Assembly: GCA_937891165.1 (NCBI GenBank)
Contig: CALAEX010000066.1
Location: forward strand, 1,242 to 65,241
Direction: 5' to 3'
Source of the DNA: an uncultured Lachnospiraceae bacterium
GTDB lineage: Bacteria; Bacillota; Clostridia; Lachnospirales; Lachnospiraceae
DNA: 64,000 bases
Of this stretch, positions 1 to 64,000 are shown piece after piece. Each line of letters starts with the position of its first letter. The stretch's first letter is position 1. The notes beneath the pieces are model-generated. The model worked only from the letters and a program-made list of their open reading frames with translations. It searched no databases and was not told the DNA's origin. The translations under genes were made by a program, and so were the position numbers.

Positions 1-642
1 ATCAGTAACGCAAGGAGAAACTTCTCCAACAGCATTTTTAATTAATTTAACATCTAATTTCTTAACAACACCATTATCTATAATAATAACATCTTTCGGA
101 GCTAACCCAGTTTCATAAGAGATAGCTACTACTTTTGCTGTAGTTGTAACATCTTTACCTGCTTCTAAATCGAGATAAGTTAATGCTTCATAAACACTAC
201 CTTCTCTGATTGTAAATTCATTTGAAGTTTCATCAGATAATTCAACTACAAACTGAACTCCGTAATTAAAGCTAACCATCATTCTTGCTACTTCATCGCC
301 TTTAGCATCGAATTCAAGAATTTCTCTTACTGGTACAGTAATGATATTAGATTCGTACTCTTTAGAACAATCTACGCTAATAGAAACCGGTGTTACGTCT
401 TCACTAAAATAACTCTTTGTAGTTTCAATAGAAGAGTAGTTACGTTTCACAGTTTTTGTTGTATAATTTACTTTACACAGCTTACCAGTGATAGTTTTAA
501 TATCACCATTTTCTGCATAACGAAGACCATTGATAACATCACCTTTAGTGAACATACTGCTGGAGACATTCCCATTTACATAAATTGTGTTAATAGCAAC
601 ATTCAGAACTGGGTCTAAATGAGTTTCAATAATTCTTGCCAT
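1..642 (-). CDS. hypothetical protein, truncated at left window edge
   Basis: ATG at 642-640 after a purine-rich RBS (agaaaggaataaattgaaATG on the - strand). All 214 codons are open to position 1 (MARIIETHLDPVLNV...CVTD). Not in the ORF track because there is no stop in the window. Confidence 0.6.
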   Translation of the reverse strand, partial: MARIIETHLDPVLNVAINTIYVNGNVSSSMFTKGDVINGLRYAENGDIKTITGKLCKVNYTTKTVKRNYSSIETTKSYFSEDVTPVSISVDCSKEYESNIITVPVREILEFDAKGDEVARMMVSFNYGVQFVVELSDETSNEFTIREGSVYEALTYLDLEAGKDVTTTAKVVAISYETGLAPKDVIIIDNGVVKKLDVKLIKNAVGEVSPCVTD

Positions 643-776
643 TTCAATTTATTCCTTTCTTATTTTCATTTGTGGAACACATCCACTACTTATTAATTTG
701 TTTTCTAATACGTGAAAATCCTAAAATTTATTTAGTGAAATGAAAGGGATACTATTTCAAGTATCCCTTTCATTAT

Positions 777-2087
777 TTAAACTTCTTCATCATTAATCGT
801 AAACTGGTATGAAATATCTTCATCCTTATCAATTGTGATGATTTTTCTTTCTTTTGAATCTGAATCTTCATTGATTGTAAGACCCATTAAAACATCTTTA
901 TCATTACTAGAAGTAAATAATACGAAATTATCACCTTCATAATTCATGATAGTAAACATCGTATAGACGTCATTATTTTTTATCATTGCAGCTAATAACT
1001 TACATTCAAGCTCCACTTGAATATACATTTTAAGCTGTTCATGAATATTAAAATCGATAACACAAGGTTCTACGACATTTGGAATGTATGTTTTTACCAT
1101 ATCTTGATTAAAATGATATAAATCTTTTTTAAGATATTCTAATCCTTTAGAAGCAATAGAATCTGCAATAGTTTTATCACCAAAAATGATTACATCTTTA
1201 TTTACTTCTCCAATAATATCACCATTCTCAAGATACATATTTTTTCTTTTCGTTTCATAAACTCTATCCAGAGTATCTAAAGTAGTTTCTCTTATAATAC
1301 CTGCTTTATAATAGTTCATGTAAGTACTAAGAACATCCATTAATTCCATATTAGAATTTTGAATTTTTTCTTCCACCAGTAATAAGAATGGGTCTTCTTT
1401 ATCACTTCCATTAAAAAAGGTTTCGTGACTAAAACCATGTTTATCGTAAAAACAGGATAAAACATAAGCAAAATCCATTATGATTTTTCCATTAAGCTCT
1501 GTTTTTACAATTTTGCGTAATACTTTAAAATATCTGAAAGAGCTGGAAATAATTTCATTCACACTCCCAGGAGCATATAAATCATATAAAATCTCTGTAG
1601 CATTTACGACCACGTCTAAAATATCAAAAAGAACGATTCTAGCCATTTTGATTGGGTAATAGAAATCGTCAATTTCTTTTCCATATGCTCTACACTCACC
1701 AAGGAATTCACAACTTTCTTTATAGATATACACTAAATCAGATAATCCACCTATAGTGAAGTTTCTAACTCTCATGTAATATTTATACAAAAAATGTTTT
1801 GGGTGAGATTCATTTGCTGCATCTGGTGGATAACCTAAATCTCTCAAAAAAGATTTTCTGATATTTCCCATTGTAGCATTGTCCCGGTTGTTGATATTTT
1901 CATATCGTTCAATGGTCCTTCGTGTTAAATCTTCTAATCCAAATCGTTTTGAAGTTTCAAAATCTATGGTCATTAAATTACGAATTTTTGAAGAATAGAT
2001 TTCATAGTATTGACCAATAGCTCTAGCGGATTCATCATCCACATGATTAATATTTTCTATTGTGATTTTATCATATATTCTTTCCAT
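777..2087 (-). CDS. hypothetical protein (436 aa)
   Basis: Long ORF, AGAGG RBS upstream of the ATG, tightly packed with the downstream gene. No motif recognised. Confidence 0.75.
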   Translation of the reverse strand: MERIYDKITIENINHVDDESARAIGQYYEIYSSKIRNLMTIDFETSKRFGLEDLTRRTIERYENINNRDNATMGNIRKSFLRDLGYPPDAANESHPKHFLYKYYMRVRNFTIGGLSDLVYIYKESCEFLGECRAYGKEIDDFYYPIKMARIVLFDILDVVVNATEILYDLYAPGSVNEIISSSFRYFKVLRKIVKTELNGKIIMDFAYVLSCFYDKHGFSHETFFNGSDKEDPFLLLVEEKIQNSNMELMDVLSTYMNYYKAGIIRETTLDTLDRVYETKRKNMYLENGDIIGEVNKDVIIFGDKTIADSIASKGLEYLKKDLYHFNQDMVKTYIPNVVEPCVIDFNIHEQLKMYIQVELECKLLAAMIKNNDVYTMFTIMNYEGDNFVLFTSSNDKDVLMGLTINEDSDSKERKIITIDKDEDISYQFTINDEEV

Positions 2088-2101
2088 GAGTAATAACCTC
2101 T

Positions 2102-2899
2102 CTATGGCATAAATATTTTGTCATTTTCATCATTATGAATTTTTTCTTTCATTAAAGACAAAAACTGTAAGAACTTAATATGGTTCTTATTTTCAATTTT
2201 GATATAGCTAAATGTATTTTTGTTTGATTTCATAACAGCATCTTTTAAACGTTCTTTTACTTTATCCACATCTTGAATTTTGTGATGCGTATTTGGGTTA
2301 TCACCACCATCTTTAATTTCAATTTCAAGACCTAAGGATGGGATGAAGAAATCAGGAATATAAAAATGCTGTTTACCTTCATATGTGTAAAAATAAGTAT
2401 GAGGTGATGGAGCAATAATATCCTTAGAATCGAAATACATATCCAAATCTAAGAATTTTAAAAACTCTAATTCATAACTTCCTGTATATGGAGTTTTTGT
2501 AATTCCATCTCTCCATGTATATATACCAGAAATCTTTCTATTAGCTAACATCTTTTTCTGTTGCTCTGGGTCGTCAAGTAAAGTAGTTTTACCATACTTT
2601 CCAATCATTCGTTTTTTAAATTCTTCTCTGTAAATATCTTTACATTTAGGATTATTACAGAATCTATTGTATTTATGGGTTACTTCGTTCCAATCTGTTT
2701 CTTTTTTACAGATAACACAAGAGCCCTTAAGTTTCCCTGTTTTTTGGTAGTAATAATATCTCCAGCCTGAAAAACCTGTTGGTAAGAAATCGATATGAAC
2801 GGTTTCTAAGTGTTCAGTATAGGCATCAGGTTCTAAGAAATATGTATCACAAAAGGAACAGCGAACTTTTTTCTTTGATCGCATCTTTGTTGTTGACAC
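2102..2899 (-). CDS. putative PD-(D/E)xK-fold nuclease with N-terminal Cys/His zinc-finger-like region
   Basis: N-terminus has CSFC..(12)..HLETVH (C2H2-like) plus CVIC/CNNPKC. C-terminus has IPDFF...LEIEIKD, which fits D...(D/E)xK. GTG start after an AGGTAGG RBS. Confidence 0.45.
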   Translation of the reverse strand: MSTTKMRSKKKVRCSFCDTYFLEPDAYTEHLETVHIDFLPTGFSGWRYYYYQKTGKLKGSCVICKKETDWNEVTHKYNRFCNNPKCKDIYREEFKKRMIGKYGKTTLLDDPEQQKKMLANRKISGIYTWRDGITKTPYTGSYELEFLKFLDLDMYFDSKDIIAPSPHTYFYTYEGKQHFYIPDFFIPSLGLEIEIKDGGDNPNTHHKIQDVDKVKERLKDAVMKSNKNTFSYIKIENKNHIKFLQFLSLMKEKIHNDENDKIFMP

Positions 2900-3021
2900 T
2901 TTTCTTACCTACCTTTCTTATTTAAAATACTTAAAGTAATGTGCTTTCATCTAAATAACTATTATACGTAAAATGGATAAAATCATTGATATAATATTAT
3001 GGTGTAGATGAATAAAAATAA

Positions 3022-3090
3022 TTGAATAGCGCTCCGTAAAAAGTCAGAATAAATCGGAGGCGGAAGAGTATCACTTCTAATTGATACACA
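3022..3090 (+). promoter_or_regulatory. conserved two-hairpin 5' leader, copy 1 of 3
   Basis: Hairpin 1: gcgctccg (3029-3036) pairs with cggaggcgg (3055-3063). Hairpin 2: gtatca (3068-3073) pairs with tgatac (3082-3087). Homologous to the copies at 21986-22055 and 39606-39675. Confidence 0.6.
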
Positions 3091-3091
3091 A

Positions 3092-3142
3092 GTAAATATA
3101 GTTATGGGTGGAGATAATATCAAGAGCCCGGAGGTAATTATG
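3092..3142 (+). repeat. ~50-nt translation-initiation module shared with 7969-8022
   Basis: gtaaata..ATGGGTGGAGATAAT..ATCAAGAGCC(C/T)GGAGGTAATTATG is nearly identical at both loci. It includes the GGAGG RBS and the ATG at 3140. Confidence 0.8.
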
Positions 3143-4306
3143 TTAAACAAATTTAAAATCGTAGAAAAATCCTTACAGGAAACTATCAAATCCAAAACTG
3201 GTCGTAAAGGTCTCAAGATGTACAAGGAAGTTAAATCTAACGTGGTTAAACCTTCCTTAGCGAAGAAAACCATCGGAGGTTTCAGTCGTGGGATTCAGAA
3301 AGAACGTCAGTTAATCGCAGACAAAAAGTATCATCAGGCGGTAAAAGAGTGGAGAGCTTCTATGCTCCGTCTTGCTCTTGAGATGGTTGATACCATCGAG
3401 TTTGCTATGAAGAAATTCGGGTATACAGAAGATGAAGCAAAGGCTTATTCCGACAGAGCACTTGCTAAAGTTTTAGTAATCAAAGAACGTCTTGCTTCTG
3501 GTAAGTATGATTCTATGATTAACGATGTTCCATTTGCAATCGAAACTTTTACAGCAGAAATCATCGCCGCATCTGGTATGGGATTGCTTGAACAGAAGTT
3601 CTTCAATTCCTGTGTGAATAGTGCTACCGAAGATTCTGAAGAAAATCTCGATGATGAGTTCGAAGATGATTCTTGGGATTTAGACGAAGAATTCCCAGAA
3701 GATTTCGAAGGAACAATCGAAGATTATGATCTCGGTGAAGAGTCTGTAGTAGAAGATTTTCGCGAAGTTGTAACTGTCGTAGATGGACCCAAAGTAGAAA
3801 TCGTTGAAGATGAAGAATACAGAAAAGCAGTTCGTCAGAGACGAATTACTTATGTAGAAAATCTTCTCATTGCTACAGGTCCAACAGTAGGATGTTATGA
3901 TGATGTCACAGACCTTCTTGATAAGCTTGGTGAAGCAGATCTTCAGAAACTTCACGATGGCGGATACGATGATGTGAGTGATAGCGATTTCTACAATCAC
4001 GTTCATACCGATATCATTACAGTAGTTACAGAGGCTTATGCTAATGCTCTTAAAAGAGAAGAAGTAAAAGCCGAAGAAACATCTGAAGAAACACCAGCAG
4101 AAGAAGCTCCGATTGAAGAATCTCAGGAACCAGAAGAAGTTCAGGTGGTTGAAGAAGTTATTGAAGAAACATCTGAAGAACCTGAAACTGCTGTTGAAGC
4201 TATAGAAGCTGCTGTAAAAGAAGTATTAGAAATAGATACCGAATCCAATAACAAATACCCTGCTAAAAAGAAGGGTAGAAAATCAGCTAATACTTCTGAA
4301 AAATAA
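3140..4306 (+). CDS. hypothetical highly acidic protein
   Basis: ATG at 3140 lies 7 nt after GGAGG. The track start at 3104 is in frame but has no RBS. C-terminal half is D/E-rich (EETSEETPAEEAPIEESQEPEE). Confidence 0.75.
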   Translation: MLNKFKIVEKSLQETIKSKTGRKGLKMYKEVKSNVVKPSLAKKTIGGFSRGIQKERQLIADKKYHQAVKEWRASMLRLALEMVDTIEFAMKKFGYTEDEAKAYSDRALAKVLVIKERLASGKYDSMINDVPFAIETFTAEIIAASGMGLLEQKFFNSCVNSATEDSEENLDDEFEDDSWDLDEEFPEDFEGTIEDYDLGEESVVEDFREVVTVVDGPKVEIVEDEEYRKAVRQRRITYVENLLIATGPTVGCYDDVTDLLDKLGEADLQKLHDGGYDDVSDSDFYNHVHTDIITVVTEAYANALKREEVKAEETSEETPAEEAPIEESQEPEEVQVVEEVIEETSEEPETAVEAIEAAVKEVLEIDTESNNKYPAKKKGRKSANTSEK

Positions 4307-4321
4307 TCTACTTATAAGAAA

Positions 4322-4351
4322 GGACAGGTCTAAACAACCTGTTCTTTTTTT
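4322..4351 (+). terminator. intrinsic terminator
   Basis: ggacaggt-7 nt loop-acctgttc stem followed by T7. Confidence 0.75.
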
Positions 4352-4410
4352 ATATTTAATACCACTAGAAAACAGTTGATTAAGCTTAAAAGAAAGGAGA
4401 ATCGCTCCTC

Positions 4411-5142
4411 ATGGTAAAGAATATATCTGGTGCTAGTAATGTAACTGAATATCAGTTACAGAAATTCAACCAAGCAAACAAAGTAGAACGAGAAGATATT
4501 TTACCATTATACTTAAAATATGCAGTACAATACAATGTCCAAGTAGATGTTGCATATGTGATGTGTTTACTATATACAGATTTCTTTAAGAATGAAATTG
4601 TGAGTAATAATATCGTCGGTATTGGAACACAGGCTGGTGGAACAAAATTAGAAGAGTTTAATTCGATTGAAGATTGTGTAATTGCTCATTGCGAAATATT
4701 GCAGAAAGTATCAACTGATGCCATTATTGAATTCCCAAAATCTAATTTATATAGAAGACTGGGAAACAATTCCTGTAACTATAGTTCTGAGTTATACGTT
4801 TTATTTAATTACGAAGAACTTACAAACTATACGATTTATCAATATTCCATTTTCATAAGAGAAATTAATAGAACGAGAAAAGAAAACCCGGGATGGGTCG
4901 TAAGTGACAATTTCTATTATTATATTAAAGTAATGAGTAGTAGAAGTAAGAGAAGAATAGTTTCTTTACGAAGTGAATTGTTCAATAAAGGATTTAAATC
5001 AGACCAGTTATTTATAACTTGTACAAATGGGATGTACACATTAGAAGCCGGAAGACATAGAGACCCATCATCATCACAAATTATGTTGAATAATTTACAA
5101 ATGTACGGTTATAATGGTATTATGAGTTTTAGAAGGAAGTAG
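4411..5142 (+). CDS. hypothetical protein, possible cell-wall hydrolase with SPOR-like C-terminus (weak call)
   Basis: AGGAG RBS. The N-terminal part loosely resembles glucosaminidase-type domains (NNIVGIG...FNSIEDCVIAHCEIL). The C-terminus resembles SPOR (YYYIKVMSS...GMYTLEAGRH...LQMYGYNG). Recognised from memory only. Confidence 0.6.
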   Translation: MVKNISGASNVTEYQLQKFNQANKVEREDILPLYLKYAVQYNVQVDVAYVMCLLYTDFFKNEIVSNNIVGIGTQAGGTKLEEFNSIEDCVIAHCEILQKVSTDAIIEFPKSNLYRRLGNNSCNYSSELYVLFNYEELTNYTIYQYSIFIREINRTRKENPGWVVSDNFYYYIKVMSSRSKRRIVSLRSELFNKGFKSDQLFITCTNGMYTLEAGRHRDPSSSQIMLNNLQMYGYNGIMSFRRK

Positions 5143-5167
5143 GAATTATCCTACTTCCTTCTTATTT
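5135..5167. terminator. hairpin between convergent genes
   Basis: ggaagtagg-6 nt loop-cctacttcc followed by ttcttattt. Confidence 0.6.
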
Positions 5168-5171
5168 AATT

Positions 5172-5498
5172 TTAGTCAATAAATAAATATATATCTGCAA
5201 TTAAATCATTAATAAATCCTTGGAAATATGTTCGCATATTTCCACATGTTAATATACCTGTATTTGAATCGTATGATTTAAATAAAATATATTCTTTTGG
5301 ATATCCAGAATTTAGTAAAGATGTATCAGCATAATTTTGTATTTTAACATAAGATATGAAAAAATCTGAAACTGTGATTTTATTAATATTATCAACTAAA
5401 CCAGATATATCAAAAGTTTGTTCCTTATTAAAAGTTACATTGGTCTTTATTAAAATTTTTTGTCCCATATCATTTCCGCCTTCTATTAAGGATTTCAC
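5172..5498 (-). CDS. small hypothetical protein downstream of 85-nt element copy A
   Basis: The track ORF starts at the GTG at 5498, which directly abuts the element. A better RBS context is the ATG at 5468 (aaggcggaaatgatATG). Confidence 0.6.
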   Translation of the reverse strand: MKSLIEGGNDMGQKILIKTNVTFNKEQTFDISGLVDNINKITVSDFFISYVKIQNYADTSLLNSGYPKEYILFKSYDSNTGILTCGNMRTYFQGFINDLIADIYLFID

Positions 5499-5499
5499 C

Positions 5500-5582
5500 T
5501 TACTATTTAGCTTAATAAAAATTCTCTATCTCCCGAGAATCATCGAGAGATAGAGAAAATTAATTGTGCTAAATTCAATCCC
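5500..5582 (-). repeat. 85-nt rod-like conserved element, copy A (loop class agaatcat)
   Basis: Arms at 5522-5535 and 5544-5557 flank an 8-nt spacer at 5536-5543. Flanks: ttactatttagcttaataaaaa and aattaattgtgctaaattcaatccc. Confidence 0.9.
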
Positions 5583-5625
5583 GAAAAAGAAAATATCCAG
5601 TTGCAGGAATGACCTGCAACTGGAT
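5583..5625 (-). terminator. intrinsic terminator immediately upstream (on the - strand) of element A
   Basis: 13-bp stem atccagttgcagg/cctgcaactggat, followed on the - strand by attttcttttt. Confidence 0.6.
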
Positions 5626-5819
5626 TGTCTTTAATTGATATTTTTATTCAATAATATATAAGCATATTCCGAAAAACGAAATATTGGAATATTTATAGCG
5701 GATATTTTACCCACTTACTTTATTGTATTATTTTACTTACTTTTTAATATATAAAATATACCCCTTGAAAACATTATACTAAATTATTGAATAAAAATTA
5801 GAAAGGATGGTTTGCGATT

Positions 5820-7349
5820 ATGGATCATTCAGTACAGAATCCTGTTATTAATTTCATTGATGAAGTTAATAAACAGAATACTCTTAGTAATAGCTATGAC
5901 GCAATTAATAATGACCCTAATATTAAACTTCGCAGATTGGGCGAAACCAAACAGCAGGGTAAAGTGCTTTGTATGAATTCCATTTTGTCCAGACTCTGCA
6001 GCAATTCAATCCCAGAAATCAATGGGCGTGTTGCGAACACTCCGGATTTAGATAAAGTAGTACGTGATTATGTGGCAAGAAGAACTAATGGTCAGGATAT
6101 TGACTTTTATGTAAAAGAAGCTATTAAACGTAATCCAAAAAATACAGAAGCGATTAAGAATATTTATGAATCTGTAAGCAAAATTGTCAATGAGATGTAT
6201 ATCGAAAAAGAATTACATCCGGAAACTATTACAGATAATGACTATTCTTTTTCTCTTACACCGGAAGTTGATGATAAATTAACTGCTATTATTAGAGATA
6301 ATAACCTAGATAGTTTATCAGATGTTATCAAAGATAACGTAAGAAATAATGCAATCACTGAAGTAGAACTTGCAAAGAAAGAACGTGAAGATAGACTTGC
6401 TTTGGAAGAAGAGCTTATGAATGATGAGACCATTACTACAGAAGCTGCTTTGGAAGAAGCACTAAGAGTACGTGGATTAAATGAAAGAAAATTCTACACT
6501 CCTTCTTTATTTGAAGCGGTTATGAATTCTAAGTTTAAAGAAATGCCAGTTCTTGAAAGTATTGGTGATGTAGAATATGAATGCGAATCTGAGTATTTGA
6601 CAGAGGGTGTTCTTAAGAATATTGCGAATAAATTTACTGGTAATACAGAAGAAGCTGCAAAAGCTGCGATTGAAAAGAACCATACACAGTTCTTAGCAAC
6701 AATCGAAAAAATGTATACCGGAGTTTATTCTCAGTACCGTTCTAAAGTATCTCCAATCAATGTAGATTTAATTTCTAAATCTATTAAGAAAATTATGGCG
6801 GATTCTAGAGTTGGAAATGTAACTTACAAATCCAAAGTAAATATGTCAGAAGTGAAAGAAGCAGTTAGTAAATACAAAGAAAATACAAAAACTTTGTTTA
6901 CTGCTAAGAAATTGACAAAATTTGATGTACCTAAGAATAAGAAAGCTTATTCTGCAAATGATGCTGTAAGTGAAATGGTTAGTATTGTAAGTGCATTAGA
7001 TACATATTTTGCAAAACCGGATGTAAAATCATTCGTAAATAAAGCGAGTGCTTTTGTTACTGGTAAAGTAAGTAAATGCGATAATGCAAAAGATGTAAAC
7101 GTTACTTACAAATTAGCAATCGAATATTATATGGCAGAACTTGCTTACTATGCACAGGGTATTGAATTTGTAGCATCTGTTTCTGAATTTGCGAAAAAAC
7201 TTATGAGTAAATACAGTAATGATGCTGTAAAAGAAGCAGCTTTTGATAAAGCTATTGTAGAATATACAATGCTTAATATTTCAAAAGCATTATATCTTGA
7301 AAGCTTTAGCTTGATGGATTTACCGAATGTGATTAGAAGTTACGAATAA
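5820..7349 (+). CDS. hypothetical protein (509 aa)
   Basis: Long ORF with an AAAGGA RBS. No motif recognised. Confidence 0.75.
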   Translation: MDHSVQNPVINFIDEVNKQNTLSNSYDAINNDPNIKLRRLGETKQQGKVLCMNSILSRLCSNSIPEINGRVANTPDLDKVVRDYVARRTNGQDIDFYVKEAIKRNPKNTEAIKNIYESVSKIVNEMYIEKELHPETITDNDYSFSLTPEVDDKLTAIIRDNNLDSLSDVIKDNVRNNAITEVELAKKEREDRLALEEELMNDETITTEAALEEALRVRGLNERKFYTPSLFEAVMNSKFKEMPVLESIGDVEYECESEYLTEGVLKNIANKFTGNTEEAAKAAIEKNHTQFLATIEKMYTGVYSQYRSKVSPINVDLISKSIKKIMADSRVGNVTYKSKVNMSEVKEAVSKYKENTKTLFTAKKLTKFDVPKNKKAYSANDAVSEMVSIVSALDTYFAKPDVKSFVNKASAFVTGKVSKCDNAKDVNVTYKLAIEYYMAELAYYAQGIEFVASVSEFAKKLMSKYSNDAVKEAAFDKAIVEYTMLNISKALYLESFSLMDLPNVIRSYE

Positions 7350-7352
7350 ATA

Positions 7353-7392
7353 AAATATAGAGTAAGACTATTTCTAGTCTTACTCTATATTT
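7353..7392. terminator. bidirectional terminator
   Basis: Perfect 18-bp stem aaatatagagtaagacta/tagtcttactctatattt with a 4-nt loop, between convergent genes. Confidence 0.8.
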
Positions 7393-7395
7393 TAT

Positions 7396-7830
7396 TTAAT
7401 TTGAAGCTTGACCTGCTTTTTTACCACATGAGCATGTATATGTTATTTTTGTTTCACCAGATATTGTTTTATTACACGTCATTGTTTGAGATACATTGCC
7501 ATACCATTGTACCCACCAATCATATGGTTGAGCGGATACTACTTGACCACATTTACTACACACATGCCAACAATCATGTCCCTCATTCCAGGGAGATTTA
7601 TATTGATCTCCGTATAAATATGCGGTTCCTCCGCATGTAGTAGTCGTGGTTGTTGTTTTCTTAGTTGTGAAACATCCCCCAGAGACTGTCGATTCATAAC
7701 TATCTGCCAAAGAAATATCTGGCATATTATTGGCAGGATTAATATGCCAGTGTTTAAAAGGATAGAATGTACTACTTACATAGAATCCATAATGTGAATC
7801 TTTTTTAGCAAATTTCAGTCCTCCGAGGTT
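7396..7830 (-). CDS. Cys-rich small protein downstream of element copy B; start unresolved
   Basis: The frame is open from the element (7830) to the stop at 7396 (145 codons). The only in-frame ATG (7725) has no RBS. Contains several C-pairs (CSKCG, CSCG) and a Thr7 run. Confidence 0.55.
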   Translation of the reverse strand, partial: NLGGLKFAKKDSHYGFYVSSTFYPFKHWHINPANNMPDISLADSYESTVSGGCFTTKKTTTTTTTCGGTAYLYGDQYKSPWNEGHDCWHVCSKCGQVVSAQPYDWWVQWYGNVSQTMTCNKTISGETKITYTCSCGKKAGQASN

Positions 7831-7914
7831 ACTATTTAGCTTAATAAAAATTCTCTATCTCCCGATAAATACCGAGAGATAGAGAAAATTAATTGTGCTA
7901 AATTCAATCCCCCC
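7828..7914 (-). repeat. 85-nt rod-like conserved element, copy B (loop class ataaatac)
   Basis: Arms at 7851-7864 and 7873-7886, spacer at 7865-7872. Shares an extra ~60 nt with copy E on the high-coordinate side. Confidence 0.9.
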
Positions 7915-7944
7915 AAAAGTAACCGTAAAGTAGTTTCTCTCAAT

Positions 7945-7954
7945 GATATATAAT
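7945..7954 (+). promoter_or_regulatory. promoter-like motif variant GATATATAAT
   Basis: Member of the GATATATTAT motif family, 66 nt upstream of the ATG at 8020. Confidence 0.4.
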
Positions 7955-7968
7955 TTTCGTGAATCAAA

Positions 7969-8022
7969 GTAAATATTTTAATGGGTGGAGATAATAATAT
8001 CAAGAGCCTGGAGGTAATTATG
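7969..8022 (+). repeat. ~50-nt translation-initiation module, copy 2
   Basis: See 3092-3142. Confidence 0.8.
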
Positions 8023-8400
8023 AATAAAAAGATTAGAAGAATGAAAAAAGAAATTAAACGTTGGTTGAAATATACTAGCATAATTAAATTTATAGATGAG
8101 TCTGATTATGAAATTGGACTGTCTAATGATGGTGGGGGTTATATTTATTGGACAACGTACAAGTATATACCCCAAATCAAAAAATTCGAAGTTAGTTACG
8201 GTTGCAGCTCTAGTTTTGAATACTGTCCAGTATGTGGGTCATTCAGTGATCACTATGTCAATGAAAGATTTGATGAGGTGGATATTTATGGCTCAGGATT
8301 CACATGTGGTGCATTTAAATTAATTTCATTTAATGAGATGGCTGTATCTGCAATACGTAATATGACAAATCATGAGAAAGTGGAATTATACTATCAGTAA
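8020..8400 (+). CDS. hypothetical protein with CxxC motif
   Basis: ATG follows GGAGGTAATT. Contains CPVCGSF. The track start at 7981 is in frame but has no RBS. Confidence 0.7.
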   Translation: MNKKIRRMKKEIKRWLKYTSIIKFIDESDYEIGLSNDGGGYIYWTTYKYIPQIKKFEVSYGCSSSFEYCPVCGSFSDHYVNERFDEVDIYGSGFTCGAFKLISFNEMAVSAIRNMTNHEKVELYYQ

Positions 8401-8431
8401 AGAAGAAGTTAAAAACTTCTTCTTTTTTTTA
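8401..8431 (+). terminator. intrinsic terminator
   Basis: agaagaagtt-aaa-aacttcttct followed by T8. Confidence 0.8.
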
Positions 8432-8498
8432 TTTTTTAGGCTTCATTTTCAACCCTTCTATTAACATCAAAATAACTTAATGAAGGGAGACGTAAACT

Positions 8499-9352
8499 AT
8501 GGCTAAAAAAGCAGTAGATACCCTCTTGGATATGGATACTCTAGTTCAAGAGGAAACAAGTAAAGTTCATAGAAAAACAATTGGACTTGTAGATGCATTA
8601 CGAGTAGATGATACAAAGAATAACTATTTTGATTGCAATGCATCTGTAGTAACTTATAAAACAGGATTCCCACAATTAGATTATTATTTGGGATATAAAA
8701 TTAATGTATATGATGATGATAATAATATCATAGATTCATATCCATCAATTGGTATTCCTGGTGGTTCCATTATTACATTTATTGGAAAACCATCCACCAG
8801 TAAAACAACTACAGCAGTACAGGTTGCTGCTAATATCGTTAGAGAATTTGAAAATGGATTCGTTATTCATTATGACCTTGAACAAGCACAGAATTACTCG
8901 AGAGTTCAAAACTTAACTAAATTTTCAATGAGTGATTTAAAAGCTGGTAAATATATTCTCAGACAGGAAAGAAACACTGTAGGAGATATTAAAAGTTCTA
9001 TCGTGAAGATTTGGAAAAAGAAAATCGACAATCCGGATATTTATAAATATAATTCGGGTAAGAAAAATGAATTCGGTGAAGATATTATTTTATATGAACC
9101 AACAGTCGTAATTCTCGATTCCATTGCTACACTTAGTACAGGTTTGAATGAAAATGATAAAAAAGACTTAGCTAAGATGGAAGAAGTAGGAAGTCAAACA
9201 GAAAGAATGAGAATTACTGGAGAAATTGGTAGATTCTTTAATGAAGTATTGCCATATCTTCGTGAAGCGAATATTATTCTTATCTGTATTAACCAGATTA
9301 AAGATAAACCACAATTGGGATTCTGCCCTGAACCATCAGAAATCCTTTATTT
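8499..9352 (+). CDS. RecA-family recombinase, exon 1 of 2
   Basis: Walker A GKPSTSKTT, Walker B VVILDSIATL, then ILICINQIKDKP (compare RecA IFINQIR). The track tail 9353-9377 is read-through into the intron. The 3' boundary is tentative. Confidence 0.75.
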
Positions 9353-10631
9353 AGCACAAAATGAGTCCTTAGTTTAGAAGTAAATATACTATTTAATTTA
9401 TTTATAAACGAATAAATAAATTAATATAAATTTACTGGTGAGGACCTATATAGTAATATATAGAAAATAAACCTTCTTAATTGCTGGAAACTCTCGATAT
9501 GTTGTTAGTACAGTAAAGTGTGACAATCTAACAAATAGAGACAATCAGCAGCCAAGACCAATTATGTAAATTTGTATTAAAATAAATTAGGAGATAAATC
9601 AATATGAATTTACGAGAAAAATTATATGAAATTGGTATGACATATGATGAATTAGATAGAAATTCATTACCATATGAAGTATTTATTCCTATGGATACAT
9701 CATTATACCCCATCATACCAAAGAATAAATTTATGATAAGTAATAAAGGAAGAATTTATGATTGTCATAAAAAAGAATTTAAGAAAATTTCATTACCGAA
9801 AAATGAAGATACTAGCGTATCATACTATACAGTAAATATTGGAGATGAAAAATATTTAGTCCACCGATTAATGCTGTCATCGTTCGAACACCTCGGTGAT
9901 ATCGAATTAATGAAGACACTCCATGTTGATCATAAAGATGGTAATAAACACAATAATGAACTGTATAATTTACGCTGGGCTACAAATAAAGAAAACACAA
10001 TTTATGCAAGAGATTTAGGATTATTAAATCCTAGACGTGGTGAAACACATCCATGTGCTACTATAACTGAGAAGCAAGCACGGGAAATATGTGAATTACT
10101 ATCTACAGGAAAATATTCAAAATCTCAAATTTCTAAAATGCTAAATGTACCATACGATGCTGTTTGTGGTATTTATATGGGTGTATCATGGGTTTGGATT
10201 TCGAAAGATTATAATGTTCAAAATAAACTAATAAAAGGATCTGGTTATCCAAAAGTTTTTACATTTGATCAATTACATATGATATGTAAATATTTTTCTG
10301 AAAATAAAAAACCCGATGATATGAGTGTTAGAAAATATTGTTTGAATACATTACATAGTATAGGTTATGATGAAAATATTATAACAGAGGGTGTATTGAA
10401 TGGTGTTCGAAGTATATATAATAAAAAACGGTATATCGAAATAACTTCTCAATATAATTGGTAAGGTTCAACGACTATCGAAAGGGTAGCTTAGTAAAAT
10501 AAGTGAGTAACCGAGTAGAGTAGGATACATATATCCGAAATGGAAGGCTCCTTATAGTTTATAATGAATTATAAGGATGAAGATATAGTCTGAACTATAT
10601 AGAGATATATAGATTAACATAATTAACCAGG
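9353..10631 (+). mobile_element. group I intron 1 (IA2-like) carrying an HNH homing endonuclease gene
   Basis: 5' core cttaattgctggaaactc...gacaatcagcagccaagacc (9476-9558). 3' core gttcaacGACTATcgaaa (P7 5' at 10473-10478) and agatATAGTCtga (P7 3' at 10585-10590). Candidate P1: exon tttattt (9346-9352) with gaataaa (9410-9416). Boundaries are accurate only to within a few nt. Confidence 0.8.
9604..10464 (+). CDS. intron-encoded HNH homing endonuclease
   Basis: HVDHKDGNKHNNELYNLRWATNKEN is an HNH motif. AGGAG RBS. Lies entirely inside intron 1. Confidence 0.85.
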   Translation: MNLREKLYEIGMTYDELDRNSLPYEVFIPMDTSLYPIIPKNKFMISNKGRIYDCHKKEFKKISLPKNEDTSVSYYTVNIGDEKYLVHRLMLSSFEHLGDIELMKTLHVDHKDGNKHNNELYNLRWATNKENTIYARDLGLLNPRRGETHPCATITEKQAREICELLSTGKYSKSQISKMLNVPYDAVCGIYMGVSWVWISKDYNVQNKLIKGSGYPKVFTFDQLHMICKYFSENKKPDDMSVRKYCLNTLHSIGYDENIITEGVLNGVRSIYNKKRYIEITSQYNW

Positions 10632-11058
10632 AGGAAAAAGTCCGCAGTTCAACGCAAGTGTATTGCTGAAATTTATTGCAGTCGGTAGTGCTAAATATGA
10701 ATTAGAAGATGATGGTTTTGATGGATTTGGTGTTAAGGTTATGATTATTAAATCCAGAGGAAATCAGGCAGGTAGATTTGTAAATTTAATTTACGATAAA
10801 GTAAGAGGTATTGACCCCATTCGTTCAAGTATTGCATTTGCAAAAGAACTTGGACTTACAGGGGGAAATAAAAATAGTTTTTATTTCAACTCTCATAAAG
10901 AAGAGAAATTCTCGTTGAAGAATGTAAATCAGGAGTTTAGAGAAAGAAGACATTTATTCAAGATTATGTTTGATAATATCAGACCAGTACTTGAAAGTAA
11001 ATTATCTATGTTAACTCCGGATGAATTAGAACCAGTTGATGAAGCTATGGATTACTAA
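10632..11058 (+). CDS. RecA-family recombinase, exon 2 of 2
   Basis: The frame is open from 10627. GKSPQFNASVLLKF aligns with RecA GGNALKFYASVRL. The joined ORF 8499..9352+10632..11058 is 1281 nt and in frame. The track Met at 10663 is an artefact. Confidence 0.7.
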
Positions 11059-11087
11059 GATTTTTGTAAAAGAATCTAAATTTTAGT

Positions 11088-11097
11088 AATATATTAT
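11088..11097 (+). promoter_or_regulatory. promoter-like motif AATATATTAT
   Basis: Motif family member upstream of 11196. Confidence 0.35.
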
Positions 11098-11195
11098 TAT
11101 ATTGAATATATGTGAGTAGAGAATGATTATCTCTACTCGCATTATTTATTTTTATAAACTATTTATTATATTCTAAAGAAAGGAGGTCTTAAATT

Positions 11196-12233
11196 ATGCT
11201 AAGACCAAAGTATCCCAATTTTGGGGAAAGTAAAATTTTTGTGAAAAGAGGTATTGTAAGGGGGATTACACTTCCAGATTATGTAGGGAATATGAAGGAG
11301 AGACCAGTTTTAATTATGTCTGATCCGACAGAACTTCCAGTAGGGTTTCAAAAATCCAGTGTTCAAGTATATGGAATAAGTACAAGTATGTATAGTTTAT
11401 TAGATATTCCAATTATTTTATTTTCCAATTTTTCAAGTCAATTATCTTTTATTTGTATGATGGATATTTTTACGATTGATACAAAGAGAGATACACTCCC
11501 TAATCTGGTAATTCAATCAGTTTGTCCAGATTATATTTATGATATCGTAGTTAGAGTAAGAGAATTGATGCAGGAAAATACTTCAGTATCATTTGATACT
11601 GCTCTTAAAATGGTAAATGAATACCGTGTGCAGTTTATGCAGACTCATAGAATTAAGAAATTTAGAATAAGAATTACTTGCAATGAATACTATGAAATCT
11701 GTTATACTGGCGAAGCTACATATAAAATTTGTAGTGATGCAGACATTATTGAAGGTATAGAATATTTTGAATCTGGGGAAGAGATTGATTTTACCATTCC
11801 AGTAAATGCATTGGTGAGTACGGTAGAAGTTGAAAAGAAGAATGACACAATTCATTCTTATGCATTTAATATGAAGTCACCATATGTTTATGTAGGAGAG
11901 AAAGAAACCGAACTTCGAAAGAAAATGGGGGTAAATCAGATATTCTTAGAAAAGAACCCAGTTCCTATTTTAGAAGATGGTATTGTCCCAAAAATATTTA
12001 AACAGGTTACAGAACTTAGTGATGGCGACTTAATTAAATTTATGCAAGAATTTACTAAAGGATATTCCGAAATGGAATTCTCTCAAAGAACTGCTATTGG
12101 TTGGAAGTTCATTACCAACCGTTATATTGCTTGTGAATTTGAAATGATTCGTAGAGGTCTTGATGAAAGGATTGTATCTTATCCATTTGGAAAGATTCAA
12201 TACAAGAATCAGTTATTTTATAATAATAAATAA
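11196..12233 (+). CDS. hypothetical protein (345 aa)
   Basis: Long ORF with an AGGAGG RBS. Confidence 0.75.
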   Translation: MLRPKYPNFGESKIFVKRGIVRGITLPDYVGNMKERPVLIMSDPTELPVGFQKSSVQVYGISTSMYSLLDIPIILFSNFSSQLSFICMMDIFTIDTKRDTLPNLVIQSVCPDYIYDIVVRVRELMQENTSVSFDTALKMVNEYRVQFMQTHRIKKFRIRITCNEYYEICYTGEATYKICSDADIIEGIEYFESGEEIDFTIPVNALVSTVEVEKKNDTIHSYAFNMKSPYVYVGEKETELRKKMGVNQIFLEKNPVPILEDGIVPKIFKQVTELSDGDLIKFMQEFTKGYSEMEFSQRTAIGWKFITNRYIACEFEMIRRGLDERIVSYPFGKIQYKNQLFYNNK

Positions 12234-12245
12234 ACTATTTGCTTA

Positions 12246-12278
12246 GAAAGAGATGTTTTCACATCTCTTTCTTTTTTC
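12246..12278 (+). terminator. intrinsic terminator
   Basis: gaaagagatgt-tttc-acatctctttc followed by T6. Confidence 0.8.
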
Positions 12279-12334
12279 CTTTTTTATGTTCTCACTCACA
12301 TTTCTTTAAATTTTATCCAAATATGTAATGAAGT

Positions 12335-12344
12335 AATATATTAT
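12335..12344 (+). promoter_or_regulatory. promoter-like motif AATATATTAT
   Basis: Lies 31 nt upstream of the ATG at 12375. Confidence 0.4.
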
Positions 12345-12374
12345 TTATTTGGAATAAAATGAAAGGAGACTAAC

Positions 12375-13622
12375 ATGAAAGAGAAGTACAATCTTAAAGA
12401 TGCCCTAAGAGCGTGTGACCTAGAATATCTGGATGACCGTTCTATAGAGGGTAAAGGAATGCTTACAACACCGCAGTATATCAATAGTATGCGAAGTGTT
12501 ATGTTTGCATCGCATTTAAACCAGTTTAAGAATATGGTACAACCAGATTTTCCTCAGTTCTTTACTGGTGGTGAAAATGTGGTTGGTAAGTATTCGGACG
12601 GTTATTTGAAACTTAACGAATCTACTGTATATAGAAAAATTGTTAAGTTTGAAGGATTAGTAGAAAATCCGACCGTATATGTTTTGTTTGTGTATAACAA
12701 AGTAAAGAAACGATTTGAAGTTATTAGACGAAAACCGAATGAAGACTTAATTGAAGTATTTGGATATAAATACGATAATACAGTCATTGACTCCTTTAAA
12801 GAAGGAGATGAAATTAGTGAAGACACTATAGCATTTAAGTCTACTTCCTATGATGAAAGTATGAACTATTCGTATGGGCGAGATGTCATCACACAGTTAT
12901 CTTTTGAACCGTTTACATCAGAAGATGCAGCTATCGTATCAGAAGAAATTCAAGACCTTCTTAGAAATGTAGAGGTTGAAGAAAATATTGCTACATTGAA
13001 TGAGAATGATTTTCCTCTTAATATTTATGGAGACGACTTAGAGTATAAAACATTTCCAGATATCGGGGAATTTTCTAAAGGTATCATTATGGCTACTAGA
13101 AGAAAATTTAATAATCAGGTCTTGTTTGATTTTAAAGAAGATATGCTTAGTAAAGTAACAGACACCGATACTAGATATTATCTGAATGGTAAAGTTGTTG
13201 ATATTGAGATTTATTGTAATAACGAGGATTTACAGGATAACTCATTTTATCATCAGATTTATAACTATTGGTGTTATCAGAATGCTTACTATAAAGATAT
13301 TAAAAGAACTTGTGAAGAGATTATGAATTCAGGAGAAGACTACACAAGGGATATTGATTATCTTTATAAACAAGCATGTTACATGTTAGACCTTAAAAAG
13401 AAATGGAAAGAAAAAGACAATGCTTTCTCCAATGTGCAAGTACATATCCTTGTGGAGAGAGAAATACCATTAGCAGTAGGACAGAAAATTTCGGGTCGTT
13501 ATGGAAATAAATCGGTAATATCTGATATTCGTAAGAAAGAAGATATGCCATTCTATTATGATGCTAATGGTAATAAAGTTCATGTACAGCTTATACTATC
13601 AGTGCTAGCTATTATAAACCGT
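12375..13622 (+). CDS. RNA polymerase beta subunit C-terminal half, exon 1 of 4
   Basis: SMRSVMFASHLNQ (compare NRALMGANMQRQ). GQKISGRYGNKSVISDI (compare GDKxAGRHGNKGVxS). Ends at ...LAIINR (compare PSRMN). 5' splice site: P1 aaaccgT (13616-13622) with Gcggttt (13633-13639). Confidence 0.9.
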
Positions 13623-14762
13623 AAACTGTTGTGCGGTTTTAAAACCTCTTTAATTGCTGGGAACTCTTTAATTAGACAATCAGCAGCCAAGACCTTAAAA
13701 TTATAGAAATAAATAATAAAAGGAGTGATCGATATAAAAAATATCATAGATATGTTATATCATGATGAAAAATGGAGAAAGATAAGATATAAAAATATTT
13801 GTAAAGATATATACGAAATTAGTTCATACGGTCGTGTAAGAAAAATTTCAAATAAAAGAATCTTATCATCTGCAATGGCTCCAAATGGTTACTTACGTAT
13901 AAACTTAATAATAGATGAATTTATAGAAAATAGTAATGAACATAAAAGGAATGCATTTTCAATTCATGTTTTAGTATTTACACATTTTTGTGATAAAAAT
14001 GATGTTGAAACATATTTGATTGGTAATTTATTTGAACGGAGATATGTTGTTAATCATAAAGATGGTAATAAGACAAATAATTATTATGATAATCTTGAAT
14101 TAATGACATATTCGGAAAATAATAAACATGCTTCAAAATTAGGGTTGATGCCTAAAGGAGAAAATAAACCAAATTCTCCAAGTTGGGTTACAAATGAATT
14201 AGTTGAAAAAATTTGTAAAATGCTAGATAAGGGCGAACCTAATTGGCGTATTATTCAGACACTTGAATTGCCAAATACGAAATATACAAATACATTGATA
14301 TCTCATATTTATTCAAAACAAGGTTGGGAATTTATATCAGAAAAATATAATTTCTATAATTCAAATTCTAAGTTTAAACGAAGTACTACATATTCATTAG
14401 AAATGATTACTTATATATGTAAACTATTGGAACATGGATATTCTAATAGAGATATAGCAGATATAGTCTGTAATAAATTCGAAATGGGTAAAGATAAAAT
14501 ACATGCTATACGAATAATCGTATCACGTATTAGAAATAAACAAAAATATATAGATATTAGTAAAAACTATAATTTTTAAGGTAAGGTTCAACGACTATCG
14601 AACACATAGCTTGAGAGAAATGCTTAAGTGAATAAGTAAGTAGAGTAGGAGAAATCCGAAACGGGAGGTAATGCATATCTGGTAATAGGATATGCTTTAA
14701 AGATATAGTCTGAACTATATAGGAATATATAGAAGTATTTATATACGTTAACAAAAGCAATG
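13623..14762 (+). mobile_element. group I intron 2 (IA2-like, subtype A) carrying an HNH homing endonuclease gene
   Basis: P1 as above. P10: ctgttgt (13626-13632) with 3' exon acaacag (14763-14769), 7 bp. Core: taaaacctctttaattgctgggaactctttaattagacaatcagcagcc, gttcaacGACTATcgaa, ccgaaacgggagg, agatATAGTCtga. The omega G is 14762. Confidence 0.9.
13725..14579 (+). CDS. intron-encoded HNH homing endonuclease
   Basis: VVNHKDGNKTNNYYDNLELMTYSENNKHA is an HNH motif. N-terminus has EKWRKI...YEISSYGRVRK. GTG start after AAAGGAG. Confidence 0.85.
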   Translation: MIDIKNIIDMLYHDEKWRKIRYKNICKDIYEISSYGRVRKISNKRILSSAMAPNGYLRINLIIDEFIENSNEHKRNAFSIHVLVFTHFCDKNDVETYLIGNLFERRYVVNHKDGNKTNNYYDNLELMTYSENNKHASKLGLMPKGENKPNSPSWVTNELVEKICKMLDKGEPNWRIIQTLELPNTKYTNTLISHIYSKQGWEFISEKYNFYNSNSKFKRSTTYSLEMITYICKLLEHGYSNRDIADIVCNKFEMGKDKIHAIRIIVSRIRNKQKYIDISKNYNF

Positions 14763-15287
14763 ACAACAGCAGCCGTTATTGGGGAATTGGCTACGAACTT
14801 TATTGGAAAACGAGTTAGTGCTCATATGAAGACTCTTAAGACTATGAAAGAAAAAGAGAAAATATTATTTGATGTTCTTAAGATGTACAATGTTGCCTAT
14901 TGTGAATTCTTGACTAAGAAATATAAAGCAATGACTACAGAGGAGAAGAAGAACTTTTTACAGTACTGCGAAGATGTTAAGATTCACTTTAATCAACCAT
15001 CTATGGGTGAAAAAGAACCTATGTTTTATCGTATTATGAATCTGAAGGAAAAATATAAAGATATTTTGAATCCAGATGAAATGTGGGTTCATCAGTTTGG
15101 TAGAGATATCCGTTGTGTTATGGATGGATATATTGCCAATATGTATATTATTACTCTGAAACAAACAGCGAAGAAAGGTTTCTCAGTAAGAGGAATTGGT
15201 GCTGTTAGTGCTAAGGGTATACCGGAAAGAAGTTATAAATCAAAATCTCATAAAGATTTATATTCATCAACCGCTATTAGATTCGGT
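14763..15287 (+). CDS. RNA polymerase beta C-half, exon 2 of 4
   Basis: Begins TTAAVIGELATNFIG (compare NIGQILETHLG) and ends ...AIRFG. 525 nt, in frame. The Met at 14760 in the track is intron sequence. Confidence 0.88.
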
Positions 15288-15511
15288 GACCGAATTTGCC
15301 GAAGTAAAACTTCTTTAATTGCTGGGAACTCTTTAATTAGACAATCAGCAGCGAAGCTTAGAAATAAGAACGTTCAACGACTAGCTCTAGTAGCGTAGGA
15401 CTTAATAAAAACTCTTTAAGTTCGAAACAAGAAGCATTTAATTATGAAGATATAGTCTGATACTTATAGGAATATAAGAGAGTAAATTCGTAAGAATTAT
15501 AAACGTAATAG
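15288..15511 (+). mobile_element. group I intron 3 (subtype B, no ORF)
   Basis: P1: ttcggT (15282-15287) with Gccgaa (15298-15303). P10: gaattt (15292-15297) with 3' exon gaattc (15512-15517). Core: gttcaacGACTAgct...tagcgtagga...ttcgaaa...gaagatATAGTCtgatac. Close paralog of intron 8. Confidence 0.88.
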
Positions 15512-15526
15512 GAATTCGAAACGCTT
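15512..15526 (+). CDS. RNA polymerase beta C-half, 15-nt micro-exon (EFETL); 3' end tentative
   Basis: RFG|EFE restores the universal beta RFGEME motif. The last 6 nt, acgctt, pair with gggcgt (15534-15539) as P1 of intron 4. Confidence 0.6.
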
Positions 15527-15772
15527 AGAAATTGGGCGTCATACACAGAGATGTGTATTGCTTAAACCTCTTTAATTGCTGGAACCTCTTTAAGTAGACA
15601 ATCAGCAGCGAAGTTCGAAAGGAAACGTTCAACGACTATCGAAAGACTATTGAAAAATAGAATCGAGTAGAGTAGGAGAAATCCGAAACGGGAGGTATCT
15701 GTAAAAGATAAAGATATAGTCTGGCTATATATGAAAATATATAGGTTAATTAGCAATTTCTGTATTGCAATG
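15527..15772 (+). mobile_element. group I intron 4 (subtype A, no ORF)
   Basis: Full core (ttaaacctctttaattgctggaacc..gacaatcagcagcg..gttcaacGACTATcgaaag..ccgaaacgggagg..agatATAGTCtgg). Candidate P1 at 15521-15526/15534-15539, P2 hairpin atacac/gtgtat (15541-15558). 3' end gcaatG|cag matches intron 2 (gcaatG|aca). The 5' boundary is less certain than the 3' boundary. Confidence 0.75.
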
Positions 15773-16300
15773 CAGCCAGAAGAAGTTGCATTAATCCATG
15801 CATTTTACCGCACTTCAGTAAAAGCACGAAGAGACTTTGGTAAAGCCTTACTTAATAATGAACCTATTATTACAGTAGGAAAAACTTATGAATCCAGAGT
15901 AGCTGAGTTCTTCGAAATCATTTTAAAATCGTTAGGATTTAGATTAGAATTCTTAGATTCTGATGATGATTTTGTAGAACTTAGTGTAGATGATTTACAG
16001 TGGTTTGAATTAGCAAATGGTAAATCAGTATTCTGTTCTGAGTATGATAAATATATTATTGATCGTAGAAATGAGATTGGTGCTGAAATCTTAGAAGAAT
16101 ATGGTGCATTAAATATTGATGAATTGAATGAGATGATTGATGACGAAATTAAAGACAGACAGTATTTTATTGCTAGTGATATAAAAGACGTTTATTTGAA
16201 TTGCGTTGAAATTGAACCTACATTAGTGAGCAGAGATATTGTATCTTGTGAAGAGATTTCTAGTCAGTTAGAATTAATTGACGTTCCGGTGGAAGTTTAA
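15773..16300 (+). CDS. RNA polymerase beta C-half, exon 4 of 4
   Basis: QPEEVALIHAFY... (compare EMEVWALEAYG / EMERDCLIAHGA). ESRVAEFFEIILKSLGF (compare PESFKVLIKELQSLG). The joined 4-exon ORF is 2316 nt and in frame. Confidence 0.85.
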   Translation, partial: QPEEVALIHAFYRTSVKARRDFGKALLNNEPIITVGKTYESRVAEFFEIILKSLGFRLEFLDSDDDFVELSVDDLQWFELANGKSVFCSEYDKYIIDRRNEIGAEILEEYGALNIDELNEMIDDEIKDRQYFIASDIKDVYLNCVEIEPTLVSRDIVSCEEISSQLELIDVPVEV

Positions 16301-16360
16301 ATGAAATTGGGTAATGAACTATTTATGTTCATTACCCATATTTTTTACTCGAAAAATAAT

Positions 16361-16370
16361 GATATATTAT
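16361..16370 (+). promoter_or_regulatory. promoter-like motif GATATATTAT
   Basis: Lies 42 nt upstream of 16412. Confidence 0.4.
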
Positions 16371-16411
16371 ATTATTAGAAATAATCATAATTAGAAAGGA
16401 GAACGAAAGAT

Positions 16412-16675
16412 ATGGTTATTATAAGTAATAAGAAGTTTAAGAAAATGCAGACAACAAATTTAGTTGTTGGGTGTACTGGTATTGGTATGGGTGTAATTGG
16501 AGTGGGTCTTGGAACAGCATCTTTAATTAAAGATTCTGTAAATAAGAAAAAGACAAATTCTGATATAGATCTAATTCAGCAACATATCAATGCTTTAGAA
16601 AGAGCAAGTAAGAAAACTTGTAAAGAGGTCGCAGTAATTCAGGAAACTTTAATGGGAAATGGGTTATTAAGATAA
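16412..16675 (+). CDS. small membrane protein (one Gly-rich TM segment)
   Basis: AAAGGAG RBS. VVGCTGIGMGVIGVGLGTASLI is a hydrophobic span. Confidence 0.7.
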   Translation: MVIISNKKFKKMQTTNLVVGCTGIGMGVIGVGLGTASLIKDSVNKKKTNSDIDLIQQHINALERASKKTCKEVAVIQETLMGNGLLR

Positions 16676-16681
16676 AAGTTT

Positions 16682-16709
16682 GGGAATAGTAATATTCCCT
16701 TTCTTTTTT
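16682..16709 (+). terminator. intrinsic terminator
   Basis: gggaata-gtaa-tattccc followed by tttctttttt. Confidence 0.7.
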
Positions 16710-16856
16710 ATTAAAAAATATATAAGAGAGTACAAAAATATAAGAATTTTAGATTCTATAAATATACCAAGATAATTAGCAATTACGCAATTATTTCTTT
16801 TGCATAACAGTACAAACTTTAGTTGTACGTCTCTTAGTAGTAGAATGTAAGTGTTC

Positions 16857-16897
16857 TAAAAAGTCCCCTAACCATGAATGTGGTTAGGGGACTTTTA
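16857..16897. terminator. bidirectional terminator
   Basis: 13-bp stem agtcccctaacca/tggttaggggact flanked by A-run and T-run. Confidence 0.75.
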
Positions 16898-16947
16898 TAG
16901 AGTAGATGTAAAATTTACTCTTATTTTTTGTATATGAAATAGTTAAA

Positions 16948-17268
16948 TTACACTACTGATAAACTTGGAGTGACTTTAGCTTTATTAGTTACACCAGTTA
17001 CAGCGTATTTTGCGTGTAAATATAAATCATTACTTGAGATTGACGCAGTTCCATTAGCTATTGATATTACAATAGAACCAGTGAGTTTAGCAGCACCTTG
17101 GTCTGCGTATATATGATTATCACCAACATGAGCATAGCTCGATGATGTAATACTTATAGTTAAACTACAACTAGCTTTACTACTAAAATTTAGTACTGAA
17201 TCAGCACCTGCACTATTCACAAAATGTAATTTTCCATCAGTTCCTACATATGTTTTCACCTTACTCAC
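16948..17268 (-). CDS. small protein of the KTYVGxDGKLHFVN family, downstream of element copy C
   Basis: GTG start abuts the element. The first ~75 nt are nearly identical to 21354-21827, after which the sequences diverge completely. Confidence 0.7.
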   Translation of the reverse strand: MSKVKTYVGTDGKLHFVNSAGADSVLNFSSKASCSLTISITSSSYAHVGDNHIYADQGAAKLTGSIVISIANGTASISSNDLYLHAKYAVTGVTNKAKVTPSLSVV

Positions 17269-17355
17269 GTTACTATTTAGTTAAATAAGATTTCTCTATC
17301 TCCCGTGTTTTACCGAGAGATAGAGAAAATTAATTGTGCTAAATTCAATCCCCCT
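17269..17355 (-). repeat. 85-nt rod-like conserved element, copy C (loop class tgttttac; degenerate lower stem)
   Basis: Arms at 17292-17305 and 17314-17327, spacer at 17306-17313. Confidence 0.9.
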
Positions 17356-17401
17356 AAAAAACAAAAATAAAAAACAAAAAGTGAGAAAAGAAAACGAATA
17401 T

Positions 17402-17737
17402 TTAAACCCATACAGTACCAGATAATGATGATGAATTTTCCCACCATTGGTCTGGTAAAGCCGAATTGTATAGATAATCTCCACTCTCATTAGTTAATAT
17501 AACACTCACATGTTGCCATATAGGATTTGATGGGTTACCGCCTACAGATCTTGTTACATAAAAATTCACTGGATGTGTTTTATCACTACCAGCAGCGACA
17601 CCAGCGTTATATCTATTAGTATAAATATTTTGTATACTAGTTACTATAGCTGCGGGAGTTTTTGCACTAGGGGTTGACCCACATGATTTGCATTTATTAT
17701 ATATTGAATCAACCCCAGTTTGAAAAGACGAGAGGTT
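17402..17737 (-). CDS. small protein downstream of element copy D, with no canonical start codon
   Basis: 112 codons are open from the element to the TAA (17404-17402): NLSSFQTGVDSIYNKCKSCG...SGTVWV. There is no in-frame ATG or TTG, and the first GTG is about codon 62. Absent from the ORF track. Confidence 0.55.
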   Translation of the reverse strand, partial: NLSSFQTGVDSIYNKCKSCGSTPSAKTPAAIVTSIQNIYTNRYNAGVAAGSDKTHPVNFYVTRSVGGNPSNPIWQHVSVILTNESGDYLYNSALPDQWWENSSSLSGTVWV

Positions 17738-17819
17738 ACTATTTAGCTTAATAAAAATTCTCTATCTCCCGAGAATCATCGAGAGATAGAGAAAATTAAT
17801 TGTGCTAAATTCAATCCCC
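17735..17819 (-). repeat. 85-nt rod-like conserved element, copy D (loop class agaatcat)
   Basis: Arms at 17758-17771 and 17780-17793, spacer at 17772-17779. Confidence 0.9.
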
Positions 17820-17928
17820 AAGTCTCTCCCGTACTACTAAAACCTCAGGTAATAGTGTAATCTTCTTAAAAAATAAAAGTATATAATTCTACTGTACAAG
17901 GTGCTTGTACATATGGTGATTGAAATAC

Positions 17929-17953
17929 GGCACCTTCGTGCTTTATTTTTTTG
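17929..17953 (+). terminator. weak terminator or attenuator hairpin in the leader of 18003
   Basis: ggcac-cttc-gtgct followed by ttattttttt. Overlaps alternative pairings at 17893-17911 and 17898-17904/17930-17936. Confidence 0.35.
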
Positions 17954-18002
17954 TATTTATAATCAAAACAACTACTTAAATAGTCAGATTTGAAAGGAAG
18001 AG

Positions 18003-18281
18003 ATGATTATGAATAAAATTAACACATTGAAGCTTGCTATTCATGAAGCTCATGCAGAAAACATTATCAGTTCAGATAAAAGAGATTCTATGTTAACTTT
18101 TTGCGAATCTGTAGATTTAGAAAATGCAGAAGATTATGATAAGTTTATGGAAATGACCCAGGAACTTATCAATATTGCAGAAGCTAAGAAAACAAATGAA
18201 CTTAAGCTTACTATTTTTGAAAGTGAAGCTTGCGGTGATATTACTGCAGAAGAAAGAGAAGAATTACTTAAAATGCTTTAA
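18003..18281 (+). CDS. hypothetical small protein
   Basis: AAAGGAAG RBS and an ORF of 92 aa. Confidence 0.7.
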   Translation: MIMNKINTLKLAIHEAHAENIISSDKRDSMLTFCESVDLENAEDYDKFMEMTQELINIAEAKKTNELKLTIFESEACGDITAEEREELLKML

Positions 18282-18298
18282 GTAGAACAAAATATAAT

Positions 18299-18340
18299 CC
18301 AGATACAGATTAATTTCTGTATCTGGAAATTTGTTTTTTT
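18299..18340. terminator. terminator between convergent genes
   Basis: ccagatacag-8 nt loop-ctgtatctgg followed by aaatttgttttttt. Confidence 0.7.
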
Positions 18341-18950
18341 AGAAATAGTCTCTTACTGTATTTTTAAAGATATTAACCATAACATCCGGTAAATTATGTT
18401 TTTTAGCATTAATTTCAACACCCTTTTCAAATGGTGTATCGGATACCAAACTACTAGCATAACAGTCACAGAAATATTCGAAGAAATCTACGATATTCAT
18501 ATCAGCAAGTCCATTTTCGAAATGCTCTGGATGATGACGGTTTACTTCATAATGATGAGATAAACATTCATCCATCATATCTTTTCTAATTTTATTATAT
18601 TCTGGCGTACCGTATTTCGCAGTTCTAAGAAGAGGAATAAATTTGTCATATCCTTCTTTCTCAGGTTTTTCTAACTTACTTTTGTCATGGTCATTCATTC
18701 TAACCTGCAATGCCTCAATTAAAGGAAGCATTACATTAAAAATATTATTTTTATGAATCATAGTATCTGAATATGAATCATAAGATTTTTCTTCTGGTAA
18801 ACTCATTGGTTTAGTTCCTCCTGTATATAAAATTGATTCTGGTTTATAATTACTTTCATCCCAAAAAGTAATTATTTGACCATTTACTATAGTTTTTGTT
18901 TTAATTAATTTTAAGGATTTCCCTATTCTATAATTTCTATCAATCTTCAA
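18339..18950 (-). CDS. hypothetical protein (HD/DUF5662-like histidine cluster)
   Basis: TTG start overlaps the upstream gene end. Contains HHYEVNRHHPEHF. Confidence 0.6.
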   Translation of the reverse strand: MKIDRNYRIGKSLKLIKTKTIVNGQIITFWDESNYKPESILYTGGTKPMSLPEEKSYDSYSDTMIHKNNIFNVMLPLIEALQVRMNDHDKSKLEKPEKEGYDKFIPLLRTAKYGTPEYNKIRKDMMDECLSHHYEVNRHHPEHFENGLADMNIVDFFEYFCDCYASSLVSDTPFEKGVEINAKKHNLPDVMVNIFKNTVRDYF

Positions 18951-19293
18951 AATTACCCACTTTCAATTTTTCAATATCATCTTTCATCTTTTGTAAATCA
19001 CTTAATTTCTTTTGATGATTTGTAAGTAATAATTGAACCGTTTCATGTTTCTTAACCATTTCTTTTATTGGTAAATACAATTGTTTGTATTTCTCTTCAC
19101 CAAATTCTCGTTTGATAAACTCAATAATGGTGTTAGTTTCGATAAATAAATTTATCACCATGCTTTCTAAAGCCAAATCTGTTTGGACTAAGTTTTTAAG
19201 ATTTTCCAATTCTTCCATTCGTTCATCCATTTCAGATTCAATTTCTTCCATCAATTTAGAATCAATATCTTTATTCTTACTAAATAAACCCAT
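18940..19293 (-). CDS. hypothetical coiled-coil protein
   Basis: AAAGGAG RBS and an ORF of 117 aa. Confidence 0.7.
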   Translation of the reverse strand: MGLFSKNKDIDSKLMEEIESEMDERMEELENLKNLVQTDLALESMVINLFIETNTIIEFIKREFGEEKYKQLYLPIKEMVKKHETVQLLLTNHQKKLSDLQKMKDDIEKLKVGNFED

Positions 19294-19350
19294 TAATTAT
19301 CTCCTTTCTTTATTTATAAACTTAACTATTAGTTAAAATCATAATAGAAA

Positions 19351-19797
19351 GTGATGATAATAATTATGAATAATGAACGATATTTTGCTATGTTTGATTT
19401 TATTCTTCATAAGAGAATCATTCCTCTTATTGCAGAAAAAGTGGATATACTATTTGAGACAGATAAATATTTTACGCATTATTATAAAGATGAATTCGAT
19501 TGTGGTGAGTATATAACAAGACCGATATTAGATTTGACTGAATTCGCCCTTCCTATATTGGCGATAGTTATTTATGAAGTAGACACAAAAGAATTTATCG
19601 ATAGATTTCATTCCGACATTATCCAAATAAATCCAATCAATTTCTTTGGATGGTTGAAAGAGTATATGATGGAAGAATATATTTTAGTGAAAGCCATGAA
19701 TAGAGATGGTATTATAATGACGTTTTGGGCTACAATAAACTTAGATTATCCTGCAATTGTGAGAGAAGGTTATGAATATATATTCGGAGATAAATAA
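19351..19797 (+). CDS. hypothetical protein
   Basis: ORF of 148 aa. The start may be the ATG at 19366. Confidence 0.65.
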   Translation: MMIIIMNNERYFAMFDFILHKRIIPLIAEKVDILFETDKYFTHYYKDEFDCGEYITRPILDLTEFALPILAIVIYEVDTKEFIDRFHSDIIQINPINFFGWLKEYMMEEYILVKAMNRDGIIMTFWATINLDYPAIVREGYEYIFGDK

Positions 19798-19799
19798 AT

Positions 19800-19827
19800 C
19801 CATTGGGAATTTGTATGTTCCCAATGG
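19800..19827. terminator. hairpin between convergent genes
   Basis: ccattgggaa-8 nt loop-ttcccaatgg. Confidence 0.55.
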
Positions 19828-19833
19828 ATGTTC

Positions 19834-20553
19834 TTATGCCCAGTAAGTAGATTTTCTTTCTAAATGGAAAATATCATCCCATTCTTTTAAGATTTCTTTT
19901 CTTTCATTTATAGAATCTGCCCAATCATCAATTTTTAAATTAATTCTTCCATGTGCAGTTTCTAATTCATTATAGTGTTTGATAATTCCATAGAGAGCTT
20001 TCTTACAATCAATAATTGCTAAGTTTTTAAATGTCTCTTCTTGAGACATTGGAATACTGGATAAATCTTTGTTGTGAAGTTTTGCATATTTACAAAACAT
20101 ACTTCCACCATAATAATGATACAGTCTTACTGTATTTGGAGAAAAGAATTCAAATGTTGGTTTTGGAAAAGCCATATTTGTTAAATCCGCTCCAATATTG
20201 GTGAATAATAAATCTCCTATCATGTTAGGGTTTGCTATTGGCATACCAGCACCATAATAACCAATTCCACTGATATCCGAAGCATCGTAATAAATATCTT
20301 CGATAAATACAATTTCTTGCCCTGGTGGAACTGATAATTTAATATCAGCATACTCTATATTTTGAATACCTTTTTCTATACTTGTATCAGAAATTCTAAT
20401 TGTTTCATACTGAGGAAAATATTGTGAATAGGTTCTTAATGTAGTTTCTTTAATCACTCTTGCTAATGTTCCATCAACATCGTCAAGAGGCAAAGCTACT
20501 GCATAGATACCCAATTCCATTTTTACGTTAAAGAGTAAATTAGATATATTCAT
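19834..20553 (-). CDS. hypothetical protein (239 aa), possibly structural
   Basis: Long ORF with an AGGGTAGG RBS. Confidence 0.7.
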   Translation of the reverse strand: MNISNLLFNVKMELGIYAVALPLDDVDGTLARVIKETTLRTYSQYFPQYETIRISDTSIEKGIQNIEYADIKLSVPPGQEIVFIEDIYYDASDISGIGYYGAGMPIANPNMIGDLLFTNIGADLTNMAFPKPTFEFFSPNTVRLYHYYGGSMFCKYAKLHNKDLSSIPMSQEETFKNLAIIDCKKALYGIIKHYNELETAHGRINLKIDDWADSINERKEILKEWDDIFHLERKSTYWA

Positions 20554-20702
20554 ACATTACACCTACCCTTTCTGTCATTACTAAAATGTTTTCTAGTGGT
20601 AAATATAATAAAGTATATAAAGAATAACGTTTTAGTAAGATGAAGTATATCTATAAAAATTCCAAAGCGTATCTTAATCTTTAAGCCAATGGTTTAAAAA
20701 GT

Positions 20703-20744
20703 GGACTAGCTACAAAAGTAGCTAGTCCTTCTTTCTTTTCTTTT
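20703..20744. terminator. bidirectional terminator
   Basis: ggactagctac-aaaa-gtagctagtcc with A-run and T-run on either side. Confidence 0.75.
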
Positions 20745-21168
20745 AATATACAAGATAAATTTCTAATGAGTTGCAATATGCAGATACTATATAGGCATTT
20801 GTTTCACTTCCACCTGGGCTTCCTAAATTATATGTAAATACACCTGTTGATGTATTATATGAATACGATGCTGTTGCATTGAATGTATATGTGGTAGTTT
20901 CGGTTAATGCATGAAAGTAACAAATATACATACTCAAATATGATTTTAATGGTCTGAATAAGAAATTATTTTTTGTAAGTGAAGAATAAATATTTGGGTA
21001 TGATGATTTTATATTTACAGTACCAGAATACTTACTTCCACTATATACTTTGACTATAGTAGCTCCACCACTACTAAAATTTAGTACTGTATCAGCACCT
21101 GCCTTATTTACGAAGTGTAGTTTACCATCACTACCTACATAGGTCTTTATTTTAGAAGTATCATCAAG
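20743..21168 (-). CDS. third KTYVGxDGKLHFVN-family paralog, lacking both leader element and start codon
   Basis: The frame is open from 21213 to 20743. ...DDTSKIKTYVGSDGKLHFVNKAGADTVLNFSSGG... is conserved with 16948-17268 and 21354-21827. The first canonical start (TTG at 20937) lies after the conserved module. Sits directly after a terminator. Confidence 0.45.
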   Translation of the reverse strand, partial: LDDTSKIKTYVGSDGKLHFVNKAGADTVLNFSSGGATIVKVYSGSKYSGTVNIKSSYPNIYSSLTKNNFLFRPLKSYLSMYICYFHALTETTTYTFNATASYSYNTSTGVFTYNLGSPGGSETNAYIVSAYCNSLEIYLVY

Positions 21169-21185
21169 ATATATATTATTATAGA

Positions 21186-21215
21186 TAAAAAAGAAACATC
21201 TGCTAAGATGTTTCT
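21186..21215 (-). terminator. intrinsic terminator of 21354-21827
   Basis: agaaacatct-gcta-agatgtttct, followed on the - strand by T6. Confidence 0.75.
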
Positions 21216-21353
21216 ATAAAACTTTACAACTTATTATAACCAATTATAAATTCTATCAATCTTCTCTATTAATAGGTTATAATATATGATTGAAAAAAGT
21301 CTATCCTATCAAAATATCACCACTAGGGTATTATACCCTAGTGGTTTAATATT

Positions 21354-21827
21354 TTAACCTACTTTTATTAGAAGTACCATACATAACAAACATCCACCAC
21401 AATTATCATTTGTATGTGGTTTTATAGTATCGTTTTTATTTACATTAAATTCTTTTATCACAAGATTAGTTCCATCTGCTCCATATTGACCCAATGCATC
21501 TGACGCATATATAGTACTATTATTTATAATAATTCCGTATTGTGAAACACTACCACTATATCTTTGATATTGGTCAACATATAATTTTAACCTCATATTA
21601 TTTTTAACAGTTAGTGTATATCCATCGCTTCCAAGTGTAAATAGTTCTGTGTTGTACTCTTTAGGTGGTTTGGAAGGATATAACCCATCTGCAGTTTTAG
21701 CATACCAAAATGATGCTATTTTATGTGCACTACTACCACTACTAAAATTTAGCGCTGTATCAGCACCTGCACTATTCACAAAATGTAATTTTCCATCAGT
21801 TCCTACATATGTTTTCACCTTACTCAC
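21354..21827 (-). CDS. small protein of the KTYVGxDGKLHFVN family, downstream of element copy E
   Basis: GTG start abuts the element. MSKVKTYVGTDGKLHFVNSAGAD... Confidence 0.7.
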   Translation of the reverse strand: MSKVKTYVGTDGKLHFVNSAGADTALNFSSGSSAHKIASFWYAKTADGLYPSKPPKEYNTELFTLGSDGYTLTVKNNMRLKLYVDQYQRYSGSVSQYGIIINNSTIYASDALGQYGADGTNLVIKEFNVNKNDTIKPHTNDNCGGCLLCMVLLIKVG

Positions 21828-21916
21828 GTTACTATTTAGCTTAATAAAAATTCTCTATCTCCCGATAAATACCGAGAGATAGAGAAAATTAATTGTGCTA
21901 AATTCAATCCCCCCCC
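21828..21916 (-). repeat. 85-nt rod-like conserved element, copy E (loop class ataaatac)
   Basis: Arms at 21851-21864 and 21873-21886, spacer at 21865-21872. C8 run at the high-coordinate end. Confidence 0.9.
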
Positions 21917-21949
21917 TGAAAAAATAACCGTAAAGTAGTTTCGCTTAAT

Positions 21950-21959
21950 GATATATAAT
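21950..21959 (+). promoter_or_regulatory. promoter-like motif variant GATATATAAT
   Basis: Same context as 7945-7954. Confidence 0.4.
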
Positions 21960-21985
21960 TTTTGTGAATCAAAGTAAATAAAAAA

Positions 21986-22055
21986 CTAAATAGTGCTCTG
22001 TAAATATAAATAATCGGAGGCGGAACTTGATAGAAGTTTGAAAAGACTATCAATA
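21986..22055 (+). promoter_or_regulatory. conserved two-hairpin 5' leader, copy 2 of 3
   Basis: gtgctctg (21993-22000) pairs with cggaggcgg (22015-22023); both C-to-T changes keep pairing as G:U. Second hairpin: ttgatag (22027-22033) with ctatcaa (22047-22053). Confidence 0.6.
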
Positions 22056-22083
22056 AAAATAAAAAAAGAAAGGCGGACTTTAT

Positions 22084-22602
22084 ATGGTCCGAGTGGTGAA
22101 TACCATGACAAAATTAGCAGAAATTAAAAATAACAAAATCGAAGCAACTGTGGACATGTTTATCGTTCCTAACTGTCCAGCTAGATTCTTGGAAGGATTT
22201 TCTTATGAAAATCCAGCTCCTGGTTATATGAATCTCAGAGATGATACCATCGATAGGATTGCAAAACTTAACGGTGTTGAAATCCATAAAGGAGAAAAAC
22301 TCATTCAAGTTTGGCTCACTTCCAAACTTGAATTGAGAAGCGAAAACCTAAATGACCATGGGTTTAGAGCTTTAAGTGAAAGTGGAGAGGAGGTTCATCT
22401 CCACTTTAACTGCCATAGTATACCGGCAACAATGTTGAACGGTAAAACTGAAGGTGAGGTGTTTGATATGAAAATCAAATGCTATGATAAAGAGAAAAAC
22501 GAGTATGAACTTTTGATGCATATTAGATGTAATCAGAGTGAATACCGTTATAGACGTTTCGGTAATTTCGAAAATGTGTTGGCAGAGTTGATTGAATGTT
22601 AA
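22084..22602 (+). CDS. hypothetical protein (172 aa)
   Basis: AAAGGCGGA RBS-like sequence and an intact ORF. Confidence 0.7.
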   Translation: MVRVVNTMTKLAEIKNNKIEATVDMFIVPNCPARFLEGFSYENPAPGYMNLRDDTIDRIAKLNGVEIHKGEKLIQVWLTSKLELRSENLNDHGFRALSESGEEVHLHFNCHSIPATMLNGKTEGEVFDMKIKCYDKEKNEYELLMHIRCNQSEYRYRRFGNFENVLAELIEC

Positions 22603-22605
22603 ATT

Positions 22606-22641
22606 GAAGAGTGAATCGAATGATTCACTCTTCTTTTTTTT
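22606..22641. terminator. terminator between convergent genes
   Basis: gaagagtgaatc-4 nt loop-gattcactcttc followed by T8. Confidence 0.8.
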
Positions 22642-23161
22642 AATTTCCCGTACTTCCAAATCCGCCATTTCTGATTCCATCAACATCATCATCTTCAGTA
22701 ATACCATACTCTAAGAAGATTCCCTGGATAAATCCATCACCTTCTTCTAAGTGTATATATTTACTTTCATTTGTATCATTGGTAATTTTAACAAAAATAT
22801 GACCTTCATTATCAGAATAGTAATAATCACTATCGATAATCCCTACCGTATTATTTAACTGGAGTCTAAATTTGAATCCGAGACCACTTCTTGGATATAA
22901 TTTAAGAACCCAATTTTCCTGCATCTTACATCTAATACCAGTTGGAATTTTTACTGTAACATTAGGTGCCATTGTCATTGTAAATGGAATAAAGAAATCA
23001 TATCCAGCACTTCCTTTTGTTGCACGTTTTGGAAGTTTAATACTGTCATAAATCTTTTTAATAGTTTCATCAGACCATTCTTTGTATGTAGGGTCAATAT
23101 CCCTAACTCCTTTATAAAACTCTTCAAAACTTACCTTCTCAAATTTTGCAATTCGTTTCAT
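22640..23161 (-). CDS. dut: dUTP diphosphatase (trimeric dUTPase)
   Basis: Motifs SAGYDFF, GIIDSDYYYSDNEG and RNGGFGSTGN. AAGGAGG RBS. Confidence 0.85.
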   Translation of the reverse strand: MKRIAKFEKVSFEEFYKGVRDIDPTYKEWSDETIKKIYDSIKLPKRATKGSAGYDFFIPFTMTMAPNVTVKIPTGIRCKMQENWVLKLYPRSGLGFKFRLQLNNTVGIIDSDYYYSDNEGHIFVKITNDTNESKYIHLEEGDGFIQGIFLEYGITEDDDVDGIRNGGFGSTGN

Positions 23162-23261
23162 TTTTTATCCTCCTTTTGTAAGTTACTCTTTTTGTTAATT
23201 TAATAATACTAATCGAAGATAGATATATTTTATTGATATATCATTCTTATGAATAAAGTAT

Positions 23262-23334
23262 GAAATATTAGATTAGGGGCAAATCGCAGGGTCCAACTCA
23301 CTCTGAATCGCGGGTTCGAATCCCGCATATTTTT
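23262..23334 (+). tRNA. tRNA-like gene with a non-canonical anticodon loop
   Basis: 7-bp acceptor stem (23262-68/23327-33), D arm gatt/aatc with a GGGG loop, T arm gcggg-TTCGAAT-cccgc (23310-26). The anticodon stem agggt/actct encloses CCAACTC, which has no U33 and a pyrimidine at position 37. No CCA is encoded. Confidence 0.5.
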
Positions 23335-23404
23335 TCCCTATTTTCAGTGAAAAACCGACCTGGAAACATTTTTGTAAGACTTCTAGATGAAAGGAAGTGA
23401 CAAA

Positions 23405-26400
23405 ATGGCGGGTAACGAAATCAAGGTTTCAAATACCTATAAGCAGAAAAACGGAGCTAAGCTAAATGCGCAATGGCTTAGAAACGCTACAAGATCATTA
23501 GGTTCGAACTCAATGTCTGTATTACAAGACATTAGCCCTAATATCTATAATGCTGCAGAAAGTGCAGTTGCTGTTACAAAAGCAATCCGTCGTACCAAAG
23601 TATCTTCTAATACTATAGCAAGAGCTATGGATAACAATAAGTATGTGAAGATGGGTAAGCGTGCTCTTAGTAACGCAATGAAAGATTTAAAAAGTGGAAA
23701 CTTCAATAATACAACACGAGGTAGTGGTGGTTCTGAAGATGTAGATACGACATATCATTTTGGTGATGATAGTGAATCTTCAGGTAGTGAAGGTCAAATC
23801 CACACAACGATAAACTTTAATCCAGAAGGGTTAAATAATATCAATAACTCAATTGTGCAACAAACAAAATACCAGATGCAAGCATCTCAGGCAAATATTG
23901 ATACTATGGTTGCAACATCGAGTGCAATGATGGCAATGAACCAGAGAAATGCAGAAGCATCTTTAAATATGTTAAATAATATTAATAATAGCTTACAGGC
24001 TATTATTAAATATAATAACGAAAATATGACAAAATTCATCACTTCTAGTATGACATACTATGAGATGATGGGTAAAGCATACACATCAACTGAAAAGAAA
24101 AGAGATGAAAAAATAACAGGAACGGATCTTGTTGATAAGAGGGGTAACTTATCCAAGGGTAAATTATCAGCGATATTAAAACAAAATCTAAAAGCTGCAT
24201 ATCAAGAATCTCAGCTTGGTGGTATGCTTGAAATGGTGGATAACTTCTCTGATGAAATCGTGAAGAATCCATTATCTTTTGTAACAAAACATCTGATTGA
24301 AAAATCTATTCCGAAAGCATTAAAAGAATCTACAAAGCAGTTAGATAAAACGTTTGGTAACTTTGTTACTGAAATGCTGCTTCGCACTTCTAAGAAACTT
24401 ATGGATAACCCTGGAGAACTTGGATTAAAAGGATTCCTCGGTAGAGTATTAAATATCGATGTAGAGCGTACAAAAGAGTTTAAATTTGCAGGTAAAATCA
24501 ATACCGATGCTGCTAAATTCGACAAAATAACGCATCATGCTATATCTGCAGAGATACCTAAATATCTTAGGGAAAGTACGGCATACTTGAGACAACTTGT
24601 TATGTTAAATGGAGGAGACCCCGAGAGAGCTCTTAAAGGTTCTCAAATATTTAACAGAGATACTGGTTCTTATGAACGTTACGGTGATTTTGGTAAATAC
24701 CTTTTAGGTTCTATCAATACTGCTGTAACTAGAAGTATGCGTGAATCCGATTTTGGTAAATCTTTAGATAAAGTTGGACGTAGTAATCTTGTAAAAGATA
24801 GCCAGAAAGATGCTTACGATAAATTATTAGACAACTTCTTTATTGCTTTAGAAAGAGAAGAAGGAAATGTTGACATCTCTAAACGTGGTGAAGATAGTGA
24901 TGTTTCTAGAATCATGGCTAGTTTGTCTGGAGATAAAGGATTAAAACGAATTCTAGAAGAATCTGTTTATGCTTCCTTTGCTAATGGACGTGCTGGTATG
25001 GGTGTTAACGCAGCAAGACTTCATGCAAAGTCTGCTCGTAATAAACGTATTTCTGAATTAGAAGAAACTAATTTAGCAGAATTATCTGGGCTGGTAAAAA
25101 CTGACCAGACGATTGATGATGCGTTAGCTTCTGTTCTTTATGGAACAGACGGCAAAACTACAAGAACTCAAAGTTACACTCCAACCTCTATGCTTGGTAG
25201 ACTATCTACCATCGAAAGATTATTGGATAGAGGTATCAACGTTCAAGTAGTTGGCAACGAAGGATTCGAATCTATTCATAAAGGTGTTCGAGGTCCTAAA
25301 ACTGATAGAAAAAATGACGCTACTCCAAGTAATCGTCCAACAGAAGGTGATGCTTCTGATATTTCAGCTGAAGATTTGGCTAAAGGTATTAATGATGCTA
25401 TGGGTGATGTAGCCTCTACTGATAATAGCGGTAAAGGAGGATTTATCATCAATGCTCAAAACCATATCGGTAATATTATGCATCACATCGTTCGTGGTGA
25501 TACTAGTGCTATTTATGCTGAAATGGGTGCTATGTTTGGTTCTGGACTTATGAGTCTTGGACAAAAAATGAACGATTCTGTTTTAACTCCAATGAAGAAA
25601 TTTATCTTTGGAGAAAAGGATGGAAAAGAATTCTCTATTACTGGTAAAGTAAAAGAGATGTTTGGTAATTTAAAATCCGATATGGCTGAGTTTGTTCTTG
25701 GACCTAAAGGAGAAGATGGAAAACGTGATGGAAAGAAAGCTACCGTTATGGGATTTTTACATGAAGGTATGGAATCCATGGCGAAATCTCTCTTTGGTGA
25801 AGAGAAATCTTTCGATGAGATTAAAGAACAGATTCGACAGAAAGTACAAAAAAATTCTGAAACTGGATTAAAAGGTGCAATCATTGGTGGTGGTCTTGGA
25901 CTTGCTAGTGGAGGTATATTAGGTACTTTAGTGGGTGGTCCTTTAACTGGAGCATTCCTCGGAACTGCTACAGCAATTGCTTCCAAATCAAAAGGATTCC
26001 AGAAATTCGTTTTTGGTAATGTGATTGATGATGAAGGTAATGTTGTTGAAAAGACTGGTAAAGGATTAATTTCGGATGCAACTCAGACTTTCTTTAAAGA
26101 CCATAAATCTGATATCGTAGGAGCTGCTGGTATTGGTGCTGTTGGAGGCATGTTAACTGGTGGTGGTTTACTTGGAACTATGGTTGGTGGTCCGCTTGCT
26201 GGAGCATTACTTGGTTCTGCAGTAGGAATTGCTAAGAATTCCAAAACATTCCAAAAGTTTGTATTTGGTGAAGAAGTTACTGATGAAAAAACTGGTCAAA
26301 AGAAAAAGATTGGTGGTATTTTAAGTGCCTTCAATAGAGCATTCAGTGATGCAAATCCACAGAACAAAAGACCAGGACGTGAATTAGTCGCTCGTGGTAC

Positions 26401-29400
26401 TGTAGGAGCTGGAGCTGGTTTACTTCTTAGTATGTTCACCCCACTTGGACCAATTGGTGGGGCTGCTTTAGGACTTGCTGGTTCTATGGTTGCTTCTAAA
26501 GACAAGTTCCATGAACTTCTTTTTGGTAAAGAAGAAGATAAAGGAAAAGGTACCAATGAAGGTTTAGTGAATAGATTAGGTGCTCAAATTTCTAAAACCG
26601 TCGTAGCACCTTTGGCAAATATTGCTAAAAATGCTTTAATGGATGTTAGAGATGCTGTCTTTGATAAAGTATTGTCTCCTATCGTAGATTTAGCAGAACC
26701 ACTTGCTGGTATGGCTAGGAGATTATACGATAAAGTGGAAGAAAAAGTATCTGGTGTTTTTGATACTTTGAAATCTAAACTTTTTAATGTGGCGAAAGGT
26801 ATCGGTAACTTATTTAGAGCTGGAATCAATAAAGTTTTAAATAGAGATAGTGATAAACCTAGTCTTATTGGTGGTGCTTTAAATATTATTAGTGGTGGTG
26901 CTAGAAAAGCTAGCGATGTAATGAGAGCTAGCAATGCCAAAGCGTCATCTAAGAAATGGTTTGATCCATCTTTTAGAACCACAAATGAATTTAAAGATAA
27001 ATATCAGGCAATGATGACCGAATGGGATAATTTAAGTCCTGAAGAAAGACAGAAATTCAAATCACTTAAGAATTTCGAAAAAGAATATGCCAAACGTGCT
27101 TTCTATTATGGTGGTAATAGTAGAAGTGCTATGAGAAAATCTGCTGAAGATAGAAAGAAAGATCGTTTAGAGAGACAAGCTGAACAGAAAGAAATTACCA
27201 ATCGTGAAAACTTAATTACGCGTCTTACGGGTGGAAAATACTCTACCGATAGTGAAGAAGCTAGAAAAGCTGCTTTGGATGCTTATAAGAAGAGTCGTGG
27301 TTATAAACGTGGTAAAGGTATGGCTGGATTTGATGACGCCACAGTTCAGAAATTATTATCACCAATGACTGCTCAAGGTGCAACAGTTGAAAATGAACAA
27401 CTTGATGAATTAAAAGAGCAGAATAGTAAGCTTGATAGTCTTATTGGTGGTGTAGCTGCTATCATAAGCACTATTACAGGTGCTCCTGTAAGATTAGCAA
27501 AAAGTGGATTTAAAACGTTTACTGGTGGTATTAAAGATACAATCAATGAACGTAGACAAAGTAAAGACGACCACGATGCCATGATGGATGACATCATGAA
27601 TAGTTCTCGTACTACTGAGAATTGGATTCGAATGGAAGGTGAAAAAGCTTTCAATGGAAACAGAAAAGATTTCAGTTTCCATATTTCGAAAAAAGAATAT
27701 AAACGTCTTAAACGTTATTCCAAAAATCCAAATAGTGTCTATTATCAGATGGCTAATGAGATTTTGGATGAAAACGCTGATCCAGAAAGAAGAAAACGAT
27801 TATATGAAGATTATCTTAAAGGTAGAGAAGAAAGAAAACAAGAAAGACAGGATGCTCGTGATACTCATGTAGGAAATATTAGACGTGCTTATAGAAATAC
27901 CAATGACATTATTCGTGGTGGATATGCTATTGGTACAAAGAATGCTACACCTGGTGTTCATCGTGTCGGCGAACAAGGAGTGGAGCTTATTTATTTTAAT
28001 GGTGGTGAAAGAGTTTACTCTAATAATGAATTACTTAATGTAAGACTTGTTGATGTAGAACCTAATGCCGCTAAAGTAATGAATACTAATGGAGAACAGA
28101 AAGTTGTTCTCGTTGGACAGAATGGATTACTTGCAACTTATGGAACAACTGCCAGACTCGATGCTAAGACAGATAATAAATCCAGAATTGAAAAAGCATT
28201 AAAAGACCCTAAATCCTTAATCAGTTACGACTGGGTTAAATCTGATAATGGTGACGATGATGGAGGAGATGGTGGTGACGGAGGAGATGATGACGAAAAG
28301 AAATCTCTTCTGGATAAATTAGGAGAAGTTGCAGGAAATCTTGGAAAAGCTTTACTTGCAGGTGGTGGAATTGCTGCTTTATTTAAACTTCTCAATAGTG
28401 AAAAATTCCAAGAGTTCTTAGAGAACTTTGGTGTGGTAGCAGAACGTTCTGCTGAAACTGTAGGAGAAATGAATGATATTGGCGGAAACACTGGTGGAAC
28501 GGATATTCCTACAGCAACTGGAAATGTAATCAGTAGATTGCTTAGTGGATATTTCTTTACAGATAAAGAAGGTAATGTAGATGGTATAGGAAAATCTTTA
28601 ATGAGGGGTTCTAGACAGGTGATGAAAACTGCTCTATTCGGCAGAAGTTTTAGACCGATGGATATCATTAAGCATCCATTCAAAACCATCAAAGGAATAC
28701 CAGATGCTATTAGTAAATTAAAACACCCGATTAAAAATTCCACATTCTATCAACAGGTTAATGGTGGATCAAAAGTTGTTAAAGGTTTCTTATCCGGTGG
28801 AGTCGATGAAGCGAATGAATATGTTGTTGAAACTGTGAGTAATATGACTCGTAAAGGTAAAGGTCTATTTGGTAATACTAACTTAATAGACATAATGAAA
28901 GAGAAGAAACCGACACAAGCAGCGGACAATGTAGTTGACTTTGCTGCCGAACGAGCTAAACGAGGAGCTGCCCAAAAAGGAACGCAAAAAGCGGTTCAGG
29001 AGGGTGCTCAAAAAGCTGCCGTTGAAGCGGCACAAAAAGCAGCTGTTGAAACTGCACAAAAAACCACACAAGAGGGTATTCTGGAATTTTGTGAAAAAGC
29101 TATCAAAGAAGCTATGCAAAATATTACACAGTCTTTAACTGAGAGACTTGGTAAAACTTCTGGTGGTAAAATTGTAAAAGCGTTAGCTACAAAAACTGAT
29201 AACGTTATTAAACTTTTGAAAAAAGCTACTGTAGGTCCATTGGCTGAATTTGTAGGAAAGAAACTTGCTAAACTTGGTACTTTTGTCGGTACTAATGCTG
29301 CAGTTGCTGCTACTGGTATCGGTGTTCTTGGTATCTTGGCAAAAGATGCTATCTGGATGACTTGTGGAGCTATTAACAGTGCAGGAAAAGGTGGGGCTGC

Positions 29401-32266
29401 AAGACTCTTTAAATGTGAACAAGATGCTGTTGACTGGAAGATGAGATTAATCGCTTCTTCAGTTGCCGCACTTGCTGAAACAACACCTGGTACTGTAGTA
29501 GATATTATAAATGAAATTGTTGTTGCTTGTTGTAGTTATGACTTCATTTGCGACTTTGCAACATCAATATATCTTACATTATCTAACGACGAAAAAGATA
29601 AAATACTTCTTAACTCCCAGAATGCTTTAAAAACTGATTATAAAGCATACCATGAAAGTACTTTGGAAAAAGAATGGAACGCTTGGAAAACAGATGGAGT
29701 TGATGAAGATAAATCATTGACTTTGGATCAGTTTAAAGAAAAAGTTAAAACTGGCAAAATCCAAGCAGACATTATGAGCTTTGACGAATACAATGATGAT
29801 GTTAATAAGACATTCGGTGCACATGCTTGGGATGCTACTGTTGGAGTAGCAAAAGACTTTGCAAAAGCTGCATCAAATATGGGGGTTTCTAAAACAACCA
29901 CAACCAATGCTACTGTAACTGGTGCAAATACATATAAAGCTTCAAACTATACAACTGGTACTGCAACAACAAGTTCTACCACATATAGTGCGAAACCTAA
30001 TATGGGTATGGGTTATGGTGGAAGAGGTAATATACCATTTTATTCACAAAAAGACCCTAGATGGAGCATGATGCCTTATGAACAAGGTGGTTATGGCGAA
30101 ACTATGGGTAATGCAGGTTGTGGACCTGCTGCATTTGCGATGGCTGCTTCTGGAGCCGGAGCTAAAATTGACCCAGTTCAATCTGCTATGTTGATGAAAT
30201 CGGTTGGTGCTAGAGACCATACTGGAACTAACTGGAATGGAATTAACGCTGCTGCAGGAAGAATTGGACTTAACTCAGTAATGAGTAGAAACCCATCTAC
30301 ACAATTTGTAGATTCGCAGTTAGCTGCTGGTAAACCAGTAATTCTTTCTGGTCGTTCTGGTGGATATGGTGAAAATACTCCATTTACTTCACAAGGGCAT
30401 TATGTCGTAGCAACTGGTAAAGATTCCAATGGTAATTATATCATTAACGACCCTAACTATAGGGGAGGACAATCAAGACGTTATAACAAACGTGATATTA
30501 TGAGAGAAACTGGAGCCGCTTGGGGCTTTGGTGGACGCGGTTTAGCTGGTGAAGGAAACGGAGCTATAGATAGAAAAGAATACAATAAAATTGTAGAAAA
30601 AGAAAGAAATCTTGAAAAATGGATTAGTATCTGTAGAGCAGTTAAACAAATTATTGCAAACTATGGTGTAGGGTATAGTACTTCAAATCATGTAGATGTA
30701 ACACTGGATGGAAAAACCGTTAAGAACAGAACCGACTGTTCCGGATATGTTTGTACATGTCTTAACTTCTATGGTATTGATAATCCGGGTTGGATGAAGT
30801 TTACAGATATGAGTAACTCTACATTATTAAATGCTGGTTTTGCACCACAAAGATTCCAATCATTCGATGGGCTTAAAGAAGGTGATATTGTTGCCAACCC
30901 TAAACATGTAATGATTTTTGCATATACACAAAATGGAAAACGTTTCTATTATAACTGCGGAAGTGATAATAGTAACAACAGTCCAACACCAACAGATTAT
31001 ACATCATTCAACCCTACAGTTATCTGGAAACCAGGTGCTGAAGGTGCTGCTGCTATTTCTAATGTAGTAGGTGGCGAAATGGGTGATGTGAGCTATGGAG
31101 CAAATAGTGGAACAAATAGTACGACAAGTACCGGTTCTTCTGCACTTGGATTCTTTGGAAAGATTTCCACATTCTTCTCTGAACTTGGAAATAGGGCAAT
31201 TGAAGGTATCACAACTGGAAATTGGAATATGGACTGGTCTGGAGTATTTGATAGTGGAGCCACTTCTGGTGGAGCTTATACAGGTTCTTCATGGAATGGT
31301 ACATCTACAGGAATAAATCCTTCTGCAGCAAAAGGTGTTGTAACCGGTAGTGCTGATGAAAAAGAATTATTTGAGAAATTAACCAGTAGTGCTTTCGGTC
31401 TTACAAAAGCTGGAGCTTCTGGACTTATGGGTAATCTTTATGCAGAATCTGGTCTTAAACCAAATAATATGGAAAACTCATACGAATCTAAATTAGGATT
31501 AAATGACATTACCTACACCAATGCGGTAGATAATGGAAGTTATACTAACTTTGTTAATGACAGAGTTGGTTATGGATTGGCTCAGTGGACATCTGCTGGT
31601 AGAAAACAAGGATTGATTGATCTTGCTAGAAGAAAAGGTCATTCTATCTCTAGCACAGATGTACAAACAGAACACTTGATAAATGAACTTAAGTCCAGTT
31701 ATAAGAAAACATACGGCATTCTTACTACAACAAATAATGTACGTGAAGCATCCGATATAGTTCTTCATGACTTTGAAAGACCTGCAGATCAATCTGCAGC
31801 AATGGAAGAAAGACGAGCTTCTAATGGTATGGCATATTATGAAAAATATGCTAATATGTCTGATACAAATACTGATATGACAAAGAAAGATTTCATCAAT
31901 ACTATCGAAGCCGATAAGGCTACTGGTGGTTATGGGGATTCTGTTTATACAAGTATCAATAATCCTAATAAAAATACATTAAAATACCAAGAAGGTGGAC
32001 ACGGTACTGCTAACGATGAAAGTGTTATAGTTTATCTTAAACAAATCCTTCAAGTACTGGGAGAATCTTCTGATAAGTTAAATGCATTGAATTATTTGAA
32101 AAACATCAGTAATTCAGCGGGAGGTAGAGGAGGAAATGTGACTAATAATACATTTATTGGTCAAAAGAACCCATCTCCAGTAAAGCATAGTGAACCTATC
32201 CCAATTCCAAAAACAGATTCTGCTAAATATACAATCGCTCAAAAGATTGCAAGAGGTGGTTTATAA
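23405..32266 (+). CDS. giant virion-associated protein (~2953 aa) with three peptidoglycan-hydrolase-type domains, tape-measure/ejection-protein-like
   Basis: ATG at 23405 follows AAAGGAAG; the track start 23387 is in frame. Domains: C39-like peptidase (~30030-30480: YSQKDPRW..GNAGCGPAA..GHYVV), NlpC/P60-like (~30600-31000: RTDCSGYV..HVMIF), tail-lysozyme-like (~31360-31800: GLMGNLYAESGL..GLAQWT). Three Gly-zipper TM repeats lie at ~25860-26530. Confidence 0.8.
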   Translation: MAGNEIKVSNTYKQKNGAKLNAQWLRNATRSLGSNSMSVLQDISPNIYNAAESAVAVTKAIRRTKVSSNTIARAMDNNKYVKMGKRALSNAMKDLKSGNFNNTTRGSGGSEDVDTTYHFGDDSESSGSEGQIHTTINFNPEGLNNINNSIVQQTKYQMQASQANIDTMVATSSAMMAMNQRNAEASLNMLNNINNSLQAIIKYNNENMTKFITSSMTYYEMMGKAYTSTEKKRDEKITGTDLVDKRGNLSKGKLSAILKQNLKAAYQESQLGGMLEMVDNFSDEIVKNPLSFVTKHLIEKSIPKALKESTKQLDKTFGNFVTEMLLRTSKKLMDNPGELGLKGFLGRVLNIDVERTKEFKFAGKINTDAAKFDKITHHAISAEIPKYLRESTAYLRQLVMLNGGDPERALKGSQIFNRDTGSYERYGDFGKYLLGSINTAVTRSMRESDFGKSLDKVGRSNLVKDSQKDAYDKLLDNFFIALEREEGNVDISKRGEDSDVSRIMASLSGDKGLKRILEESVYASFANGRAGMGVNAARLHAKSARNKRISELEETNLAELSGLVKTDQTIDDALASVLYGTDGKTTRTQSYTPTSMLGRLSTIERLLDRGINVQVVGNEGFESIHKGVRGPKTDRKNDATPSNRPTEGDASDISAEDLAKGINDAMGDVASTDNSGKGGFIINAQNHIGNIMHHIVRGDTSAIYAEMGAMFGSGLMSLGQKMNDSVLTPMKKFIFGEKDGKEFSITGKVKEMFGNLKSDMAEFVLGPKGEDGKRDGKKATVMGFLHEGMESMAKSLFGEEKSFDEIKEQIRQKVQKNSETGLKGAIIGGGLGLASGGILGTLVGGPLTGAFLGTATAIASKSKGFQKFVFGNVIDDEGNVVEKTGKGLISDATQTFFKDHKSDIVGAAGIGAVGGMLTGGGLLGTMVGGPLAGALLGSAVGIAKNSKTFQKFVFGEEVTDEKTGQKKKIGGILSAFNRAFSDANPQNKRPGRELVARGTVGAGAGLLLSMFTPLGPIGGAALGLAGSMVASKDKFHELLFGKEEDKGKGTNEGLVNRLGAQISKTVVAPLANIAKNALMDVRDAVFDKVLSPIVDLAEPLAGMARRLYDKVEEKVSGVFDTLKSKLFNVAKGIGNLFRAGINKVLNRDSDKPSLIGGALNIISGGARKASDVMRASNAKASSKKWFDPSFRTTNEFKDKYQAMMTEWDNLSPEERQKFKSLKNFEKEYAKRAFYYGGNSRSAMRKSAEDRKKDRLERQAEQKEITNRENLITRLTGGKYSTDSEEARKAALDAYKKSRGYKRGKGMAGFDDATVQKLLSPMTAQGATVENEQLDELKEQNSKLDSLIGGVAAIISTITGAPVRLAKSGFKTFTGGIKDTINERRQSKDDHDAMMDDIMNSSRTTENWIRMEGEKAFNGNRKDFSFHISKKEYKRLKRYSKNPNSVYYQMANEILDENADPERRKRLYEDYLKGREERKQERQDARDTHVGNIRRAYRNTNDIIRGGYAIGTKNATPGVHRVGEQGVELIYFNGGERVYSNNELLNVRLVDVEPNAAKVMNTNGEQKVVLVGQNGLLATYGTTARLDAKTDNKSRIEKALKDPKSLISYDWVKSDNGDDDGGDGGDGGDDDEKKSLLDKLGEVAGNLGKALLAGGGIAALFKLLNSEKFQEFLENFGVVAERSAETVGEMNDIGGNTGGTDIPTATGNVISRLLSGYFFTDKEGNVDGIGKSLMRGSRQVMKTALFGRSFRPMDIIKHPFKTIKGIPDAISKLKHPIKNSTFYQQVNGGSKVVKGFLSGGVDEANEYVVETVSNMTRKGKGLFGNTNLIDIMKEKKPTQAADNVVDFAAERAKRGAAQKGTQKAVQEGAQKAAVEAAQKAAVETAQKTTQEGILEFCEKAIKEAMQNITQSLTERLGKTSGGKIVKALATKTDNVIKLLKKATVGPLAEFVGKKLAKLGTFVGTNAAVAATGIGVLGILAKDAIWMTCGAINSAGKGGAARLFKCEQDAVDWKMRLIASSVAALAETTPGTVVDIINEIVVACCSYDFICDFATSIYLTLSNDEKDKILLNSQNALKTDYKAYHESTLEKEWNAWKTDGVDEDKSLTLDQFKEKVKTGKIQADIMSFDEYNDDVNKTFGAHAWDATVGVAKDFAKAASNMGVSKTTTTNATVTGANTYKASNYTTGTATTSSTTYSAKPNMGMGYGGRGNIPFYSQKDPRWSMMPYEQGGYGETMGNAGCGPAAFAMAASGAGAKIDPVQSAMLMKSVGARDHTGTNWNGINAAAGRIGLNSVMSRNPSTQFVDSQLAAGKPVILSGRSGGYGENTPFTSQGHYVVATGKDSNGNYIINDPNYRGGQSRRYNKRDIMRETGAAWGFGGRGLAGEGNGAIDRKEYNKIVEKERNLEKWISICRAVKQIIANYGVGYSTSNHVDVTLDGKTVKNRTDCSGYVCTCLNFYGIDNPGWMKFTDMSNSTLLNAGFAPQRFQSFDGLKEGDIVANPKHVMIFAYTQNGKRFYYNCGSDNSNNSPTPTDYTSFNPTVIWKPGAEGAAAISNVVGGEMGDVSYGANSGTNSTTSTGSSALGFFGKISTFFSELGNRAIEGITTGNWNMDWSGVFDSGATSGGAYTGSSWNGTSTGINPSAAKGVVTGSADEKELFEKLTSSAFGLTKAGASGLMGNLYAESGLKPNNMENSYESKLGLNDITYTNAVDNGSYTNFVNDRVGYGLAQWTSAGRKQGLIDLARRKGHSISSTDVQTEHLINELKSSYKKTYGILTTTNNVREASDIVLHDFERPADQSAAMEERRASNGMAYYEKYANMSDTNTDMTKKDFINTIEADKATGGYGDSVYTSINNPNKNTLKYQEGGHGTANDESVIVYLKQILQVLGESSDKLNALNYLKNISNSAGGRGGNVTNNTFIGQKNPSPVKHSEPIPIPKTDSAKYTIAQKIARGGL

Positions 32267-32296
32267 AAGTACGGAATTGAACATTTAGAAAAACAA

Positions 32297-32336
32297 ATTC
32301 ATAAGAGAGTCCAACAACTCTCTTATGAATTTTTTG
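32297..32336 (+). terminator. intrinsic terminator
   Basis: 13-bp stem attcataagagag/ctctcttatgaat followed by T5. Confidence 0.8.
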
Positions 32337-32355
32337 TCAGACGGGGTGAAAAACT

Positions 32356-33858
32356 ATGGCTGATTATAAAACCAATGTCAGTAATGACAAACGAGCGATG
32401 ATTAGTAATAACATGCGTTTGTTTGGATTACCATTTCAATTTATAGAATCGGTTGACCCCAGAATTGAATCTGTGTCAAAAATAATTGGAACTAACTTTG
32501 TAGAAAGAATTATTTCTGATGCTCCTACTGTTATGATTATTCCGGGTAAAGCAGTATTTTTACCAAATGCATCAAATAAGCAAGGAACTGCTCATGCATT
32601 ATTAGCCGCTGCCCATGGTTCGGTAAGATCATTAACAAATGCATTGGAAGTTCAAAAAGATAAGCATATCAGATATTATGATTTTGAAGAGTCATATAAT
32701 GAATATATTAAATATGTAAATATTATGTGTCGTACAGTTGCTGGTTTCTTAGAGATCACAGAAACTATTCAAGAAGGAAAAAATACGGTATCTTTTCAAA
32801 GTTATAACTGGAAAAATTACCGTTGGTCATCTGACCAATATTCTTCTGCGGCAGGTTCTGTAATTCAGAGCGCATGGAGTGCAACTGTCGGTAGTGCTAT
32901 CGATTTGGCTCGTGGTGTGTGGGGTGGATTGAAAGGTTCTGTAGTCCATGCAGTTAGTTTAGATGGTGGAGGAGATGGAGATAGAGGAATTACAGGAACA
33001 AATAACTTTGTTCAGTTTTATATCGACCCTTCCAGTGGATCTTCTCATAATATGAGTAACTCAGTTTCTCAATCGCAGATTAAATCAAGTCTGGATTCGG
33101 CTAGTGCAACCGTTAAAGAATTCCAATTTGTTGCTAACTCTGCTGGTATTCAAATGCCAGAACAGATGGAACAAATGACAGAAAGTGGATTAGATGCCTT
33201 AACTGCAAGTTTAGGTGGTGGAGATGGTCCTTTTGGTACAGTAATATCACAGTTACTTGGAGCTGGTAAAAGTGTGGTTAAAGGTGAAAATATCATCTTA
33301 CCAGAAATCTATCAGAGTTCTTCAAGTGATATGGATTATACTATTGATATTCATCTTCGTTCTCCATATGGAAATAAATATTCTGTATATATGGAAGTAT
33401 TAGTTCCACTTTTACATTTAATTGCACTCACAGTTCCAAAACAGGCTACTGCAAATACATTTGGTTCTCCATTCTTAGTAAAGGCGTATTGTCCTGGTGT
33501 ATTTAATATTAACCTTGGAATTATTGAATCTATGAGTATTTCAAGACCAGCATCTGAAGATTGCTATTCAGTGGATGGTCTTCCAACAGAAGTTGATGTA
33601 CAGCTTCGTATAAAAGATTTATACCATGATTTGTCAATCAGTTCTACAAATGATAGAGCATTATTTGTTAATAATACTTCATTGATTGATTATCTTGCCA
33701 CATTATCAGGTTTGGATTTAATTCAACCACAGATTGATACTAAATTAAACATGATAATTGCTAATTTTGGTGCAGGGATGCGAGATATTGATGATAACGT
33801 AGAATCTTTGATTTTTGACAAAATCGAAAGAACCTTTAGTGGGTTTATTACACTTTAA
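32356..33858 (+). CDS. hypothetical protein (500 aa), probably structural
   Basis: Long ORF directly after the giant virion gene. Confidence 0.7.
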   Translation: MADYKTNVSNDKRAMISNNMRLFGLPFQFIESVDPRIESVSKIIGTNFVERIISDAPTVMIIPGKAVFLPNASNKQGTAHALLAAAHGSVRSLTNALEVQKDKHIRYYDFEESYNEYIKYVNIMCRTVAGFLEITETIQEGKNTVSFQSYNWKNYRWSSDQYSSAAGSVIQSAWSATVGSAIDLARGVWGGLKGSVVHAVSLDGGGDGDRGITGTNNFVQFYIDPSSGSSHNMSNSVSQSQIKSSLDSASATVKEFQFVANSAGIQMPEQMEQMTESGLDALTASLGGGDGPFGTVISQLLGAGKSVVKGENIILPEIYQSSSSDMDYTIDIHLRSPYGNKYSVYMEVLVPLLHLIALTVPKQATANTFGSPFLVKAYCPGVFNINLGIIESMSISRPASEDCYSVDGLPTEVDVQLRIKDLYHDLSISSTNDRALFVNNTSLIDYLATLSGLDLIQPQIDTKLNMIIANFGAGMRDIDDNVESLIFDKIERTFSGFITL

Positions 33859-33874
33859 AGGAAAAAATAAAATT

Positions 33875-34483
33875 ATGAAAATGGAAACAGAGTATAAACA
33901 GGAGTACGGCAGTATTCCAAGAAATCGTTCGGAACGAATTGATGAGTTTATTAAAACTCATAACTTAGGAAAGTTTAAAATCTCTATCTTTGATGAGATT
34001 AAAAGAATCAATTCGATTCCATGGAAAGAAGAAAAGTTTATTATTTACCTTTTACCGAAAGGAACGCCAAGACCTAGGTCTACATCCAGAGGTTCTTTTT
34101 TCTATGTGAAAGGAGCAAAAGATAATAAGACTTTTTTTAAGAAGCAGCTTATGAATATGGAAGATTTACCATATATTACAACAGCATGTGAGTTTGAATG
34201 TAATTCCTACTTTCCAATTCCAAAAGGAATGAAAGCAATAGAGCAGCTCCTTGCTGAATATGGATTTGTTAGACCAATTAGTAAACCTGATTGGGATAAT
34301 TTAGGAAAGACTTATTCTGATATGATTCAAGATATTATATTAGATGATGATGCTTTCATTATTGACGGGGCTTCCAGAAAATATTATAGTTGGAAACCGA
34401 GAATCGAAATCACTATCAAATATATGACAGATTACGATTCTAGTTTCAATAAAAATAAAATTCTTAAGAAAGGTAAAAAGTAA
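33875..34483 (+). CDS. RusA-like Holliday junction resolvase
   Basis: GTPRPRSTSRG...KPDWDNLGKTYSDMIQDIILDDDAFI fits the RusA D-x-D-N..K...D...DD pattern. ATG at 33875; the track start 33815 overlaps the previous gene. Confidence 0.55.
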   Translation: MKMETEYKQEYGSIPRNRSERIDEFIKTHNLGKFKISIFDEIKRINSIPWKEEKFIIYLLPKGTPRPRSTSRGSFFYVKGAKDNKTFFKKQLMNMEDLPYITTACEFECNSYFPIPKGMKAIEQLLAEYGFVRPISKPDWDNLGKTYSDMIQDIILDDDAFIIDGASRKYYSWKPRIEITIKYMTDYDSSFNKNKILKKGKK

Positions 34484-34485
34484 CT

Positions 34486-35760
34486 ATGGCTCACTTATAT
34501 GGCTTTTTTAATAATAAAGTGTATAGAATGTCTACAAAGAAAAATGTAGCACCTAAAGTAGTTGAACCATTTCAGTCAACTACATACCTTAGAGAAGATA
34601 GCGTTAATCGTTCTATTACGAATGTAATTAAAGTGAATTCTATGGATTACTTCGCTGAAGAACCCAATGATGCTTTATACAATAAACTTATTGGTTTCAT
34701 TAAAGCATCTAAAATCTCTGGTATTGAAACTTTATTTTACCAATTTAAAATTGGGTTAGATTATCAGATTTGTGATCATAATGGGACTATTATTGATGCT
34801 GGTGTAAGATACATTCAGACAGATGCAAATGAAGTTGCTATATTATTAGACCCAGACCCAATGACAAATGCTTTACCATATAGAAAAGCAGAATATGTAA
34901 ATGAAAAATTTGCAATTTCTAAATTCAGTCCAGTTTCTTATGGTGTGATGGATAAAAAACCTAGAGGAGTTACCTTTAGAATTAATACCATCACCATTTT
35001 AGCAAACTTAACTGATATGGGAAGTGAATACTATATTCAGAACTTAGGACCATCTGCACAGGATACTACATTCTGTTATGGTTCTGGTACTATCAATAGT
35101 ATCAATAATCATTCTATCGTATTATTTGATACTGCAAGTATGGGTATTACAATTCCAGCTCATAAATTACATTATGTCCCAGAAACAATTTATGTGTCTG
35201 TAGAAGCACTGCTCAATCAGTTCTGCGCGGTATTTGATGATACAGAAATTTGGGAGATTATCGAAACTTATGGTGGAGAAATGTCTCAGGCACCATCTGA
35301 TTTCGATATTCCAGATTTCCCAGAATCACCATTTGATCCAGTGGTGGATAGAAAACCTTGCCCTGGAAATTATCCAATGCCACCATATATGCCACATCGA
35401 CCAGGGCATAAACCGCCATACAAACCTGGACATCATGAAAGACCGTGTCCTCCACCTCCAAGACCATTGGAACCAAGTAAACCACCAAAACCAATTATTC
35501 CTGGTGAAAATTGGAATCCGGAAGGTTCTATTGTTCCAAAACCTGACTATAATCAGGACCATGGCGATTTAAATGAGATGGAATGGTGCTTTGCTAGTGA
35601 AGCAGACCCGGATCATGAAAAATTTCTTGTTGTATCCGATGAGATGTCTGAATCTGAATTTGATGCAACTACAATGGTTCGTATTGCAGACGTTCTTCCA
35701 TTTGTTACAGATATACAGATTGGAGATTATGTAAAAAAATCAGATGTTCTGTATTGGTAA
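34486..35760 (+). CDS. hypothetical protein with Pro-rich low-complexity segment
   Basis: ORF of 424 aa. Contains PCPGNYPMPPYMPHRPGHKPPYKPGHHERPCPPPPRPLEPSKPPKP. Confidence 0.7.
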   Translation: MAHLYGFFNNKVYRMSTKKNVAPKVVEPFQSTTYLREDSVNRSITNVIKVNSMDYFAEEPNDALYNKLIGFIKASKISGIETLFYQFKIGLDYQICDHNGTIIDAGVRYIQTDANEVAILLDPDPMTNALPYRKAEYVNEKFAISKFSPVSYGVMDKKPRGVTFRINTITILANLTDMGSEYYIQNLGPSAQDTTFCYGSGTINSINNHSIVLFDTASMGITIPAHKLHYVPETIYVSVEALLNQFCAVFDDTEIWEIIETYGGEMSQAPSDFDIPDFPESPFDPVVDRKPCPGNYPMPPYMPHRPGHKPPYKPGHHERPCPPPPRPLEPSKPPKPIIPGENWNPEGSIVPKPDYNQDHGDLNEMEWCFASEADPDHEKFLVVSDEMSESEFDATTMVRIADVLPFVTDIQIGDYVKKSDVLYW

Positions 35761-35893
35761 ATTAAGTTTGAAATAACAAAAAAAATAAGTAGGAAGTATT
35801 CTACTATAAATATTCCAAGTATTACATTTTTAAAAGTTTTGAATGATCAAATATAAATCTGTAATACCTCCAAAACGAACATAAATTGACAGG

Positions 35894-35925
35894 TAAAAGA
35901 AGGTAGTGACGTTGTCACTACCTTC
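35894..35925 (-). terminator. intrinsic terminator for the beta' C-half gene
   Basis: gaaggtagtgac-3 nt loop-gtcactaccttc, with a T-run on the - strand. Confidence 0.65.
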
Positions 35926-35993
35926 GCTTATCCAATCATTCAATATAATTTCTTCAGTTGGGTTAGAGATACAATATCTCTAACCCGAAATAT

Positions 35994-37427
35994 TTATTCA
36001 ATTCCTCGAATTTCTCTTCTTTTCTTACCACCATTATCGGTACCATAAATTTCACTCATATTAGGAACTTTGCTCATGAGCAATGGATCGATATATGATG
36101 TACCAGTTCTTTCAGTAACAATTTCATCACTAAGTAACTGACGTTTGATATATTGTACAGATAATCCAAGACCTGGAGATTTATTATCTTCCAATGCTTT
36201 TCTTACTGTAATGATTGTATATGGTTCTAATTTAGTTCTTGTAAAATCAGGTCTATCGTATGTATTGATATCACTACGAACTAAACGGTTGATAATACAT
36301 TCTCCTGCTAAGCTAGATGCTTTGATTCCGGATTCTACCAACAACTCTACAAATCTCTGTGTTACTTCAGATATTGTCTGAGGTTCACCATCTTTTCTAT
36401 TTCTATTGAGAAGGTGCATCATAGAGTACAATGGTTTAGTCAATTCATTGTTAAGAATATCCATTTCTAAGATTTTAACAGAGTCGTCCAAATCTTTAAA
36501 TTTGATATATCCACGACTCTTACTCATAAGAGCTAATGCTTCATCAGTAATAAAGATTTCTTTACCCTCATTTTCTAATTGAATCTTATCCATTTCACCA
36601 GTTTCCATGTCAACCACATAGAAAATTCCACCGGCAATGAATGTATTATAACCATTCTGAGAGTCGAACTCATCTACTTTCTCAATTACATTTGTTGGAA
36701 TGTAAATTGCATATTTGTTGATATCTTCAACTTCATCATTTTCATCTACATTTGGATACACTTCTCCAGATGATAATGTAAAGTATTTGTCAAAGGCATC
36801 GTTGAATCGCAAAACTTCTGATTTTGTTGTAAGAAGATGTTTTGAGGAAAGAACGTTTTGCTCTAATTCTTTTGTCACTTCTTCTGATTCAAAACCTGCA
36901 GCACCAGCAGCAATATCATAATTAAGACCAGCAGTTCTACCAAAACATTTAGCACATACATGGTCTCCAAGAGCACATGTTACTGGAGAACGTAACCAAA
37001 TAGTTTCTCCAACTAAATGCTTATCTTTCTTAGCATTAAGAAGCTGCAATTCATCATCACCATCTAATTTATAGTAACGATTATTAAACTTCTTAAGAAT
37101 CTTTTTATTTGAAATATGAATTGGTAACAAATGTTTTGTATCACAGTCTGATATTGTTGTTGATAACTTAAGCGTCTTTGCTAACTGAAGAACCAGCTTA
37201 CCAAAGTTTCCTGCAAGACCCATAACTGTCTTATTTAAGATAAGAGATTTTCTTGCAGCGGAAGCATCAATATATACATAAGATGGTCTATCAAGTCCTC
37301 TAATAAGTGTAGAGTTTTCAATAGCTACTGGCATAATAACACCATCTAATGTAGGTTTTAATCCTTGGGCAATTGTAAATTCTGCGAACTGTTTCGTTAA
37401 TATTAATACGAAGTCGTTACTTTCGTA
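35994..37427 (-). CDS. RNA polymerase beta' subunit C-terminal half, exon 2 of 2
   Basis: FTIAQGLKPTLDG (compare MRGLMAKPDG). ASAARKSLILNKTVMGLAG (compare THGARKGLADTALKTANSG). RSPVTC..VCAKCFGRTAG. The track start (TTG at 37430) is the intron 3' end. Confidence 0.85.
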   Translation of the reverse strand, partial: YESNDFVLILTKQFAEFTIAQGLKPTLDGVIMPVAIENSTLIRGLDRPSYVYIDASAARKSLILNKTVMGLAGNFGKLVLQLAKTLKLSTTISDCDTKHLLPIHISNKKILKKFNNRYYKLDGDDELQLLNAKKDKHLVGETIWLRSPVTCALGDHVCAKCFGRTAGLNYDIAAGAAGFESEEVTKELEQNVLSSKHLLTTKSEVLRFNDAFDKYFTLSSGEVYPNVDENDEVEDINKYAIYIPTNVIEKVDEFDSQNGYNTFIAGGIFYVVDMETGEMDKIQLENEGKEIFITDEALALMSKSRGYIKFKDLDDSVKILEMDILNNELTKPLYSMMHLLNRNRKDGEPQTISEVTQRFVELLVESGIKASSLAGECIINRLVRSDINTYDRPDFTRTKLEPYTIITVRKALEDNKSPGLGLSVQYIKRQLLSDEIVTERTGTSYIDPLLMSKVPNMSEIYGTDNGGKKRREIRGIE

Positions 37428-37687
37428 CAAGTTATTTCTAACTTCTTTATATTCCTATAAAGACTAGACTATATCACTATCCTATTATTCATTACAAGTA
37501 ATAGGATACCTCCCATTTCGAACCCACTTGAGTTCTACTCTACTAAGTTCTTTATAAATTATTCATTTATAAATCTTTTCGATAGTCGTTGAACCATTAT
37601 TTTGGCTGCTGATTGTCCAATGAAAGAGTTTCCAGCAATTAAAGAGGTTTAAGCAGCATACATTTCTGTATGAGAGCACATTGTTTT
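37428..37687 (-). mobile_element. group I intron 9 (subtype A, no ORF)
   Basis: The - strand reads ttaaacctctttaattgctggaaactc..ggacaatcagcagcc..gttcaacGACTATcgaaaag..ttcgaaatgggagg..gtgatATAGTCtag. Candidate P1 is agcaT/Gtgct, and the P2 hairpin catac/gtatg matches the architecture of intron 4. Boundaries are inferred from frame plus P1. Confidence 0.75.
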
Positions 37688-38392
37688 ATGCTTAATTCCA
37701 GTTCTCGCTTTCAATATAGTACCAATTGGATTACCCGGATCATTTTTATATATCTCCAATTCTTCTTCCAAATATCTATCTATTGTATCTTCAATTTCAT
37801 GTGGTGGCATGGATTCAGGGAATCTACATTCCATAATCTCTTTTACCCTGGGGTACTTCTGATACATATCCGTAAACGTGAAATATGAGAAATTGAGATT
37901 CATAATTAACGAGAAATCCAATGAGATACCACGCAATCTATTACAAACATCAGATACAGATTGGTTAATAGTGATTTCTTTTACATTGAAATCTCGAAGA
38001 GTCATAATAATTTTTTCATTAATCCATGGGTCCAAATCATATTCAGGTTCTAACATAAATTTTGTTCCATCCATGACATATTTATCATTTAAGAACTTAA
38101 TTGAATTTACGTGAACGAATGGCTCCCATAATATTAAGTTAATTATAAAGTGTCTAAGCTGAACCGTATAGGTTTGTTTGTCATCGCTATAGAACTTAAA
38201 TGTAACAGGATATTCTCGACATTCTTTTTTCTCGATACATCCTTTAATAATTGAGTACATCTTCTGAAAGAAATCTTCATAAATTTCAATCGTTGTCATA
38301 TAGTACTCCAATGTGTAACAACTCTGAATGAGCTGTCCCAGATCATAAGTATTTTCAATGACTGGGATTTCATAAGTTTGTTGTTTTCCCAT
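37688..38392 (-). CDS. RNA polymerase beta' subunit C-terminal half, exon 1 of 2
   Basis: AAGGAG RBS. 705 nt, in frame, ending ...ILKARTGIKH (compare ..SGARG). The track tail KTMCSHTEMYAA* is read-through into the intron. Confidence 0.8.
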
Positions 38393-38440
38393 TTCTATTG
38401 ACTCCTTTATTTTGTTTTACATAATATGTGAAGAAAAACT

Positions 38441-38713
38441 TTAATAGTTATCCTCCACATATTCTACCGCTTTACGATGACCTACAATCATATCTTGTCT
38501 TGTATCATAAAAATCGATATAAATTGGATTAGGTAATTCTTCGCTATTTAAGATAGGGTATGCCCTAGTCCAATAATCATGGTCACGGTTTTCATAGTCT
38601 CTTATTGACTTTATTTTATAATAATTACCGGCATTTGTTTCCACTATTTCAATAATGTCTTCCCCAATAATTAATGGTACGAATAAGCAATTTGTTTTTA
38701 ATTGTTTACCCAT
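38441..38713 (-). CDS. hypothetical small protein
   Basis: ATG at 38713 follows AAAGGG. The track GTG at 38728 is an alternative start. Confidence 0.65.
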   Translation of the reverse strand: MGKQLKTNCLFVPLIIGEDIIEIVETNAGNYYKIKSIRDYENRDHDYWTRAYPILNSEELPNPIYIDFYDTRQDMIVGHRKAVEYVEDNY

Positions 38714-38731
38714 AAATCGCCCTTTCACGAA

Positions 38732-39184
38732 TCAGACGAAGGTATCTTTAAACAAATCCACAAATAAAGAAAATACATCTAGTTCTATTTCATGATGAGG
38801 ATTTACTAGATATAGGAAATTCTCAATAGATTTTCTATATTTCTTTTTAAATCCAACTTTTTGCAATAATAGTAAATATTTATTACATTTCTCCTGAATA
38901 TTTTCTAGTTCACAGTCCACCATATAATCCTCTCCAGTAGTAGCCATAATACAGACATAATCTTTTTCTTTCGAGCTATTTTGATATGGGAATTCGTGTA
39001 ATTTATAATTTTTATTTGCGAATCGAAAAATTTTACTTTCTTCGTCTGATTCGATTTTTATTTCTTTTAATTTAAACCGATTAGCATTTCTTTCTTGTAA
39101 AAATCTTTCCACATAATCCAGATTTTCTGAATATGCGTATAATGACTTATCGTCTTTTTTATACAATACATAAAACTTAGTCAT
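38732..39184 (-). CDS. hypothetical protein
   Basis: ORF of 150 aa that overlaps its neighbours in operon style. Confidence 0.7.
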   Translation of the reverse strand: MTKFYVLYKKDDKSLYAYSENLDYVERFLQERNANRFKLKEIKIESDEESKIFRFANKNYKLHEFPYQNSSKEKDYVCIMATTGEDYMVDCELENIQEKCNKYLLLLQKVGFKKKYRKSIENFLYLVNPHHEIELDVFSLFVDLFKDTFV

Positions 39185-39479
39185 TACGCAAATATTCTGA
39201 TTGGAAAGTGTGATCTTCGTGTGCTAATCGGTCGATAGTCTCACTATCAAAGTATAGGTGCAATCGTTTTCTTTTTCTTAAATCTTTAACAGCTTTCTTA
39301 ATTGCTTTTTTCTTTTTCTTGTACTGCTTTTGTGTCATTCCTTCGAAGAATAAATACTTGTCAACATACCCCATATATTCCTCAATTTGGTCTGCCAACT
39401 TGTCGATCTTTTCTGGTTTAATGAGTTGGATAATTTCGTCATTATCATACTCGAAATCTTCATTGTATTTTCTGCTCAT
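39177..39479 (-). CDS. hypothetical small basic/acidic protein
   Basis: AAAGGAAC RBS and an ORF of 100 aa. Confidence 0.7.
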   Translation of the reverse strand: MSRKYNEDFEYDNDEIIQLIKPEKIDKLADQIEEYMGYVDKYLFFEGMTQKQYKKKKKAIKKAVKDLRKRKRLHLYFDSETIDRLAHEDHTFQSEYLRND

Positions 39480-39583
39480 TTTTCTGTGTTCCTTTCTTAA
39501 GATTTAAAGTTTTATTATACTTCTAAATAATAATATATGGTTAAAGAGAAATTCTCAAATAAAGTATATACGAAATTTTAAGT

Positions 39584-39593
39584 GATATATTAT
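39584..39593 (+). promoter_or_regulatory. promoter-like motif GATATATTAT
   Basis: Lies upstream of leader copy 3 and of gene 39723. Confidence 0.4.
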
Positions 39594-39605
39594 ACTTTTA
39601 AACAA

Positions 39606-39675
39606 CTAAATAGCGCTCCGTAAATATAAATAATCGGAGGCGGAACTTGATAATGGTTCTAAAATATTATCAATA
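39606..39675 (+). promoter_or_regulatory. conserved two-hairpin 5' leader, copy 3 of 3
   Basis: gcgctccg (39613-39620) pairs with cggaggcgg (39635-39643). Second hairpin: ttgataat (39647-39654) with attatcaa (39666-39673). Confidence 0.6.
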
Positions 39676-39722
39676 CTACAAGAGAGGGCATAGACAATTT
39701 TGTCTATGGAAGGTAAAACAAA

Positions 39723-40241
39723 ATGTCAAAAACAACATTAGAACAGTATGGAGGAACTATTATGGAATCCGTTCCAGAAGCAACAGATGTAATTGTAGAA
39801 AAGTGCTTAAAGCAGTTAGTATATAATATCAAAGATACTTCAGAAGTATTTCTTAATTTCTGTTTACTGTATCTTGAAGAGAAGATGCCTTTAAAAGATA
39901 TTCCTGAAAAAATGGGAATTTCAAAATTAATGGCATCTGCTTGGGCTGCTGATATTATTGGGACGGTTAAGAATATGACTGTTGGATACAAGCGTAAACC
40001 TGAACTTGATAAGAAGGAAGTGTTATTAGATGAACGTCCTTCTAAGTGTAACGTCCATCCAAAGATTTATGGAATGGATATTTTTGATTATGCAAAACAG
40101 TTTAATGCTGATTATATGGATATGTACACAGGTACAATTTACCATATTCAGGATTACAATCATGCTAAGCGTATGGGTATGCCTAATTTTGGAATTAGGG
40201 TATCACAGGACGGAAATACTTTAGGATATATCAGGGAGTAG
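39723..40241 (+). CDS. hypothetical protein (172 aa)
   Basis: GGAAGGT RBS and an intact ORF. Confidence 0.7.
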   Translation: MSKTTLEQYGGTIMESVPEATDVIVEKCLKQLVYNIKDTSEVFLNFCLLYLEEKMPLKDIPEKMGISKLMASAWAADIIGTVKNMTVGYKRKPELDKKEVLLDERPSKCNVHPKIYGMDIFDYAKQFNADYMDMYTGTIYHIQDYNHAKRMGMPNFGIRVSQDGNTLGYIRE

Positions 40242-40250
40242 TAACGAGAA

Positions 40251-40679
40251 ATGAAAAACCTTGATAGAGAAACACGTGAGTGGCTTATATTTGGATTCTA
40301 TATGTTATGTTTATTTGCTGGAGCATTTATTGCTCTTGCAAGTTTAGAATCTTGTACAAAATATGCCACTGACAAAAAAGAAGAAACTCATTACACCACT
40401 ATAGAGACAACTCGTTTATATCAGGTTCTCGATATGTGGATTTCCGACGACATGTCTGTAGGAGTCAGAACAAAAGATTCCACAGGTGCTTGGCTAGAAG
40501 TAGACGCTGTCGGAGCTCATCAAGTCTACTTACATGATGGTGATACTGTCTTAGTAGTAATAGGTTGGATTGATATTGGATCTGTTCATGATGGTGTCAA
40601 AGAAAAATATCTCTATGTAAATAGAGATGAATACATGAAGTATTTAGAAAGGAGAGAAAGACCAGAATGGCTACCGTAA
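40251..40679 (+). CDS. hypothetical membrane-anchored protein
   Basis: N-terminal hydrophobic span WLIFGFYMLCLFAGAFIALASL. Confidence 0.7.
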   Translation: MKNLDRETREWLIFGFYMLCLFAGAFIALASLESCTKYATDKKEETHYTTIETTRLYQVLDMWISDDMSVGVRTKDSTGAWLEVDAVGAHQVYLHDGDTVLVVIGWIDIGSVHDGVKEKYLYVNRDEYMKYLERRERPEWLP

Positions 40680-40828
40680 TTGTTAAACGTTCAGGAAAGA
40701 AAAAGAAGAAGGAAACTTCTCCTCCTATAAATACAAAATTAATTAAAAAAATAGAAGGAAAGATAAGAGGAATGGATAGCGATGCATTTCACCACTATCT
40801 AAATTCAAATACATCAATCTTTGATTAA
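40667..40828 (+). CDS. small basic protein (53 aa), absent from the ORF track
   Basis: ATG at 40667 follows AGGAGAG and overlaps the end of the upstream gene. 54 codons checked by hand (MATVIVKRSGKKKKKETSPP...). Confidence 0.5.
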   Translation: MATVIVKRSGKKKKKETSPPINTKLIKKIEGKIRGMDSDAFHHYLNSNTSIFD

Positions 40829-40838
40829 CGTGAAAAGT

Positions 40839-40877
40839 CCCTAGAAGCAATTTTTGCTTCTAGGGTTTCTTTTTTTA
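40839..40877 (+). terminator. intrinsic terminator
   Basis: ccctagaagca-5 nt loop-tgcttctaggg followed by tttcttttttt. Confidence 0.8.
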
Positions 40878-40930
40878 TTATCTCAAAAGAAAAAGGTTAA
40901 GCAAATCTTAACACTTCGCGTAGTGGAATC

Positions 40931-41578
40931 TTAACCGAGTTTCTTAGCCGCATCTGCGATAGTAGCTGCTTTGGATTTACGTAATCTGATGATATATTCT
41001 TTTGCTTTTTTCATAGCAGACTGTTTATATCTCTGACGTAATACAGCTTTTAATTTTCTTCTCATTTCCTGTACTTTTGCAAGTTTGAAGTATACTGGGT
41101 CATTTTTTGCACGAGCAATAGCCTGTACACAAATTTCAAATAACTGATTTGTTCTTGCTTCTTTTGTGAACCGAACCTGATTCTGAGCATAGAATTTTGC
41201 TTCTGTAAATAAATCTCCACCGATACCACCGAAGTTATCTTTAGTTCCTTCCAAAGCAAATCCTTCAGAAACAGCGATATCCCAATCACCGGATTCTAAG
41301 AATTCCGCAACAGATTCTGTTGTAAGAACTTCTTTTAAGATTACAGGAGTAGCCGCAATATTAATAATAGAATCAGCTTCTGCTTCTTCTTCTGGAGTAA
41401 GTTCAAAAGAATCAGGTTTTTCTAAATCATCATCAAAACCGCCTTCGTTACCCCCTTCGATTCCTGGTAAGTCAATATTGTCTATATCATTTACACCTTC
41501 AGTAACTGCACCCTCAACAACAGGTGTTGCTACAGATGCAGAAGGAAGGTCTTCTCTCAATCTATCTAAAAAGCTCAT
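40931..41578 (-). CDS. hypothetical acidic protein
   Basis: AAAGGAAG RBS and an ORF of 215 aa. Confidence 0.7.
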   Translation of the reverse strand: MSFLDRLREDLPSASVATPVVEGAVTEGVNDIDNIDLPGIEGGNEGGFDDDLEKPDSFELTPEEEAEADSIINIAATPVILKEVLTTESVAEFLESGDWDIAVSEGFALEGTKDNFGGIGGDLFTEAKFYAQNQVRFTKEARTNQLFEICVQAIARAKNDPVYFKLAKVQEMRRKLKAVLRQRYKQSAMKKAKEYIIRLRKSKAATIADAAKKLG

Positions 41579-41898
41579 GATAAATTCTTCCTTTCTTATT
41601 TAGATTATCTCTAATTAAATTAATGTTTTTAGATTAAAAGTTATTAAAACTTGATAAAATATATGACTGACTTACCACCGCAAGTCAGTCTATATTAGAT
41701 ATAATTTCAGGAGTCATTCTATATGGACATTATCCAAACAAAATTATGTCAATAAAAACAAATTAACTGGAATATTCATATGGTTTTGAAACCATTCATT
41801 TACCAATATGTTAAATAGAATTCGTTTTATTATTTTTTATTATAGAGAATACTATAAATTAATTTGAAATAATTTGGGAATTAAACTAAAATTATAAT

Positions 41899-41908
41899 GA
41901 TATATTAT
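41899..41908 (+). promoter_or_regulatory. promoter-like motif GATATATTAT
   Basis: Lies 55 nt upstream of the ATG at 41963. Confidence 0.4.
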
Positions 41909-41962
41909 TTTAGTGAAATGAATCAAAGTTATTTCATACTAAAAGAGAAAGGAGACATTACA

Positions 41963-42304
41963 ATGTCAAGAAAAGCAAATCCTGTTAAGGCTGTAAAAAA
42001 GTCTTACAGAAAAGTGACAAAAGCTGTAGGGTTAAGTCATAGAGAATCTAGGGCATTCGCAAGAGAACTTGGTGATATCGGACATGACGTAACTGTAAAT
42101 GTGGCAACAGAATATGCTATCAGAGCTATTGATAATATTGCCTGTTTCACATTATGTGCAGCATCTGGAGTTGTTGCTGGGGTAAAATCTGCTTCCAGAC
42201 GTGTAAAAAAACTTCAGAATAAAAAAGTGAACTTTGATGTTGATATTGACATCGTTGAAGATCATGATTGCAGTTCTAATGAAGAACCTACAGATGTAAA
42301 CTAA
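41963..42304 (+). CDS. hypothetical small protein
   Basis: ATG at 41963 follows AAAGGAGA. The track start at 41897 sits inside the promoter motif. Confidence 0.65.
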   Translation: MSRKANPVKAVKKSYRKVTKAVGLSHRESRAFARELGDIGHDVTVNVATEYAIRAIDNIACFTLCAASGVVAGVKSASRRVKKLQNKKVNFDVDIDIVEDHDCSSNEEPTDVN

Positions 42305-42380
42305 CATAAGAAGATAGTGAGAGTGTGATAAATACTCTCACTATCAAATTTAACACAAAAAAGAAAGAGGTAAGTAAATA

Positions 42381-42596
42381 ATGAAAAAATTAGAAGTGAT
42401 GAAAAAAACAGGAATAAAAGTTTGGAATCATATTAAAGAGAATAAAACGGCTTATATCATTGGATTGGTTGTGACATACATTGGCTATCACATCATTAAG
42501 ATGTTAAGCGATAAAGGGTTAGATAAGGAAGGAAAACCATACTATGAAAACTTTGATGACCCAGTTGATGATTTAGAAAACAAGGAGGGAGAATAA
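42381..42596 (+). CDS. small membrane protein
   Basis: AAGAGG RBS. TM span AYIIGLVVTYIGYHII. Confidence 0.65.
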   Translation: MKKLEVMKKTGIKVWNHIKENKTAYIIGLVVTYIGYHIIKMLSDKGLDKEGKPYYENFDDPVDDLENKEGE

Positions 42597-42597
42597 T

Positions 42598-42795
42598 ATG
42601 TCAGCTAAATCAAGAAGAGAAAAAAGAGAACGTCAGGAAAAAATAATGTATGCAGGCATTGCTGCTGGAGCTGTTGCACTTGCAGGAGGAATTGGTGGTG
42701 TTATTGCAGCTGGTAAAAAGAAATCCAAAAAGTCTGATAACTTAGAGGATATTAAAGCCGGTGAAGAAGTCACTGATTCACCAGTGGAAGAATAA
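42598..42795 (+). CDS. small membrane protein
   Basis: GGAGGGAG RBS. TM span YAGIAAGAVALAGGIGGVIAAG. Confidence 0.65.
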   Translation: MSAKSRREKRERQEKIMYAGIAAGAVALAGGIGGVIAAGKKKSKKSDNLEDIKAGEEVTDSPVEE

Positions 42796-42801
42796 AATAA
42801 A

Positions 42802-42840
42802 GGGTTGTGGATAATTCCACAACCCTAATTCTTTTTTTTT
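42802..42840. terminator. bidirectional terminator
   Basis: gggttgtgg-ataatt-ccacaaccc followed by a T-run. Confidence 0.8.
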
Positions 42841-42843
42841 AAA

Positions 42844-44055
42844 TTAGTAGTTAGTTCTTTCCATTAAAGCACCCATTCTCATAAAGTCTTCTTCACTCAT
42901 AACGTTTGCTTCAACTGCTTCTAACATATAATCCATAATATCGTCTGCAGTAGCTGCACGACCTTTATTAATAGATACTTTTTCAAAGATTTCTTCTACA
43001 GATTCTTTTACAGGTTTTTCTTCTTTTGTTGGTTCTTCACCCTCGGTTTCACCTTCACCTTCACATTCTTCAGCTACAGGTTCTTCAGCAGGAGCTTCTT
43101 TTTTCATACCATCTGCAATCATCTGGTCGAATTTTTCAGCCATTGCTTTTTCTTCATCTGTTAATTTACATTTTAATGATTCTAATTTTTCAACGATACT
43201 ACAGTCAGCACCTTCTGTAACAGCTTCTGCTTCCGCATTATCTTTCATTTCTTTTACTTCTTTTGCTTCATCAATGTCTTTCTTGATTTCTGCTTTCGCT
43301 TCTTCATTACCTTCTTTAGCAGCTTCAATGTAAGCCATAACCATAGCAGGAATATCTTCTGGCTGAGGACCTTCAAACATGAAATCATCCTGTGCAAGTT
43401 CCATAAGAACTTCATGCTGTCTCATATTGATTAATCCAACATTGAAAGATTCTTCTACAAATTCTACAAAATGATCACGTTTTACATTTAACTTTTCAGC
43501 AACTGCTTCTAAGTAAGCATCCATTCTTTCTACCGCTGGAGTAACACTTTCAATTACAGTGAGCATATAATCTCTCATATTGTCAGTGATTTTACCTGCA
43601 GCATTTTCTTCAAAAATATCAAGTTTCATTGATTTAATATCAGTCATAGAAAACATAGTATTTTCAACTCCTTCTTTATAAACAATTTTTCCTCTTTTTA
43701 AAGCGTCTGGATTTACACTGCATCCGAGACGTCTTAATTCGGAAACTGTATCATCTATTTTTGATTTTAAGGAACCATGGTATTTCACTCTCCCTTTTAA
43801 CTGAGTGCCTGTCTCAGCCTTGCGGTTAGAATCAATTCCTGTTCCACCAACCATTCTATATTCATTAACTAATTCCGCTAATGTAGTTTTTAATTCCCTA
43901 ATTCTATCTTTCACCTCAGAAGTATTGCGTTTTTCTAATTCTTTAGCAGTTCGTCTATCTTCTTTCTTATTAGTGAAAGAATAATTATTAATACTTCTAG
44001 TTCTAGAAGTTGTGATATTGAATTTACTCATATCATTTTTATTAAATAAACCCAT
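42844..44055 (-). CDS. acidic coiled-coil protein, scaffold-like by position
   Basis: AAGGAGG RBS. E/K-rich and lies directly downstream of the putative prohead protease. Confidence 0.6.
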   Translation of the reverse strand: MGLFNKNDMSKFNITTSRTRSINNYSFTNKKEDRRTAKELEKRNTSEVKDRIRELKTTLAELVNEYRMVGGTGIDSNRKAETGTQLKGRVKYHGSLKSKIDDTVSELRRLGCSVNPDALKRGKIVYKEGVENTMFSMTDIKSMKLDIFEENAAGKITDNMRDYMLTVIESVTPAVERMDAYLEAVAEKLNVKRDHFVEFVEESFNVGLINMRQHEVLMELAQDDFMFEGPQPEDIPAMVMAYIEAAKEGNEEAKAEIKKDIDEAKEVKEMKDNAEAEAVTEGADCSIVEKLESLKCKLTDEEKAMAEKFDQMIADGMKKEAPAEEPVAEECEGEGETEGEEPTKEEKPVKESVEEIFEKVSINKGRAATADDIMDYMLEAVEANVMSEEDFMRMGALMERTNY

Positions 44056-44068
44056 GAATATTTCCTCC

Positions 44069-45007
44069 TTAGAAAGAGCTTAAGAAGTCAACAACTTCAT
44101 GTCTTGTTTTTGGAGACATATTTGCATAGATAGTATTGTCTTTATCTTTGATAATAACATGATTTAATCCATTATCAAATCCAACGATATCATCCATAGA
44201 CAAATCAAATGCTTCCATAATGACTTGAGTATTAACATCTTTATTTCCAGCATATTCTAAAATTTCTTTTAGAGGAATTAAAATATCCTGAGTATAATTA
44301 TCACGAATATCATTTGCAAAATTTCCGGAATGGAAACCTGCAGATTCCATAGTAATGAGAGCTTCGGATTTCTTAATAAATTTTGGTTTACCTTCCATAT
44401 TTGCGTCATGATGACTAGGGTATAAAACCCAATCATAGGTAATTAACTTACGAACGACAACATAAGGTTCACCATTAATATTTTGAATACCGGCAATAGC
44501 TCTACAACTAAAGGAAGGAATAAGACCCTGAATGATTTCATTATAAAATCCTCTTCCTGCTTCAGTACCAGATGCAGTTTGAATTGTGGCTCTTAAGATA
44601 TCACCTTTTACTTCAGGACGTAAGATTTTATGTGAACGTCTTGACATTTCAATTGCCTGAATACGTTCACTAGATAAATCTTTGTCTTTGTACTGACAAT
44701 AAGGATGATCCATTTCACCGTACCATGCATTAGTTCTTAACATGGTAATGATTCTTTCAGCCTTTAACATTTCGTCTATATTTGGACCCCAGTATTTTCG
44801 CTGATTTCTGTTTAAACAACGAAATGTCTGGAGGATGGTTTCAAACTCTGCATAGTTAGTACCTGCTTTATCATGGTATGTAAGATTAGTGATAATATTA
44901 TCTTCAGGAGATACCTGTTCTGCAATATACATAAGACCAATATTATCACCGGGCATTTTTTGATAGCCAAATTGTGTATTGCAACGATTTAAAGCTACTC
45001 CACTCAT
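44069..45007 (-). CDS. putative prohead (T4 gp21-like) maturation protease
   Basis: GEMDHP (candidate His) and SFSCRAIAG (candidate Ser), then YDWVLYPSHHDA. Family assignment is from memory only. Confidence 0.65.
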   Translation of the reverse strand: MSGVALNRCNTQFGYQKMPGDNIGLMYIAEQVSPEDNIITNLTYHDKAGTNYAEFETILQTFRCLNRNQRKYWGPNIDEMLKAERIITMLRTNAWYGEMDHPYCQYKDKDLSSERIQAIEMSRRSHKILRPEVKGDILRATIQTASGTEAGRGFYNEIIQGLIPSFSCRAIAGIQNINGEPYVVVRKLITYDWVLYPSHHDANMEGKPKFIKKSEALITMESAGFHSGNFANDIRDNYTQDILIPLKEILEYAGNKDVNTQVIMEAFDLSMDDIVGFDNGLNHVIIKDKDNTIYANMSPKTRHEVVDFLSSF

Positions 45008-45081
45008 TATGCATATACCACCTTTCTTAGTCTTTACTGATTAAATTATTGTTTTCTTTTGTATTTTATCGATAAAATGTT

Positions 45082-45091
45082 AATATATTAT
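45082..45091 (+). promoter_or_regulatory. promoter-like motif AATATATTAT
   Basis: Lies in a divergent intergenic region, far (about 210 nt) from the ATG at 45305. Confidence 0.3.
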
Positions 45092-45304
45092 ATTATAGTA
45101 TACAAAAGATAAAATACATACTATCACGATAAATTCTATAGGGTAAATGTAATGGGTTTATACTATAGATAAAAAAGAAACCAATAACGAATTCTTAAAT
45201 ATATTTTAATCTTTAATGGATTAAGTAACAATAAATATTGTGAAATGGTGGTGCTATATGCACCACCTGTGTATAACCCAAACGGTTATAGAAAGGAGAG
45301 ACAA

Positions 45305-45541
45305 ATGAGAACACAATTTGAAATTGAACAAAGAATCACATCATTAGAAATGGAGATAGCTGATTATGATGCTAAATATAATGAGTTGCTAACTTCAATG
45401 AAATCAATTCCATCTGGATATGAACAGTCAAGTGCTTTATTAATAGCACATTCATATTTAGATGCAATACACACTAAGCCGTATGAACTTAAAGGTTTAT
45501 ATTTTGCATTAGGAAAAGATTATACTCTAAAATACAAATAA
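45305..45541 (+). CDS. hypothetical small protein
   Basis: ATG at 45305 follows AAAGGAGAG. The track start at 45245 has no RBS. Confidence 0.65.
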   Translation: MRTQFEIEQRITSLEMEIADYDAKYNELLTSMKSIPSGYEQSSALLIAHSYLDAIHTKPYELKGLYFALGKDYTLKYK

Positions 45542-45559
45542 AATAAAGGAGATGACAAA

Positions 45560-45898
45560 ATGAAACTAAAGATTTTCATTGCTCAGAAAATGAACAACAT
45601 GCGTAAAACTAATGTAATGATGGAGAGAAAATTTGTTGAGGATGATTTGAGAAAACTTTATCCAACAGTAGATATTGAAATCATCGATAATTACTCACAT
45701 CCAGAAGCACCAGAAAATGCAGGTCGCTTGTGGCATTTAGGAAAGAGTATTCAGCAGTTAGAAGAAGCAGATTATATTGTATTTGCAAATACTTGTTGGC
45801 TATTCTCTAAAGGATGTTTCATCGAGAAAGTGATTTCTAAGGTATATGGTATTCCAACCATTAACCTAAAGAGAGAAAAAAGAAAAAGACTAAAATAA
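45560..45898 (+). CDS. DUF4406 / nucleoside 2-deoxyribosyltransferase-like protein
   Basis: LGKSIQQLEEADYIVFANTCWLFSKGCFIEKVISKVYGIP fits the family pattern (recalled from memory). Confidence 0.6.
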   Translation: MKLKIFIAQKMNNMRKTNVMMERKFVEDDLRKLYPTVDIEIIDNYSHPEAPENAGRLWHLGKSIQQLEEADYIVFANTCWLFSKGCFIEKVISKVYGIPTINLKREKRKRLK

Positions 45899-45905
45899 AG
45901 AAATT

Positions 45906-45940
45906 GAAACTGTATACTTCGGTATACAGTTTCTTTTTTA
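45906..45940 (+). terminator. intrinsic terminator
   Basis: gaaactgtatac-ttcg-gtatacagtttc followed by T6. Confidence 0.85.
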
Positions 45941-46013
45941 TGTTTTTACTCACATATTAGTAAAGTTAAAGTATTTTCTTTTTTGTAATATATCTTTAAA
46001 TTTTAGATTTAGA

Positions 46014-46023
46014 GATATATTAT
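46014..46023 (+). promoter_or_regulatory. promoter-like motif GATATATTAT
   Basis: Lies 50 nt upstream of the ATG at 46073. Confidence 0.4.
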
Positions 46024-46072
46024 TTTTATGTGTATAACGCATAAAAATATAATTGAAAGGAGTAAATTTATA

Positions 46073-46938
46073 ATGGGCAAAAAGAGAGCTGAAGTAAAAC
46101 GTCTTAATTTTGACGTAGAAGCTTATAATGATGTCATTAATGGTAGAGGGTTCTTTGTTGTAGATCCGCCAGAAGTAGATATCGATGAGACCAGAAAGAA
46201 AGCTTTGTATGGTCCGCAATCGCCATTATATGGAAGCACCTTCTCTGATGAGCAGTCCTTCCAAGAACGTTACCGTTGTAAATGCGGTGAGTTCAAAGGA
46301 ACTATCTTTGAGGGGGAAACATGTCCGAAATGTAATACAAAAATCGAATTTCGTGATGTAGACCCTTACATGACAGGATGGATTCCTCTTGGTGCTAAGA
46401 AAATTATCGCACCACATTACTACCGTATTTTACAACAAGCTATCGGTAGAGAAGTTTTCCCAGAAATTATTTTCTTGAAAATGAAAGTAACAAAGAATGG
46501 AAGACGAGAAAAATTAACGGAAGAAGAGATGAAAGAATTCGAACCTAAATCTCCATTTTATGGAATTGGGTTAGAAGAATTTAGAGAAAGATATTTTGAG
46601 ATTATTGATTATTTTAAGAAGTTAAAACCTGCAAAAGCAGAGACTTTTGACCGTCTTAGAAAAGAGGTAAACTCTGTATTTACATCTCATATTCCTGTAT
46701 ATACCACATTACTTAGACAGCAGTCAGTTACCAGTGAGAACTTCTATTTTACCGGTATTGATAAACAGATTAATACTTGTGTAAACTTAGCAAGAAACTT
46801 ACGTGATTCGGAAGAAATTGAAACACCAGTTATCTTAAATAGAATTCAGTCCAGAGCAAATGCTATTTGGGAAGCTAACTTTGAGCTTCTTAACACAAAA
46901 GATGGATTAATTCGTGATCAGTTGATTGGTGGGTCGCT
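46073..46938 (+). CDS. RNA polymerase beta' subunit N-terminal half, exon 1 of 5
   Basis: ATG follows AAAGGAG. Zn-ribbon CKCGEFKG..CPKCNTKIE (compare rpoC CxCG..CxxC). Ends ..RDQLIGGS + ct. P1: ggtcgcT (46932-46938) with Ggtgacc (46948-46954). Confidence 0.9.
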
Positions 46939-47218
46939 TAACAGTTGGGTGACCTTAAACCTATCTAACTGCGGGAACGTATTGAAAGGGATTAATTACC
47001 AAATCATATCAGTAATGAATATGATGGCAAAGAGTAACTACCTTTGGTATGGTAAAAAGATTAATCACTAATATAATCCGCAACGAAGACTCTTTCATTA
47101 GAGTAACGCTCAACGACTATCGAAAGACTATTTTTATTAAAATAGAATCGAGTAGAGTAGGAGAAATCCGAAACGGTAGGCAATCTAAATATTAGATTGA
47201 AGATATAGTCTAAATATG
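46939..47218 (+). mobile_element. group I intron 5 (subtype A variant, no ORF)
   Basis: P1 as above. P10: agttg (46943-46947) with caact (47219-47223). Core: gctcaacGACTATcgaaag..ccgaaacggtagg..gaagatATAGTCtaa. The omega G is 47218. Confidence 0.88.
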
Positions 47219-47252
47219 CAACTTTACAGCACGCAATGTCATTGTTCCCGAT
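47219..47252 (+). CDS. RNAP beta' N-half, 34-nt micro-exon (L)NFTARNVIVPD
   Basis: Restores GGSLNFTARNVIVPD (compare GKRVDYSGRSVIxxxP). The last 7 nt, tcccgaT, pair with Gtcggga (47266-47272). Confidence 0.88.
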
Positions 47253-47680
47253 TGATCAAACGTAGGTCGGGATTAAACCTCTTTAATTGCGGGAACGAAT
47301 TTTATAATAATACTTACTAAATTATGATAGTGATATTATAATGGCAATGGGTAATTCCAAAGGTATAGTAAAAAAAGTATTATTTTAATCAATCCGCAGC
47401 TAAGCTTCTTGATTTAAATATAATATAAATGGAGGTGATTTATTGAATGAATTTGAATTAAAAGTCAATTTAGAATTGTATTCATTAAATGATTTGGATT
47501 TAGAGATTTGGAAAAATATAAATCAAGAAGAAAGTTCAACGACTATCGAAAACATAGTGTAAGAGAAATACTTATATGAAGAAGTGAGTAGAGTAGGAGA
47601 AATCCGAAACGGGAGGTATTGTATATCTGGTAATAGGATATACTTTAAAGATATAGTCTAATAATAATTTATTATTATTG
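47253..47680 (+). mobile_element. group I intron 6 (subtype A) with a degenerate homing-endonuclease remnant
   Basis: P1 at 47246-47252/47266-47272. Core: ttaaacctctttaattgcgggaac..aatccgcagc..gttcaacGACTATcgaaaac..ccgaaacgggagg..agatATAGTCtaa. The omega G is 47680. Confidence 0.88.
47443..47562 (+). pseudogene. remnant of an HNH-type homing endonuclease N-terminus inside intron 6
   Basis: GGAGGTG RBS followed by a 39-codon ORF (LNEFELKVNLELYSLNDLDLEIWKNINQEE...) that runs into the P7 core. EIWKNI resembles EKWRKI in the 13725 endonuclease. Confidence 0.4.
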
Positions 47681-47999
47681 CCATCATTAAAAGATAACCA
47701 AGTAGATTTGGGTTATAGCTGTTTTTATGTAATGTTTAAATTAAAGATTATCCATTATCTTATGAAGATTCATGATATTTCATTAGCGCAGGCTAATAGT
47801 ATTTGGGAGGAAGGATATTCTTTCGATCAAAGAATTTATGAAATCATGAAAATGATTATTGAGATTGAAAAGCCATCTGTTGTAATCAACAGAAATCCCA
47901 CACTCAATTACTATTCAATCATTTTAATGGATATACGTCAGGTAAAACCTGATAAGGATTGCTATACATTAGCAGTTCCATTAAGTATATTACCTGGGT
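47681..47999 (+). CDS. RNAP beta' N-half, exon 3 of 5
   Basis: PSLKDNQVDLGYS.. (compare P.L.L.QCGLP). VVINRNPTLNYYSI (compare LLNRAPTLHRLGI). Ends ..AVPLSILPG + t. The track Met at 47678 is intron sequence. Confidence 0.9.
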
Positions 48000-48291
48000 A
48001 AACAAATCTGCAATTGCTCAGGTTAAACCTCTTTAACTGTCTGGAAGTTATCAATACATATAAGTTACTAAACTAAGTAGAAATATATTAGTGATAGTGA
48101 AAATATTTATATGTGATATAATCAGCAGCGAAGATTCTTTAAGTAGAATAACGTTCAACGACTATCGAAAAGATGTATATGTGAATAACGTATATAGAAC
48201 TTAGTAGAGTAGGAGAAATCCGAAACGGGAGGTATTAAGTATCTTGTAATGAGATATTTAGTAAAGATATAGTCTAATAAAATATTTATTG
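48000..48291 (+). mobile_element. group I intron 7 (subtype A, no ORF)
   Basis: P1: cctgggT (47993-47999) with Gctcagg (48016-48022). P10: ctgca (48008-48012) with tgcag (48296-48300). Core: ttaaacctctttaactgtctgg..aatcagcagcg..gttcaacGACTATcgaaaag..ccgaaacgggagg..agatATAGTCtaa. The omega G is 48291. Confidence 0.88.
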
Positions 48292-48308
48292 TAAATGCAG
48301 ACTTCGAT
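48292..48308 (+). CDS. RNAP beta' N-half, 17-nt micro-exon (L)NADFD
   Basis: ta aat gca gac ttc gat completes ILPG-L-NADFD. Nt 48302-48308 form P1 of intron 8. Confidence 0.9.
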
Positions 48309-48540
48309 AAACCCGAAAGTCTCTGTCGAAGTAAAACTTCTTTAATTGCTGGGAACTCTTTAAATAGACAATCAGCAGCGAAGCTCTTAATAGAGAACGT
48401 TCAACGACTAGCTTTTATAGCGTAGGATACTATAAAATCTTTTAGTATTCGAAATGGGGAGCAACGAAAGTTGAAGATATAGTCTGATACCTTTAGGAAT
48501 AAAGGAAAGTGAATTCTAGATAAGAATTGTAAACGTAACG
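48309..48540 (+). mobile_element. group I intron 8 (subtype B, no ORF)
   Basis: P1: cttcgaT (48302-48308) with Gtcgaag (48325-48331). P10: gtctct (48319-48324) with ggagac (48541-48546). Core nearly identical to intron 3. The omega G is 48540. Confidence 0.9.
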
Positions 48541-48711
48541 GGAGACATTTTAAATATCATTGGAATTATGGACCCTGCTATCAAACATATGTTTAGAAAG
48601 TTTAATCCTATTAAATATATGATTACATCAAGAGATAGTGGATTACTCAATGATTATTTTGCAGTAACAAAAGGTCAGAAGATTGACTTATTCAACTTCT
48701 GTCATATGTAA
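48541..48711 (+). CDS. RNAP beta' N-half, exon 5 of 5
   Basis: Begins GDILNIIGIMDP, completing NADFD|GD. The joined 5-exon ORF is 1407 nt and in frame, with the stop at 48709-48711. Confidence 0.9.
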   Translation, partial: GDILNIIGIMDPAIKHMFRKFNPIKYMITSRDSGLLNDYFAVTKGQKIDLFNFCHM

Positions 48712-48720
48712 AAACTTTTA

Positions 48721-48760
48721 TTAGTGTACTAGGTATTTATCTAGTACACTAATATTTTTT
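48721..48760 (+). terminator. intrinsic terminator
   Basis: ttagtgtactag-8 nt loop-ctagtacactaa followed by tatttttt. Confidence 0.8.
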
Positions 48761-48779
48761 GAAGAAGGTGATATAAATT

Positions 48780-48962
48780 ATGACAACAGAATTAGTACCA
48801 ATGGAATTCTTAACTAGAATAAAATTAAAACTACTAGTAAATTATATGAACTATGTAAGTATTCATCACACATATCAATTTACCAATAAAAATGAAGTTA
48901 CTATTCATCTTGGAAAAGTTGAAATGGGTGTGATTGAAATAATAGTTAGAAAGGACGAATGA
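48780..48962 (+). CDS. hypothetical small protein
   Basis: AAGGTGA RBS and 60 codons. Overlaps the next gene by 4 nt. Confidence 0.5.
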   Translation: MTTELVPMEFLTRIKLKLLVNYMNYVSIHHTYQFTNKNEVTIHLGKVEMGVIEIIVRKDE

Positions 48963-49522
48963 TTATGATTGGAAAATATCAAGTAGCACATTTAATAGGA
49001 TCTACAGAAAATAATGAGACCCGTTTTCGAGATGCTGAAATTACCTTAACTAAAATGGGTTATATTTGTTTTAGACCAGTAATCTATAATCTTGATAGGT
49101 ATTTAAGATGTAAAGATTTGATTGATGATATGTGTAAAGAGAAACTTTTATTATGTGATATTTGTGTCGTAGTAACGCCTGAAAAAATAGGAGACTCTAC
49201 AAAACAAATGATTCAACAAGCTATTGAACTTGGAAAGCCGGTATATAAATTCACACGAGGAATATTACAATTATTTCAGGAAGAAGAATTGAATAGTAAA
49301 GTAATCAAATTTAAACCTGTAGAAATTAATTCTATAGATGCTGCTTATAATCTTATAAAGTTATATACAGAAAAACGAGATGAAACAAATTTGGATACCA
49401 GGACACTGACAATAACATTACAAAGGAGCAGAACAAATCCATCATTTTGTAAAGGGAAGTTTTTAGTTGATTTGGATAGTGGTAAAGTTATCCAAACGGA
49501 AAGTGAGGCGAATGAAAAATGA
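48959..49522 (+). CDS. DUF4406 / nucleoside 2-deoxyribosyltransferase-like protein
   Basis: GSTENNE..MGYICFRPV..MCKEKLLLCDICVVVTPEKIGDSTKQMIQQAIELGKPVY fits the family pattern (from memory). Confidence 0.6.
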   Translation: MIMIGKYQVAHLIGSTENNETRFRDAEITLTKMGYICFRPVIYNLDRYLRCKDLIDDMCKEKLLLCDICVVVTPEKIGDSTKQMIQQAIELGKPVYKFTRGILQLFQEEELNSKVIKFKPVEINSIDAAYNLIKLYTEKRDETNLDTRTLTITLQRSRTNPSFCKGKFLVDLDSGKVIQTESEANEK

Positions 49523-49980
49523 GTAGAATGAAACAAATTACTAGTGGATTAAATAGTGGAGGTATTATTTCTAAATCGAGTAATATCAATATTATCAATA
49601 GAAATAAAACTACTGTGGTTTTAAAAGGCGGTGAGATTAAATTGGTAGACAATCGTTACGATTTTCAATATTTAATTTCCAGTGAACTTAAAAAATCTAT
49701 TATTGCAAGTTTAGCCGATGGTTCAAATTTTACATACTTAACAAAAGTAAAAGATTATTTTTATGAAATTAGAGAAGAATTGATAAGATCTCAGGAAACA
49801 TATTCTGAACTAATTGAAAAAGAAGTTCGATATAATACTATAGATGCTGCAAAAGTATACGCAGAAAAGAAACTTATTGAAGCTATTACTGATGTGGTAG
49901 ATTTGGTTAATTATTTGGATTATTCTAATGAAGATATCAATCGTTTATTAACAAATCATTATTTACCAAATACAAAATAG
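49519..49980 (+). CDS. hypothetical protein
   Basis: ORF of 153 aa, overlapped in operon style. Confidence 0.65.
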   Translation: MSRMKQITSGLNSGGIISKSSNINIINRNKTTVVLKGGEIKLVDNRYDFQYLISSELKKSIIASLADGSNFTYLTKVKDYFYEIREELIRSQETYSELIEKEVRYNTIDAAKVYAEKKLIEAITDVVDLVNYLDYSNEDINRLLTNHYLPNTK

Positions 49981-50061
49981 ATACCAATTCACTATCAAAA
50001 TAACCATCTTTTAACTAAGGTTTATCTTAGTACTAAATAAGAAAGGTGGGTTATAAATACT

Positions 50062-50601
50062 ATGAAACGAGAAGTACTCCTTGAAAAATGGGAGGATGAT
50101 AAATATGAAAATTTATATTCTTTAATCCAGATTGACGTGATTTTAAGTCGGTATACAGAATTTTGTAAAGATGGTGGAAGAAGAAATATTACAGTATCTA
50201 TTGAGGAATTCGCAGAACTTATCCAAGTAATTACAAAAGATATGAGAGGATTTCCCGACAGATTTAATTATATTGAAGAATTGGCAGATGTAACTATCTG
50301 TGCTATTTATATGGTTCAAATCTGTGGTCTTAGCTGGGAAAATATTTCCGGTCGTGAAGACCCTGTAATTGCAAATCCATTAGACTGTATTAAATTATTA
50401 AATGAAGCACAGTCTAATTTAATTCAATGGTTGGATTCTTCTTGTTGCAAAAGATACTTAGAAGATTCTGTTAAAAACACTACTTCTGTAGTAGAATTTC
50501 TGATGAACCGTTGTAAAATCTCTAGAGAAGAGATTAACAAAATGATGTGTATTAAAATCGACAGAATTAATACGGTATTTAAAGAAAGACATCTTATATA
50601 G
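50062..50601 (+). CDS. MazG-like nucleotide pyrophosphohydrolase
   Basis: SIEEFAELIQV...YIEELADVTICAIYM fits the EExxE...ExxD pattern. Confidence 0.6.
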   Translation: MKREVLLEKWEDDKYENLYSLIQIDVILSRYTEFCKDGGRRNITVSIEEFAELIQVITKDMRGFPDRFNYIEELADVTICAIYMVQICGLSWENISGREDPVIANPLDCIKLLNEAQSNLIQWLDSSCCKRYLEDSVKNTTSVVEFLMNRCKISREEINKMMCIKIDRINTVFKERHLI

Positions 50602-50623
50602 AAAGAGCAGGTAAAGATACACT

Positions 50624-50917
50624 ATGAAAATTATAAGAGACGATGAAGGGTTTACACCTTATTTCTTAGCATGTGAAGTTAGAAGAACTGATCCTTGCTA
50701 TAAGTTTCTCAGCGAAAGCAAAGGTTCAAAACAATCTATCGTTATTGAGATTGTCGATAGCGATATTGCAGGATTAGTGTTACAACAACTAATGACATCC
50801 CCTGAAGCTCATAAGGCTTTAGGATTTAAAGTAAATAAAGTTTATCCAAATGAATCCCCAACTCTAAATAAAGAAGAGTTAAAAAGAGAATTCGCTAAAT
50901 GGATCGATAATCAATAA
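50624..50917 (+). CDS. hypothetical small protein
   Basis: ORF of 97 aa on the same strand as its operon. Confidence 0.65.
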   Translation: MKIIRDDEGFTPYFLACEVRRTDPCYKFLSESKGSKQSIVIEIVDSDIAGLVLQQLMTSPEAHKALGFKVNKVYPNESPTLNKEELKREFAKWIDNQ

Positions 50918-50940
50918 CTTAATATGGAAGGAATAAAAAT

Positions 50941-51267
50941 ATGAAAATAGAATTCAATAAATATGAAAAAGATTTTGAAACTAAATGTAGAAATGGTGAA
51001 GTTGAGATTATGCTTATTGATAAGCCGGGTAAATACACCATCGAACTTTTAGTAGAAAAAGAAGAAGATGTTGCAAAAGCAAATACATTTATTATGTCAT
51101 TAGCTTCCGCTAATAGACATCACAATGAATCTTTCGACGCTATTGGATGTAGCATGTCGCAATTTTATGTAGTACCGGTTATTGCGTGTAGTGAATTAAA
51201 AGAGTTACATAGTTCATTATCAAATTATGTAAGAATGCTTGAACAAAAAATAGGAGAAATAAAATGA
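50941..51267 (+). CDS. hypothetical small protein
   Basis: GGAAGGA RBS and an ORF of 108 aa. Confidence 0.65.
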   Translation: MKIEFNKYEKDFETKCRNGEVEIMLIDKPGKYTIELLVEKEEDVAKANTFIMSLASANRHHNESFDAIGCSMSQFYVVPVIACSELKELHSSLSNYVRMLEQKIGEIK

Positions 51268-51581
51268 CCGCTTTGGAAAGACTTATGAATGGAGAAGATG
51301 AAGGTCTTCAGATAGAAATCGAAAGTTTTGGAATTCGAAGTGAAGAAAGAGATACCACTGGTGATTTCTATAAAATAGATTTAACTTTTGACGGGAATGA
51401 ATCTTTTTGTATCAGAGCATTTTTGTTTGATCCGAAAAGAGAGATTGAATTAATTGACGTTATGGAAACTTCTTTTGGAAATCCTATCGATATGAGGGAT
51501 GGAAATTATGAATTAGAAATGAGTATTGATGAGTTCAATGAGAATTGTATTCAGATTGTATCTGACATCATTACCGGGTAA
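51264..51581 (+). CDS. hypothetical small protein
   Basis: 4-nt overlap with the upstream gene. ORF of 105 aa. Confidence 0.65.
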   Translation: MTALERLMNGEDEGLQIEIESFGIRSEERDTTGDFYKIDLTFDGNESFCIRAFLFDPKREIELIDVMETSFGNPIDMRDGNYELEMSIDEFNENCIQIVSDIITG

Positions 51582-51599
51582 AAGTAATAAAAATATAAC

Positions 51600-51609
51600 G
51601 ATATATTAT
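51600..51609 (+). promoter_or_regulatory. promoter-like motif GATATATTAT
   Basis: Lies 37 nt upstream of 51646. Confidence 0.4.
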
Positions 51610-51645
51610 TCTATTGAATAGAATACAGAAAGGAGAAACTGAATA

Positions 51646-52509
51646 ATGAGACGAAAAATCGAAACAAATTCTGATGCAGGAGAAGTTAAGAAACCAGCAC
51701 CAAGAAAACGCAGTACTTCCAAGAAAAGTACTACAACTGAAAAAGAAACTAAAATAGAGGAAATTCCCACTGAAGAGGTAAAGGAAAAAGAAAATAAACC
51801 GGATATTTCTGAAATGTCTGTTGCTGATTATTTCAACCTCGTAAAAAGTATGAAAAGAGAGACTGACTCTGAATATGCTCGTAAGATGTTAGAAACTTGC
51901 GAAGGAATGATTAAAAGATTTGAAGTTCTTGGTCAGAAAGAGGCATCGAAAAAGGCAGCTCTTGCTGCAAAAGCTTTGACAAAAGACTTAGAGCTTTATG
52001 AAAAGGGTATCCGTACTTATATTCATATTGATGATATTACGAAATACATCAAAGAAATGAAAGCTGATAAAAAGAAACCGTTGAAACTTATCGAATTGGA
52101 AAACTTTCCACGTATCGTTCCTGATGATGTGGTAGATAAATGGTTACCAGTTCGTGAGTACTTTGATGCAGCATATGTATTATTTACAGATTATACTGAA
52201 AATACAGAAGAAAAAAGTACAGTTGCTGCAGCTATGGGAAAACAGTCTACACAGGCTGAAGTAGAGAAAAAGAGAAAGGAAAAAGACCCTATTCTCTTTG
52301 GTGCTATAAAAGTCGATCCAGACAGAAACACATTAAAAGGAAACTGTTATGAAAAGATGTATTTCATTGCCGACTGGGTTGATGACTACTGTGATTTAAC
52401 TTTCGATAAGTTATTAGAGCGGCTTGCAGAAGAAGGTAAAACCGATATGATTCACAATATCGAACCTATTGAGAGTGCAGACGAATTTAGAAAATTCGCT
52501 GAACTTTAA
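51646..52509 (+). CDS. hypothetical protein (287 aa)
   Basis: AAAGGAGA RBS. Confidence 0.7.
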   Translation: MRRKIETNSDAGEVKKPAPRKRSTSKKSTTTEKETKIEEIPTEEVKEKENKPDISEMSVADYFNLVKSMKRETDSEYARKMLETCEGMIKRFEVLGQKEASKKAALAAKALTKDLELYEKGIRTYIHIDDITKYIKEMKADKKKPLKLIELENFPRIVPDDVVDKWLPVREYFDAAYVLFTDYTENTEEKSTVAAAMGKQSTQAEVEKKRKEKDPILFGAIKVDPDRNTLKGNCYEKMYFIADWVDDYCDLTFDKLLERLAEEGKTDMIHNIEPIESADEFRKFAEL

Positions 52510-52521
52510 GGAGGTATCTTT

Positions 52522-53379
52522 ATGGTAGGAAACTATCCTTTACCACCAGATATTGATTTAACAGAAGATGCCGTATTTCAGGGAAGAGATGGATTTATCA
52601 CTGCAGAAAATCATAATCTTCCTTGGGAGGAAGATAAACTAGCCAATTTCACATTTCGATATGTGAATGGTAGTTGGGGAAATTTTGAAATCGTCAGTGA
52701 TGACCTATGGACTTCAAATAGAAATTTTGATAGTGCCTTTACAACACGAGTTATAAACAGTACAGCTACTACAATTACTACAACAAATGGCACTAATCAA
52801 AGAGTTTTATCTACATCATCCAATCAATTATATTACAAAACATATTCATTTAATGGATTGGAATCGATGGCATATTGGACGATTGATTCCTATTTTGAGA
52901 AATTGGAAGATGTATTCCATAAATATTATACGGAAGCTTTAGGAAAAGAAATATCTCCAGTATATAATAAGTGTCTGCAAGAAATTGACATTAAAGAATT
53001 GATTGTACAAAAACAAAGCGATGATATCGAAGTAGTAGATATAACAGAATTGAAAGTTGACTATGAAAAAATAGCTCGCGAATATTTTATAAATAGTACA
53101 GTCCTTAGACGAAAAGTAGCATATCAGGAAATCGGTATACCATTTTCTCCATACGAACCGGATAAAGACACACCAGATGATTTAACATCATTCACTGGTT
53201 TGGACCATGGTAGATTCTATAAAAACGTTTTACCTTGGGAAGAGAGTGATAGTGGAGAAAATATCTTTCGCATAGAAACAAATGATAGTATAAATACTAC
53301 CGTTGTTGATACCTCTATTATTTCAGAATCTTTGGAAAGTTTGGTAAATCAGGATGATGTGGAGGTATTTATAGCATGA
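52522..53379 (+). CDS. hypothetical protein (285 aa)
   Basis: AAGGAGG RBS. Confidence 0.7.
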   Translation: MVGNYPLPPDIDLTEDAVFQGRDGFITAENHNLPWEEDKLANFTFRYVNGSWGNFEIVSDDLWTSNRNFDSAFTTRVINSTATTITTTNGTNQRVLSTSSNQLYYKTYSFNGLESMAYWTIDSYFEKLEDVFHKYYTEALGKEISPVYNKCLQEIDIKELIVQKQSDDIEVVDITELKVDYEKIAREYFINSTVLRRKVAYQEIGIPFSPYEPDKDTPDDLTSFTGLDHGRFYKNVLPWEESDSGENIFRIETNDSINTTVVDTSIISESLESLVNQDDVEVFIA

Positions 53380-53897
53380 AAAAGAATAAAATATATGATA
53401 ATGTGAATAAGAAGCTTGAGAATTCTCAAGCTTCTATTCTTCTTATCGAAGAGATTTCAGAACTCATTACTGAAATCTCTTTAATTATGGCGGATGAAGG
53501 TTCTATAGACCATTTAACAGAAGAAATTATTGACGTAGAAATTATGACAAATTTGGTAATGAGGACTTTCAAAATATCCAATAAAGACGTGAATAAATAC
53601 ATGGATAAAATTAGAAAGAAAGAGGATGTAGAAACAAACTTAATACGTCTATCTTTTAATAAAGATGAACTATTTAAAAAATGTATTAAACGTCTATCTG
53701 TCTTCCAGAAAACGATATGTAAAAAGAATAGAGGAAGACATAATAAAAAAGATATAGCAGAAGCCATTGCTTCTGTTAATATATCCCTTGAGGTATTGAT
53801 AGAAATTTGCGACGTGTCTGATAATAGATATGGCAAATGGAGATCAAAGAAACTCAAGAGACTCCAGAAACGGAGTAAGAAAAATAAAATAATTTAA
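53376..53897 (+). CDS. MazG-like nucleotide pyrophosphohydrolase
   Basis: LLIEEISELITEI...LTEEIIDVEIM fits the EExxE...ExxD pattern. Confidence 0.55.
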   Translation: MKKNKIYDNVNKKLENSQASILLIEEISELITEISLIMADEGSIDHLTEEIIDVEIMTNLVMRTFKISNKDVNKYMDKIRKKEDVETNLIRLSFNKDELFKKCIKRLSVFQKTICKKNRGRHNKKDIAEAIASVNISLEVLIEICDVSDNRYGKWRSKKLKRLQKRSKKNKII

Positions 53898-53920
53898 TAT
53901 ACAACAAGGAGAAAAGAAAA

Positions 53921-55510
53921 ATGAAAAGAAAAGATCTAATGAAAATGGGAATGTATAACTCTATCAGCGATGCAATTGTAAAAATAGCATCTGCAAATAT
54001 TATGAGAGTGGTTAATCCGACACTGAATAATGTAAATGCATATATTAATGAAAATATGATGCCTCATTTTACAATCTCAGGACATTATGACAGCTACATT
54101 TCTAAAGCATGTGTATCTGTATTAGAAGACAAATATTTGAAGTATAAATACGGTTCTACACTTATTGATGTTGACCCAAGCTTCGCTCTCTGTACAGCAT
54201 CTATTGAAAGAGTAAAGAGAAAAGTAAGTTGCTTCCCAGAATTGGTTAATAAAACCATCAAACCAGGTATCTTCACATTGGTTATGGATGATGAAGGTTC
54301 ACGAATGATTATCGTAAAAGAACCTATATTAAATAAAGATGACCGTTCCGCTAATGGTATTCTTGGAAACATTGTCCACTATTCAACTAGTTTCTTCTTT
54401 ATTGGAAAAAGAAAGAATTACTGGTATAAAAAGATTAGAAGAGAAATTGACGATTTAGTATCTTCTATTTCTAAAGCAAACCAGAATAATGGTTCTGTAA
54501 GATACCAGACATTAGCAGCTTCCGGTGAATCCAGTAAAGATATGAAAGTAAAAGACATGGCTCTTTTACAATTTCCAATGAAAGAGCATATCTTAGATAA
54601 ACTTCAGAGTTTCAGAAATAAAGAATCTATCTATAAAGAATATCAAGTTCCATACAGAAAAGGTATTCTTCTTGGTGGAAAACCTGGTGTTGGAAAAACA
54701 GCTTTTGCATTTGCATTAGCAAATCACTTTGAAATGGAATGCGTTTCTGTTAACTTGGATTACTTTGATAAGGCTGACGGTGATGAAGCATTTAAGAATC
54801 CAAACACTGTTTATATCATTGATGAAATCGATTCTCAGTTAGTAAACAGAAGTACAACTGATCATTTAGAAATTCAGAAACAAAATACAACATCAAGAAG
54901 ACTGCTTCAGCTTCTTAGAGCAATGGATAGTATGGACGGTGGTTCCATTGTAGTAGCAACTACAAACTACCCAGAAAGATTAGATCCAGCTTTACTGCGT
55001 TCCGGACGTTTCGATATGAATATTAATATGGATGACTTGCCATATGAATATGCAGTAAATATGGTTAAATCTCGTGGATGCGATCCAGATGTTTTACTTG
55101 CTGGTAAAGAATTCCCATGCAATCCAGCTCAGCTCGAACAGGAAATCATCGAATATATTCTTAAGACAAATGAAGTTGGTCAGGAAGAAAAGATTTCTTT
55201 AGATGAACTTGGTCTTAATGAAGAAATAACAGATAAAGAAGTAGAGCCTAATGTTGAGAAGAAACCTCGTCGTAAAAAATCAAATCAAATTAAGTCTACT
55301 ATTCCAGGTTTCCCAACTTCATTTGCTGAATTTATGGGTGTTGTAGAAAAAGAAGAACCTAGTGATGAGAAAGAAGAATCTTCCGAAGTTTTCTTTGATG
55401 ACGAAGAGAATGATGAGATGATTCCAGATAATGGGGAAACGCCAGTAAATGCAGAACCAGTAAATACAGGTAATGATATATCTATGGAAGCAGTGGATGA
55501 AGAAGAATAA
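53921..55510 (+). CDS. AAA+ ATPase (classic AAA clade) with acidic C-terminal tail
   Basis: Walker A GGKPGVGKT, Walker B VYIIDEIDS, second region of homology VVATTNYPERLDPALLRSGRFD. Confidence 0.85.
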   Translation: MKRKDLMKMGMYNSISDAIVKIASANIMRVVNPTLNNVNAYINENMMPHFTISGHYDSYISKACVSVLEDKYLKYKYGSTLIDVDPSFALCTASIERVKRKVSCFPELVNKTIKPGIFTLVMDDEGSRMIIVKEPILNKDDRSANGILGNIVHYSTSFFFIGKRKNYWYKKIRREIDDLVSSISKANQNNGSVRYQTLAASGESSKDMKVKDMALLQFPMKEHILDKLQSFRNKESIYKEYQVPYRKGILLGGKPGVGKTAFAFALANHFEMECVSVNLDYFDKADGDEAFKNPNTVYIIDEIDSQLVNRSTTDHLEIQKQNTTSRRLLQLLRAMDSMDGGSIVVATTNYPERLDPALLRSGRFDMNINMDDLPYEYAVNMVKSRGCDPDVLLAGKEFPCNPAQLEQEIIEYILKTNEVGQEEKISLDELGLNEEITDKEVEPNVEKKPRRKKSNQIKSTIPGFPTSFAEFMGVVEKEEPSDEKEESSEVFFDDEENDEMIPDNGETPVNAEPVNTGNDISMEAVDEEE

Positions 55511-55521
55511 TTAAAATTAAT

Positions 55522-55557
55522 TCCAGTAGTGTTAAATTAACACTACTGGATATTTTT
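55522..55557 (+). terminator. intrinsic terminator
   Basis: 13-bp stem tccagtagtgtta/taacactactgga followed by tattttt. Confidence 0.75.
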
Positions 55558-55693
55558 GAGGTTTCTATGAAGATAAAAAAATTAAATATAGTTATTGAGA
55601 AGCAGAGTGATAAAGTATTAGATTCCGATAATGAGAAATTGCTTCCAAAAAATAAAAAGACAAAGAATAAAAATACCAAGGAGGGTAATAAGA

Positions 55694-57154
55694 ATGAAGA
55701 ATCCTAAACATGTCTTTGACATTCAAAAATTAATTAATGGTGAATATAGCTCAAAAGAACTCAGAGATAAATGTGAAGAACTCAAAATGGAACGAGAAGT
55801 TGTTAATGCCGTCGGACCATTCTTTAATATATCAATTATAAAGGCATTAAAGAGTAAGCATATTAATAGAGAGGATGCATTATCTTTACTTGCAAATCTC
55901 GTGAATATGCGAATTGAAGAATATATGTCAACCGGAGATGCTTCCGAAACAATTGAAAAGTTAGAGCATGATATAAAGCTTATTCGGAACGAATTATCTG
56001 AAAAAGATTTGATTATTCTTGCAAGAGATGAACAGATTAGTTCTCTTCAGAATTCTATTGAGGATTTAAGAAAGAAAGTAAAAGAAACATGTGATACTAG
56101 TGTATATGAAGATAAAATTAAAAGTCTAGATAGTAGATATAAAAACATGTGGTATCAAAAAAAGAAAGCTGAAAATGAAGTTAAATCCCTCAACACGATT
56201 AATTTGAAATTGCAAGATGAATTAAATATGGTTAAAGAAGACTTAGAAGCTATGAAGAAAGCTCAAAAACCAAAAGCTACCCCAAAAAATAAAGAAATCG
56301 CAAAATATAACGCACCATATACAGTAACAACAGTATCTATGAATACATCTGAAATATCTAGTGATGGATTAGAAAATGCACCTGCGAAAATAGTAAAAGT
56401 TCATTCATTTGAGGCTGCTGAATTTATTAATTTGACTATGGACAATTATGTGAAACGAAATAAAGTTACAGATAATATGGTTTATGATGCTCTTCATTAT
56501 TATATATTTCACTTTTTAACTTTAGAAGATGATGTATTTAGATATAAAATATTATTAGATATAGAGAAAAAATTAAAACATTCATCTGGAAAGTCTTTAA
56601 GAAATCTCCCTATTCCAGAAAAAGTTGAGATGTTGGATAAGTTTAATGATATGATTACTTATATATTAAAAGCAATTGAAAACAAATATGGTATCAGTAT
56701 CAAAGAAATATTTGAAACCGATTATTGTGTGAACTATGGTGATATTCCGATTCATAAAGAATTTGTAATTTTTATCGTTGGTTCTTTAATGCATTATATA
56801 CTTGACCCCTGTTACAAAGTTTCTAATTATGATAGAGCAAAATTATATTATAGTGCTGGATACGTAATTATGCAGGCATGTAATTTAGACACCTTAGAAT
56901 TTATCGGTTATATGAATTTACAAAAAATTTGCGGTACACCGATAGAAATTCCAAAAGATTGGGCTAGACTATATGATGGATATAAGAAAGGTTCGATGTC
57001 TGTAAAATATATTGCAGCATTAACCCGTCTTCCTGTAGAACGTGTATATACTTTATTATATAGAACCATTAATGGTCTTCAGAAAACCAAAGGTTGTGCA
57101 GCATACAGTTCTACTATACGTAAAGAAGTTTTAGCATATTCTGGAATAAAATAG
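55694..57154 (+). CDS. paralog-family protein 1 (coiled coil plus C-terminal HTH-like region)
   Basis: ATG follows AAGGAGGG. IPKDWARLYDGYKKGSMSVKYIAALTRLP is paralogous to IPKNWAELYHGYKSNFYTRSDLIKYTGLA in the next gene. Confidence 0.7.
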   Translation: MKNPKHVFDIQKLINGEYSSKELRDKCEELKMEREVVNAVGPFFNISIIKALKSKHINREDALSLLANLVNMRIEEYMSTGDASETIEKLEHDIKLIRNELSEKDLIILARDEQISSLQNSIEDLRKKVKETCDTSVYEDKIKSLDSRYKNMWYQKKKAENEVKSLNTINLKLQDELNMVKEDLEAMKKAQKPKATPKNKEIAKYNAPYTVTTVSMNTSEISSDGLENAPAKIVKVHSFEAAEFINLTMDNYVKRNKVTDNMVYDALHYYIFHFLTLEDDVFRYKILLDIEKKLKHSSGKSLRNLPIPEKVEMLDKFNDMITYILKAIENKYGISIKEIFETDYCVNYGDIPIHKEFVIFIVGSLMHYILDPCYKVSNYDRAKLYYSAGYVIMQACNLDTLEFIGYMNLQKICGTPIEIPKDWARLYDGYKKGSMSVKYIAALTRLPVERVYTLLYRTINGLQKTKGCAAYSSTIRKEVLAYSGIK

Positions 57155-57164
57155 TGAGGTTAAA

Positions 57165-58451
57165 ATGAAAAAGAAGATAATGAAAAATAAAATAGAGCAA
57201 CTCGAAAAAGAGTTGCTCTATTTTAAACAGAAACTATTTGAAAAAGATGGTGAAATAACTCATCTTAAAAAAGATATTGAGCAAATCAGACATCTTTTAG
57301 ATGTGAAAACTGAAAAAGAAGTAAGTATGGAATTATCTTCACTTTTAGAAGTGGAAAATCCGGATTTAAAATTTAAATATGGTCATAACTGTCATAAATT
57401 CTTTAGATCAATTGGCAATATATCGGATGAAATAATGATATCAATTGATAGTGTTGTGGAGTCTTTCATAACGGATCCGATTTATAGTCGTTTATTAAGA
57501 AATAATGATACTTACCTAACTACGAAAAATAGTATTAGACGTGAAATATTTATCGGTATCATGACATACCTTGGACATATATTAAAAGATGAAACTGATA
57601 TATTTGTGTATAGAGAGTTATCGAGAATTTATAAAGAGGATTTAGAAATTGCATTTCCTGGTGCAGTAAAAACAATTTCAAATACTGATTTGAAAGAGAA
57701 ATCGATAAATACACTTAATGGTATCATTGAGTATCTGTTTCAATTAATTCAATCATCAAGTATGATGAACATTGATGATATTTTAAATGAAACTGAAAAT
57801 ACAGGATGGAACTATTCTACCGTCGTGTATACTTTAGGTTCATTATTTGATAAAATATTTAACAATTTCGAAGATATTAAAATATGTAATGAAATTGCAA
57901 ATATATTATTATATCAATATACGAAAAATTATAGTACTACGAAATTTGAAAATATGAAAGAACGTCCACACAGACATCTGAATATTCCTAAAAATTGGGC
58001 AGAATTGTATCATGGATATAAGTCTAATTTTTATACTAGATCTGATTTAATTAAATATACAGGTTTAGCAGATACTACATTATATAAATTTATAGACTTT
58101 ACAGACAACGGTATTAGTTATCTTGGTATCAATAATCAAAAATATCAATCTATTAAAAAACTAGATGATGAGACAAAGAAAATGTGTTTCAGTGATTCAT
58201 ATATTGAAGCTTTTGTGGATAATATGTGTATCGTTGATAGTGGTGACTTTTGTATATCTACTCCTGTAATAGAATTATTTACGGCATATAAAGAATTCCG
58301 AAAACAACATGATGGACGTATTATTTTAGATGAAGAAAAAATATCATTTTCAAAACAACTTAAAAAATATACAGGATGTATATCAAAAAAGAAACGACAT
58401 CCAAACTATAAACATCCAGTTCATTGTTATAGAGGAATAAAACTTAAATAA
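57165..58451 (+). CDS. paralog-family protein 2
   Basis: N-terminal coiled coil EKDGEITHLKKDIEQIR. C-terminal ELFTAYKEFRK..FSKQLKKYTGC..KKRHP..YRGIKL is shared with 58481-58966. Confidence 0.7.
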   Translation: MKKKIMKNKIEQLEKELLYFKQKLFEKDGEITHLKKDIEQIRHLLDVKTEKEVSMELSSLLEVENPDLKFKYGHNCHKFFRSIGNISDEIMISIDSVVESFITDPIYSRLLRNNDTYLTTKNSIRREIFIGIMTYLGHILKDETDIFVYRELSRIYKEDLEIAFPGAVKTISNTDLKEKSINTLNGIIEYLFQLIQSSSMMNIDDILNETENTGWNYSTVVYTLGSLFDKIFNNFEDIKICNEIANILLYQYTKNYSTTKFENMKERPHRHLNIPKNWAELYHGYKSNFYTRSDLIKYTGLADTTLYKFIDFTDNGISYLGINNQKYQSIKKLDDETKKMCFSDSYIEAFVDNMCIVDSGDFCISTPVIELFTAYKEFRKQHDGRIILDEEKISFSKQLKKYTGCISKKKRHPNYKHPVHCYRGIKLK

Positions 58452-58480
58452 ATCTTATTGCGAAGAAAGGTATAAAATTT

Positions 58481-58966
58481 ATGAAGAAGAAAAAACTACT
58501 TGAAATGTTTATAGCACTTGAAAGGGAGATGGCTGAATTAGAAACAGCTCTTTCCAAAAAAGATGATGAAATAATTAAACTCAAGAAAGATATTGAGAAT
58601 ATTAAAAGAAGTATGGGTTTCGACAAAAAGTATTTAGATACTATACAAAAACCGTCGAAAATTGATCCTTATATCATTGATTTCATCAATACTATGTGTT
58701 ATGTGGATGTGAATGACTTCGGATTATTCACTCCTACAGACGAGTTATTTTCAGCATATAAAGAATTTCGAAAAAGTGATGGTCGTGAAATAGACGATGA
58801 TGAGAAAATTGGATTTTCGAAACGAATTAAGGAATATACAGGATGCGAGCCTAGAAAGAAACGTCATCCATTATATTTAAACCCGATGAATGGTTATCGT
58901 GGAATAAAATTAAATAAATCTTATTGTAAAGGAAGGAATGAAAGTTATGAAGAAAAAGAAACTTAA
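58481..58966 (+). CDS. paralog-family protein 3 (short form)
   Basis: KKDDEIIKLKKDIENIK plus ELFSAYKEFRK..FSKRIKEYTGC..KKRHP..YRGIKL. Confidence 0.7.
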   Translation: MKKKKLLEMFIALEREMAELETALSKKDDEIIKLKKDIENIKRSMGFDKKYLDTIQKPSKIDPYIIDFINTMCYVDVNDFGLFTPTDELFSAYKEFRKSDGREIDDDEKIGFSKRIKEYTGCEPRKKRHPLYLNPMNGYRGIKLNKSYCKGRNESYEEKET

Positions 58967-59696
58967 AAAAGAATTGAAAATTTATAAAGAAAAAGTTAAA
59001 CGACAGAAAAAGATACTTAACAATTTTACTCATATCAATAAGACGGATATTGTTGATGAAGCAGCTCTTATGCAGTCATTGACATCTATATTGGCAATTA
59101 ATGCATATAAACGGCTACCTATTATTATGGGAGATAGAATTCCTGGATATGAACCAGACTACTTATTTCAAGCAGGTTTGGCTTTGGTAATAGAAGATAT
59201 GATATCATTAGGGTATCGAAAATCCGATAAAGAAACACTTCTTGAATATATCGGAGATATCAAATGTGAATTTGAAATACCAGAATCTTTCGATTTGGAT
59301 ACAAAAGAAGGAATATATGATAGAAATTTATTATTCTTAATCAGAATATCATTTATGGAAATGATATATTGGGTATACAAATCATATTTTCAAACGTTTA
59401 ATGATGGTGGAATCAAAACTATGACAACAGAATATTATGGGTTGGCAGATATATTTGGAACTTTAGCTCATTTAACAGATTGGGGAGAGTTCTATAATGA
59501 AACCATTGTACTACTTAGACATTTACACCCAGCTAATTTAATAGCTGTTTATAATAAATATTTACAGGATTCTAAGTCCTTATGTATAGAGTTTGATGGC
59601 GATGCGGAAATTAATTTCCAATTAATTTATCATAAATTCTTACAAATTCGAGGAGGCGATGAAGCACCTCTCAATTATCTATTCGATAATAAGTAA
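58947..59696 (+). CDS. hypothetical protein following the paralog array
   Basis: ATG at 58947 follows AAAGGAAGG. The track start at 58938 is in frame. Confidence 0.65.
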   Translation: MKKKKLKKELKIYKEKVKRQKKILNNFTHINKTDIVDEAALMQSLTSILAINAYKRLPIIMGDRIPGYEPDYLFQAGLALVIEDMISLGYRKSDKETLLEYIGDIKCEFEIPESFDLDTKEGIYDRNLLFLIRISFMEMIYWVYKSYFQTFNDGGIKTMTTEYYGLADIFGTLAHLTDWGEFYNETIVLLRHLHPANLIAVYNKYLQDSKSLCIEFDGDAEINFQLIYHKFLQIRGGDEAPLNYLFDNK

Positions 59697-59705
59697 TTTT
59701 TACAC

Positions 59706-59749
59706 GAACACCATAATAAGTCTTTTGACGAATTATGGTGTTCTTTTTT
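59706..59749 (+). terminator. intrinsic terminator
   Basis: gaacaccataat-14 nt loop-attatggtgttc followed by T6. Confidence 0.75.
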
Positions 59750-59782
59750 CTTAAAAGGGGACAGAATAGGAAGTGATGACTT

Positions 59783-60220
59783 ATGATTACGAGAATTAAA
59801 AACTTTTTTACAAAGTTAGTTGATAGAGTAAGAGAATTGGCTTCGAAGAAAGAAGAGCCCAAAGACTCTACCATATCTGAAGTTAAGACGTATTTTATAA
59901 TACCGAAAAAAATTGATGATATATTGCAAGAGACTTTGTCGAGATTTTCTGGTAGCATGAGTATTCAAAAGGATATTGTTGCGACAATATATTTATCCAG
60001 GGATGGATATGACTACCGAGAAATTGGTAGAATATTTGGTGTATCAGCAACTACTATCTATAGAAGGGTGAAAGAGTTACCTAAGAAAATGCATACTATA
60101 TATGAAACCATTAAGAAGGAAACTGACTATGATGATGCAGTTATCTTGAAATCGATGGAAACCTTTTTTGGACCAAAATTCTCATTAGACGATAATGGTC
60201 ATATTGAAATGATCATGTAA
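59783..60220 (+). CDS. helix-turn-helix DNA-binding protein (sigma region-4 / resolvase-HTH-like)
   Basis: YREIGRIFGVSATTIYRRVKEL is a typical HTH. Confidence 0.6.
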   Translation: MITRIKNFFTKLVDRVRELASKKEEPKDSTISEVKTYFIIPKKIDDILQETLSRFSGSMSIQKDIVATIYLSRDGYDYREIGRIFGVSATTIYRRVKELPKKMHTIYETIKKETDYDDAVILKSMETFFGPKFSLDDNGHIEMIM

Positions 60221-60226
60221 AATAAT

Positions 60227-60269
60227 CCCTAGTATCATTTAGATACTAGGGATGTTTTATTTTTTTTTT
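60227..60269. terminator. bidirectional terminator
   Basis: ccctagtatc-5 nt loop-gatactaggg followed by atgttttattttttttt. Confidence 0.75.
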
Positions 60270-62994
60270 AAGCTTGAGTCTGTCCTGGAGCTTCTCCTTC
60301 TGTTGGAGCTTGTCCTTCAGTCGTCTGTTCAGCTTCCTGTTGTTCAGCCTGTGCCTGTTGTGCAGCTTTTACTGCTTTATCAGGAACAAGTTTTCTCAAT
60401 GCAAATAAATAATGACTTCCTCTGTTTCTATAACCAGTTAATACTGCACCTGTGAATACGCAAACTAAACTACAAACTTTTGTCATAGCTTTCATCTGTT
60501 CTTGTGTAGCATTTGCTGTTTTAAAACTATTTAATTTATTTTTCGATGCTGTCTTAAGAGCATTGATGTCATTCATTAAATTGGTATATCCATTATTTAC
60601 ATAGAAGTCTTCACAAAACTCAATCATTTCTACTACCTTATTTTTAAGGTCTGTATTTTTAAATGCAACCTTTTCTACTTTCTTTACATTCGGTCCTACT
60701 TTGTAATATAACTTCATATAATCATTTGGTTCCATTTCCGATGGGAATTTCAAGAAACTAAATAATTCTTTTTCTGTCATAGCAACTACATTCTCAGGAT
60801 TGATACTTCCAATAACATTAGTAACTGCTTTAATATTACTTAATATATCAGAAGATTTTACTGAAAAATAATTGTAAATTCTAAGTTCTACGGAATTGTA
60901 GGAACGATTTAACAAAGCATCTTTGTAGTTAGTGATTAATTCTTTTGCAGAATTAGCCATCTTACCAGTAATACCTTTCATGAAAGAATTGGTTACATTA
61001 TCGAAATATGATGTAATTTTATCTATTAAGGATTTAATCATATCTCCAAGTTTTTTCTGGTTTTCAGGGCTATTGTCCTGAACCTGCCCAGCTGCTTTTG
61101 CATTCTGTTCAGCAGATTGTGGATTCTTATGGGATTCATCTTTTACTTCTGGAGAAGAAGATTCTTTTCCTTCAGATGTAGCCTTCACTGTCTGTTCAGG
61201 TTTTGCCTGTATAATTGGTTGTGATGTTGTTTCAGGTTGTTCTGCTTCTAACATAACACCATATTCTTTGTAAATTTTGGATATACGAAATTTAGACATT
61301 TCCGCTTCCATTACATAACGAGTATAAATGTCTTCGATATCCATACAAGCTTCTACAGCAAGAACGTTAAAGTTAGGTGCATTATCCCCTTCAGGTTCCA
61401 CATCAAAACGTGTTACCATTCCATCAACCAATAATTCAGCCTCATCTTCTAAGATTTTATATCTCTGGATGATATTTTTAAGAACTTCTCCTAAGAAATT
61501 TCTATAATCTCTTTCAATCCTCTCCATTTCAGAAATCATTTCCTGACGAGCGATTTCATTAGGGATTTCATTATCTGGATTCATTGTGAGATATTTTGAA
61601 GTCTCATCAATCTTATCATAAACTTCTTTGATAAGATTTGATAATTTATCCAGTTCAAATTCAGAGTTTTTCATTTCTGATAAAATCTGGAATAATACTG
61701 CTGATTTTGCTTTTCCTTCATTTAATGTATCAGTATATTTAGCGATACTTGTAATATTTGAAATCATCATGCCAAATCTACTTGTTAACGTATCTTCAAA
61801 ACCTGCGGAACGGATTACTGCTTCTGGTGATACGAAATTATCTTTCATCTTAGCAATAATCATATTTAATCCGTTAGAAACATTGAAGAAACAATCCTTA
61901 ATTACACCATAAGGATATCCATCTGTATAATGGTTCAGTACAAAGTCGATATTCTCAACTTTATTATTGGAAGCATTTATGTATGCTCCTTTGGCTTTAT
62001 CGAAAGTTCTACGAGCATAATCTTTTACTGCAGATAAGTTTCCATAGATAGCCATATTCACTACAGAGTCGATATCCAAACCAGCCATAGAATCTTCGTA
62101 AACAGATTCATGATATACAGCACTACCTTCTGGATTATATGAATTTACTTTTCTGTATAATTCCATTAAGGAATTGATATTGAATGTATAACTTTCAATC
62201 TTTGTGAGTAAACAGAATGTAGTAAATGTAACACATTCATCTACAATACGATTTAAATTATAAAGGTAATAGTTTAAAGATTCAATTACAGAATCGGATA
62301 ACTGACCTTTGGCTTTCAATCCATTTGCTGTGTCTGTATAACTTCTCATAAGAGAAGTAGTTGTATTGATAGCTGATTTAACAGAACTAATTTCTTCCTG
62401 TAGCTCACGTTTCTTAATAGGGAATGAACGCAAGAATGGAATACATAAAGTCTGAATTGCTTGAGCATCCATAGGAACGATGTTTGGTCTTTCCTGAGAT
62501 TTGATATATGCTTTCACATCAGCGATACCACGTTGAGAAATAACTACTTGTTTTTTAATCTTAGCAGCTAAGCTGTCAGAAAAATATGCCATTAAATCTC
62601 TTGTGGAAATACGAGAGTTCATAATATCATTGATAGTACTAGCAGCATCTTTTACAACCTGTACTAAGTACTCTGGTTTAATTCTTCCGATATCATTGGT
62701 ATTTTTAAGAGGAGTGCCAAGAGGTATTTCCTCAAGCTCTGTAGTATGCTGAATCTTTTCAAAGAATGCTGTGATAGCTTCTGTATCTACAGAGATGTCT
62801 GATAACACTGTGAAAGTATCATCAATCTTTTTAATATATTTATCACTAGAATTATCAATTACAGGAATAAGTTCTTTCGTTGAACGAAGAACGTTTTCTG
62901 TTAATAATCTAGCACAAGCAACGTCATAATTAGTTGTGTTCTCACTGGCTTCTTTAATCAAACCATACTGAGTACCTAAAAAATTATCATACAT
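60268..62994 (-). CDS. hypothetical large protein (908 aa), probably structural
   Basis: Long ORF with an AGGTAGG RBS. Q/E/A-rich low-complexity C-terminus. Confidence 0.75.
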   Translation of the reverse strand: MYDNFLGTQYGLIKEASENTTNYDVACARLLTENVLRSTKELIPVIDNSSDKYIKKIDDTFTVLSDISVDTEAITAFFEKIQHTTELEEIPLGTPLKNTNDIGRIKPEYLVQVVKDAASTINDIMNSRISTRDLMAYFSDSLAAKIKKQVVISQRGIADVKAYIKSQERPNIVPMDAQAIQTLCIPFLRSFPIKKRELQEEISSVKSAINTTTSLMRSYTDTANGLKAKGQLSDSVIESLNYYLYNLNRIVDECVTFTTFCLLTKIESYTFNINSLMELYRKVNSYNPEGSAVYHESVYEDSMAGLDIDSVVNMAIYGNLSAVKDYARRTFDKAKGAYINASNNKVENIDFVLNHYTDGYPYGVIKDCFFNVSNGLNMIIAKMKDNFVSPEAVIRSAGFEDTLTSRFGMMISNITSIAKYTDTLNEGKAKSAVLFQILSEMKNSEFELDKLSNLIKEVYDKIDETSKYLTMNPDNEIPNEIARQEMISEMERIERDYRNFLGEVLKNIIQRYKILEDEAELLVDGMVTRFDVEPEGDNAPNFNVLAVEACMDIEDIYTRYVMEAEMSKFRISKIYKEYGVMLEAEQPETTSQPIIQAKPEQTVKATSEGKESSSPEVKDESHKNPQSAEQNAKAAGQVQDNSPENQKKLGDMIKSLIDKITSYFDNVTNSFMKGITGKMANSAKELITNYKDALLNRSYNSVELRIYNYFSVKSSDILSNIKAVTNVIGSINPENVVAMTEKELFSFLKFPSEMEPNDYMKLYYKVGPNVKKVEKVAFKNTDLKNKVVEMIEFCEDFYVNNGYTNLMNDINALKTASKNKLNSFKTANATQEQMKAMTKVCSLVCVFTGAVLTGYRNRGSHYLFALRKLVPDKAVKAAQQAQAEQQEAEQTTEGQAPTEGEAPGQTQA

Positions 62995-63020
62995 AATTAG
63001 TTACCTACCTTCCGATTTGA

Positions 63021-64000
63021 TTAACCTAATTTTGCTTTTGCTGTATTAGCTAAGTTTTTAATACCGTTAAGTTCTTTTGTAACAGCACCCATGACTTTTC
63101 TAATACCCGCTAATGCCTGATTGATTATCGTACCATCATTAGAGTCTTTTGCAGCTTTCGCTTTTTCTGAAATAGAAGTTTCAATATCTTTTAAATCAGC
63201 AGCCGCTTTTGTGCAAAATCCAATATGGTCTGTAAAGAAGTTTAAGACTTTCTGAATAGCTTTCATGATGTTGTCAGTAACAGCTGCTTCTGTAAAGAAA
63301 TCACCATCAACTTCATCTAAGAAAGATTCATTGTTAAGCTCTTCAATACGTTCTTTAGTTTTTCCCATGAAATTACCAAAAGCCATGTTAAACTGACCAA
63401 GCATTCTACTGTATGTTGTATAGTCAATAACACCATCATTTTTCGCTTGTTTTAACGAAGATAAGAAATTAGTTTTAGTTACAGGTCCATTAACGATACT
63501 CTGAAGATGTTTGATAATGTCTTCTTGTCTCTGTCTATTATCCTGTGCCTGTGCTCGGGTTTCCTGTGCCTGTGCTCGGGTTTCCTGTGCCTGTGCTCGG
63601 GTTTCCTGTGCTTGCCTATCACCTTTGTGATGCATTGCCCAATCGATACCTTTTCCTAAGTTGATAAGTGTTATTGGGACGCTTATTAATGCTGTGATAG
63701 CTACAGCTCTTTTTCTAAACTTCTCTAAAGCTTCATCGATCTTTTCTTCTTTTGTTTTATTATCAATTTTTCCGGTTAATAAATCGTTAGTAATACTTTG
63801 TGCTTCACTAATTAAAGCATTCATATCTTTTACATCATGAGCTTTAATATTTCCGCTAAGTACTGCTTTCATGAACTCCTGAGCCAATTCAGGATTTTCA
63901 CGCATAGCATTTTTAAATCCATCATCACTGGTTTTCTTACGAACACCAGTTACTGTGTCTTTGATACTATTTCCGATGTCTTTAAGAAACTCAATGAATG
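63021..64000 (-). CDS. hypothetical protein, N-terminus beyond the right window edge
   Basis: The frame stays open upstream of the track Met (63905) to position 64000 (..FIEFLKDIGNSIKDTVTGVRKKTSDDGFKNAMRENP..). Confidence 0.65.
   Translation of the reverse strand, partial: FIEFLKDIGNSIKDTVTGVRKKTSDDGFKNAMRENPELAQEFMKAVLSGNIKAHDVKDMNALISEAQSITNDLLTGKIDNKTKEEKIDEALEKFRKRAVAITALISVPITLINLGKGIDWAMHHKGDRQAQETRAQAQETRAQAQETRAQAQDNRQRQEDIIKHLQSIVNGPVTKTNFLSSLKQAKNDGVIDYTTYSRMLGQFNMAFGNFMGKTKERIEELNNESFLDEVDGDFFTEAAVTDNIMKAIQKVLNFFTDHIGFCTKAAADLKDIETSISEKAKAAKDSNDGTIINQALAGIRKVMGAVTKELNGIKNLANTAKAKLG
63541..63616. repeat. 21-nt tandem repeat, about 3.5 copies
   Basis: Unit tcctgtgcctgtgctcgggtt at 63541, 63562 and 63583, then a partial copy. 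Encodes (Q)ETRAQA x3 on the - strand. Confidence 0.9.

Follow-up and report, generated by a model that had tools for sequence, protein, structure and literature searches.

Micro-exons of 14, 17 and 34 nucleotides between predicted group I introns in the RNA polymerase genes of a putative AR9/PBS1-like jumbo phage

Introduction

How can an exon of 17 nucleotides encode the core of a polymerase catalytic loop and at the same time serve two neighbouring ribozymes as their guide-sequence partner? The question is raised by a stretch of 64,000 nucleotides (the window, to which all coordinates refer), which is assigned to an uncultured AR9/PBS1-like jumbo phage. Nine group I introns were identified within these 64 kb, eight of them in genes for the non-virion RNA polymerase (RNAP). 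It is well supported by the sequence that two of these intron-riddled genes contain three exons of only 14, 17 and 34 nt.

Every group I intron pairs with about 5–8 nt of its 5' exon (P1) and often with a few nucleotides of its 3' exon (P10). An earlier note on this DNA had proposed that the micro-exons are used almost entirely as partners of the two flanking introns, and had linked this to tight co-evolution. The exons themselves and most of the pairings were borne out, whereas the length of the exon in the beta gene as well as the boundary and the P1 of intron 4 had to be revised.

The polymerase genes and the 17-nt micro-exon

Searches with the window proteins matched the AR9 non-virion RNAP (7S00_d, E 3e-34; 7S00_C, E 2e-71; 7S00_D, E 2e-39). 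This subunit homology and the NADFDGD motif in the spliced beta'-N protein place the enzyme among the AR9-type split-subunit RNAPs. Roughly 390 homologues of beta'-N were counted. A megablast search of the region against GenBank phages gave no match. Intron junctions were set independently, by collinearity with intronless homologues, which led to the following layout of the beta'-N gene (internal guides are abbreviated IGS, and all introns are predictions):

46073..46938, +: exon 1 of beta'-N (non-virion RNAP), with an upstream in-frame ATG at 46028
46931-46938, +: GGGUCGCU, last 8 nt of exon 1, exon side of P1 of intron 5
46939..47218, +: group I intron 5, 280 nt, no ORF; P10 guide 46943-46947, IGS 46948-46955, terminal G 47218
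47219..47252, +: 34-nt exon encoding (L)NFTARNVIVPD, placed by collinearity with homologues; 47219-47223 in P10 of intron 5, 47246-47252 in P1 of intron 6
47253..47680, +: group I intron 6, 428 nt; IGS 47266-47272, no P10; remnant ORF 47443-47562
47681..47999, +: exon 3, PSLKDN...LSILPG plus the first base of Leu
47992-47999, +: ACCUGGGU, within exon 3, exon side of P1 of intron 7
48000..48291, +: group I intron 7, 292 nt, no ORF; P10 guide 48007-48015 UCUGCAAUU, IGS 48016-48023 GCUCAGGU, terminal G 48291
48292..48308, +: 17-nt micro-exon taaatgcagacttcgat, encoding (L)NADFD of the catalytic NADFDGD loop; 48293-48301 in P10 of intron 7, 48301-48308 in P1 of intron 8
48309..48540, +: group I intron 8, 232 nt, no ORF, a paralogue of intron 3; P10 guide 48319-48324 (GUCUCU), IGS 48325-48332 GUCGAAGU, terminal G 48540
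48541..48711, +: last exon, GDILNIIG...CHM and stop; 48541-48546 (GGAGAC) in P10 of intron 8

Removal of the introns restores an uninterrupted and conserved reading frame. The spliced beta'-N sequence is open over 468 amino acids, is collinear with the intronless relatives L001-L003 without a single gap over 1407 nt (85% amino acid identity), and can be aligned to 7S00_d, the beta' subunit of AR9, without a break across NADFDGD. The spliced beta-C sequence likewise matches AR9 7S00_C.

The 17-nt exon between the two introns was confirmed by this collinearity together with Rfam, and both of its proposed pairings were recovered. P1 of intron 8 joins 48301-48308 (ACUUCGAU) to 48325-48332 (GUCGAAGU) in 8 bp (P=0.007), and P10 of intron 7 joins 48293-48301 (AAAUGCAGA) to 48007-48015 (UCUGCAAUU) with eight of nine positions paired, the remaining one being an A.A mismatch, and with an offset of 1 nt (-8.4 kcal/mol, P=0.007). 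The two helices adjoin and have base 48301 in common, so that 16 of the 17 exon bases sit in one or the other. Another helix, which cmscan labelled as P1 of intron 8 (AGACUU/AAGUCU), was rejected as the functional P1, as it puts no U.G pair at the homology-based junction, unlike the pairing with GUCGAAGU; it may represent an alternative pairing (-8.2 kcal/mol). For the 34-nt exon, the earlier pairings held as well, with CAACU/AGUUG as P10 of intron 5 and UCCCGAU/GUCGGGA as P1 of intron 6.

The 14-nt micro-exon of the beta-C gene

A second pair of closely spaced introns lies in the gene for beta-C, another subunit of the non-virion RNAP:

12375..13622, +: exon 1 of beta-C, ending in ...AIINR
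13623..14762, +: group I intron 2, 1140 nt, with an HNH/NUMOD4 endonuclease ORF at 13725-14579; P1 AAACCGU/GCGGUUU, P10 ACAACAG/CUGUUGU
14763..15287, +: exon 2, TTAAVIGEL...AIRFG; 15282-15287 in P1 of intron 3
15288..15511, +: group I intron 3, 224 nt; P10 guide 15291-15297, IGS 15298-15303, terminal G 15511
15512..15525, +: 14-nt micro-exon gaattcgaaacgct, encoding EFET and 2 nt of Leu; 15512-15518 in P10 of intron 3, 15521-15525 in P1 of intron 4
15526..15753, +: group I intron 4, 228 nt; P10 guide 15526-15534, IGS 15535-15539, terminal G 15753
15754..16300, +: last exon, c aat ttc tgt..., NFCIAMQPEE...

A micro-exon is thus present here as had been claimed, but it comprises 14 nt (15512-15525) and not 15. 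Only the corrected splice is gap-free against the relative L017 (94% nucleotide identity, 1212 nt, 0 gaps) and agrees with all homologues, which read RFGEFETL-NF. The corrected boundary of intron 4 at 15753 also yields a terminal G and a 9-bp P10. A 15-nt exon followed by a 3' exon from 15746 or 15755 was discarded, as it leads either to a three-residue insertion (LIS) absent in all homologues or to a terminal C. The proposed P10 of intron 3 was found to extend over 7 bp (GAAUUCG/CGAAUUU). Because the exon ends at 15525, P1 of intron 4 is ACGCU/GGCGU instead of the acgctt pairing suggested before; it has 5 bp only and on its own gives P=0.2.

Thus, in the two shortest exons nearly all bases belong to the upstream P10 or the downstream P1, as the earlier note had stated, and this is largely a consequence of the exons being so short. 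That these exons encode catalytic-site residues applies to NADFD alone. The other two contribute NFTARNVIVPD (switch-2-like) and RFGEFETL, which we take to be conserved core RNAP motifs outside the catalytic site.

The intron family and its splice sites

Against the Rfam group I model RF00028 with its gathering score of 50 bits, introns 3, 4, 5 and 8 reached 76.2, 91.2, 52.4 and 74.4 bits, whereas intron 7 remained below it with 32.7 bits (E 5.6e-6). Intron 6 gave no match in Rfam, yet it carries the core anchor motifs and is 95-99% identical to an intron of the relative L013. When the core anchors P3, P4, J6/7-P7, P3' and P7' were sought in the seven mapped introns, they were found in all seven, intron 7 included, except for the 5' strand of P4, whose consensus was unmatched in introns 5, 6 and 7, where variants were seen by eye. 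Between P7 and the 3' strand of P3 lies a large insert, presumably P7.1/P7.2, which would make this an IA-like family.

Seven of seven introns follow a U at position -1, end in a terminal G and form a P1 that contains a U.G pair; in intron 4, the terminal G is obtained only at the corrected boundary. P1 measures 5-8 bp throughout, and P10 5-9 bp in five of the seven, the exceptions being the interrupted helix of intron 7 (8/9 pairs) and intron 6, which has none. The chance probabilities of the guide pairings range from 0.0002 to 0.08. Around each short homologous coding segment there are two complete introns with their own P1 and terminal G. All mapped introns are therefore predicted to be of group I, and we infer from their sequence that they are self-splicing.

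Insertion sites and mobility in relatives

Across the relatives, about 10 insertion sites are found in the beta'-N gene (after nt 866, ~882, 900, 1124, ~1208, 1219, 1230, 1236, 1239 and 1242 of the coding sequence, that after 1239 being the site in AR9), and five lie within 24 nt of the catalytic motif. Sister phages with ~95% nucleotide identity have different, largely alternative introns 6-23 nt apart in the same motif. Further micro-exons of 11 nt (L020) and 16 nt (L024/L025) were detected, and in L020 the P10 and P1 helices on the micro-exon overlap by 4 nt. Intron 5 also occurs in L013, L020, L024 and L026, and intron 7 in L020, there beside a GIY-YIG intron. Intron 8, between NADFD and GD, was seen only in the window among the relatives compared, and its guides thus have no direct comparative support. 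Homologous introns of relatives hold HNH and GIY-YIG ORFs; intron 6 derives by deletion from the L013 intron, which measures 997 nt and bears an HNH ORF.

In the contig L018, a beta' exon is joined to a beta exon via one intron; it looks chimeric, and as an independent case of a 34-nt NADFDGD micro-exon it is used only with caution. Pattern scans for an NADFD micro-exon between two introns gave no match in IMG/VR and three chance matches, none of them introns, in JGI metagenomes. A search of IMG/VR for loci related to the beta protein found none. A family-specific scan of IMG/VR for tandem introns returned eight matches, of which two look real (L033 and L034, exons of ~26 nt) and five read as chance matches in coding DNA, with L029 left unclassified.

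Selection and co-variation of exons and guides

The window differs from L013 by 70 nucleotides spread across all exon pieces, with only two amino acid changes, which indicates purifying selection on every piece. The differences are unevenly placed: 11 fall within 55 nt around NADFDGD versus one in 148 nt near the shared introns, and the synonymous ones cluster at the introns that are not shared (P=7e-5).

The claim of tight co-evolution was upheld in so far as exon codons match and co-vary with the guides, and compensatory exon/guide changes were seen in relatives. Mutual co-evolution is not the preferred reading. Adaptation of the guides to a target constrained by the protein, together with co-conversion of the adjoining exon DNA in the course of homing, accounts better for the co-variation. 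Introns 3 and 8, paralogues with a mean column identity of 87% including short flanks, show compensatory changes in their stems and have different guides, as would be expected from retargeting.

A proposed origin and splicing of the micro-exons

The sequence data point with good probability to mobile introns that inserted independently at hot spots close to each other and that then self-splice, each on its own and in sequence. Mobile group I introns of one family would have colonised the split non-virion RNAP genes repeatedly, with the most conserved codons as homing targets, namely the Mg-binding NADFDGD loop, the switch-2-like NFTARNVI, NPTLN and RFGEFE. Several distinct insertion sites are separated by a few bases only, and occupation of two neighbours in one genome would turn the DNA between them into a micro-exon.

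Each intron would act as a complete, independent ribozyme. Its internal guide is complementary to the final 5-8 nt of the exon before it and forms P1 with them, with U.G at the splice site, while the bases just 5' of this guide in most cases form P10 with the initial 5-9 nt of the exon that follows. An exon of 14-17 nt would then be almost wholly covered, because it carries both the P10 of the upstream intron and the P1 of the downstream one. The introns would be spliced independently one after the other, probably 5' to 3' during transcription, and the shared micro-exon would be the 3' exon of the upstream intron first and the 5' exon of the downstream intron later. No simultaneous use would be needed, since it serves the two introns in succession. 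Still, two ribozyme cores only 17 nt apart may interfere with each other.

Splicing would have to remove both introns and spare the micro-exon, since NADFD is needed by the protein and its loss shifts the frame; as none of the three lengths (14, 17 and 34 nt) is a multiple of 3, skipping could give frameshifted products only. From this need for NADFD and from the selection on the downstream exons, we infer that the micro-exons are retained in the mRNA.

Other explanations were considered. The tandem introns without ORFs might be kept since they break the sites of homing endonucleases, with the micro-exons as a by-product of an arms race. The enzymes would come from co-infecting sister phages, a GIY-YIG enzyme as in L013 and L020 acting between NAD and FD and an HNH enzyme as in L022 directly after DFDGD. 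The alternative introns of the sister phages in one motif would fit this, as would the window codon gaC, which removes the U required at -1 by the GIY-type intron. A precedent exists in PhiPA3, where, according to an excerpt of the report, the intron endonuclease gp210 interferes with a co-infecting phage (PMC11620839). The endonuclease target sites are putative, however; L020 has intron 7 together with the GIY-YIG intron, so that intron 7 does not exclude the latter; and the clustering of synonymous differences at non-shared sites is explained equally well by passive co-conversion during homing. We regard this explanation as possible but rather unlikely; it concerns why the introns are present and is compatible with the proposed splicing mechanism. 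A functional coupling of the paired introns through the micro-exon, in which competition of P10 and P1 imposes an obligatory order or a regulated skipping that tunes the polymerase, appears improbable. The shared base 48301, the 4-nt overlap in L020 and the exon skipping described for phage group I introns in excerpts of reports on Twort orf142 and SIOphi (PMC3073962, PMC11878797) could suggest it. Sequential splicing in either order removes the conflict, though, and skipping 14, 17 or 34 nt would shift the frame and delete essential motifs, leaving no useful isoform. The partners are also not fixed, as intron 7 is paired with a GIY intron in L020, the intron 4 homologue stands alone in L018, and intron 5 occurs without intron 6 in L020 and L027.

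Two further possibilities deny the micro-exons any role in the mRNA or in biology. An assembly artefact or a decaying pseudogene is conceivable because repeated intron cores can mislead assemblers, L018 is seemingly chimeric, and intron 8 at its site was seen in the window only. Against this, the exon 1 protein of the window is recorded in NCBI, Logan and ENA, and ERZ28019177, ERZ28594527 and SRR14556446 are among the ENA or SRA samples containing the phage; analogous micro-exons occur in independent assemblies (L020 and three similar contigs; L024 and L025 from two samples); alternative junctions share only 10 nt, too short for a k-mer mis-join; and every exon piece is under strong purifying selection, with all splice-site rules obeyed. 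This makes an artefact very improbable. Hardly more credible, and if anything less so, is the idea that the two members of each pair make up a composite intron, be it a twintron or one long intron, and that the segment between is absent from the mRNA. It draws on the physical proximity of the two introns and nothing else, whereas each has its own P1 with U.G, full core and terminal G. The segments of 14, 17 and 34 nt in between are coding, collinear with the homologues and encode exactly the residues found there in every intronless homologue, and their removal would shift the frame. Independent insertion followed by sequential splicing is thus the preferred reading.

Comparison with known systems

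Micro-exons between group I introns are already known from mitochondria and from one phage; the present case is an extreme example of a known phenomenon, and its mechanism is not new. One of the closest known systems is AR9, for which the following is taken from the GenBank record. Its gene g270 for the non-virion RNAP beta'-N belongs to the same gene family (best PDB match 7S00_d) and has an intron with the HNH endonuclease g271. This intron is of the same family as those of the window, with ...taaacctctttaattg..., gttcaacgactatcgaaa and aagatatagtct in common, and interrupts the same catalytic loop between DYDG and D, 3 nt downstream of the site of intron 8. AR9 has one intron in the loop, with an endonuclease gene inside and no micro-exon, whereas introns 7 and 8 of the window contain no ORF.

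In the ribonucleotide reductase gene of phage phiNIT1, cDNA sequencing revealed a small exon flanked by two group I introns, and in SIOphi and Twort orf142 part of the transcripts have the 5' splice site of an intron ligated to the 3' splice site of the intron that follows, as stated in excerpts of two accounts (PMC11878797, PMC3073962). According to the same excerpts, these too are phage genes, interrupted by two or three group I introns, but they serve DNA metabolism, terminase and tail functions instead of RNA polymerase, and their splicing was seen in RNA, while the window exons are known from DNA sequence. Exon sizes, P10/P1 tiling and multiple alternative insertion sites are not described in these excerpts (PMC11878797, PMC3073962).

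The mitochondrial cox1 gene of placozoans has a single-nucleotide micro-exon between two independent group IB introns (PMC5436844). There too, a second group I intron was inserted beside the first in a conserved active-site codon (PMC5436844), but the gene is organellar, the intron subgroup is another and the exon is 1 nt long. Since such an exon cannot form a normal P1, the splicing problem is more extreme than in the window.

In PhiPA3, gp210 is the homing endonuclease of a mobile jumbo-phage group I intron and interferes with a co-infecting related phage, as far as the excerpt reports (PMC11620839). PhiPA3 belongs to another, nucleus-forming lineage infecting Pseudomonas and, going by this excerpt, has a single intron and no micro-exon, in contrast to the tandem introns of the window. 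By analogy, interference of the gp210 type is a possible reason why polymerase genes gather introns.

Significance

Gene callers split these polymerase genes and lose the catalytic motif altogether, and the annotation of jumbo phages therefore needs intron-aware models. Together with its relatives, the window provides a compact natural series of one essential gene with 75-95% nucleotide identity, 0-4 introns at about 10 sites and micro-exons of 11, 14, 16, 17 and 34 nt; it also includes paralogous introns whose targets became similar sequences of two separate genes. This series can be used to ask for the minimum spacing of two splicing group I ribozymes, whether P10 is needed with a tiny 3' exon, how guides retarget, and whether neighbouring introns protect against each other's endonucleases.

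More speculatively, and at a low probability, the stacked ORF-less introns might be shields that destroy the targets of homing endonucleases from sister phages and not mere parasites. If this is true, the RNAP genes of jumbo phages would be a battleground of intron-based interference, and micro-exons of 11-17 nt with tiled or overlapping P10 and P1 would mark the physical packing limit that still permits splicing.

Group I introns and their host genes

The earlier note had counted eight group I introns on the + strand of the window. Core motifs agree with this number: AGATATAGTC and TCAACGACTA are both present, in the order expected, at eight + strand locations, and one further pair on the - strand adds a ninth intron. 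In the window scan, the Rfam group I intron model (RF00028) matched at 15268-15479, 15516-15743, 46914-47229, and 48295-48506, and a looser Rfam scan gave an extra match at 47972-48283. Besides the seven mapped introns of the beta-C gene (introns 2-4) and the beta'-N gene (introns 5-8), the window holds the following features:

8499-9377 and 10663-11058: ORFs of a RecA/KaiC-like ATPase gene (AAA_25, E 4e-6) flanking an HNH intron
~9380-10620 (junctions approximate): HNH/NUMOD4-bearing intron with endonuclease ORF 9604-10464, splitting this ATPase gene
~37430-37650, - strand: ninth group I intron, of the same family, splitting the gene of ORFs 37649-38392 and 35994-37430

The spliced beta-C product matches the AR9 non-virion RNA polymerase subunit beta-C (7S00_C, E 2e-71), and the beta'-N product matches AR9 beta'-N (7S00_d, E 3e-34). 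The downstream part of the split - strand gene matches AR9 beta'-C (7S00_D, E 2e-39), and therefore three polymerase subunit genes together hold eight introns. No near match to the window DNA was found among GenBank phages; at the protein level, it matches jumbo phages of the AR9/PBS1-like, phiR1-37-like, and phiKZ-like groups. Assemblies from NCBI, Logan, and ENA contain the exon-1 protein of the window.

Exon boundaries

Initial beta'-N junctions came from conserved motifs and the reading frame, and comparison with relatives served to test them. When joined, the exons give an open frame of 468 amino acids:

46073-46938, + strand: exon 1
47219-47252, + strand: 34-nt micro-exon
47681-47999, + strand: third exon
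48292-48308, + strand: 17-nt micro-exon
48541-48711, + strand: last exon

Three IMG/VR contigs (L001-L003) carry an uninterrupted 1404-nt beta'-N gene with 85% amino acid and 75% nucleotide identity to the window, and the spliced coding sequence is base-for-base collinear with them, with no gaps at any of the four junctions. The alignment to the AR9 structure sequence also runs unbroken across 'lnftarnvivpdp' and 'lsilpglnadfdgdilnii'. Because the former is gap-free and the latter continuous, the limits of the 17-nt and 34-nt exons stand exactly as first proposed. An in-frame stop (taa, 47999-48001) starts on the last exon base before intron 7, at its 5' splice site, whereas the frame of exon 1 continues 133 nt into intron 5.

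The beta-C micro-exon, previously given as 15 nt, had to be shortened. A 5' splice site after 15526 gave RFGEFETL-LIS-NFC and was rejected, as all beta-C homologues, one of them 97% identical, read RFGEFETL-NFC. When the intron is taken to start after 15525 and to end with G15753, the spliced coding sequence aligns with the comparison locus L017 over 1212 nt without gaps. A 70%-identical relative, L018, carries the intron 4 homologue alone at the same site (...acgct/tgaaattgggcgtc... and ...aaatcg/caatttc, slashes marking junctions here and below). Therefore, the micro-exon comprises 14 nt (15512-15525) and intron 4 spans 15526-15753.

Guide pairing

In all seven mapped introns, with junctions fixed by homology, a U precedes the intron and a G terminates it. 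The P1 helices have 5-8 bp and are anchored on a U.G pair. P10, in which the 3' exon start pairs with the bases directly 5' of the guide, was seen in all mapped introns but intron 6, where none was found between these two segments.

Pairings of the mapped introns (P1 as exon/guide; P10)
Intron 2: AAACCGU/GCGGUUU; 7 bp
Intron 3: UUCGGU/GCCGAA; 7 bp
Intron 4: ACGCU/GGCGU; 9 bp
Intron 5: GGGUCGCU/GGUGACCU; 5 bp
Intron 6: UCCCGAU/GUCGGGA; none found
Intron 7: ACCUGGGU/GCUCAGGU; AAAUGCAGA/UCUGCAAUU, 8/9 pairs, one A.A mismatch, 1-nt offset
Intron 8: ACUUCGAU/GUCGAAGU; 6 bp

Duplex energies were -6 to -12 kcal/mol for P1 and, where P10 forms, -3.3 to -8.4 kcal/mol for that helix. When random exon sequences were drawn from the window, the P10 of introns 2, 3, 4, 7, and 8 was equalled or bettered in 0.02-2.4% of trials. 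The proposal that nearly all micro-exon bases serve as guide partners holds for the 17-nt exon (16 of 17 bases; 48293-48301 in P10 of intron 7, 48301-48308 in P1 of intron 8) and the 14-nt exon (12 of 14); in the 34-nt exon, 12 of 34 bases are used. The pattern is thus genuine and exceeds what chance would give. Near-full guide use is also largely a consequence of normal group I exon recognition in so short an exon.

Ribozyme cores and intron kinship

All seven mapped introns contain the core anchors P3, P4', J6/7-P7, P3', and P7'; the consensus of the P4 5' strand is unmatched in introns 5-7, where variants of it were seen by eye. Introns 3 and 8 are paralogues with a mean column identity of 87% including short flanks (an estimated ~80% within the introns) and almost identical P3-P7 cores. 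By reading of the alignment, compensatory changes fall in the stems assigned as P6, P7.1/7.2, P8, and P9, which argues that both are selected as structures. Their targets in the two genes are alike (agaTTCGGT/Gaa and gacTTCGAT/Gga) with guides fitted to each, a pattern suggestive of ectopic spread into a similar site. No orthologue of intron 8 was found in the relatives' data examined.

Intron 6 (47253-47680) derives by deletion from a 997-nt intron of the sister phage L013 (1614-2610) that encodes an intact 215-aa HNH ORF. About 570 nt are gone, the flanks are 95-99% identical, and 39 codons of the ORF remain (47443-47562).

Insertion sites and micro-exons in relatives

The search for beta'-N homologues gave 390 at E<=1e-5, mostly full-length (~466-550 aa), and shortened entries among them led to the intron-bearing loci.

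Insertion sites, numbered on the 1407-nt beta'-N coding sequence
866, intron 5: window, L013, L020, L024-27
~882, TAR/NVI: L005, L022, L024/25
900, intron 6: window, L013, L026
1124, NPTL^N: L005, L013, L020, L022, L024-26
~1208, upstream intron of L018: L018
1219, intron 7: window, L020
1230, NAD/FD (GIY-YIG intron): L008-10, L013, L020
1236, intron 8: window only
1239, DYDG/D: AR9 g270/g271
1242, DFDGD/ (HNH intron): L022, L024, L018

Of these sites, five are no more than 24 nt from the catalytic loop, and a micro-exon arises wherever two adjacent sites are both occupied, as with the 17 and 34 nt of the window. In the sister phage L020 (ENA ERZ28594527 scaffold_236, 7079-7089), an 11-nt micro-exon (taaatgcagat) separates intron 7 from the GIY-YIG intron at NAD/FD; here, P10 of the former and P1 of the latter share 4 nt, a more extreme arrangement than any in the window. 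A 16-nt micro-exon (caacttcaccgcgcgt) lies at ~3520-3535 of L024 and L025, two independent samples, flanked by a form of intron 5 that carries an ORF and by the TAR/NVI intron. A family-specific scan of IMG/VR revealed two further likely tandem pairs in other viral contigs, with exons of ~26 nt by reading (L033 38-139, L034 4149-4248); these introns belong to the same family. The beta gene follows the same pattern, in that L017 has an intron at GR/YGNKS and none of the window's three, and L018 has the intron 4 homologue only.

In L018 (ENA ERZ28633347 scaffold_68740, 1-560), a beta' exon (LPGLNADFDGD) is followed, after a single intron, by a beta exon (GNKSVIADI...). The contig is probably chimeric, its assembly misled by near-identical intron cores, and is a caution for metagenome assembly of intron-rich phages. 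The TAR/NVI intron of L005 (~6030-6060), its 3' splice site set by frame, homology, and P10, combines a good P1 and a P10 of 9 bp with A instead of the terminal G; a defect, a mis-assembly, or an unusual copy may account for this. L020 also carries an IS605 OrfB/TnpB-like gene (1259-2572) ~2.4 kb upstream of beta'-N, and the window has none at the corresponding place.

Co-variation of exons and guides

Between the window and L013, 70 of 1407 beta'-N positions differ with only two amino acid changes, so purifying selection acts on every exon piece. Around NADFDGD, where the introns differ, there are 11 differences in 55 nt (binomial P=7e-5), and around the shared introns 5 and 6 a single one in 148 nt (P=0.005 for so few). 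Tight co-evolution of exons and guides had been proposed, and a mutual fit is indeed found. At variable codons, the window alleles ggG, aaU, gaC, uuC, and ggA are those pairing with its own guides, and the L013 codon gaU provides the -1 U required by its own intron. Compensatory changes occur in the NAD/FD intron (L013 combines gcA gat with guide GUCUG, L008 gcC gat with GUCGG) and, between L022 and L005, in both P1 and P10 of the TAR/NVI intron; the fitted guides of introns 3 and 8 point the same way. The simplest reading is that guides follow a protein-constrained exon and that exon flanks are co-converted with the intron in homing.

Splicing order

The anatomy, pairings, selection, and mosaic distribution of the introns are matters of observation, and each intron is predicted to be self-sufficient in a standard two-step pathway. 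The first step of intron 7 should be independent of the micro-exon, because its P1 sits in the preceding long exon. The second step could use P10 once transcription has passed the 17 nt, at a time when the 232-nt intron 8 has yet to be made, and ligation would turn the micro-exon into just the last part of a long 5' exon upstream of intron 8. The opposite order would be equally workable on paper. In relatives, these introns are also found alone or beside other neighbours, an argument against obligatory coupling. Loss of any one of the three micro-exons by skipping would shift the frame and remove essential motifs.

Comparison with known systems

AR9 beta'-N is annotated as a two-piece coding sequence with an HNH endonuclease gene within the intron, which by sequence inspection belongs to the same family and lies 3 nt from the site of intron 8. 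In Bastillevirinae and Twort, single phage genes are reported to contain several group I introns, with a small exon separating two of them and with exon skipping (PMC11878797, PMC3073962). Jumbo phages of the gut can have ~18 introns in one genome (PMC12880540), and placozoan cox1 contains a 1-nt exon flanked by two group IB introns (PMC5436844). A jumbo-phage intron endonuclease mediates competition among co-infecting phages (PMC11620839). ORF-less introns might possibly act as shields against endonucleases in an arms race. Given these precedents, the micro-exons of the window therefore represent a known phenomenon in an unusually dense new example. The main value of the window and its relatives is that they form a natural series for experiments.
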